Notes under the pieces: generated by a model
Told to the model about the DNA's origin: nothing
Database searches by the model: none
The model's input: only the letters and a program-made list of their open reading frames with translations
Shown here: positions 1 through 64,000 of the stretch, in pieces
Position numbering within the stretch: the first letter of the stretch is position 1
Layout of the letters: every line of letters begins with the position of its first letter
Assembly: GCA_945898205.1 (NCBI GenBank)
Contig: CAMDHO010000004.1
Span: forward strand, 7,830 to 71,829
Direction of reading: 5' to 3'
Length of the DNA stretch: 64,000 nt
Origin: Chlamydia trachomatis
GTDB taxonomy: Bacteria; Chlamydiota; Chlamydiia; Chlamydiales; Rhabdochlamydiaceae
Translations under genes and position numbers: made by a program

Positions 1-56
1 ATAGATGAGCAGTTGATCCTAATCCTTCATATAGACACCATATTCGAAATTCTTCA

Positions 57-866
57 ATGCAGGCGCCTCCATCTTTGGAATTTGCTAAAGGATTATTGTA
101 TGGAACTATGCTGGGAGGAAAAGAAGAAAGCGTTCAATTTGTTTCTTCAGTTAGAGGAGGACTTACTTTTTTATGGTCTTTTGCATGCTCTCCAATTGAT
201 GTGTCAAAAGAGTTAATCGAAGCTCTTCATGATATAGGTGAATTTTTGGCATCTGGGAAGGTCGACATTCTTTTAGAAGAAGCATTGCCCGAGCTTTTTG
301 AGTGCCGCCAATATTGGGATAGTTGGTCTGAGTATACAAAGGGACAAAAGATCGGTTTTATTATTGGAAAATATAGTATTGCAGCTTTTTATTATTTGGC
401 AACTCCTAGAGCTGGTATTTATTTTTATAATAAACTCAGAAGAGCTAATATAGTCGCTATTTTGGAATGCTATTCTGTTACAAGAAGTGTTCATATTTTA
501 GAGGCAAGTGCGAAACAAGCGAAAAAAAGCACATCAATCTTAAAGAAGGCTTCATCTGGATTTATTGTTCCACATAACCCAAATGTTTTACCTCATATTC
601 TTATAAAAAAGCATCGTTGGGATAAATTTATTAAGCTAACAGGAAATCCTGAAAAAGATTTTGAAAAACTTGTCATATTTTTGGAGGATCAAAAAATTCT
701 ACAATGCCCCCGTAGATTAGACTTTGAACGTGGTAGTGTAATCACCTATAAGTATACTAAGGAAATAAGGGGAGATAAAATTGTCGCCTTATTTGAAATC
801 AACAGGGAAAACGTCGCCTTATTGAGAAATGCTTGGGTAGAAGTAGGAGTTCCATATGCCCCATAA
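57..866 (+). CDS. hypothetical protein (269 aa), first gene of a tightly packed 3-gene cluster
   Basis: Complete ORF with an in-frame stop at 6-8 and ATG at 57. I can assign no family motif. It has one hydrophobic stretch (IGFIIGKYSIAAFYYLA) and a basic His/Lys-rich C-terminal third (PHNPNVLPHILIKKHRWDKF). Confidence 0.5.
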   Translation: MQAPPSLEFAKGLLYGTMLGGKEESVQFVSSVRGGLTFLWSFACSPIDVSKELIEALHDIGEFLASGKVDILLEEALPELFECRQYWDSWSEYTKGQKIGFIIGKYSIAAFYYLATPRAGIYFYNKLRRANIVAILECYSVTRSVHILEASAKQAKKSTSILKKASSGFIVPHNPNVLPHILIKKHRWDKFIKLTGNPEKDFEKLVIFLEDQKILQCPRRLDFERGSVITYKYTKEIRGDKIVALFEINRENVALLRNAWVEVGVPYAP

Positions 867-878
867 CCCAGAGAAAAC

Positions 879-1523
879 ATGAAATCTTTTCCAAGTATTA
901 AAGATGTTATTGCCGCTAAAAATTGGAAGTTTCTGGTGAAGAATAGCCTTCCTGTGAATGTTGCTGATATTTACTCATTTTCTGAGGCTATGCATATTAT
1001 TGATCATTTAATAGAAGCCTCAGCTGAAGGAATGATTGAAGACGGCTTTTCTGCAGATTTAATGAGAGACTATTCCGTCAATCTAATGAAAATTCTTCGA
1101 GCTAAATATCCTCATGATTGGAAGCTGGATTGGAAAAATGAAGCATTTTTGGGGATTGTTTGTGCTTTAGTTTTTCGAGAGGAAGAAGCCTTTATACATA
1201 TTCAGAATGCATATGAGCAAACGGAAGACGCTCCACAGTCTCTCATATTAGCCTATATTAGCGCAGGAAGTGGTCCTGATCACTTTTTAACTAAGGAACG
1301 AATTACTGAGCTCTCAAAAAAGGTTATTGAAAAAGGGGTTACTTATGAGTCCTCTCTTCACATGGCATCATTAGCCTACGACCAGAAGGATTTTGAGAAA
1401 CAGGAGTATTGGGAAGGGCAGGCTTCTGATTCAAAGGAAAAAGGAGTCCATACTCCAAGTATTACTCCTAATGTTTTGAAAGACATGTTTAAGAAAGGAA
1501 AAGGATCTTTTTATGAAGAGTAG
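879..1523 (+). CDS. hypothetical protein (214 aa), acidic, probably all-helical
   Basis: The ORF starts 12 nt after the preceding stop, which suggests an operon arrangement. No recognisable catalytic motif. Confidence 0.5.
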   Translation: MKSFPSIKDVIAAKNWKFLVKNSLPVNVADIYSFSEAMHIIDHLIEASAEGMIEDGFSADLMRDYSVNLMKILRAKYPHDWKLDWKNEAFLGIVCALVFREEEAFIHIQNAYEQTEDAPQSLILAYISAGSGPDHFLTKERITELSKKVIEKGVTYESSLHMASLAYDQKDFEKQEYWEGQASDSKEKGVHTPSITPNVLKDMFKKGKGSFYEE

Positions 1524-1812
1524 AGAAAAATTAGTATTCCTCTTGAGTAGTGTTTTCATAGTTTTTAAGGGATTGCTAATTGCTCAGGAAAATCATATCG
1601 AAGATCCCCATTATGAATGGTTTGAAGGTGATGAAGTTGCGGTCCGAGAAGATGGCATCTATACCGCTTCGAACAAAGGAATGATAAAGCTTAATATTGT
1701 TGAATATGATGGGCTGAATAATCGGTATAAAGTGTTATGTAATTGCTTGCAAGGACATGGTCTTGATTCGAGTGAGGCTTTGAGTCTTCCTCATGAGGAT
1801 AATTCTAACTAA
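1513..1812 (+). CDS. small hypothetical protein with N-terminal hydrophobic signal/anchor (99 aa)
   Basis: The ORF overlaps the previous gene by 11 nt. The N-terminus (KLVFLLSSVFIVFKGLLIA) looks like a signal peptide or TM anchor. Confidence 0.4.
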   Translation: MKSREKLVFLLSSVFIVFKGLLIAQENHIEDPHYEWFEGDEVAVREDGIYTASNKGMIKLNIVEYDGLNNRYKVLCNCLQGHGLDSSEALSLPHEDNSN

Positions 1813-1836
1813 GTAGATCTCATTGCTGAGATCTAC
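1813..1836 (+). terminator. perfect 10-bp stem / 4-nt loop hairpin directly after the 3-gene cluster (no U-tract)
   Basis: gtagatctca-ttgc-tgagatctac starts 1 nt after the stop at 1810-1812. It lies between convergent genes and has no T-run, so terminator function is uncertain. Confidence 0.35.
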
Positions 1837-1905
1837 CGCCGGTGAGAAGGGGGAGGCATTACCGTCCTACGTTTTTCAAATAGGAGCTCCCTGGTTTTGT
1901 AGATG

Positions 1906-3168
1906 TTAAGTCGTTATGACAGGGGATAAAATGTCTAAAGGCTCTGAAAGGTCTCCGCAATAAACAAGCAGCTTTCCATCCGCTTGTTTTTCAAATTCTA
2001 TACCATTTACCGGAAAATAGATATTTCCGTTAGAGAGCAAGAAGCAAGGTCTTGGAGGATCCCATCTTACCAATCGATGTTGATTCAAGTCTTTTTCAAA
2101 CATGACATTTTCATTTCCATATTTTTCTGAATGAAAACTTTGTAAATAAGGTGAAAAATCAAAATCTGCAGGAAATGGAATAATATGAGGGGAATCTTTT
2201 TCAGGATGAAGAACTATTTGTTCTAGGTTTTTTCCTATCATTGATGGATCAACATCGGTGGTATTGGTAAGTAGAACAATTAGGAGATCACTTTCCGGAT
2301 ACTTACGGAATTCTGAGGCAAAACCGAACATTCCTCCGGAATGAGCAATCTTTTTTTGTCCCATATCTGTAGTTATATTAAGGCCATACCCATGATTATC
2401 TAAATTAGGTGTAGTCATTTGATGGATAGAAGCTTTACTTAAAACAGGAGAGTTACCATCTAAAACTCGACTCCATTTAGATAAGTCTTCAACCGTTGAA
2501 ACTATTCCTCCATCTGCAAAACATAGATGAGCATCATCTCCAGGTTCTTTTTCAAGACTCGTCATCTGTTCATTTAAACGATGACCTCGGGCCATCCCTA
2601 AAGTTTCATCATACATTTTATTAGGAATGCAAGAATGCGTCATTCCAGCTGGGGTGAAAATTTGATCTTGGATAAATTCTTGATAGGACATGCCGCTCAT
2701 TTTCTCTATAATTTTTCCTAATAGTAAATATCCAGTATTACTGTATGCGTATTGTTCTCCAGTCGGAAATTCAAGGTCTTTTTCTTTGAAGTCTAATAAA
2801 ATGCCATCTACTGTTAAAGCTTCAGGATCATAATTTTCCATAGATGTGTAATCAGCGATGCCCGATGTGTGAGACAAAAGGTGGTGGGGAGTTAAGTCTT
2901 TATATTTTTCAGATTGAAAGTCTGAGGGGAGATATTGATTAATCGGCGCATGTAAATCAATGGCCCCTGATTCTACTAATTTCATAACTGCTGCTGCGGT
3001 AAATTGTTTAGTTACAGAACCGATATGGAAGGCGGTAGAAGCGGTGTTGGGAATTTCGTCTATAGCTTGCCCATATCCTTTGCAAAGGATTGTGGTATCT
3101 CCCTGTTTTACAAGAACTGTGCCAGAAAAAAAGGCAGAATCTCTTATAGATTCGAGATGTTCGTTCAT
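1906..3168 (-). CDS. beta-lactamase-family (class C / PBP4*-like) serine hydrolase, body of the gene
   Basis: SxxK motif (FHIGSVTKQFTAAAV), YxN motif (YSNTGYLLLG) and an HxG/KTG-like motif (IAHSGGMFGF). The frame stays open upstream of the listed Met through to 3315 (see findings). Confidence 0.85.
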   Translation of the reverse strand: MNEHLESIRDSAFFSGTVLVKQGDTTILCKGYGQAIDEIPNTASTAFHIGSVTKQFTAAAVMKLVESGAIDLHAPINQYLPSDFQSEKYKDLTPHHLLSHTSGIADYTSMENYDPEALTVDGILLDFKEKDLEFPTGEQYAYSNTGYLLLGKIIEKMSGMSYQEFIQDQIFTPAGMTHSCIPNKMYDETLGMARGHRLNEQMTSLEKEPGDDAHLCFADGGIVSTVEDLSKWSRVLDGNSPVLSKASIHQMTTPNLDNHGYGLNITTDMGQKKIAHSGGMFGFASEFRKYPESDLLIVLLTNTTDVDPSMIGKNLEQIVLHPEKDSPHIIPFPADFDFSPYLQSFHSEKYGNENVMFEKDLNQHRLVRWDPPRPCFLLSNGNIYFPVNGIEFEKQADGKLLVYCGDLSEPLDILSPVITT

Positions 3169-3233
3169 TTTCTGAGCGGCGATTCTTTGCTCCGCTGTAA
3201 GACCTATTCCTTCAGTTCCTAATATAGAAGTTC

Positions 3234-3497
3234 CTATACGTGATTCTGATGTATTACTTGACGGAGCTGCAGACGCAGAAAGTTCATATTTCTTTTCGTC
3301 GGGGGGGGGGCTTTTTTAAAAACGTCTTTCGAAATAGAAGAAATCTTTTCCAGCTCTCCGGTTTTTGACGCGGTTAGAGGCAGAGTTTGCTGAGATCGAT
3401 CAACGTATTTTGCATCATTAACATCCACAGGAAACCATCCTAAATAGTAATGTTTAATTATAATGACATAATAGCATAGTAAGAAAATTTTACGCAC
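3234..3497 (-). pseudogene. probable detached 5' part (GTG start plus hydrophobic signal/anchor) of the beta-lactamase-family gene, out of frame because of the G10 tract
   Basis: The N-terminus (RKIFLLCYYVIIIKHYYLGWF) is hydrophobic. The ORF reads into the homopolymer at 3301-3310 and terminates shortly after. The downstream gene's frame is open from the other side of the tract. Confidence 0.5.
3301..3310. repeat. G10 (C10 on the coding strand) homopolymer tract
   Basis: Counted directly: ten consecutive G at 3301-3310, flanked by c at 3300 and c at 3311. Confidence 0.95.
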
Positions 3498-3863
3498 TGT
3501 ATAAAATTCTGTGTGATAACGAATTCTAGTTAGTTCGTGAAATTGTTTAGAAGATCTCTATTCTTTTTTCTATGCCCAAGTATTGCATAGTAGGGATCAA
3601 TTTTGGGGTCTCCATAGCAAATAATTCACCTTGGCAGATATTTGAGGGTTTTTGTATGATTTGGGTATCCTTACAACAGGGAGGGTACAATGAACATAAC
3701 AAAGCAATCAGACTTTATGCTTCTCAAAGCCAATCCTTGTCATTCCCATCATCATTTCCATCATAGTTAATCTTATTTCTTTTTTTTGAATTCTAGTTAC
3801 CAGAATCAAAAAAAGTTACGTTTTTTATTTTTTTACATTTTTAATTTTTTTTAAGAGGTCTTT

Positions 3864-4637
3864 ATGAAAAGAAATCTATCTATTTTTTTTGTTGTATTTT
3901 TTTGTTGGGCAAAAGCGTTTGCAGGGCCGCCACTTGTAATAGGAACGACTAGTGGTTATGCGCCTTATGTCAGTTTGGATGCAAAGGGGGAGTATGAAGG
4001 TTTTGATATTGATATGGCTAAGCTACTTGCTGAAAAACTCAATCGAACTCTTGTTTTAAAAGACTTGGGAAGTATGCCAAGTCTTATGGTCGGTTTAAAG
4101 CAAGGAAAGATTGATGCGTTAATTTGGGCTGTTTCGATTACAGAAGAGAGAATGAAAGCTTTTGAAATGGTCTACTATCAAGGGGAAAAAGAGACTCAAA
4201 TGCCATTTCTTTTTTGGAAGGAGATCCCCGCTACTATCCAATCTATTGAAGATTTTGAAAAGGATGTTAAAAAAGTCATCTGTATTGAATCGGGGACTTG
4301 GCAAGCCTCTGTTTTAGAGAAATTCCCCAAAGTTTCTATCAAAAATCTAGATAAAATCATGGATGGTATTATGGAAATTAAATATGGCAAATCTTGGGCA
4401 GTAGCTATAGATCCGTCACTGGTTCCTCGTTTTACAGCGCAATATAGTGAAATTAAAGTGCTGAATGTTTCTCTCCCATCTAGTGAGCAATCACTTGGAA
4501 ATGGTATTTGTATTGCTAAAACAAATCAAAAGCTTGCAGGGGAAGTAAAGATTGCGATTGAAGAACTTCGGTTAGAGGGTAAAATTCGAGAATTAGAAAA
4601 AAAATGGAATCTAATTAAAGAAGGCGGAGAACTTTGA
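3864..4637 (+). CDS. artJ: amino-acid ABC transporter, periplasmic substrate-binding protein (family 3, ArtJ/GlnH-like)
   Basis: Signal peptide, then LVIGTTSGYAPYVSLDAKGEYEGFDIDMAKLLAEKL, a typical SBP_bac_3 N-lobe. Followed by permease and ATPase genes. Confidence 0.8.
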   Translation: MKRNLSIFFVVFFCWAKAFAGPPLVIGTTSGYAPYVSLDAKGEYEGFDIDMAKLLAEKLNRTLVLKDLGSMPSLMVGLKQGKIDALIWAVSITEERMKAFEMVYYQGEKETQMPFLFWKEIPATIQSIEDFEKDVKKVICIESGTWQASVLEKFPKVSIKNLDKIMDGIMEIKYGKSWAVAIDPSLVPRFTAQYSEIKVLNVSLPSSEQSLGNGICIAKTNQKLAGEVKIAIEELRLEGKIRELEKKWNLIKEGGEL

Positions 4638-5302
4638 ATAATTATTTTACGCTCTTATCTGGATGGTGCCCTTTACTTTTTAAAGGGGCACTTATGACAA
4701 TTCAGGTGCTTTTTTTTTCCGCTTTTGTAAGTCTTTTTATAGGACTTACTTTTGGGGTCCTTTCTTGTTCTCGCCTTCGATTGCCTTGGATTTCTTCTTT
4801 GATAGAAGGCATTGCATTCGTTTTTAGAGCAATCCCTTTTGTAGTTCAACTTTTGATTGTATATTTTGTTCTGCCAGATCTTTTGGGATTTGATATAGAA
4901 CCGTTTCCTGCGGCAGTTATATCTCTTGGGATGTGTTCTTCGGGATATGTAACGCAAATTGTTCGATCAGGAATCAATACGATCCCAATATCTCAATGGG
5001 AGGCGGCTTTTTCTTTGGGATATTCTAGGTTTCAAAGTCTTATCTATGTGATTTTACCACAAGTTTGGAGGAATATTCTCCCTTCGTGCACCAATGAAAT
5101 AGAGTCTCTTTTGAAAAGCACGGCCATGGTTTCTTCTATTGGGATGTTAGAGCTGACTCGAATGGGTATGAACTTAGTTTCCAGAGAAATGCAGCCGGTT
5201 CCTATTTATCTCACGATAGCTTTTTTCTATTTGTGTATGTCGGCCATTTTGAATCTGGTTACTCGGAGCTTAGAGCGGAGGATTGCTTATGTTAAGTATT
5301 AG
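4634..5302 (+). CDS. amino-acid ABC transporter permease (HisM/GlnP-type)
   Basis: Multi-TM protein containing an EAA-like loop (QWEAAFSLGYSRFQSLIYVILPQ). Overlaps neighbouring genes as in an operon. The TTG start is uncertain; an alternative ATG lies at 4694. Confidence 0.8.
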   Translation: MNNYFTLLSGWCPLLFKGALMTIQVLFFSAFVSLFIGLTFGVLSCSRLRLPWISSLIEGIAFVFRAIPFVVQLLIVYFVLPDLLGFDIEPFPAAVISLGMCSSGYVTQIVRSGINTIPISQWEAAFSLGYSRFQSLIYVILPQVWRNILPSCTNEIESLLKSTAMVSSIGMLELTRMGMNLVSREMQPVPIYLTIAFFYLCMSAILNLVTRSLERRIAYVKY

Positions 5303-6029
5303 AAATGTTTCTTTGGAGAAAAAGAAAGGAGGAGACTCTGCTTCTATCTTAAAGGAGATTTCTTTGGATGTTCCCTTAAGAAGAACGACTCTTTTTTTGG
5401 GGAAAAGCGGAAGTGGTAAAACATCTCTCTTGCGCTGCATTGCGCAGCTTGAAAAAGAATATAGTGGAAATATTACTTATGGAGAGAAAAGCCTTTTAAA
5501 ACTCGCAGCTCAAGATAGATGTCAAATTTTAGGATTTGTTCCTCAATCCTTTGCGCTATTTCCGCATATGAATGTTTTAGAAAATTGTATACAGCCTCTT
5601 AGGCGGAGGTCAGTAAAAAAAGGAAAAGAACTTTATGAAGAAGTGGAAGAAACGCTTTCGTCGTTAGGCCTGGAAAAGTATGCGTTTTCGATGCCAGCAG
5701 AACTTTCAGGAGGACAGCAGCAGAGAGTGGCTATTGCAAGAGCTCTGCTTTTAAAACCATCTTTTCTTTTATTTGATGAACCTACTTCTGCTTTGGATCC
5801 AGAAAATACAGAACTTTTTCAAAAAATAGTTCAACGGCTTTTAAAAGAAGGCAAGGGAGTCCTTATTTCAACGCAAGATATGGCTTTTGCGATGAGTGTT
5901 CTGGATCGAGTCTTTTTTTTAGAAGAAGGAGCTTTAGTCGAAAGTTATGATCTAAGTGAAAAAAAAGGAATGAATATGGGGAGTAAACTTAAGAGTTTTT
6001 TACCGGATGTAAAGCCATTGCTTTTATAA
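5283..6029 (+). CDS. amino-acid ABC transporter ATP-binding protein (GlnQ/ArtP-type)
   Basis: Walker A (GKSGSGKTS), ABC signature (LSGGQQQRVAIARAL) and Walker B (LLFDEPTSALD). Confidence 0.9.
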   Translation: MLMLSIRNVSLEKKKGGDSASILKEISLDVPLRRTTLFLGKSGSGKTSLLRCIAQLEKEYSGNITYGEKSLLKLAAQDRCQILGFVPQSFALFPHMNVLENCIQPLRRRSVKKGKELYEEVEETLSSLGLEKYAFSMPAELSGGQQQRVAIARALLLKPSFLLFDEPTSALDPENTELFQKIVQRLLKEGKGVLISTQDMAFAMSVLDRVFFLEEGALVESYDLSEKKGMNMGSKLKSFLPDVKPLLL

Positions 6030-6077
6030 AGATAGAGTTGCTATGTTTTTTGTATTTAGCTGAAATAGGATATTAGA

Positions 6078-6995
6078 ATGCGTAAATTATGGACGGTATT
6101 TTGTGTGTTTGTTTGGAGCTCTGTATTTTCTACTGAAGTAGCCACTTGGTCTTTTAGCGATGTGAATTCGGGATGGAACAGCGATTCTTTAGTTAAAATG
6201 TACTTCCATCATTCTGAAATGCAGAGACAATGGGCTTGGGAGCTTTTGGGAAGATCTCCTTTTACAGGGTATGAGAAGATTTTAGATTTTGGATGTGGCG
6301 ATGGAAAGATTTCTGCCGAGATGTCTCATTTGACGAGACATGGAAAAGTGGTAGGAGTAGACATTTCTAAGAAAATGATTCATTTTGCACATATTCATTT
6401 TCCTCCAAGCTTATACCCTAGTTTAGAGTTTAGAGAGAGTGATTCTTTGACTTTAGCTGATCTGCAAGAGAAAGAAGAATATGATATGATTTGTAGTTTT
6501 GCAGTATTTCATTTAGTAGCAGATCCTCTTGAGGTATTAAAGAATTTAAAAACGAATCTTAAGCCTGAGGGAAAAATTTTATTAGTCATTCCTGCAGGAG
6601 AAAACCCCGTTTTTTATCAGGCGGCCACTGAAATGTTTGTTAAGTATAATTTAGAAATTCCATGGGCTACAACAACAGGTTTAAAAAAAACTACAATGAG
6701 GACTTTAGAAGGGGCTTCTTTTTTTATGAGGGAAGCAGGTTACTCTATAGAATCTATAGAGCTTATTAACAAAGCAAGTGCTTTTTATGATTTAGAAGAT
6801 CTCATAGCGTGGATGATAGGCACAATTACGGCCAACTGGAAGATTCCAGTTTCTATGACACAAGCTTTTTGCTCAAATCTAGTCCATAGGATGTATGAGT
6901 TGAATCCATCTATGATCGATGAAGAAGGCCGTGTTCACTTTGGACTGTCGCGTATTTGTGTTATCGCGCATCCTAAAAACAAGAGTTCTACATGA
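6078..6995 (+). CDS. class I SAM-dependent methyltransferase with N-terminal hydrophobic signal-like segment
   Basis: Motif I (ILDFGCGDGKIS) followed by VVGVDISKKMI. The N-terminus (MRKLWTVFCVFVWSSVFSTEVA) resembles a Sec signal peptide. Confidence 0.75.
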   Translation: MRKLWTVFCVFVWSSVFSTEVATWSFSDVNSGWNSDSLVKMYFHHSEMQRQWAWELLGRSPFTGYEKILDFGCGDGKISAEMSHLTRHGKVVGVDISKKMIHFAHIHFPPSLYPSLEFRESDSLTLADLQEKEEYDMICSFAVFHLVADPLEVLKNLKTNLKPEGKILLVIPAGENPVFYQAATEMFVKYNLEIPWATTTGLKKTTMRTLEGASFFMREAGYSIESIELINKASAFYDLEDLIAWMIGTITANWKIPVSMTQAFCSNLVHRMYELNPSMIDEEGRVHFGLSRICVIAHPKNKSST

Positions 6996-7546
6996 TTAAA
7001 ACGGAAAGGTTAATTTTAAGGCCGTGGCAAGAAGCAGATTTAGAGCCCTTTGCAAAACTTAATGCAGATTCCCGTGTTATGGAATACTTCCCTAAGACAT
7101 TGACATCGATAGAGAGTGATGCATTGGCCCAATCTAAATCAGAGCATATTCGAGAATATGGGTGGGGACTATGGGCTGTATCTTTAATTGGAACGGGTGA
7201 ATTTATTGGCTTTATTGGATTAAATGAAGCCCCTGATTTATTCAAAGAGCCTGTTGTAGAAGTGGGATGGAGATTAGACTTTAACCATTGGGGAAAAGGC
7301 TATGCTACAGAAGGGGCAAGAGTTGCTTTGCAGTTTGGATTTGAAGCGTTAAAATTAAACGAAATTCTATCTTGGACTACAGAGGCGAATATGAGATCTC
7401 GGGCTGTCATGGAAAAAATTGGAATGCAGCATGATCCAAAGGATGATTTTGATCATCCTAAACTTTTAAAGGATCATCCTCTAAAAAGACATGTGCTCTA
7501 TCGCCTTACTAAAGAACTTTTTTTTCGTTCCCGTTTCCTTAATTAA
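6992..7546 (+). CDS. GNAT-family N-acetyltransferase (RimJ/RimL-like)
   Basis: Typical N-terminus (TERLILRPWQEADLEPFAKLNAD) and a core (WGKGYATEGARVAL...) characteristic of the Acetyltransf_3-type GNAT fold. Confidence 0.8.
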   Translation: MIKTERLILRPWQEADLEPFAKLNADSRVMEYFPKTLTSIESDALAQSKSEHIREYGWGLWAVSLIGTGEFIGFIGLNEAPDLFKEPVVEVGWRLDFNHWGKGYATEGARVALQFGFEALKLNEILSWTTEANMRSRAVMEKIGMQHDPKDDFDHPKLLKDHPLKRHVLYRLTKELFFRSRFLN

Positions 7547-9865
7547 GGCTATAGACTCGATAACCAAGGATCGAAGTGGAGGAGTTTTTAAACAAACAGC
7601 GCCCTCTTTAGTGATGAGAGACTCCCCATGGATCCAGAGTTGTTCTAAGGGGTGGTGTTGTAGGGCTGAGAGGACTTTGTCGCTAAGGTGAGGGCAGTCT
7701 TTGAGTACTAAACGACGTAAATGGTTACTGTTTTGGAAGAAATGAAGGAATGCTTCTTCAGTGATATTGGGTCCTTCAAATAGTTTAAAGTGAGACAATC
7801 GGGGCCCAATTCGTTTTAGCCCTTGGCTGGTCAAATTTCGGCCGTTTAGTGCAAGATCTGATAAATTTGGGCAAGCATGAAGAAGTAGGAGTAGTCCTGT
7901 ATCTGAGATTTGATGAGCAGAGGAGAGGTCTAACTTTTGAAGGTTTTTAGGGACTCCTTTTTCAAAGAGATCATCAGTGAGATCTGTGATTCCCTTGAGG
8001 TAAACTCTTTCTAAATAAGGGCACTTTTGAAATAAACTGGTAATCCCATAATCTGTGAGCAGTAAGCAGTTTTCGAGTCGTATTTCTCGGATTGCTTCAT
8101 GAGCGGTGTTTATTAGTTCCTGATCGAAAATTAGACTTTCTGAGAAATCAAGTTCAACATTATCTAGGAGAGGTGTCGTTTTTAAAGATAGTTGACTATA
8201 GTAGGCGTCAATAGAAGCAAAAAATTGCTCAGATTGTTGATGAAGGTATTCTTCTATTTCTGGATGAAGTGCTGCAATATTATGGATTTCTTGAGGGTCT
8301 TGTATTAAGTGATAGAGTTCTCCGCTTATCCATTTCCAGGGACCTGTTCGCGCGGCCATAAACCCTTCGGAGTAGGGGTTCTGTAGGAAAATTGTCCTGT
8401 CTTGATTTTCTCTTAGCAATGAATCCCCCACATGAGGCAAGTCTAGTTTGAGATTTAATAGATCGATTATAGTGGGCATCAGATCGACTTGAGAACTTAA
8501 AGTGTCTATTTCTTTTGGTTGAGTGATATTGCCATCTGCTAAAATAAGAAGAGGAATATGCACGTTTTCTTCGAAAAGAAATCTTGAATTACAGAAGTTG
8601 TCTTGGTGTTCTCCCATCGGTTGCCCATGATCTCCGAGAATGAATAGAATTGTTTTTTTGCTAAGTTGTTTTTCTTTTAAGAGATCGACAAAAAGGCCGA
8701 GGCAAGAATCTGTATAATGAATTGTTTGTAAAAAGCGCTCTTGAGGATGATTTGGAGGGAATCCAAAAGAGGGCGCATTATAATGTTTTGGTAAGAGCCA
8801 AGGATGATGGTTTGAGATAGTAAAGAGGGTTAAAAAAGTTGGTTTTTTTTGGTTTTCTAGCCAGTTTATTGAATAGTGCATTAAATGTTCATCGTCGATT
8901 CCCCATCCAAAACAAGGACTTGTACTGATATTGTGATGGTCATAAAGTTCGTCAAAATGCGGCTTTAAAAAATCTTTTTGACGGTCAAAGCATAGTGATC
9001 CACTTTGTTGAAAGGATGTTTGATATCCAGCGCGTTTCAGAATTTCGGGTAATCCAAAAAAGGGAACCTTTACATAAGGTTTTAATCCTTCTGCGGAGCT
9101 GCCGGGTGGAATTCCAAAAAGTGCCGATAAAAGAGCTCGATAGGTTAATGTTCCATTTGAATAAAATCGAGAAAAAAAGAATCCTTCTTGTTTTAGTTTT
9201 TCAAAATGGGGTGTGGATTTAGTTCCTGTTGCTTTTTGGCCAAATGATTCTAAAAAAAGAAAGATAATGTGGGGAGGCTCCTTCATATTTTCTAAATTTA
9301 AAAGTTTAGGCCCTGAGAAATGGAAGGAGTTTGGGATAGGGGATGTATCGCTTTTCTTCCCTTTTATGTGTTTTTGAAGATTAAGCATTTCTTGAAATAG
9401 AGGGTTGTTTACCGCGTATGCTTGAGTTCCTAGTTGAGAAGTTCCTATAAAGGCTATAATGCCAGAGCCTAAAAAAAAAGGAATATACCACAGGGGGAAG
9501 TTAAGGGAAAATTGAGATAAAAACAGTATGTGCACGCTGATAAGGCAAGTGCTGATTGCTAAAAAAGGGAATAGCCCCATCTTACGAGCTGAAGAATAGA
9601 GTGATGTTAAGTCTCTTATATGACGTAAATAGCAAAGCTTCATTCGTAAATGCATATGATGCATGAGCCAGGCGTCGAGCAGCAAATAGAGATGAAAAAA
9701 GAGCCCTAGGCCGGCCGTTAAAAAAGGCGAAATAGGAATCAAAAGACAAATTCCTAAGGTTAAGAATAGGTCTTGAGAGAAACCTACCCAATAAACATGA
9801 GAAAATAAAGAAAATCGGAATCTTAAAAAAACTGGAATTGTCAAATAAAATAATAGAAATAACAT
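7481..9865 (-). CDS. membrane LtaS/MdoB-type sulfatase-family (phosphoglycerol/alkaline-phosphatase superfamily) enzyme fused to a C-terminal leucine-rich-repeat domain
   Basis: About 5 N-terminal TM helices. Sulfatase-family motifs: IIFLFLESFG, SNGTLTYRALLS, ISNHHPW, LGDHGQPMGEH, VDLMPTIIDLL. The C-terminal ~200 aa holds repeats of the type CPxLxxLxLxxCxxITDxGL (e.g. CPYLERVYLKGITDLTD, CPNLSDLALNG, CPHLSDKVLSAL). Confidence 0.8.
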   Translation of the reverse strand: MLFLLFYLTIPVFLRFRFSLFSHVYWVGFSQDLFLTLGICLLIPISPFLTAGLGLFFHLYLLLDAWLMHHMHLRMKLCYLRHIRDLTSLYSSARKMGLFPFLAISTCLISVHILFLSQFSLNFPLWYIPFFLGSGIIAFIGTSQLGTQAYAVNNPLFQEMLNLQKHIKGKKSDTSPIPNSFHFSGPKLLNLENMKEPPHIIFLFLESFGQKATGTKSTPHFEKLKQEGFFFSRFYSNGTLTYRALLSALFGIPPGSSAEGLKPYVKVPFFGLPEILKRAGYQTSFQQSGSLCFDRQKDFLKPHFDELYDHHNISTSPCFGWGIDDEHLMHYSINWLENQKKPTFLTLFTISNHHPWLLPKHYNAPSFGFPPNHPQERFLQTIHYTDSCLGLFVDLLKEKQLSKKTILFILGDHGQPMGEHQDNFCNSRFLFEENVHIPLLILADGNITQPKEIDTLSSQVDLMPTIIDLLNLKLDLPHVGDSLLRENQDRTIFLQNPYSEGFMAARTGPWKWISGELYHLIQDPQEIHNIAALHPEIEEYLHQQSEQFFASIDAYYSQLSLKTTPLLDNVELDFSESLIFDQELINTAHEAIREIRLENCLLLTDYGITSLFQKCPYLERVYLKGITDLTDDLFEKGVPKNLQKLDLSSAHQISDTGLLLLLHACPNLSDLALNGRNLTSQGLKRIGPRLSHFKLFEGPNITEEAFLHFFQNSNHLRRLVLKDCPHLSDKVLSALQHHPLEQLWIHGESLITKEGAVCLKTPPLRSLVIESIALIKETGTKKKFFSKAIEHMSF

Positions 9866-9880
9866 GTTTTGAGAATAGAA

Positions 9881-9915
9881 GCAGTGTCTTTTTTTTTAAA
9901 GTAAAAAGACACTGC
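9881..9915 (-). terminator. hairpin between two minus-strand genes (putative terminator of the cysJ-like gene)
   Basis: gcagtgtc (9881-9888) pairs with gacactgc (9908-9915). The stem is extended by T-run/A-run pairing and lies 8 nt downstream of the stop at 9923. Confidence 0.5.
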
Positions 9916-9922
9916 GTATAAT

Positions 9923-11107
9923 TTAATAGACGTCTGTCATGTACTGTCTAGAGGTTCGAAGATGTTTTAAATAAGCTCGAGCTTCGACTTCAGATAGCTT
10001 TCCATATTGTTCAATGATGGTAAGTAGGGTAGCTTCTACATCTTTTGCCATTTTACTTGCATCGCCACATACATAGAGGTAAGAGCCGTTAGAAATCCAA
10101 TTCCATAGTTCTTCTGCATTTTCTAAAATTTTATGTTGTACATATTCTTTGGAGTCTTGATCTCTAGAAAAAGCGGTGGTAAGCTTTAGTTGATTTTGAT
10201 TTTCTAGCTCTACTAAATAGTCTTCATAAAGAAAGTCGTATTTGCGGGTGCGTTCTCCAAAAAAGAGCCAATGCTTTCCTGTGGCTTTGTCACAGAGCCT
10301 CTCTTGAAGAAAGGCTCTATATGGAGCAACTCCAGTTCCTGGGCCAATCATAATTAGATTTTGAGAGGAGTCTTCAGGAAGTTTAAAGTGAGCGGCTGGT
10401 TGTATATAAATAGGGATTGCTGTTTGCTTTTCAGTAGCTAAATGGCAAAGAAAGTGACTTGCAACTCCATAGCGGATTTCTTCTCCGTGAGGATAAGAAA
10501 GAAGGGCTACAAGAAGGTGTAATTCTGTTGGGTGGGCTTTTACAGAAGAGCTGATCGAGTAAAAACGAGGAAGAAGCGGTGTAAAATGCTCTGCAATTTC
10601 TTGTAAAGAGCTTGGGCTTTCCTGTAAAAGAAGCAGTATGTCGATTAAGTCTTTACCTTGAATAAATTCAGCTAAAGCCGCTTTGTTTTCTGGTTCTAAA
10701 AGTATCCTTAATTTTTCTATTTGTAGAGGCTTTTGGCTTTTTTGAAAAAAAAATCGGATTAAAGATGTATTAATTCTTGTAAAGTTGACTTTGTGGACTA
10801 GATAATCTTCAGAAGTCATTTCTTTTTGAGAGCGAGGGTCGATCAAGAGGTCATGAGGTTTAGTAGAAAGAAGAGATAAAAATTTCCTTACTAAGTGTGG
10901 GTCGTTTTGAGGGAGTATTCCGATGGAATCTCCTGGGTGAAATATGAGATCAGACCCTTGGATGTCCAAGGAGATGTGGTATGTCTTTTTTGATGAATTC
11001 GGGTGAGACAAAAGAAATTTTTCTTTCAAGAAGACAGAGTAAGGATCGGTCTTGCTATAGTGCTCTGGAATGTTTTTTTTTGTGTTTTCTAAATTGCTCA
11101 TGGACAA
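9923..11107 (-). CDS. CysJ-like FAD/NADPH-binding flavoprotein reductase (ferredoxin-NADP reductase-type module, no FMN/flavodoxin domain)
   Basis: RFYSISSS (RxYS FAD motif), GPGTGVAPYRAFLQER, LFFGERTRKYDFLYEDY, YVCGDASKMAKDV and the C-terminal ...TDVY. The N-terminus (YSKTDPYSVFLKEK...) aligns by eye with the start of the CysJ FAD domain. Confidence 0.8.
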   Translation of the reverse strand: MSMSNLENTKKNIPEHYSKTDPYSVFLKEKFLLSHPNSSKKTYHISLDIQGSDLIFHPGDSIGILPQNDPHLVRKFLSLLSTKPHDLLIDPRSQKEMTSEDYLVHKVNFTRINTSLIRFFFQKSQKPLQIEKLRILLEPENKAALAEFIQGKDLIDILLLLQESPSSLQEIAEHFTPLLPRFYSISSSVKAHPTELHLLVALLSYPHGEEIRYGVASHFLCHLATEKQTAIPIYIQPAAHFKLPEDSSQNLIMIGPGTGVAPYRAFLQERLCDKATGKHWLFFGERTRKYDFLYEDYLVELENQNQLKLTTAFSRDQDSKEYVQHKILENAEELWNWISNGSYLYVCGDASKMAKDVEATLLTIIEQYGKLSEVEARAYLKHLRTSRQYMTDVY

Positions 11108-11176
11108 AAGTTGGTAAATAGGGTAAATAAAAAACTATAACAGCTAGATAAGCCTTAAATTAAGGACCTGTATAAT

Positions 11177-11296
11177 ATGAACCGATTGATCCTGTTGTTG
11201 CTTTTAATAGGCCTCTCTGGTTGCGCTCAAAGTGGCTACACCCCTGCTTACATCATTTCTGATGTAGAGAAGGAGTCTTATGAGGTAGATGAATGA
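11177..11296 (+). CDS. small putative lipoprotein (39 aa), below the ORF-track size cut-off
   Basis: My own translation is MNRLILLLLLIGLSGCAQSGYTPAYIISDVEKESYEVDE. It has a lipobox (L-S-G-C) after a hydrophobic h-region. AAGGA lies 10 nt upstream of the ATG, with TATAAT immediately upstream. Confidence 0.45.
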   Translation: MNRLILLLLLIGLSGCAQSGYTPAYIISDVEKESYEVDE

Positions 11297-11301
11297 TTGT
11301 T

Positions 11302-12804
11302 TTAAACAATCAGCGCTTTTCCATCTTTTTTAACCCAAGCTTTCGTTAAGAGATCTAGCTTTTTATTTGAGATGCCACCTAAAAGTTCTATGGCATTTAA
11401 AAGTCTAGCTCTAGTGCGATCTTTACCTAAGATTTCAACAGAAGTAAAAAGAGGCGGGCCTTGTTTTTTTCCGGTAAGACTTACGTATAAGATGGGGATA
11501 ATCGCTTTTTTGTGGTGCAGCCCAAAGATTTCAGCAACATCACGTGATGCTTTTTCAATCCCTGTTTTTCCCCAATTTTCTTGTTCATCCAGGCTCCAAA
11601 TGATAGCCTGTAAAGCAAAGATAATGCTTTCTTTAGAAAGGCCATCAGAGCAAAGAGTTTCTTCTGTATAATCTAGATGGTTGATGAAGAAAAATCCGCA
11701 AAGCTCAATAAATTCGGAAAATGTTTTAATGCGAGTGTGGCATAAAGGCATAAGCTTATTGACAAAAGTCTCGTTAAAAGCCCATCCTTGGATTCTTTCC
11801 CAAAGTTTGTTTTCTGGAATTGTTTTAATAAGATATTGTTGATTAAGCCAATCCAATTTCAAGTGGTCAAAAAAAGCTCCAGATACACCGATGCGTTTTG
11901 GATCGAATTCTTCAATCAGGTCGGCTAAGGAATACATCTCTCGGTCTCCAGTCATACTATATCCCATAAGAGATAGGAAGTTGAGAAAGGCTTCTGGTAG
12001 GTATCCAGTGTCTCTATAATAGAAAATCGAGGTAGGATTTTTTCTTTTAGAGAGCTTTTTTCCGCCTTTTCCTAAAAGAAGAGGCATGTGCATAAAGACA
12101 GGTGGGATCCATCCAAAGCTTTCGTAAAGCATCATATGCTTAGGCGTAGAGCTCATCCACTCGTCTCCGCGGATGACGTGTGTAATTTCCATAAGATGAT
12201 CATCGACGACATTGGCTAAGTGATAAGTTGGAAATCCATCAGACTTTAAAAGAATTTGATCGTCGACATCGGCCCAAGGGCAAGAAATTCTTCCTTTAAT
12301 GCCATCTTCAAAAGCACAATCTCCAGTTAGAGGTATTTTTAAGCGTACCACGTAAGGCTGCCCTTCTTTTTCTCTTTTGGCAACTTCTTCCATGCTCAAA
12401 TTTCTATAGCGTCTATCATACCCAACTCGTTGACCTAGTGTTGCGGCCATTTCTTTCATTTCAGAAAGTTCTTCGGGCGTAGCAAAACATTTATAGGCTT
12501 TTCCTGAATCCAGTAATTTTTGGCAGTATTCTTGGTAAATAGCAGTTCTTTCAGATTGTCTATAAGGTCCATACTCTCCGCCCACATCAGGACCCTCATC
12601 CCAAGTAATTCCAGCCCATTTTAAAGCTTCGTAGATGCTGGTTTCATATTCGGGTCTTGATCGGGTTCTGTCGGTGTCTTCAATTCTTAAGATGAATGTG
12701 CCTTTGAAGTGTTTAGCAAAAATAAGATTGAAAAGAGCCATGTAAGCAGTCCCTACATGAGGGTCGCCGGTCGGAGAGGGGGCTATGCGTACGCGTACGG
12801 TCAT
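11302..12804 (-). CDS. gltX: glutamyl-tRNA synthetase
   Basis: [21 protein letters not shown] (HIGH region) and KLSKRK (KMSKS motif). I moved the start to Met39 of the listed ORF (cat at 12802-12804). The upstream 38 codons look non-native. Confidence 0.92.
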
Positions 12805-12961
12805 AGGGGTGTATCCTTGTCTTTTCGTGATAAATGAAATTAGAAAGCAATTGTAGCATGTTAAGCTTAGAATGCAAGTATAATTACAGCTTCGGATTAG
12901 GTGCTTTGCACGCATCAATCAAAATAAGATTTATCATTTTTTAGGTCTTAAGTGGGGGCGA

Positions 12962-14260
12962 TTAGGAAAGCAGCCACTTCCAGATAGGAATAATCTTAAT
13001 TTGTAGGAGCATATCTTTTTCCTGGATCTCTTCAATCCCTTCCTCGTCCAAAGTAAGAATTAAGCCTTCTGAAAGTTGATGGATTTCTATTGCCTCAAGA
13101 AGTCCGCGAAACTCTCGTTTCTTTACTTCAGGGTCATGAAGTGTTTTAGTAACTTGTATAGCTTCTGAAATTTTAAGTTCTTTTTTCACAAGAAAATCGC
13201 ATTCATATTTCTGTTTATGAAAATAGATCTCTTTATTTCGACGTTTCAATTCGTTATGCACTAGGGTTTCTAGAATTCTTCCGCTGTCTTCGGAGAATCG
13301 AAATGAAATAGCGACTGCAAGCCCTACATCTGCAATATATATTTTTTTGTCACTTCTAAGTTGGTTTTTTAGAGAATAGTCAAATTTGTAAAGTTCATTA
13401 AAAAGGAAAATTTCGTAAAAGTGTGAGCAATAATCCATAATTGTTTGTGGATGCATGCCAAGTGCTGTAGCGCATCCTCTATAGCTAAAAGCTTTAGCGC
13501 TATTTGTTGCGAGATAAATGCCTAATTCTTTGATTTTGCTTAAATTTACTTCGTATCTCGAAGCGATGTCTTTGTAAATAAAATCTTCAAAATAGCTAAT
13601 GAGCAGTTCTTTTTGTAAAACAGGGCGTAAAGCAACTGCAGGGAAAGCCCCTAACTCAAGATATTGAATAAAATGACTTTTTATAAGAGTTTCTGTTTTG
13701 GAAGAAACAGGAAGTTTTGTGTCTTTTATGGATTTAAATTGTAAATATTCTTCAAAAGAGAGGGGAAAAACTTTTATAGTAATATTTCTTCCAGTTAAAA
13801 GCGTAGCGAACTCTTTTTTAATAAAAGAAGAATTGGATCCACTAATCCAAATTTGTGGGATTTCTTTCCGGTCATGCATCTTGCGAATAAAAGAGATCCA
13901 ATCAGGGCAGTTTTGAATTTCGTCTATAAAGAGGTTCTTTACCGGCAGGATCATTTGATAGGCTTCTACAATTTCATTCAGGCTGTGTTTTTTCAGGACT
14001 TCGTCTTCAAAGTTTATATATAGAACGGTGTCTCCCATTTTTAATATCTTTTCAATGACTTGGTAAAGCAGAGTGCTTTTTCCAACTCTTCTAGCTCCTT
14101 CCAGAACTTTTACCTCGAGGATTTGAAGATAGGGCTCGAGAAGGTAGTTGCGAGAAAAGCCCGACAACTCTTCTGGAAACTGTCCTTTTATCCAAGGATT
14201 CCAATCATAAAGAGACTTTAGAATTGCTTCTTTCATAAAAACTCGCGAATGTGTTGACAT
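12962..14260 (-). CDS. AAA+ ATPase of the AAA_14 + DUF4143 type (COG1373-like)
   Basis: Walker A (GARRVGKSTLL), Walker B-like (LFIDEIQ), and a size and C-terminal region typical of this family. Confidence 0.7.
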   Translation of the reverse strand: MSTHSRVFMKEAILKSLYDWNPWIKGQFPEELSGFSRNYLLEPYLQILEVKVLEGARRVGKSTLLYQVIEKILKMGDTVLYINFEDEVLKKHSLNEIVEAYQMILPVKNLFIDEIQNCPDWISFIRKMHDRKEIPQIWISGSNSSFIKKEFATLLTGRNITIKVFPLSFEEYLQFKSIKDTKLPVSSKTETLIKSHFIQYLELGAFPAVALRPVLQKELLISYFEDFIYKDIASRYEVNLSKIKELGIYLATNSAKAFSYRGCATALGMHPQTIMDYCSHFYEIFLFNELYKFDYSLKNQLRSDKKIYIADVGLAVAISFRFSEDSGRILETLVHNELKRRNKEIYFHKQKYECDFLVKKELKISEAIQVTKTLHDPEVKKREFRGLLEAIEIHQLSEGLILTLDEEGIEEIQEKDMLLQIKIIPIWKWLLS

Positions 14261-14394
14261 ACTTCAATATATCATTTTTTGTATTTTTGATATAGTTCAA
14301 TATGTCAAAAACGCAAACTTATCATTTTAAGCAGTTTGTGAAATCCAACCGGAAGGACACGAATGTAAGGAGAAATTACTTGATGAAAGTTTTC

Positions 14395-16089
14395 TTAGCT
14401 AAGATCTAACCCATCTATGTTTGGAGGAGCCGTTATATCGTGCCAGAATTTTCTGATTTCATTGATCCCGAGTAACGAGTAACCAATGGACAGTGATCCT
14501 AAAGAGAAATATACTACTCGGGGATCTGTTTTTCCTAAGAGCGCGGACATGCCTAGAGGTAGGGATTCCCCTATTGCGTCACGAATTGCTATTCCTTGCG
14601 CTAAAGATACTCGGCTATTTAGAAGAGAATTGGGTTTGTGTTCATTGAGGGGTTTGGCGGTTTGCATTTCATTTTTTAGCACTGCAATAGTAAAGGTGAA
14701 TCCTGCGAGCCGAGCAATACTGAGAGCTATTTCATTCATAGGGATGAGCGCTCTAAGAGCGGCTACTGCAGTAGCTTGAATTACTCCAGTGGCTTGTAGA
14801 TGCAATGTTAAAGAGGTTTTAGGAGGGGGTTGATCTGCATTGCTATTTTTTCTGAAAAGCCAGCCGGACACTTTGGAGTACGTCTTTATTGCTACATAAG
14901 AAGCGGCTAATGTCCCAAGTGAGATAACGCCTACAACCCGATCTTCATTTATGCCATACTTATATTTAGCGACGCAATATTGTATTGCTTCAGAGGATTT
15001 CATGGCTTCCATGCTAACCTGAAACTGCATGGCTGGTAAAAAATCAACAAAATGATTTTCTCCGAGTATAGGAGCGAATCCCATCACATAATCGACACAG
15101 TTGTCGTAAAAGGGGTTGTATTTCGTGTCTATTTCATCGGATTGTTTTTTGCTCCAAATCGATTCTGCTTGTTTATCACTGATATGAAAAGTAGACTTAA
15201 GATATAAGTTCTCGTCTGAATATTTTTTTCCTAGGGAAGAGTCATTAACAATTACTCCGGATCCTTCAATCGATAGATTTGGATAACGGCCAAAGCTTTC
15301 CTGATAAGAGGCGCCATTTGCACAGGAAGAACAGTCTAGTCCTACAAACGAATGACCTGGATTCATGTAAACTGTGAATCTATTATCTGACGGGGCTTTT
15401 TGAGCTCGGGCGGCAAGAGTGGCATGTACTTGTTTGGCGTCTGTATGTCTTAAAGTATGTAGAACTCCCTTTGTGTCTCTGACAATTGTATTGCAATAGC
15501 TTTGAGCCGGAGTGGAAAATTCATCTAAAGGGATTTGATCTAGAAGAGAAATTTCGCTAGGAACGCTACAATCTTCTAAAGTTTGTGCAGTAAAATAAAC
15601 ATTTGGATTTAAAGCAACTTGGCTTTTAGGGGTTCTTTCTAAGATGAAATTAACAGTTTCTAGAGCTCCATTTCTAGCGGCGATATGAAGAGCTGTAATA
15701 TTTCGCTGATGTTGTTTTAACGGATTTAATATGCCGCGAATTACAAAAGTCCGTATTATAGTTTTTGCTAAATCTTGATCTTGATCCAGTAGAAGATAGC
15801 CTGAAAGCCGAGACGCAAGCGTCGGGTCCTCTAAGATTCCTGAACTTTCTATGGAAGCTCCGTAGCTTAGTAATATACTTATAGCGGGTAAGTCAAGTCG
15901 TTCAGCAGCATCGTATAGAGCTGTTTTTCCATCTATTCCGACGCAGTTGAGGGCTTCGACAGCTCCTCGGGCAAGGGAAGTTTGCAGGTCCTCCAAAGAA
16001 GGGTCGGGGCTATACAGATGAGGTTCAAAATCCCATGAGTTTGCGTGGCTCCAATATGTAGAGCAGTTTAGTTTTTGCGGGATTGTCAT
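14395..16089 (-). CDS. ankyrin-repeat protein with central His/Cys permuted-papain-like (PPPDE/DeSI- or LRAT-like) domain and C-terminal hydrophobic helices, paralogue A
   Basis: Ankyrin motifs: GKTALYDAAERLDLPAISILLSYGASIE and NITALHIAARNGALETVNFIL. The core is NPGH(246)SFVGL ... ESFGRYP ... GSGVIVND ... KYNPFYDNC(331)VDYV. At least 4 hydrophobic segments lie after residue 380. Confidence 0.6.
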   Translation of the reverse strand: MTIPQKLNCSTYWSHANSWDFEPHLYSPDPSLEDLQTSLARGAVEALNCVGIDGKTALYDAAERLDLPAISILLSYGASIESSGILEDPTLASRLSGYLLLDQDQDLAKTIIRTFVIRGILNPLKQHQRNITALHIAARNGALETVNFILERTPKSQVALNPNVYFTAQTLEDCSVPSEISLLDQIPLDEFSTPAQSYCNTIVRDTKGVLHTLRHTDAKQVHATLAARAQKAPSDNRFTVYMNPGHSFVGLDCSSCANGASYQESFGRYPNLSIEGSGVIVNDSSLGKKYSDENLYLKSTFHISDKQAESIWSKKQSDEIDTKYNPFYDNCVDYVMGFAPILGENHFVDFLPAMQFQVSMEAMKSSEAIQYCVAKYKYGINEDRVVGVISLGTLAASYVAIKTYSKVSGWLFRKNSNADQPPPKTSLTLHLQATGVIQATAVAALRALIPMNEIALSIARLAGFTFTIAVLKNEMQTAKPLNEHKPNSLLNSRVSLAQGIAIRDAIGESLPLGMSALLGKTDPRVVYFSLGSLSIGYSLLGINEIRKFWHDITAPPNIDGLDLS

Positions 16090-16164
16090 TATTATTTCCG
16101 TATTAAGTTAATTTAAAATGTATATTGTATTTTTTAAAAAACGTTATTTAACCAGCGAGTTTTC

Positions 16165-24326: not shown

Positions 24327-27300
24327 TTAGCCATTAATCGCTATTCTTTGTTGTTTATTTTTTTCTTTTTTATGGAAGAAAAGCATGCTGGGGGCTGCGA
24401 TAAACAAGGAAGAAAGAGTTCCAAAAACAACTCCAATAGCCATTACTAGTGCAAATCCAAAAATTGTACTACCACCCATGGTAATAAGGGGGATTAAGAC
24501 TAGCAACGTAGTTCCTGATGTCATAACCGTTCGGCTGAGTGTTATATTTAAAGCGTGGTTAATCACGGTTGTAAAGGGAGACTTTCTCATTTGAATAGAA
24601 TCTTCCCGAATGCGATCAAATACGATAATGGTATCATTTAGCGAATATCCAATAATCGTCATCAAAGCGGCTATTGTATTAAGATCTATTTGCACCGGAG
24701 CACCTAGTTCATGGAGCAAAGCGATAGAGGCTAATGTAAGTAAAATGTCATGTGCAAGGCAAATAGTTGCACTGATAGCGTATTTAAACTCAAAACGGAA
24801 TGTAATATAGATAAAAATGCAAATCAGAGCAATTAGAAGTCCTATTACAGCATTATTTCTCATGGTTTCAGACATTTGTCCGCTGACATTTGACCAATTT
24901 TGAGAGATCGATTCCATAGAGGAATTTTCTATAGATATGTGAGATTTCTGCAAAGAAGAAAGGACCCATTCAATTTTTGAACTAGTCGCATCTGTATTAT
25001 TGGTATTTAAAGGTCTACCAGGAGAGTCTAATGCTCTACTTAAGAAAATACGGACTTGATTCGTAGGAGATAGTTCTCTTACCTGAATTTCTTGAGGTTT
25101 AGCGCCTGTTTTAATTAAAGCTTGCTCTACAGATTGTCTATAATGAGCTTCTGGAGAAGTTGTTAATTCTAAGTTAAGAGCATATCCCCCCGTAAAGTCC
25201 ATTCCTATTAGAGAGTTTTTTTCTTTCAGAGATGAAAATCCGCCGATAATGATAAACAAGGATGAGATAATAAAAGCATGAGGAGCATACTTTAAAAAGT
25301 TAAAGTTTTTTGCTTTAAAAACATTCATCATAGTCAATGACTGGTTTTTTTGGTTTTGGATCCAGCCAGCAAAGAAGTATCTTGTCATAAATAATGCTGT
25401 AAACATGGAAGAGATAATTCCAATGATCAAGGTAACAGCAAACCCTTTAATAGGTCCCGAATCAAAGTGAAGAAGGATCATGGCCGCTATTAACGTGGTT
25501 ACGTTAGAGTCTAGAATTGCAGAAAAGGCTTTTTTATAACCAGCCTGTACCGAAGAGGCAATTCGACCGGTTAGCGTAAATTCCTCTCGAATTCTCTCAA
25601 AGACTAGAACATTGGCATCGACAGCCATTCCAACCGTTAAAATAAGACCTGCTAAACTAGACAAGGTAAGCGTTGCCCCAATATTTTGTAAAGTAGCCCA
25701 CATAATAAGTAAGTTAAAAACCACAGCAATAGAAGCAACCAATCCACTGAATCGGTAGTAACTAGTCATAACAATTAAAACAAGTGCTAAGGCAATGATT
25801 GTAGCCCATATGCCTAACTTTCTTTCTTTCCCGCCAAGCTCAGGACTGACATTCTTCTCAGAGAGTATTTTAGGTGTAAAGCTTAACGATCCTGCTTTTA
25901 AGTCGGATTCTAGTTGGTTCATTTCTCTTTGAGAAAAACTACCAGTAATCATAGCGCTATCTTTTAAATGGGAGTCTAAGGTTGGAGAGCTAACGATAGT
26001 TCCATTTAGGATAACTGCCATTCTCCATCCAAGATTATGAGAAAACTTTCCATTAGAGGTCCCTGCTATTTTTTCTTTAGAAAATGGAAGAGTCCAAGAT
26101 TGGAGATCATCTCTTGGATCTATTTTAATTCCATCTTTAGAGGTAAATGAGCCTCGGATATTAAATGCTAAGAAATTCCCTCTAGAAGGGTCGTAAGATG
26201 CGTGAACATTTTCTAGGTTAGAGCCTTCTAAGGCGAAATTTTTGAATACAATCAGAAGGGGGTGTGTTTGTCCTTGCCATTGAGTGTAGTCATCTCCTCT
26301 GAAAATAGCAATTTGCGAACGTGTGTCATCAAAAATATTAGAAGAATAAGACTCTATTGGATTAGTTAATCGTAGTCCGCTTTCGTAAAGTACTTTTGCT
26401 GATTCACTGCGAGGTTGAATGAATTCGGGATCTAAAGCATCTCCATATAGGTGTTTCCAAGCTATGAGATTGACTTCTTCCGATGAGGTTCTATTACTAA
26501 TAACGGCTTCATTCCAAACTTCTTGTAGAAATGTTTTTACTGCATCAGCAACTAAAGGATTTTTATTCGTGAATTTTTCATTAACTACGTGGAAATACAT
26601 AGAAGATGCTTTTACTAGGTCAGCAGCAGATAGGTGTTGAGAACCGGGAAAGTCTAAGGTGATGAGATTCCCTTCTTGACGAAGATTGACTTCGGAGACT
26701 CCCATTTTATTTACACGACTGTATAGCTCATTCATTCCCTGTTTGATGTCTATTTCATCAGTTACGACGCGGTTATTAGAATCTCTCAGTTCTATTTGAA
26801 TAGTTTTTCCACCAGATAAGTCAAGTCCCCAATGAAGGACTTTGCGGTCGTCTCCTCGGAAGTATTTAATAAAACTAAGATTTAAATTGCTAACTAGAGC
26901 GTTTTGAGTAGGTTTAGGTACATCGAATTTAGAAGCTCCTTTAATGCTTAACTGAGCTGCAATGTAATCATCTTTCCATTTTAGTAAGTCTTCATGGATT
27001 CGGGTGTCAATTTTATTTTCTGTAAGAATTCGTTGTTCAACATTTGTAAACTCTAGAACTGCATAACGTTGAGTTCCTTTTACAGTGAAATTTTCTCTGG
27101 AAGCTGCAATTACGTTTTGAAAGTAATCAGGGGATTCAAAGATAAAATCCCCGGAAAATTCTTTACTTATACTTAGCAAGGAACCTTCATATCCCATATA
27201 TCCGGATTTTTGCAATAAAGACTTGAGTTTATGAAAATCTTGCATAAATAGTTTTGATTGCTCAGAAGAGGGGTCCTCTTCGAGTTTCTTAATAATGCGA

Positions 27301-28832
27301 TCCATGCCTTTTGCTATGACATAAACAGAATTCATGCGGAATCCCATTTCTGGAGCTTTCGATTGTGTAACGGGAGCATAAATAACCAAGTTAATAGTTT
27401 TTTGGTCTATAGGGAGCTCTATATACGATTCGTAGCTGAGAACAGGAAAGACATCGGGCTGTAGGTCTTGATGCCTTGGTTTCCAATCGGAGTCTATTAG
27501 ACTTTTGATGTCGTTTATTTGCGTTTGAGCAATAGATCCTAATCGGAAAGCGAGGAAACTTTTACTGTTTGGTAATTCGGAAATAGCTATTTGGTAACCA
27601 TTTGGAGCTGGTATTATAGATTCTTCTGTCTGACGCGTTAACAAAGCCATTTCATTAAAAAGAAATTGATCTGCTTTATCTGAACTTTTCGAATTAGAGG
27701 AAGTCAAATGGCTTCTGAATTGCGCAATGTCTTTATAGAGAGTTAAGCTAATAGATTCATTTGACCAGTCGATTTGGATAGATTCTATGAAGGCATTGCG
27801 ACCTTCTAAAGAAATTTGTTGTGGGTTGGATTGTAAAATAGATCCGATGTTAGAGTAGGTTAAAGGTGGGGGGCTGCTTGCGAAAGAGGACAGATTGTTT
27901 TTGACAAGAAGAGCTGCAGATTGAAGTTGTGTTGTCTTATTTATTAGGAGTTGTTTGAGTTGCGATTGAGCGGATTCTAAGTATTTTCCTTGCGTTTTTA
28001 AGGACTCTTCTTCTTGGGTTATTTGAAGGATTTGCTCTTTTAGAGATATAGAAACCTCATCCATCTTTGTTGCTAGGTTTTGAGCTATTTGAGACTTATT
28101 CCCAATCTCTGTTTGAACAAAGGAAGAGAAATATCTTTTAGCGATTGAAGAGCTGGTTCCGAAAGAGGAGACGAAAGAGTTAAGGGAAGCGGCTAGGGAA
28201 AATGCTAAATCTTGACTCAAGATAGCGTCATTAGAAGCTATAAGGGCCTGAACAAATTGAGCATTTTGGGAAATTCCACCTAGGGATATGGAGATATGCA
28301 CTAGTCGATCTTTTACTAAAGCATAGTAAAGAGGCGAAATCTGACCTTGTTCATTGGTTTTAGTGGAAAATTGAAAAAAAGAACTGATAGAGTTGGGGTC
28401 GAAATGGACGGGGATTTTTCTTTGCAATTTGACTGTTTTACTTGTGACGTCTTCTGGTGTTCCGTAAAGAGTCAGTTGAGACGGGGTAAAAGGAATTAAA
28501 GCTCCGGCTCTTGGAAGAAATTGACTAAAAGTTTTAGCTTGAGATCCGTTTTGAAAGGAAACCTCAAGGATTCCTGGGTCCTGAGGATCTATTAGGACAG
28601 ATTGCGGCTTTATTTGAAGTAAGCGACAAAATGAGTGTACCCATTTAACGGAATCGGTCTCAAGAGAGTTGATTCTGTTTGTTATATCAATAGAAACTTG
28701 ATTTCCCCTAGATTCATTAACCGAAGAATTAAGTGGTTTGCTGTAGAAAAAAACAGTGGGAAGTATGTTGTAAATAGTCAAGGCTGTGACAGCTAAAATC
28801 AGGATAAATTGCCATCTTTTTTGCTTTTGCAT
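24327..28832 (-). CDS. secDF: protein-export membrane protein SecD/SecF fusion (1501 aa)
   Basis: N-terminal TM helix, then a very long periplasmic region, then two 6-TM SecD/SecF modules (e.g. GMAVDANVLVFERIREE and IGYSLNDTIIVFDRIRED). A fused secDF of this size is characteristic of Chlamydiae. Confidence 0.92.
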   Translation of the reverse strand: MQKQKRWQFILILAVTALTIYNILPTVFFYSKPLNSSVNESRGNQVSIDITNRINSLETDSVKWVHSFCRLLQIKPQSVLIDPQDPGILEVSFQNGSQAKTFSQFLPRAGALIPFTPSQLTLYGTPEDVTSKTVKLQRKIPVHFDPNSISSFFQFSTKTNEQGQISPLYYALVKDRLVHISISLGGISQNAQFVQALIASNDAILSQDLAFSLAASLNSFVSSFGTSSSIAKRYFSSFVQTEIGNKSQIAQNLATKMDEVSISLKEQILQITQEEESLKTQGKYLESAQSQLKQLLINKTTQLQSAALLVKNNLSSFASSPPPLTYSNIGSILQSNPQQISLEGRNAFIESIQIDWSNESISLTLYKDIAQFRSHLTSSNSKSSDKADQFLFNEMALLTRQTEESIIPAPNGYQIAISELPNSKSFLAFRLGSIAQTQINDIKSLIDSDWKPRHQDLQPDVFPVLSYESYIELPIDQKTINLVIYAPVTQSKAPEMGFRMNSVYVIAKGMDRIIKKLEEDPSSEQSKLFMQDFHKLKSLLQKSGYMGYEGSLLSISKEFSGDFIFESPDYFQNVIAASRENFTVKGTQRYAVLEFTNVEQRILTENKIDTRIHEDLLKWKDDYIAAQLSIKGASKFDVPKPTQNALVSNLNLSFIKYFRGDDRKVLHWGLDLSGGKTIQIELRDSNNRVVTDEIDIKQGMNELYSRVNKMGVSEVNLRQEGNLITLDFPGSQHLSAADLVKASSMYFHVVNEKFTNKNPLVADAVKTFLQEVWNEAVISNRTSSEEVNLIAWKHLYGDALDPEFIQPRSESAKVLYESGLRLTNPIESYSSNIFDDTRSQIAIFRGDDYTQWQGQTHPLLIVFKNFALEGSNLENVHASYDPSRGNFLAFNIRGSFTSKDGIKIDPRDDLQSWTLPFSKEKIAGTSNGKFSHNLGWRMAVILNGTIVSSPTLDSHLKDSAMITGSFSQREMNQLESDLKAGSLSFTPKILSEKNVSPELGGKERKLGIWATIIALALVLIVMTSYYRFSGLVASIAVVFNLLIMWATLQNIGATLTLSSLAGLILTVGMAVDANVLVFERIREEFTLTGRIASSVQAGYKKAFSAILDSNVTTLIAAMILLHFDSGPIKGFAVTLIIGIISSMFTALFMTRYFFAGWIQNQKNQSLTMMNVFKAKNFNFLKYAPHAFIISSLFIIIGGFSSLKEKNSLIGMDFTGGYALNLELTTSPEAHYRQSVEQALIKTGAKPQEIQVRELSPTNQVRIFLSRALDSPGRPLNTNNTDATSSKIEWVLSSLQKSHISIENSSMESISQNWSNVSGQMSETMRNNAVIGLLIALICIFIYITFRFEFKYAISATICLAHDILLTLASIALLHELGAPVQIDLNTIAALMTIIGYSLNDTIIVFDRIREDSIQMRKSPFTTVINHALNITLSRTVMTSGTTLLVLIPLITMGGSTIFGFALVMAIGVVFGTLSSLFIAAPSMLFFHKKEKNKQQRIAING

Positions 28833-29038
28833 AGGTCGCTCGATCCTCGGATAAAATAAATGATTTTAATGAAAATAGTAGAGGATATATTCCTTTCTCG
28901 ATTCTGTCTAGTTAAATAAAAATTCAAACTTCTAGTTGTTTTTTTAGGAGAGCAAAAATAATTTCCACTCAATTCACTCGATCGGTTATGCTATCTTTAG
29001 TGAACGTATTCTTCCATTCATCGTTAAAAGAGATTTAC

Positions 29039-30337
29039 ATGTCGAATGTTATAGTTGTAGTCGGGATTCAGTGGGGAGATGAAGGAAAGGGGAAGATTGT
29101 TGATATCTTGTCTGAAAGGGCGGACTTTGTAGTAAGGTCTCAAGGTGGCAATAATGCAGGGCATACAATTGTGGTGGGGGAAGATGAATTTAAATTTCAT
29201 TTGGTTCCGTCAGGAATTCTATATCCCAATGTTCGTTGCTGTGTAGCTGGCGGATGTGTGGTAGACTTAGAGTCTTTAATTTATGAGATGGAAGCGTTAG
29301 AAAAGCAGGGTTTTTCTCTTTTAGGAAGATTGCATATTTCGGCATTTGCTCACCTTATCATGCCCTATCATAAGGATTGGGATCTGTGGCAAGAAGAAAT
29401 GAAAGGAGAGAATTCTATAGGAACAACGCGTAAAGGAATAGGTCCGTGTTATGCGGATAAAGCTAATCGTATTGGAATTCAGGTTGGAGAGCTGTTAAAT
29501 CCAATCCAGCTTACTAAGCATTTAGAGCAAGTCCTGTCTTTAAAAAATAAAGAGTTGGAACTTTTTTTTAAAAGACCTCTGATTGATTTAAAAGAGATTT
29601 TGAAAAAAGTACTGCAACAGGCTTCTTTTTTAAGGGAATATATTTCATTTGATGTTGAAAGAGATGTTGCCGAAGCGGCCTCTTCTGGGAAGAAGGTGTT
29701 ATTAGAAGGTGCTCACGGATCTTATTTAGATCAAACGTTTGGGACGTATCCGTATGTTACCTCTGTCAGTTCGATTGCTTCCGGGATTGCGGCAGGGACA
29801 GCCCTCGGCCCAACTCAAATAAGTCATGTATTGGGGGTGGTTAAAGCTTTTACCACGCGTGTGGGGCATGGGCCTCTACCTACTGAATTGAAAGAAGCTG
29901 AAAGGGCTTTCTTTTTGAGCAATGAAGAGGCTCGGGAGATCGCGACAACAACTAAAAGACGACGCCGGATAGGCTGGTTGGATATTCCTTTAGTTCGGCA
30001 ATCGTTAAGATGGAATAGCGCAACCTCTATGGCAATTATGAAGTTGGATGTTTTGGATCAACTTGCTGAAATTAAATTATGCATCGCTTATCGCTTAGAT
30101 GGAAATCTAATAGATTGTCCTCCTGCAATGACCTCAGATTGGGATCGGGTAGAGGCTGTTTATGAGAGTATTCCTGGGTGGCAAGAGTCGACAAAAGAAG
30201 TGTCCTCTTACGAAGAGCTTCCAAAGAATGCGCTAGCATATCTTAAAAAAATTGAAAAGCTTTGTCAGTGTCCCATTTCTTTTATTTCGTATGGACCGCA
30301 GAGAGAAAAAACAATTCAAATACACGGGTTTTTTTAA
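29039..30337 (+). CDS. purA: adenylosuccinate synthetase
   Basis: MSNVIVVVGIQWGDEGKGKIVD (P-loop), GGNNAGHT and GTTRKGIGPCYADK. The start is placed at Met18 of the listed ORF. Confidence 0.93.
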   Translation: MSNVIVVVGIQWGDEGKGKIVDILSERADFVVRSQGGNNAGHTIVVGEDEFKFHLVPSGILYPNVRCCVAGGCVVDLESLIYEMEALEKQGFSLLGRLHISAFAHLIMPYHKDWDLWQEEMKGENSIGTTRKGIGPCYADKANRIGIQVGELLNPIQLTKHLEQVLSLKNKELELFFKRPLIDLKEILKKVLQQASFLREYISFDVERDVAEAASSGKKVLLEGAHGSYLDQTFGTYPYVTSVSSIASGIAAGTALGPTQISHVLGVVKAFTTRVGHGPLPTELKEAERAFFLSNEEAREIATTTKRRRRIGWLDIPLVRQSLRWNSATSMAIMKLDVLDQLAEIKLCIAYRLDGNLIDCPPAMTSDWDRVEAVYESIPGWQESTKEVSSYEELPKNALAYLKKIEKLCQCPISFISYGPQREKTIQIHGFF

Positions 30338-30341
30338 TTAG

Positions 30342-31115
30342 ATGCACTTGCTATCAACAGATGAAAAAAAAGAAAATCTAGAAGATTTAACCCGCAAAAT
30401 AGCTCGAATTCGTCTAGGAGATGTCCCAGAGCATATTGCCATTATTATGGATGGAAATAGGCGATGGGCTAAGAGAAAGGGAGTTCCTGAAATATATGGG
30501 CATTGGAAAGGATCAAGTGTGATTACTGAAATTCTTTCTATGGCTTCGATTTTAGGGGTCAAAGTTCTGACTTTATATGCTTTTTCAACAGAGAATTGGG
30601 GAAGGCCTCAGAGAGAAATTGATCAACTTATGCGATTGATTGCTTTTTATTTAAGAAAAAAAAAGCAATCTATGATAGAAGAGTCTGTAAAGTTGGAGAC
30701 TATTGGAGATCTTTCTCGATTACCACAGTTTGTTCAAGATCGGCTAGCGCAGACAAAAAAAGAAACGTCCTTGGGTTCGAAGATCCAATTGGTTTTGGCT
30801 TTGAATTATGGAGGGAGAGATGAGATAAAAAGAGCTGTAGAGAAAATAGCTAGTGATTTAGAATCAAGAAAAATTGAAAAACAACAGATTTCAGAAGATT
30901 TGATTAGTAGTTATTTAGATACGGGTTCTTTAGGCGATCCCTCTTTATTTATTAGAACAAGTGGAGAGCATCGACTTAGTAATTTTCTTCTTTGGCAACT
31001 GTCTTATGCGGAAGTTTTCTTTACAAAGATTTTGTGGCCAGATTTTCAGCAGAAGGACTTATTAGATGCAATTCTTGAATTTCAAAAACGAGATAGGAGG
31101 CTTGGAGGAGCATGA
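30342..31115 (+). CDS. uppS: undecaprenyl-diphosphate synthase (di-trans,poly-cis-decaprenylcistransferase)
   Basis: HIAIIMDGNRRWA, LTLYAFSTENWGRP and IRTSGEHRLSNFLLWQLSYAE. Confidence 0.93.
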   Translation: MHLLSTDEKKENLEDLTRKIARIRLGDVPEHIAIIMDGNRRWAKRKGVPEIYGHWKGSSVITEILSMASILGVKVLTLYAFSTENWGRPQREIDQLMRLIAFYLRKKKQSMIEESVKLETIGDLSRLPQFVQDRLAQTKKETSLGSKIQLVLALNYGGRDEIKRAVEKIASDLESRKIEKQQISEDLISSYLDTGSLGDPSLFIRTSGEHRLSNFLLWQLSYAEVFFTKILWPDFQQKDLLDAILEFQKRDRRLGGA

Positions 31116-31984
31116 AGCAAAAGAATTTAACTGATTTAAATAAAAGACTTAAAGTTTCTTTGTCAGCAATTATTGTTATAGCTTTTCTTATGGTATTTTC
31201 TCACCATGTTATTATAAAAGCATTGTTGGTTTTGCTAGTTGCGGGACTTGCTGCTATTGGAATTTGGGAGTATGTTCAATTAGCTAGAGCGAAATCTCTA
31301 AAGCCAGCTCTTATTCCGATGATAATTATCGCAGTGTGTGAGGTTGTTGCTTTTTTTTTAGCGCATAAATTGATGGTATTTTCTCAAATGCCGGCTATTG
31401 TATTGTCTATAGGTGCGGCGCTATTTTTTCTCGTTCACTTTAAAGAAACATCTAACGCTATTTTTCATGTCGCTGTAGAATTTTTTGGGGTTTGTTATGT
31501 GTCAGTTCCTTTAAGTTTTATGTTGGCTATTTTATATCCCATATCTTCAGAGGGAGTCTCTTGGGATGGGAGAGTTTGGCTTGTTTATTTAATTTTAGTG
31601 ACAAAGGTAACGGATGTAGGGGCTTATTTTGTAGGAAGGCTGTGGGGAAAAGCTCTTTTAGCTCCAATACTGAGCCCTAAAAAAACAGTAGAAGGAGCTA
31701 TTGCAGGCTTTATTTGCGCTGTTGGGTGTAGTGTTCTTTTTAGTGTGGCATCAAAGTTTCTTTTCCCTGAATTTTTCCAACTTCCTATATTAGCGGCGGT
31801 CTTTTTAGGTTCTTGTATAGGGATTGTAGGTCAAATTGGAGATTTAGCAGAATCGCTATTAAAAAGAGATGCTGAAATCAAAGATAGCAATGCTCTTCCT
31901 GGGCTTGGAGGCGTACTTGATATGGTAGATTCTCTTTTATTAACGGCCCCTGTAGTCTACTTTTACCTTCAATTCCATAGATAG
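31112..31984 (+). CDS. cdsA: phosphatidate cytidylyltransferase
   Basis: Multi-TM protein. The C-terminal signature region is SPKKTVEGAIAG ... GDLAESLLKRDAEIKDSNALPGLGGVLDMVDS. Confidence 0.9.
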   Translation: MKQKNLTDLNKRLKVSLSAIIVIAFLMVFSHHVIIKALLVLLVAGLAAIGIWEYVQLARAKSLKPALIPMIIIAVCEVVAFFLAHKLMVFSQMPAIVLSIGAALFFLVHFKETSNAIFHVAVEFFGVCYVSVPLSFMLAILYPISSEGVSWDGRVWLVYLILVTKVTDVGAYFVGRLWGKALLAPILSPKKTVEGAIAGFICAVGCSVLFSVASKFLFPEFFQLPILAAVFLGSCIGIVGQIGDLAESLLKRDAEIKDSNALPGLGGVLDMVDSLLLTAPVVYFYLQFHR

Positions 31985-31987
31985 AAA

Positions 31988-32656
31988 ATGATTATTACAA
32001 TTGATGGTCCTTCAGGTACAGGGAAGTCTACGATAGCTCGATTACTTGCTAAAAGATTAGGTTTTTCTTTTTTTGATACCGGTGCTATGTATAGATCCTT
32101 GGCTTGGTGGATTCAGAGAGAAAATATTGACTTGAGTAAAAAAGAGTTATTTCTAATTCGATTAAAAGATTTTCAATTTTCTATTAAAGAGGAAGTTGAA
32201 GGGAAAAGATATCTAGTATATGACATAGATGTAACGGAAGAGATTCGAAAAAAAGAAATTACGGAAGCTGTTTCCTGCATTGCAGCGATTAAGGAAGTTA
32301 GAGATTTTCTTTTACCGATTCAAAGAGAATACGCTAAAAGGTGTGATTCGGTATTTGAAGGGAGAGATTTGGGTACTATAGTCTTTCCAGAGGCAGAGGT
32401 GAAGTTTTTTTTAATAGCATCTCCTGAAGTGAGAGGAAAAAGACGATATTTAGAGTTGATTTCTAACAATCCGGATAGTTCTATTAAGTTAGAAGAAGTC
32501 GTAAAATCATTACAAGAAAGAGACGATAGCGATAGCTCTAGAGAGATTGCACCTTTAAAATGTCCGTTGGATTCTAAGGTTGTGGATACTTCAGGACTTT
32601 CGATTGATCAAGTGATAGAAATCCTTTTACAATACATACTTACCAAGAAAAAATAA
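31988..32656 (+). CDS. cmk: cytidylate kinase
   Basis: IITIDGPSGTGKSTIARLLAKRLGF...DTGAMYR. Confidence 0.92.
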   Translation: MIITIDGPSGTGKSTIARLLAKRLGFSFFDTGAMYRSLAWWIQRENIDLSKKELFLIRLKDFQFSIKEEVEGKRYLVYDIDVTEEIRKKEITEAVSCIAAIKEVRDFLLPIQREYAKRCDSVFEGRDLGTIVFPEAEVKFFLIASPEVRGKRRYLELISNNPDSSIKLEEVVKSLQERDDSDSSREIAPLKCPLDSKVVDTSGLSIDQVIEILLQYILTKKK

Positions 32657-33321
32657 TGCAAGGCTGGCTTAAAAATTCAAGTAATTACCTATATAAAATT
32701 ATCTTATTTATTGTGTTTTTCTTTTTTAAACTTGTATACCGCAATAAAATTTACGGAGCTGAAAATTTTTATCCAGGAGCAGCTATCTTAGCTGCAAATC
32801 ATGCTTCTTTTTATGATCCTCCTCTTTTGGCTATTTCAACTCCCTATGAAGTGCATTTTCTTGCGAGAAAAACGCTTTTTGATCCATTTTTATTCGGGTC
32901 ACTGATTAAACGTTTAAATGCACACCCTGTTTCAGGAAAAGCGCAAGATGTAGCAGTCTTTAAAACGATTGTTCGGTTAATAAAGCAAGGGAAAAAAGTG
33001 ATTATATTTCCGGAAGGGACGCGATCTCAAGATGGGAATTTACAGTCGATTAAGCCGGGGATTGCGATGCTGATATCTAGAACAGGGGCCGCAATTATTC
33101 CAGTTTACTTGGCAGGAACGTTTAACATTTGGTCTTGGCATAGAAAGTTTCCTAAGCTTTGGGGAGCAACAGCATGTGTTTTTGGAAAACCTATGCATTT
33201 TTTGTGGGACTCATCAAAGGACTCTAAAGAGCAACAGGAAGAAATTTCTAAGCAAATTGAAGTAGCAATTTTGAACTTAAAGCAATGGTATGAAAAGGGA
33301 GCGATTGGATCGCCCCCTTAA
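32656..33321 (+). CDS. plsC: 1-acyl-sn-glycerol-3-phosphate acyltransferase
   Basis: HX4D motif (ANHASFYDP), FPEGTRS, and an N-terminal membrane anchor. Confidence 0.88.
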   Translation: MQGWLKNSSNYLYKIILFIVFFFFKLVYRNKIYGAENFYPGAAILAANHASFYDPPLLAISTPYEVHFLARKTLFDPFLFGSLIKRLNAHPVSGKAQDVAVFKTIVRLIKQGKKVIIFPEGTRSQDGNLQSIKPGIAMLISRTGAAIIPVYLAGTFNIWSWHRKFPKLWGATACVFGKPMHFLWDSSKDSKEQQEEISKQIEVAILNLKQWYEKGAIGSPP

Positions 33322-33327
33322 AAATAT

Positions 33328-34389
33328 TTAGAAAGCAAGTCCTAGTTTCCATGTGAGTCCTTGTAACGTCAAAGATCCACAGCTGCTGCTCATTCCATTG
33401 ACGATGTTTTTATTATAACCAATCCAGATTTGTTCTTCCCATCCTGCTTTAGTATAAAACTGATATTGGTTTTGTTTAAACCATACCATATAGGAAAGCC
33501 CTAATCCAGCTTCAATAACGGGTAGAATGTCTTGAGTATTTCTATAGTAAGAGCGAGATGAAAAGTCGCCGTTTAAAGTGAATTTATTAATAAAAGTATT
33601 GTGGAAACTGCCCCAAAGAGCTGTAATTGATAAGTTCCCATAGAAGCCAAATGAGGGAATAATATGCCATAGTGTATCAATTCCAGCTTTAATGCCGAGT
33701 CCTGACAGGTTTTGTCTAAGAGTTGCTGCTGCGCTATTTATTGGGCCTCGTCCTGTATATGTAATTTTGGTTCTCTCAAAAAGAGAGGCTCCTTTAATTC
33801 CAATATTGGGTCTTAATGTTAGTCTTTTACTGATGAAGAAGTTTCTCCCTACCTCGGCATCTAAGATATTAAATAAAGATTTTCGCAAGGCGCTTGTATT
33901 AAGGATTGCAATAGAGCTTAAAATGCCTTCTTCCGCCCCTTGGGCAAAAGGAGTGATTAAACTAGAATATCCTGGAGTTAAGCTGTTTCCTGAATTTTTT
34001 AAGTCGGGTTGATAAAGCCAAGTATACTCTGTATATACATCCCATCCATCATGATATAAATCCATTCCAGTTCCCACTTTTAAACCGGGTTGAAATTTAA
34101 AATGGGGGGTGAGTATATCTCCGTTAATTTGAGCGTAATCAAAATTAGATACGTAAGATTTCCACCAAATAAAATCAATGTCTATTAAAACGTCTTGTCC
34201 TTGCTCTACTCTTGGTGACACAGTGGGTGTAATGAGGCCGCGTGGTTCTGTTGTTACAGCTTCGGGCGTATAGGCTACGGAATGAGTGGGAATAGAAGGC
34301 TCTATGAACGGTTCTTCGATAGAATTCTCTAGTGCGAAGCTGGCGCTAAGGCAAAGGAAAGAACTTGCAAAGTAAAATATAGATTTCAT
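33328..34389 (-). CDS. outer-membrane beta-barrel protein (porin-like; MOMP-like family possible)
   Basis: Signal peptide (MKSIFYFASSFLCLSASFA). Alternating hydrophobic beta-strand pattern, rich in aromatic residues and Gly. The C-terminal ...WKLGLAF ends in Phe, as OMP sorting signals do. The start is placed at Met23 of the listed ORF. Confidence 0.65.
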   Translation of the reverse strand: MKSIFYFASSFLCLSASFALENSIEEPFIEPSIPTHSVAYTPEAVTTEPRGLITPTVSPRVEQGQDVLIDIDFIWWKSYVSNFDYAQINGDILTPHFKFQPGLKVGTGMDLYHDGWDVYTEYTWLYQPDLKNSGNSLTPGYSSLITPFAQGAEEGILSSIAILNTSALRKSLFNILDAEVGRNFFISKRLTLRPNIGIKGASLFERTKITYTGRGPINSAAATLRQNLSGLGIKAGIDTLWHIIPSFGFYGNLSITALWGSFHNTFINKFTLNGDFSSRSYYRNTQDILPVIEAGLGLSYMVWFKQNQYQFYTKAGWEEQIWIGYNKNIVNGMSSSCGSLTLQGLTWKLGLAF

Positions 34390-34720
34390 TTGATTGACGG
34401 CGAGGAGGAAGCGCCGCTCCCATGTTGTTAATTTAGTTAATTCTACACAATCCATAACGTATTAAGGTGTTTTTTATTTTGGTTTGATGACACTGGGTAA
34501 CTGACAAAAATATTTTATTAGTCTACGTCGAAGAACTTTTTTTAATCAATCCTAAAATGAGATTAGAAAAATTTTATTATGTATCTTGCTTATTTTTAAT
34601 TGCTTGCTTTGTCAGTTCTTTGTTTAGTTTTAATTAATGTGCGCATATAATTAAGTAATGATTTAGTTTGATGGTTTATTTTTATTTATAATAATTAAAA
34701 AATACTACAGGAGAGTGATT

Positions 34721-35161
34721 ATGAAAGTGCCAAGTTTTACAGAGATGCGTAATAGTGTTAATCAATCTATTAGTTCTCTTAAGGATTATTCAGTTAGCTT
34801 TAAGCTTCCAAATATGAAGAAATCGGTTGCAGTAGGAACTGTTATAGGTTCATCAGTAATAGCTCCAGAAGCAGATAGAGTACAAAAGCTGTATAAAGGG
34901 ACTGTGTTTAAAGGGGCTATTGCCGCTTTGGGGACATTAGCAAGCGGAGCTGTTTGTTTAGGTTCTATGATGTTGTTAATGTCTAATCCTATAGGGTTAG
35001 GAATTCTTGTTATTGGAACTGTTGCATTAGCTGTAGCTCTTTTTGTGTTAGGAAGCACAGCAAATGTGTCTAAGCAGTTGCCACCACTTCCTGTAGAAGT
35101 TGTTGCTCCTCCGGCTCCTAGAACTTGGCCCGGATATTTTATGTCATTTGTGGGTTATTAA
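34721..35161 (+). CDS. small membrane protein with one long bilobed hydrophobic domain (Inc-like)
   Basis: A ~50-aa hydrophobic block (GAIAALGTLASGAVCLGSMMLLMSNPIGLGILVIGTVALAVALFVLGS) is split by a short polar turn. AGGAG lies 8 nt upstream of the ATG at 34721, and a strong terminator follows. Confidence 0.55.
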   Translation: MKVPSFTEMRNSVNQSISSLKDYSVSFKLPNMKKSVAVGTVIGSSVIAPEADRVQKLYKGTVFKGAIAALGTLASGAVCLGSMMLLMSNPIGLGILVIGTVALAVALFVLGSTANVSKQLPPLPVEVVAPPAPRTWPGYFMSFVGY

Positions 35162-35191
35162 GTGTAATAAGTTATTCAAAATTGTCTTTAT

Positions 35192-35229
35192 AAAAAACAA
35201 GAGAGGTTTCACTTCTCTTGTTTTTTTTT
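35192..35229 (+). terminator. intrinsic terminator
   Basis: aaaaaa-caagaga-ggtttcact-tctcttg followed by a T9 run, 30 nt after the stop of the Inc-like gene. Confidence 0.75.
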
Positions 35230-35385
35230 ATAAAGTTATCAATAAAAACAAGTTGGTTAAATGATGATCTTTAAGTTCTTTGTCATTTTTGTTATTTGAG
35301 TAGGTTGAAGGCGTTATCCTGTTCTTGTGAAGTTTAACTTTTATTTAAGAGAAGGATTGCTAGGATATTCTTTTTTTTTGAAGGA

Positions 35386-44381: not shown

Positions 44382-44639
44382 AAATAGTATAGAGATCCAA
44401 GTAGTAAATTTTATAGGAGACATTAACATGTTTTTATGAGGATATTCAAGACAAAAAGTGCTTAACAATTAAATTAGAGCAATTTCACAAGGAAGGATTA
44501 TATGGTCATAGTAACATGGTCATAAAAAAATCAACCTAATAAAAAGGAAGAAAAATATTTAGTTTGTAATTCGCTTATAATTAGATGAAAGGGAAGGGCA
44601 GAGATGATCTTTCATTTATATTCGGAATTGAAGAATGAC

Positions 44640-45695
44640 TCATAGTAGAAAATTTTCTGATCCTATACCTCGAAAATCGAAAAAACTCTTAACCCAGTCT
44701 TTTATTTGTTTTGCTCCTATAAGAATAACAGAATGTTTGATATACAGCGCTTTAGTTTCTGCATCTAAATGGGCAAAGCCCGAATCTTCAAGAACTCCTG
44801 CTATTTGTAGATCTGCTAATTTTTGGCAAGAATTAGAAATGGTAACCCTGGCAGGTGTGACCGTGCCTCTTCTGGTATCTACGTGAGTAGAAGAAACGGG
44901 ATCCTTAAGAGTGTTTTGAAGAGCTCCATAAAGCAGATGAGGGTCTAAGTATTGAAATGCCCCTAAATTCTTTAGTGTAATAAAATTATCGGGGTTTTCT
45001 AAAGCTAAGGTTGCTAGGGTTGGACTTAAGAGAGACAAATCATCCAAAAGCCCGGCGCGAGCTAATTTGGCATAGTTAAAACCCATTCTCAAAACTCTAG
45101 ACAAATCATCTTTAGAGAGTACAAGAGAAGCTTCTAACGCATTGGCTTTTTTCAGATCAATAAATGCCTCGGCATAATTGTAATATGGAGACAGTAGCAT
45201 GTCCAATATTTTTGGAAATCTAGCAGATAATATTTTGACATCTTCTAAAGAGGAGCTTTCTATTAATGCATTAAAACGAGTAAATATAAATTCTAGTTGC
45301 TTTTTATGAAGACTCACCCGGTTAGCCTCTTTTGATTTATCAAGGTTGCTTTGAATATCACTTACGCGTTGAATAAAACCAGTGCTTTGATAACCTTGTA
45401 GGTATTCCATGAAGGCATCTAATAAGCCTGATTTTTCTAATCTTTTATAAAGATAAGGACTTGCTAGTAAAAGGTCTTCCTTTTCAAAAGAAAAACACTG
45501 ATTCATTACATTACTATATGGAGAAAGATTTAGGCAAAGAGCTGTTTTGGATAAATCGACTACGAAATCGGTGTTGCCTCGATATAAAGAAGCTGTTCCT
45601 GCTTGATCTGCTCTCAGTTGTGTTGTTTTTTGCTCTTCAGTCACAGAGGCATTTGCTAGATAAGCTGTCCCTATTACTTTTAAAATCCTAATCAT
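44640..45695 (-). CDS. hypothetical protein (351 aa), no recognisable domain, no signal peptide
   Basis: Long uninterrupted ORF, Leu-rich and probably helical. It lies between hisS and uhpC, with an AT-rich divergent promoter region on its 5' side. Confidence 0.55.
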   Translation of the reverse strand: MIRILKVIGTAYLANASVTEEQKTTQLRADQAGTASLYRGNTDFVVDLSKTALCLNLSPYSNVMNQCFSFEKEDLLLASPYLYKRLEKSGLLDAFMEYLQGYQSTGFIQRVSDIQSNLDKSKEANRVSLHKKQLEFIFTRFNALIESSSLEDVKILSARFPKILDMLLSPYYNYAEAFIDLKKANALEASLVLSKDDLSRVLRMGFNYAKLARAGLLDDLSLLSPTLATLALENPDNFITLKNLGAFQYLDPHLLYGALQNTLKDPVSSTHVDTRRGTVTPARVTISNSCQKLADLQIAGVLEDSGFAHLDAETKALYIKHSVILIGAKQIKDWVKSFFDFRGIGSENFLL

Positions 45696-46092
45696 TTTGT
45701 GTCCCCAAATTAAACATGTATTTATAATACTGTAATTTGTTGTTTAATTCAATTTATTAATGAGTTTATTTTGAAAATTCAAGATATGTGTGTTTTTATG
45801 TCGTAAGTCATTAATAATAAATTTAATAAATAACTTACAGGGGGTATATCTGCGTGTCATGGTAAAAAAGACATAAGACTTTTAATATGCTAACTAACAA
45901 AATGTTAATGGCTTGATGATTTTTAGAGGTGAAGGTTCGTAGAGAAGGCAGAGGAAAGGTTTTTAAGGGATCAGATTTTTTTCATCTTATGAATTTGGAG
46001 TCTTGGATTCAATGAAGTTGCAAAGTAGCTGCAGAATGTGTAATACTTTACTCTTTTCAACTGTGTAAAGAGTTTTTTTGGGAGAATTTTAG

Positions 46093-47472
46093 ATGAGCAT
46101 ATTAGACTTCTTAAAGCCAGCGCCTTATAAAGCTGAAATTGAAGATGAAGAAGAGGTAAAGAAAAGTTATAAATATTGGCGTTTTCGGGTTTTTTACGGA
46201 ATGTACATAGGTTATATTTTTTATTATTTTTCTCGGAAGAGTTTTACTTTTGCTATGCCAGCTTTAATGATGGATTTAGGTTTTGACAAAAGTCAACTTG
46301 GGATTTTAGGTAGCGTACTCTCTATTACATATGGACTCAGTAAGTTTTTAAGTGGGATTCTAAGCGACAGATCAAATCCTAGATATTTTATGGCTATAGG
46401 CTTGATCCTTACAGGCTGCTTGAATATTCTTTTCGGGCTTACCTCGTCGATAGTTTTTTTTGCTATTTTTTGGGGTTTGAATGGATGTTTCCAAGGTTGG
46501 GGATGGCCTCCTTGTGCTCGTTTACTGACTCATTGGTATTCTCAAAAGGAAAGAGGGACTTGGTGGGGTTTTTGGAGTTCTTCTCAAAGCGTAGGTGGTG
46601 CTTTAATTCCTTTATTAGCTGCTTTTTGTGCTCAATATTGGGGTTGGCGTTATGCTATGTTTGTTCCGGGCTGGCTATGTATTATAGCAGGGATTTTTCT
46701 CATTAATAGATTAAGGGACTCTCCTCAATCTTTGGGACTTCCTTCTATTGAAAAATTTAAAAAAGAAGAAGTTTTTGTAGATAAGATAGAGTCTGAAAAA
46801 GAACTTTCCGTCAAAGAAATTCTTTTTACTTACGTTCTTCGTAATAAATTTATTTGGATTTTGGCGATTTCTTATTTTTTTGTTTATGTTATTCGTATCG
46901 CTGTTTCTGATTGGAGCGTACTTTTTTTAGTCGAGACAAAGGGATATTCTCTTCTACAAGCTGGAGCCTGTGTTTGTTGGTTTGAAATAGGCGGGTGCTT
47001 GGGTAGTTTGTCGGCAGGATGGGGATCCGACCGGATTTTTAAAGGAAGAAGAGGCCCTATCAGTGCTATGTTTAGTCTAGGTGTTATATTTGCGGTTGCT
47101 GCGTTTTGGCTCTCTCCTGGTGGGTCTATAGGGTTAGATTCTGTTCTCTTATTTGTTATTGGGTTCCTGATTTTTGGGCCACAGATGTTAATTGGTATGG
47201 CTGCTGCGGAGCTTTCTCATAAGAAAGCCGCGGGGACTGCTACCGGGTTTGTTGGCTGGATTTCTTATCTAGGAGCTGCTTGTGCTGGATATCCGCTGGG
47301 TAAATTGACTCAAGAATGGGGTTGGGAAGCCTTTTTTATAGTCTTAGGCTGTTGCGGTTTTATTTCTGTTTGTCTGCTTATTCCTCTTTGGAAAGTATCT
47401 CCAAATTCAAGGAAGCCAGAGCTTCAGGCGAACTTATTGCAAGATATGAAAGAAGAGACCGGTTCCGCTTAA
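46093..47472 (+). CDS. uhpC: MFS hexose-phosphate/organophosphate:phosphate antiporter (UhpC/GlpT family)
   Basis: YWRFRVFYGMYIGYIFYYFSRKSF (the typical OPA-family N-terminus), DRSNPRYF and 12 predicted TM helices. Located next to dnaE, as I recall for Chlamydia. Confidence 0.9.
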   Translation: MSILDFLKPAPYKAEIEDEEEVKKSYKYWRFRVFYGMYIGYIFYYFSRKSFTFAMPALMMDLGFDKSQLGILGSVLSITYGLSKFLSGILSDRSNPRYFMAIGLILTGCLNILFGLTSSIVFFAIFWGLNGCFQGWGWPPCARLLTHWYSQKERGTWWGFWSSSQSVGGALIPLLAAFCAQYWGWRYAMFVPGWLCIIAGIFLINRLRDSPQSLGLPSIEKFKKEEVFVDKIESEKELSVKEILFTYVLRNKFIWILAISYFFVYVIRIAVSDWSVLFLVETKGYSLLQAGACVCWFEIGGCLGSLSAGWGSDRIFKGRRGPISAMFSLGVIFAVAAFWLSPGGSIGLDSVLLFVIGFLIFGPQMLIGMAAAELSHKKAAGTATGFVGWISYLGAACAGYPLGKLTQEWGWEAFFIVLGCCGFISVCLLIPLWKVSPNSRKPELQANLLQDMKEETGSA

Positions 47473-47523
47473 TTTTTCTTCCTGGTAGGATTAAGCTCTC
47501 TTTATTTTTTTTAGGGTGTTTTC

Positions 47524-50500
47524 ATGAGTTGGGTCCCTTTACATGTGCATTCTCAGTATTCTATTTTAAATTCGACAGCTCAAGTTGGGGCCCTTGTTTC
47601 TAAAGCTGTAGAATATAACTGTCCAGCTATTGCTTTAACAGATCAAGGCAATATGTTTGCTTGCGTGGAGTTTTATAAGGCCTGTCGATATCAAAAAATT
47701 AAGCCTATTATTGGATGCGAACTCTATCTAGCTCCGGTCTCAAGGCATGATAAAAAAAAGATTTCAGGGTTTTCTGCGGGCTATCCCTTAATTTTCCTTG
47801 TTAAAAATGATATAGGCTATAGGAACCTTTGTAAGTTAAGTTCATTGGCTCATTTAGAAGGTTTTTATTACACCCCAAGGATTGACAAAGCTCTTATTGA
47901 AGAGTTTTCTGAAGGTCTAATTTGCCTTTCAGGGCCTTTAAATGGCCGGATCGCTTCTTTAATTATAGAGGATAAGGCTCAAGAATTACACGAAGAAATA
48001 GAGTGGTTTCAAAAGGTTTTTAAAGAAGATTTTTATTTTGAGATTCAAAGGCATAGGATGAGTGATGCAGAAATCTCTTCCGATCGCATGACTATAGAGC
48101 CTTGGCTTTATCAAAAATATAGAGAATATACCCAATCGCAAGAAAAAGTCATAGAGGAGACTAAGGATCTTTCTCAAAAATACGGAATCCCGTGTGTTGC
48201 AACGAATGATATTCATTATATCTATCGAAATGATTGGAAAGCTCATGAAATTTTAATTAACGTACAATCTGGAGAGCCTTGTGAGATTTGGGAAAGAGAC
48301 TCGGCTGGAAATCTAAAAGCAAAAGTTATAAATCCTAAAAGAGAAGTTTTTTCTTCTCATGAGTTTTACTTTAAGTCCCCTTCTCAGATGGCTCAGCTTT
48401 TTTCTGATATCCCAGAATCGATATCTCGGACAGTTCAAATAGCAGAGCAATGTGTGTTTGATTTCGATTTTACAACAAAATATTACCCTGTTTATATACC
48501 CCCAAGTTTAGAAAATAAAAAATACGAAGCCTCCGAAAGAGCAGAGGAAGCGGCTAAGTTTTTAAGAGAACTTTGCTTTCAACAAATTCCTCAGAGGTAT
48601 TCTGTTAAGCAATTAGAGCCTATTCAGTTAATGAATCCTGAAAAGGAACCATTGGAAATTGTCCGAACTCGTTTAAATTATGAACTAGATATTATTATTC
48701 CTAAAGGAATGTGTGATTACCTCCTGATTGTATATGATTTTATTGCTTGGGCAAAAAGTCAAGGAATTCCTATGGGGCCAGGAAGAGGTTCTGGAGCGGG
48801 GTCTATCATCTTATATTTGATAGGAATTACTGATATTGAACCGCTTCGATTTAACCTATTTTTTGAAAGGTTTATCAATCCGGAAAGGATTTCCTATCCA
48901 GATATCGACGTAGATATTTGTATGGAGAGGCGCCAGGAAGTCATAGAGTATACAGTGCGAAAGTATGGAAAAGAAAGAGTGGCTCAAATTATTACATTTG
49001 GGACCATGAAAGCAAAAATGGCAATAAAAGATGTGGGTCGAGTTTTGAGTATTCCCTTAGTTAAAGTTAATGCCATAGCTAAACTTATTCCTGAAGATCC
49101 TAATATGACACTGGCTAAAGCATTAGAGATCGATGTGGAGCTAAAAGCGCAATACGATTCCGATCCAGAAGTGCAGAATCTCATTCAAATTGCTTTGAGT
49201 TTAGAAGGGTCAGTAAGGAGCACGGGGATCCACGCAGCTGGACTGATTATTGGCGGGGCGGCTTTGATGGAGACTATTCCTGTATGTTTGTCTAAAGATT
49301 CAGATATGGCAGTCACTCAATTTTCTATGAAGCCTGTAGAATCTGTAGGATTACTTAAGATAGACTTTTTGGGGCTTAAAACACTGACATCGATTCAAAA
49401 AGCAGTGGATATCATAGAAGAAAGTTATGGTAAAAAAATTGACTGGGTAAGCCTCCCTTTAGATGACATGACTACGTTTGATTTATTGAACCAAGGAAAG
49501 ACTCAAGGAGTTTTTCAGTTAGAATCTGGAGGAATGCAGGAACTTGCAAAACAACTACGTATTGATAAGTTTGAGGAGATTATTGCGGTAGGAGCTCTTT
49601 ATCGACCAGGTCCTATGGAAATGATTCCATCTTTTATTAATCGTAAGCATGGAAGAGAGCCGATAGAAATAGACCATCCTTTGATGGCAAATATTTTATC
49701 GGAAACTTATGGTATCATGGTATATCAAGAACAGGTCATGCAAATTGCTAGCGCTTTAGCTAACTACTCTTTGGGAGAAGGGGATGTTTTAAGAAGGGCT
49801 ATGGGTAAAAAAGATAAAGAAGAAATGGCTCGTCAGAGAGAAAAATTTAAAATAGGAGCTTTAGAAAACCAGATAGATGAAGCTACTTCTATGAAGATTT
49901 TTGATAAAATTGAAAAGTTTGCCTCTTATGGATTTAATAAATCACACGCCGCAGCCTATGGATATTTAACCTATGTAACAGCATATTTAAAAGCAAACTA
50001 TCCAGAGGCTTGGATGGCCGCTTTGATGACCTCTGATCGAGATGATATAGCAAAGGTGGCTAAGGTAATTCGAGAATGTCAAACTAGTGGAATTTCTGTA
50101 TTGCCTCCAGACATCAACCAGTCGGGAAAGGAGTTTATTGCAACAAGAAACGGAATTCGCTTTGCTATAACAGGAATTAAAGGAGTTGGAGAAGGTGTTG
50201 TCAAAGCAATTATTGAGGAGCGTAAAGAAAGAGGCCTTTTTAAATCGCTATATGAGTTTATACAAAGGATCGATGCTAAAAAAGTTGGGAAAAAAAATGT
50301 TGAGAATTTAGTGGAAGCAGGCTGTTTTGATTTTACCGAGTGGAGTAGAGCTGCGTTAGTAGAAAATATTGACGAGATGTTTAGTTCTGTGGCCAAAGAT
50401 CAAAAAGAAGCATCTCAAGGAATTTTAGATTTTTTTTCTTTAACGGATGAGAAGAGAGGTCAACAATTTGAAGCCCCGCCTAAAACGCATAAATTTTTTA

Positions 50501-51300
50501 CAAAACAGCAAATTCTTAAAAGAGAGTATGAATTGCTAGGTTTTTATTTAAGAGAGCACCCATTAGACGAGTTTAGGCATTTGTTTGGTAAACTTTCGTG
50601 TTGTCCTTTAAAAGAGGTTTCTAATCTTGAAAAAGTAGCTATTTTTAGGACTGCTTTTATTGTCGAAGAGGTATCCTTTAAGATTGCGGTAAAGTCGCAG
50701 AAAAAGTTTGCCATTTTAAAAATTCGAGATGGTATGGAGAGTTTTGAGCTGCCTGTTTGGGCCGATCTATGTGAGATTTATCAAGATTTATTAGTAGAAA
50801 CCCAATTGATTTATGCAGTTTTACAGGTGGACCAAGATGGTGAAACCATTAAGCTACAAACCAAATGGCTTGGAGATTTGACAAAAATAGACGAGACGAT
50901 GCTTTTTACTTGCGATGCAGCTTACGATAAAGCAAAATCTTCTCTTAAATTGACGGAATTAAGAAATAAGGCTCAGGCATCCGAAAAAGTAAAAAAAGTA
51001 AATTCTGAGGAAGTAGCTCAAGAAGGAAAGGAAAAAGTGACAAAAATTGAGAAGTTAGAGCCCTCCACATGTCATGTTATTTTAGATGTAGATCGTATTA
51101 AGCTTTCCCATGTTATGGAACTCAAGAAGATTTTTAGATCTCATGCAGGGGATCAACCTATTAAAGTGGATTTTGTATCTCAAAAACAGTTAATAGGATC
51201 TTTACAGATTGGTGCAGAGTGGGGGGTTGAATGGAGTCAAGAAGTGAAATCTTTGATTTCTGGGGTGTATTCTGTTGAATCTGTTTTGCAAAAACTTTAG
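47524..51300 (+). CDS. dnaE: DNA polymerase III alpha subunit
   Basis: PHP domain start (WVPLHVHSQYSILNS), GPGRGSGAGSIILYLIGITDIEP, YPDIDVDI, and the finger domain FNKSHAAAYG. Confidence 0.96.
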   Translation: MSWVPLHVHSQYSILNSTAQVGALVSKAVEYNCPAIALTDQGNMFACVEFYKACRYQKIKPIIGCELYLAPVSRHDKKKISGFSAGYPLIFLVKNDIGYRNLCKLSSLAHLEGFYYTPRIDKALIEEFSEGLICLSGPLNGRIASLIIEDKAQELHEEIEWFQKVFKEDFYFEIQRHRMSDAEISSDRMTIEPWLYQKYREYTQSQEKVIEETKDLSQKYGIPCVATNDIHYIYRNDWKAHEILINVQSGEPCEIWERDSAGNLKAKVINPKREVFSSHEFYFKSPSQMAQLFSDIPESISRTVQIAEQCVFDFDFTTKYYPVYIPPSLENKKYEASERAEEAAKFLRELCFQQIPQRYSVKQLEPIQLMNPEKEPLEIVRTRLNYELDIIIPKGMCDYLLIVYDFIAWAKSQGIPMGPGRGSGAGSIILYLIGITDIEPLRFNLFFERFINPERISYPDIDVDICMERRQEVIEYTVRKYGKERVAQIITFGTMKAKMAIKDVGRVLSIPLVKVNAIAKLIPEDPNMTLAKALEIDVELKAQYDSDPEVQNLIQIALSLEGSVRSTGIHAAGLIIGGAALMETIPVCLSKDSDMAVTQFSMKPVESVGLLKIDFLGLKTLTSIQKAVDIIEESYGKKIDWVSLPLDDMTTFDLLNQGKTQGVFQLESGGMQELAKQLRIDKFEEIIAVGALYRPGPMEMIPSFINRKHGREPIEIDHPLMANILSETYGIMVYQEQVMQIASALANYSLGEGDVLRRAMGKKDKEEMARQREKFKIGALENQIDEATSMKIFDKIEKFASYGFNKSHAAAYGYLTYVTAYLKANYPEAWMAALMTSDRDDIAKVAKVIRECQTSGISVLPPDINQSGKEFIATRNGIRFAITGIKGVGEGVVKAIIEERKERGLFKSLYEFIQRIDAKKVGKKNVENLVEAGCFDFTEWSRAALVENIDEMFSSVAKDQKEASQGILDFFSLTDEKRGQQFEAPPKTHKFFTKQQILKREYELLGFYLREHPLDEFRHLFGKLSCCPLKEVSNLEKVAIFRTAFIVEEVSFKIAVKSQKKFAILKIRDGMESFELPVWADLCEIYQDLLVETQLIYAVLQVDQDGETIKLQTKWLGDLTKIDETMLFTCDAAYDKAKSSLKLTELRNKAQASEKVKKVNSEEVAQEGKEKVTKIEKLEPSTCHVILDVDRIKLSHVMELKKIFRSHAGDQPIKVDFVSQKQLIGSLQIGAEWGVEWSQEVKSLISGVYSVESVLQKL

Positions 51301-51338
51301 TAGAACTAAATTAGTTAATTATTTTTTTTTGAGGATGT

Positions 51339-52394
51339 ATGAAGAGACTTGTTTTTTCCGTAGCTTTGGGAAGTGTGACTTTTTTAATGATGAATTCTTT
51401 GCAGGCTGCTTATACCATTAGAGATGGGAAATTAATCAATATGCATGAAATTGCAACTCTTTCTGTTCAAGAACACTATAGTTTAGCAAAGCAAGCTCTT
51501 GAGCAAGAAAATTGGCAAGAGTTGATCAGGCAATCTAACGTAATTATTAAAAACTTCTCCGGAACGGATTTTGCCTGGGATTGTTATTTTTACTTAGGAA
51601 AAGCCTATTTTTATCTAAGGGCTTTAGATTACGCTAATGCTAATTTTTCTATATATTTAAAACAGGCAACCCCCAAATTCTTTGAACAAGCAATAGAGTA
51701 CAAGTTTTATATTGCACAGTCTTTTGAAAATGGAGAAAAGAAATCCATTTTGGGGGTAGCAGGGATGCCTAAATGGATGCCTGCCTACCAAGAAGCTATA
51801 GAGATTTATGAAGAAGTTATTATGGCTTTACCGCAACACGATTTGGCAGTTCAGTCAATGTTAGGAAAGGGCCTCTTGTTATTTAAAGAAGGTGATTTTA
51901 AGGAGAGCATTGAAACTTTTCAAACGTTGATTCGAAGATTTCCAAAGCATCCGTTAGCATGTGATAGCTATATAGCAATTACAAATGTTTACTTGAAGCA
52001 AAGCAAAGAAGAGTACCCAGATCCTGACTATTTAGATTTAGCAGAAATTAATATAAGAAAATTTAAGTTAGACTTTCCTAGTCATCCTAAGCTTGAGGCG
52101 GTGGAAGCTATGTTAGGGGAAATGAAAGAGCTGTTTGCTTCAGAGCTTTATAAGACGGCACAGTTTTATGAAAGAACAAAAAAACCGAAAGCAGCTGTAA
52201 TTTATTATTCTAAAATCACATCTAAATATCCAGGCACGAAAATCTCTCTAAAATCTCAGAAAAGACTAGACTCTCTTTGTCCAAAAGAAGAAATGGAGGA
52301 AAAGGAGTTTCAGGTTCAGAAAAAGGCAGGAGATCTTGTTGTCGAATCTTCAGAAATGCAAAGTGAAATAACAGAGACGCAAGATATTCAATGA
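51339..52394 (+). CDS. secreted TPR-repeat protein, BamD/YfiO-like
   Basis: Signal peptide (...MMNSLQA-AY) and several TPR-like helical pairs. The tail (LYKTAQFYERTKKPKAAVIYYSKITSKYPGT) resembles the BamD C-terminal TPR. No lipobox Cys, so the assignment is tentative. Confidence 0.45.
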   Translation: MKRLVFSVALGSVTFLMMNSLQAAYTIRDGKLINMHEIATLSVQEHYSLAKQALEQENWQELIRQSNVIIKNFSGTDFAWDCYFYLGKAYFYLRALDYANANFSIYLKQATPKFFEQAIEYKFYIAQSFENGEKKSILGVAGMPKWMPAYQEAIEIYEEVIMALPQHDLAVQSMLGKGLLLFKEGDFKESIETFQTLIRRFPKHPLACDSYIAITNVYLKQSKEEYPDPDYLDLAEINIRKFKLDFPSHPKLEAVEAMLGEMKELFASELYKTAQFYERTKKPKAAVIYYSKITSKYPGTKISLKSQKRLDSLCPKEEMEEKEFQVQKKAGDLVVESSEMQSEITETQDIQ

Positions 52395-52993
52395 GAAGGT
52401 TGATTTATATATTTAGTAGCATATTCCTGTCGTCTTGTGGATACCATTATACATCACAAGACGATTCAGGCAGGTCCTTTACCGTAACTGTTCCGTACAT
52501 TCCAGGAGATTCAGATGCCATTTTAAACAATGAAATTGTTTATCAACTTAGCTCAAGTGGGCAGTTTCAATGTGTCCAATCGAATGGGGAGTATGTTTTA
52601 GAGGTAAATTTACTTTCAGAGACTCAAAGCCGTATAGGCTTTCGCTATGATCGAGATAATGTAAGTGGGTCTTTAGAGAAAAACTTGTTAGGGGTAGAAG
52701 ATAGAAGGGTTGTTGTTGTTCAAGTTTCTTTAGTAGAAACGGGATCTAATAAAGTTGTAGCAGGCCCATTTGAAGTGTCTTCTGATGCGGAGTATGATTA
52801 TATAGATCCAGGTAGTCCGATAGATTTACTGTTTACTAACTCTTCGGGTTCTTCTGACTCTATTATTCAATTTTCTATGGGGCAACTAGATTCTTCAGAG
52901 GGAGCGTATGATGATGCATCAAGGCTTGTATTCCGTAAATTAGCAGAAAAGATAACAATAGGGCTTGTAAATCATTTATCAGACAGGCCGTAA
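52391..52993 (+). CDS. lipoprotein, LptE-like
   Basis: Lipobox (FLSSC-GYHY), comparable to the LptE N-terminus (...SGCGFHLRG). About 200 aa. ATGA start/stop overlap with the upstream TPR gene. Confidence 0.4.
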   Translation: MRRLIYIFSSIFLSSCGYHYTSQDDSGRSFTVTVPYIPGDSDAILNNEIVYQLSSSGQFQCVQSNGEYVLEVNLLSETQSRIGFRYDRDNVSGSLEKNLLGVEDRRVVVVQVSLVETGSNKVVAGPFEVSSDAEYDYIDPGSPIDLLFTNSSGSSDSIIQFSMGQLDSSEGAYDDASRLVFRKLAEKITIGLVNHLSDRP

Positions 52994-52995
52994 AT

Positions 52996-53433
52996 TTATC
53001 CACTTTTTTCTTTGTTAATTGAAGAGATGATGTCTTCTGTATCTAATACTTCTGTTAGAAAATGCTGAAGAACTCGTAAAATATATTTAGGTGTATTATA
53101 GACTCCAGAAGTGGTATATACGATTTCCAGATGTGGCTTGAGATTTTGAATTAATGAGATAAGGATAAGGGTGCTGGGAAGTTCTGTTTCAGACTGAGGG
53201 ACAATCCAGACGGCAAATTTTTTATTGAATAGAGTGACTTTATCGTTTGTTTCAATAACATGAAACTGTTGAGAAATGGAATCGGATTCTGAGCTTTCTA
53301 TCTCAGGGGTATTTAGAAGGCCTAGTTCTTGAAGTAATTGTAAATTAACATTAATGAAACCTTCAGGTGCCCATTGTTGAAAGTTTTCTGTAAAATCTTT
53401 ATAGGCTTCTTCCAGTTGAATTGGGTTCATCAT
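52996..53433 (-). CDS. small acidic hypothetical protein (145 aa)
   Basis: Clean ORF with no signal peptide and no identifiable motif. Size and acidity resemble secretion chaperones, but I cannot support that call. Confidence 0.45.
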   Translation of the reverse strand: MMNPIQLEEAYKDFTENFQQWAPEGFINVNLQLLQELGLLNTPEIESSESDSISQQFHVIETNDKVTLFNKKFAVWIVPQSETELPSTLILISLIQNLKPHLEIVYTTSGVYNTPKYILRVLQHFLTEVLDTEDIISSINKEKSG

Positions 53434-53612
53434 AAGCTTTCATTACCTTTTTTATTGGAGACTTCACTGATTTCGCAGGAACCGTCCCATTTGCGGGGTG
53501 AACTAAAATCCCCATATTGGTCAAGTTGTCTTTTTTTTGAAAAGATAATAACTTCGAAGGATTGAAAATGTGTTTATTTTTTAATGGTTTTTTTTGTTTT
53601 AAGAAATTGTAA

Positions 53613-54947
53613 ATGAATGTGTTATTGATGAAATTATTACATGTAAAAATTTTTTTATTTTATGCCTTTTTAGGCAATGCGTTAAGTCCAATTGAGCTAA
53701 AAGGCGATCAACTTTCTTGTGATACCTCTGCTTTTGTTGCTTTTTTAATCAATGCAGAGGATGGAAAGGTGCTTTTTGCGAGAAATGCAGAAGAACCTTT
53801 CTATCCAGCTAGTACAACAAAAGTGGCCACAGCACTGTATGCTTTACACAAAAAAAGTGAGTCGATTGATGAAATAATTACGGTTTCTCAAGACTGTGTA
53901 TCTACAGTTCCTATAGCTGTTAGAAGATCGGGGGGGAAACATCCCTCTTATCGACTTGAGTTTGGAGGGACTCATATAGGACTTAAAGTCGGAGAGCAAA
54001 TGGATTTAAAGTCTCTTCTTTATGGCCTTATGCTTCCATCTGGAAATGATGCGGCGAATGTAATTGCAGAAGCTGTAAGTGGTTCTGTTCCGGCTTTCAT
54101 GAGAGAGCTCAATGACTTTTTACAAAGCATAGGATGTAGTCGTACTCAATTTAAAAATCCACATGGACTTCCAGATTTAGAGCATGTTACTACGGCAAAA
54201 GATCTAGCCATAATGGCTCAATTTGCGATGAAAAGTGCAGTGTTTCGAGAAATAGTGTCTTCTTCTAAGTTTTTAAGGCCGCAAACAAATAAGCAGCCTG
54301 AAGTTTTGTTATCGCAAGGTAATTCTTTAGTAAAGCCAGGAGCTAAACACTTTTATCCGCATGCGACAGGTCTAAAGACAGGCTATACAATCCAAGCAGG
54401 GCATGCAATTATAGCTGCTGCCAGAAAAGGAGATCGTTCACTTATCGCGGTGGTATCTCATCAAGAAGGTTCAGATAAAAGATATCGGAGCGTTATTCAA
54501 CTTTTTGAGGCCGCATTCCAAGAGGTTAAACAAACAAGAACTCTTTTTTCTGGAGCTCATGATACATTTTCTCAGAAAATAGAAGGGGCTAAAGATGTTT
54601 TAAAAGCAGCTTTAATAGAAGATGTCGTTGTTTCTTTTTATCCTTCTGAAAACAAAAAATATCATTCCCAACTCCAGTGGAAACTAGAAGATCTTCCGAT
54701 ATTTGCAGGATCTCAGGTTGGAGAGGTTCAAATTTTTGATGAGAGCAACTCTTTGCAAGAATCAGTTCCTATTTTTTCTGTAAAAGAAGTTCTTCCAACT
54801 TTTTCTTATAAAATGCAAAAGAATATTAGCAAAGGGCGTGATTGGATTAAGGAACATAGGCTTTACATTGCCTACTTCATGGCTTTTGTTTTATTAGTAG
54901 TGGCTCTTCGGAGAGTCGTAGGAAAGAAAAAAAATCAGAAGGCTTAA
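53613..54947 (+). CDS. dacC: D-alanyl-D-alanine carboxypeptidase (PBP5/6 family, S11)
   Basis: SxxK (YPASTTKVATA), SxN (LPSGNDAAN), KTG (LKTGYT) and a C-terminal membrane anchor (YIAYFMAFVLLVVAL). Confidence 0.9.
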   Translation: MNVLLMKLLHVKIFLFYAFLGNALSPIELKGDQLSCDTSAFVAFLINAEDGKVLFARNAEEPFYPASTTKVATALYALHKKSESIDEIITVSQDCVSTVPIAVRRSGGKHPSYRLEFGGTHIGLKVGEQMDLKSLLYGLMLPSGNDAANVIAEAVSGSVPAFMRELNDFLQSIGCSRTQFKNPHGLPDLEHVTTAKDLAIMAQFAMKSAVFREIVSSSKFLRPQTNKQPEVLLSQGNSLVKPGAKHFYPHATGLKTGYTIQAGHAIIAAARKGDRSLIAVVSHQEGSDKRYRSVIQLFEAAFQEVKQTRTLFSGAHDTFSQKIEGAKDVLKAALIEDVVVSFYPSENKKYHSQLQWKLEDLPIFAGSQVGEVQIFDESNSLQESVPIFSVKEVLPTFSYKMQKNISKGRDWIKEHRLYIAYFMAFVLLVVALRRVVGKKKNQKA

Positions 54948-54955
54948 CTAAGCAG

Positions 54956-55206
54956 TTAGCGAGTTATGACACTTTTATATATGGTGAATTCTTCGTGAGG
55001 AATTATTTTAACTTTTAGATCCTCAAAGCTTCCTCCGAAGTCGGTAGATGCTAAAAGAATGTTTGAATCAATATCTGTTAGATATTCAATGGATTCAAGA
55101 GTAAAGCAAGATTCCCATATTTTTCTTCAAGTTTTCGGTAGAAGTTAGCGAATTTTCCGATAGGTATGATGACATCAGTTAACCCGAGTTTCGCACGAAA
55201 ACCTCT
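54956..55206 (-). pseudogene. possible decayed gene: two overlapping open stretches in different frames, no start codon
   Basis: My minus-strand translation gives RGFRAKLGLTDVIIPIGKFANFYRKLEEKYGNLALLLNPLNI* (55206-55078). In another frame it gives RKIWESCFTLESIEYLTDIDSNILLASTDFGGSFEDLKVKIIPHEEFTIYKSVITR* (55126-54956). One frameshift would join them. Confidence 0.3.

Positions 55207-64000: not shown

Follow-up and report, generated by a model that had tools for sequence, protein, structure and literature searches.

The window analysed here, the whole stretch of 64,000 nucleotides from an uncultured Chlamydia-like bacterium, carries on its minus strand a complete gene (7481..9865) of 794 codons, with the stop codon at 7481-7483. 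The ORF is single and has no internal stop, and a longer N-terminus is excluded because only 10 more open codons lie upstream. All features of the product, P0001, are encoded on the same strand. It begins with a membrane domain of five TM helices (residues 1-145; 9431..9865), which is followed by a linker (residues 146-197; 9275..9430), a catalytic domain of the alkaline-phosphatase superfamily (residues 198-560; 8186..9274) and an FBXL-type cysteine-containing LRR domain of 9-10 repeats that lacks an F-box (residues 565-780; 7526..8173). The short C-terminal tail (residues 781-794; 7484..7525) is not of constant length in the family, and some homologues have one or two extra repeats. An earlier note on this DNA had described the same three-part architecture, and the five TM helices, the sulfatase-superfamily domain and the LRR array were indeed found in one ORF. 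The upstream neighbour, 57 nt away, is a cysJ-like reductase gene, and a convergent GNAT gene overlaps the fusion gene by 66 nt. These window neighbours gave no functional hint, and their arrangement is common only to the closest relative. A promoter and terminator scan gave a result at chance level.

An independent ENA contig covers the whole gene and agrees with window positions 7239-10837 except for 1 mismatch in 3599 nt (99.97% identity), and encodes an identical product. The junction between enzyme and LRR (residues ~560-570, nt ~8155-8190) is unbroken in the window, in this contig and in all colinear homologues. Colinearity with the fusion was seen in about 50 protein clusters and in the majority of the 80 loci fetched from Chlamydiota MAGs. 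An assembly chimera or a missed stop joining two genes, which the earlier note had wished to see excluded, is thus vanishingly improbable, since the same ORF occurs on the independent contig and unrelated assemblies have yielded dozens of colinear homologues. We regard it as practically certain that the fusion is genuine and that the family is correctly assigned.

The catalytic domain was matched by the Pfam Sulfatase model (PF00884) at residues 198-471, with E=7e-47 and 160.6 bits against a cut-off of 25, over profile positions 1-300 of 301. Its best match in the PDB, in both sequence and structure, is the uncharacterised VP1736 of Vibrio parahaemolyticus (3lxq, E=2e-30), which has no LRR and carries Ser at the position of T241; LtaP (1.5e-15) and LtaS (2e-13) followed in the sequence search. 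Foldseek aligned the domain to 3lxq and LtaS with TM ~0.75, and the full-length model, TM domain included, to PbgA (6v8q, 6xlp). In the alignment to 2w5q, the metal ligand E206 (9248..9250) corresponds to E255 of Staphylococcus aureus LtaS, H353 of the NHHPW motif (8807..8809) to H416, and the metal ligands D412 and H413 of GDHG (8627..8632) to D475 and H476. The predicted catalytic nucleophile is T241 (9143..9145) in a GTxT motif, which opens helix 241-250 in the AF2 model and aligns with the nucleophile Thr of LtaP and EptA; T239 takes this position in some alignments. The LtaS-type set E255/T300/D475/H476 with H416 is therefore matched in full, T300 being represented by T241 (or T239). Among 35 homologues, E206, T241, H353 and D412 are invariant and H413 is conserved in at least 90%. 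The motifs named by the earlier note are thus all present and invariant or nearly so (LESF with E206, NGTLT with T241, NHHPW with H353/H354, GDHG with D412/H413), and together with the Pfam and PDB matches they bear out its view of an LtaS/MdoB/EptA-like enzyme, the nucleophile here being Thr. Judged by these residues, the enzyme is likely to be catalytically competent.

A true (S1) sulfatase is ruled out, as the nucleophile region NGTLTYRAL has Thr and no C/S-x-P-x-R formylglycine motif, and resemblance to sulfatases is confined to the C-terminal half of the domain. LtaS and LtaP of Firmicutes (2w5q, 4uoo, 4uop) share the order of five N-terminal TM helices and alkaline-phosphatase-superfamily domain, but they are only 17-20% identical and have no C-terminal LRR. 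The glycerol-phosphate pocket of LtaS (H347/D349/W354/R356) is not conserved, its residues being aligned to Q287/G289/D294/K297 in the 2w5q alignment; position 287 is His in the family consensus and Gln in P0001. The NCBIfam LtaS equivalog was rejected (80.9 bits, cut-off 970), and the LtaS TM-domain family PF27449 is annotated on Firmicutes-type matches and on no chlamydial homologue. Furthermore, LtaS makes lipoteichoic acid, whereas the present host is a diderm without this polymer. EptA/MCR and LapC/YejM/PbgA are also alike in their five TM helices and alkaline-phosphatase domain, EptA in its GTxT motif and PbgA in full-length structure, but the scores with their family models fell below the cut-offs (NF028537 19.3 vs 500, EptA 17 vs 660, LapC/YejM/PbgA 27.8 bits vs 825). 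Only the catalytic domains aligned in hhalign (87-95%), with GTLT of the family paired with GTAT of Escherichia coli EptA; the TM domain aligned neither with E. coli LapC nor with EptA, so that TM homology to proteins of known topology is not directly shown.

The LRR domain consists of tandem repeats of 24-26 residues with the form LxxLxLxxCxxLTDxGLxxL. The AF2 model contains 9-10 beta-strand/helix repeats between residues 571 and 793 with a period of 22-26 residues (strands at 571, 594, 620, 644, 670, 692, 718, 742, 766 and 791). Human FBXL2 (6o60_C) was matched with E=3.4e-15 by the single sequence and E=3.2e-71 by the family profile, of which it is the best PDB match, followed by FBXL17, RAD7, SKP2, TIR1 and COI1. 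Pfam LRR models stayed below their gathering cut-offs with the single sequence (best PF24758, 24.4 bits vs 27), and the FBXL cysteine-containing type proposed in the earlier note is supported by the FBXL2 matches and the modelled repeats. No F-box was matched in Pfam at E<=1, and in the AF2 model the enzyme domain ends with a helix of residues 535-560. When the LRR piece was used by itself in a word-index search, a 130-aa fragment was the only match. A HMMER scan with the LRR returned 6110 matches with uninformative names (unnamed metagenome proteins, one 'FBXL2/20', one amoebozoan), and no donor lineage was identified. Cysteine-containing LRRs of 24-26 residues are a feature in common with eukaryotic F-box/LRR proteins (FBXL2, FBXL17, SKP2, TIR1) and with the bacterial F-box-LRR effectors Ralstonia GALA and the chlamydial NEX1 family (Domman et al. 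2014, PMC4209131). In contrast to the eukaryotic FBXL proteins, GALA and NEX1, P0001 has no F-box, BTB or U-box, its LRR belongs to a membrane enzyme and not to a ubiquitin-ligase adaptor, and it is encoded by a single-copy gene instead of an expanded gene family.

The earlier note had suggested looking for the same fusion in other Chlamydiae, and a conserved, widespread family was found. It occurs almost only in environmental Chlamydiota, in which it is widespread; 48 protein clusters bear the LRR, and an LRR-bearing copy was present at 53 of the 80 loci fetched from genomes. In the tree, LRR-less chlamydial copies are nested among LRR-bearing ones, which indicates that the fusion is old. The subfamily of P0001 (support 98/100) bears the LRR in 30 of 30 members, with mean pairwise identities of 58% in the catalytic domain, 42% in the LRR and 32% in the TM domain; the linker, modelled as two short helices followed by coil, is the least conserved part (26%). 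As read from these sequences, the LRR is evolving under constraint. Family members do not share a conserved gene context. A SAM-dependent, plant-like phosphoethanolamine-methyltransferase-like (PMT-like) gene (PDB 5wp4/5wp5, E=2e-42) directly adjoins the family gene in 13 of 80 loci, and in 26 of 80 the family gene has an NSS transporter gene ~4 nt away on its own strand. Neither a PMT-like nor an NSS transporter gene was found in a search of the source genome, and therefore a link to head-group metabolism is not simply transferable to the present gene. The methyltransferase at 6078-6995 of the window was rejected as a PMT-like candidate, as it belongs to another family. A literature search found nothing on the fusion, on 3LXQ, or on either LtaS homologues or PMT in Chlamydiae; the author of the earlier note was likewise aware of no characterised example.

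The membrane orientation seems to be unusual. To our knowledge, the catalytic domain is extracytoplasmic in every characterised member of the class (LtaS, EptA-C, OpgB, LapC/PbgA, BcsG). Hydropathy and the AF2 model (pLDDT 86.5) place the TM helices of P0001 at residues 2-15, 23-40, 47-71, 98-117 and 127-145, with none beyond residue 145. Nearly all positive charge of the membrane domain resides in loop 3 (residues 72-97; 9575..9652), with 6 K/R, and in loop 1 (R15, R17), while the N-tail, loop 2 and loop 4 have none (K+R per loop [0,2,0,6,0,3]). All 28 family members that were aligned showed the same reversal, with a mean K+R of 0.75 in N-tail, loop 2 and loop 4 and of 7.18 in loops 1 and 3. 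The same script gave the canonical bias for the controls E. coli EptA ([4,1,1,1,5,4]) and E. coli LapC ([4,1,2,2,7,2]), which are N-in and C-out, and the LapC-like sulfatase-family paralogue of the same genome was canonical too ([5,0,2,2,5,5]). So were eight non-chlamydial ORFs from Planctomycetes, Gemmatimonadota and Victivallales, 30-35% identical in tblastn (8.8 vs 4.1). Four aligned non-chlamydial homologues correspond to P0001 helix by helix through the motifs P..LR, QDLF, D..L...LRM and SSA.ELG; relative to them, K/R residues of the chlamydial proteins have disappeared from the N-tail and from loops 2 and 4, and others have been added in loop 3. Unpaired Cys average 4.0 per catalytic domain in the chlamydial proteins and 1.7 in the comparison group, a modest difference, and conserved disulfide pairs, sought as a compartment marker, were found in no group. 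By the positive-inside rule, which is statistical and makes the orientation a charge-based prediction, the N-terminus is probably outside and the catalytic domain and LRR probably face the cytoplasm. The PMT-like and NSS transporter genes next to the family gene in relatives would supply partners on the cytoplasmic side, which also favours this orientation. The earlier note had put both domains on one side, which holds because no TM helix separates them, and had taken this side to be periplasmic or at the surface, against which the reversed bias speaks. Its reading as an envelope-modifying or host-displayed protein is accordingly doubtful. The K/R-rich loops, being on the active-site side, could instead form a surface that binds anionic lipids.

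On balance we lean towards an intact inner-membrane enzyme that combines the five-helix domain, an LtaS/EptA-type metal-dependent phosphotransferase and the FBXL-type LRR, and that works in cytoplasmic orientation. By analogy with LtaS and EptA, T241 would attack a membrane phospholipid at the phosphodiester of its head group, releasing diacylglycerol and forming a covalent phospho-head-group intermediate, which would then be handed on to an acceptor or else to water. Being tethered directly behind the catalytic domain, the LRR would hold a protein partner, either acceptor or regulator, at the active site; the chances that it binds a protein partner or substrate seem to us about even. With the predicted orientation the enzyme would act on the inner leaflet, as a mirror image of LtaS, EptA and LapC. 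A head group resembling phosphoethanolamine or phosphocholine is conceivable but in our view rather unlikely. In an evolutionary scenario that we consider possible, though less likely than not, a clade of LtaS-type enzymes would have been flipped to the cytoplasm and then fused to an FBXL-type LRR, yielding a partner-steered inner-leaflet enzyme that in relatives may be coupled to the plant-like PMT and the NSS transporter, for example to make phosphocholine starting from phosphatidylethanolamine. The tree has a basal polytomy that does not set the polarity between the canonical- and reversed-bias groups, and the non-chlamydial sequences cluster with some LRR-less metagenome proteins.

If the protein were oriented like every relative studied so far, its catalytic domain and LRR would lie in the periplasm, an outer-leaflet phospho-head group would pass to an envelope acceptor (LPS, glucan, or a peptidoglycan-associated or periplasmic protein) and the LRR would select a periplasmic or outer-membrane protein. 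The five TM helices with a long loop between TM3 and TM4, as in LtaS and EptA, are in keeping with such an arrangement, and EptC and PptA, which are protein-modifying relatives within the enzyme class, show that protein acceptors are possible. It would, however, leave the supposed cytoplasmic loops nearly without positive charge and several unpaired Cys in the catalytic domain and the LRR, and the K/R bias is reversed in all 28 members although the controls and the non-chlamydial homologues are canonical. We therefore hold this orientation to be a serious, if rather unlikely, possibility.

Two further readings give the LRR a signalling or a host-directed role. A non-catalytic sensor or scaffold like LapC/PbgA, whose domain binds lipid and whose LRR relays a signal to a partner protein, would agree with the full-length Foldseek alignment to PbgA and with the protein-protein signalling that an LRR suggests. 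The invariant or nearly invariant nucleophile Thr and metal ligands and the low score of the LapC model make it quite improbable, and besides the gene of P0001 the genome has a LapC-like one, a second sulfatase-family gene located on contig C38, which is the better LapC candidate. An exported effector in the inclusion or host membrane, with enzyme and LRR facing the host cytosol, would fit a family essentially limited to obligate intracellular Chlamydiota and an FBXL-type LRR with host targets; the charge bias is compatible with a cytosol-facing C-terminus, and the tight TM2-3 and TM4-5 hairpins of the AF2 model are reminiscent of bilobed Inc domains. Such an effector is very improbable nonetheless, as the protein is hydrophobic from residue 2, which leaves no space for an N-terminal type III signal, is large (five TM helices, 794 aa), has a membrane domain homologous to proteins of free-living Planctomycetes and Gemmatimonadota, lacks an F-box to engage the host SCF and has an LRR that is moderately conserved and not fast-evolving.

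LtaS/EptA-type enzymes are outward-facing envelope modifiers and targets of drugs or resistance, as illustrated by LtaS inhibitors and by MCR colistin resistance. An inward-facing clade, if true, would be a natural case of a large membrane enzyme with several domains that has inverted its topology, and it would point to novel lipid head-group chemistry in Chlamydiae. The fusion offers a testable handle on the chlamydial reuse of host-like interaction modules outside the ubiquitin system, and even in the canonical orientation it would mark the first case of an FBXL-type LRR in the periplasm that is joined to an envelope transferase. Automatic annotation names the family members 'sulfatase-like hydrolase/transferase' or 'Lipoteichoic acid synthase 2'.

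The interest of P0001, the 794-aa product of the LtaS-LRR gene, lies mainly in a consistent, family-wide prediction of inverted membrane orientation. Its gene (window 7481-9865, minus strand) is a single unbroken ORF of 794 codons; the frame stays open for just 10 more codons upstream (804 aa), so a longer N-terminus is impossible. The same ORF is present on an ENA contig from an independent assembly, with 1 mismatch in 3599 nt (window 7239-10837), which argues against an assembly chimera at the domain junction. Hydrophobic segments are confined to residues 1-143. A confident AlphaFold2 model, built from 35 homologues (mean pLDDT 86.5, pTM 0.79), has membrane-region helices at residues 2-15, 23-40, 47-71, 98-117 and 127-145, with two short helices (77-82 and 86-95) inside the long TM3-TM4 loop, followed by an alpha/beta domain (199-560) and nine to ten strand-helix repeats (571-793). 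The three-part build described in the earlier note (membrane, catalytic and LRR parts) is borne out.

The catalytic part matches Pfam Sulfatase (PF00884, residues 198-471, E=7e-47). The closest solved structure by sequence is VP1736 of Vibrio parahaemolyticus (3lxq, 2e-30), and Listeria LtaP (1.5e-15) and LtaS (about 1e-13) also match; the same proteins lead the Foldseek ranking (TM-score about 0.75 on target), in which PbgA aligns over the full length of P0001, membrane domain included. In the alignment to S. aureus eLtaS (residue number = chain index + 217), the metal-site residues E255 and D475/H476 correspond to E206 and D412/H413, H416 to H353, and the nucleophile T300 to either T239 or T241. 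We favour T241, within an EptA-like GTxT motif, as the predicted nucleophile, because the LtaP and EptA alignments select it, it is invariant and it is the first residue of helix 241-250. The assignment to the alkaline-phosphatase superfamily, as an LtaS/MdoB/EptA-like member, stands. P0001 differs from the sulfatases in having no FGly motif; C/S-x-P-x-R is absent, so it is no true sulfatase. It departs from LtaS in the glycerol-phosphate pocket, where H347, D349, W354 and R356 are replaced by Q287, G289, D294 and K297. NCBIfam gave partial matches only, each far under its cut-off. The top match was the LtaS equivalog (81 bits vs a cut-off of 970); next came choline sulfatase and arylsulfatase (C-terminal half only), OpgB, LapC/YejM and EptA/MCR. 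These cut-offs exclude P0001 from any curated equivalog, those of EptA and LapC included. Automatic database names for the architecture are 'sulfatase-like hydrolase/transferase' and 'Lipoteichoic acid synthase 2', and our literature search found no paper on an LtaS-like/LRR architecture.

Searched as a single sequence, the repeats score under the gathering cut-offs of the Pfam LRR models, yet the same search input hits human FBXL2 at 3.4e-15; with a family profile FBXL2 is the top match in the whole PDB (3.2e-71), ahead of FBXL17, RAD7, TIR1, SKP2, COI1 and KDM2B. The family consensus, LxxLxLxxCxxLTDxGLxxLxxxCPxL, is of the cysteine-containing type, which bears out the eukaryote-like, FBXL-type LRR first read from the sequence, although, unlike FBXL proteins, P0001 has no F-box detectable by Pfam search. 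Among 1.8 billion representative proteins, 6110 resemble the LRR piece at E<=1e-3; outside the fusion, its nearest relatives comprise unnamed metagenome proteins, a protein annotated 'FBXL2/20' and an amoebozoan protein.

To our knowledge, all studied relatives of this enzyme class face outward, and the earlier note had placed the catalytic domain outside, as in LtaS. The charge distribution does not support this. K+R counts in P0001 are 0 (N-tail), 2, 0, 6 and 0 (loops 1 to 4) and 3 (after TM5). In the 28 members with complete N-termini, counted in alignment columns set by the model helices, the pattern was the same in all 28, with means of 0.75 for N-tail, loop 2 and loop 4 vs 7.18 for loops 1 and 3. 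The same script gave the opposite, canonical bias (N-in/C-out) for E. coli EptA [4,1,1,1,5,4], E. coli LapC [4,1,2,2,7,2] and the LapC-like paralogue of the window's genome [5,0,2,2,5,5]. In those fetched loci where five TM segments were detected, the bias was reversed in 18/18 LRR-less chlamydial proteins (1.5 vs 9.6) and 7/8 LRR-bearing proteins (2.9 vs 7.6), and in 0/8 ORFs from non-chlamydial loci (8.8 vs 4.1). Four non-chlamydial homologues (tblastn, 30-35% identical) align helix by helix with P0001 through common motifs: P..LR closes TM1, QDLF opens TM2, D..L...LRM lies within TM3, SSA.ELG precedes TM4 and Y..NN.LF follows TM5. Relative to these homologues, the chlamydial proteins show a gain of basic residues in loop 3 and a loss of the basic N-tail and of the basic residues of loops 2 and 4. 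The loop 3 gain, taken alone, could be a lipid-binding adaptation; the systematic loss on the opposite face matches the prediction of topology inversion. The positive-inside rule, which is statistical, thus tips the balance towards a cytoplasmic position for the catalytic domain. The LRR would share it, since no TM segment follows helix 5 and, as first proposed, both domains lie on one side. The excess of unpaired cysteines in chlamydial catalytic domains (4.0 vs 1.7) and the cysteine-carrying LRR type agree weakly with this location. The tree leaves the canonical-bias group either sister to, or nested within, the reversed-bias group.

By fold and residues, P0001 is predicted to work like LtaS and EptA, and is most likely a catalytically competent, metal-dependent phospho-head-group transferase or hydrolase with a Thr nucleophile. 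Its substrate would be a membrane phospholipid in whichever leaflet its soluble domain faces, and the LRR would hold a protein acceptor or regulator.

The fusion recurs in other Chlamydiae: about 50 protein clusters (28-60% identity) share the order of the three parts. Scanning a single genome from each species gave 370 related loci. The best 80 are, by title, nearly all Chlamydiota MAGs (Rhabdochlamydiaceae, Parachlamydiales, Simkaniaceae, Neptunochlamydia), with a few LRR-less relatives in Planctomycetes, Gemmatimonadota and Victivallales MAGs. Homologues were matched in 73 of 301 genomes sampled from the phylum, all 73 in the same taxonomic order. Presence of the gene varies even between close relatives: three genomes of the window genome's own genus (G130, G148, G194) have no homologue at E<=1e-10, which marks it as accessory. 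In a maximum-likelihood tree of catalytic domains, one clade holds all LRR-bearing proteins and 12 LRR-less ones nested inside; on this evidence the fusion is old and the LRR was subsequently lost by some paralogues. The P0001 subfamily is LRR-bearing throughout (30/30, support 98/100). Its mean pairwise identities (LRR 42%, catalytic domain 58%, membrane domain 32%) indicate purifying selection, whereas the expanded F-box/BTB-LRR families of chlamydiae described by Domman et al. 2014 (PMC4209131) diverge rapidly.

Seven LRR-less homologues from the non-chlamydial MAGs (L048, L066, L067, L075, L076, L089, L090) fall in the tree together with some LRR-less proteins from metagenomes, within a clade that is otherwise chlamydial, which suggests horizontal transfer, in either direction, or mis-binned contigs. 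At G045:C1:1155510-1163389, and in further genomes from the same family, two or three paralogues stand in tandem: an LRR-less copy of ~657 aa with one or two LRR-bearing copies of 812-852 aa. Several of the fetched loci with this layout bear the title Simkaniaceae.

Two gene types recur beside the family. A 217-aa gene adjoining the homologue P0009 (L098:7345-7998, minus strand) matches Arabidopsis PMT1/PMT2 (5wp4, 5wp5; E=2e-42); such genes (217-225 aa) correspond to the first methyltransferase domain of plant phosphoethanolamine N-methyltransferases. They directly adjoin the family gene in 13 of the best 80 of 370 loci (phmmer, all ORFs), and 13 of 14 copies adjoin an LRR-bearing copy (L098, L019, L021, L023-L026, L029, L034, L045 with two copies, L049, L050, L063, L092). 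In the same 80 loci, unsupervised neighbour clustering revealed a stronger association with an NSS/SNF-family (PF00209) transporter gene, on the same strand and a median of 4 nt away in 26 loci (e.g. L097:8665-10035, L037:4731-6110), beside an LRR-less copy in 16 and an LRR-bearing one in 10, some overlapping the LtaS-like gene. The transporter gene is probably an operon partner. Both partners would handle small cytoplasmic amines or phospho-amines, loosely fitting an inward-facing head-group enzyme. Neither was found in the window's genome (93% complete).

In the window, a cysJ-like FAD/NADPH reductase gene lies 57 nt upstream on the same strand, and a convergent GNAT (Acetyltransf_3) gene (6992-7546) overlaps the 3' end by 66 nt (7481-7546), followed by a generic class I methyltransferase gene. 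The locus of the closest relative, P0003 (60% identity), keeps the neighbourhood recJ-trmA-tsp-gltX-reductase-gene-GNAT, convergent GNAT gene included; more distant relatives do not keep it. There (L015, genes 2657-6362) tsp adjoins gltX, while in the window a ~5.5-kb stretch (12950-18410) parts them, which supports the view of that stretch as an accessory insertion.

The window's genome has a single LtaS-LRR copy and, on another contig, a distant LapC/YejM-like paralogue. This second sulfatase-family membrane protein (G000:C38:7490-8362, locus L100:763-2664; 633 aa) has LapC/YejM/PbgA as its top NCBIfam match (partial, 3e-13) and a canonical N-in/C-out charge bias, and is probably the LapC-like protein of this genome.
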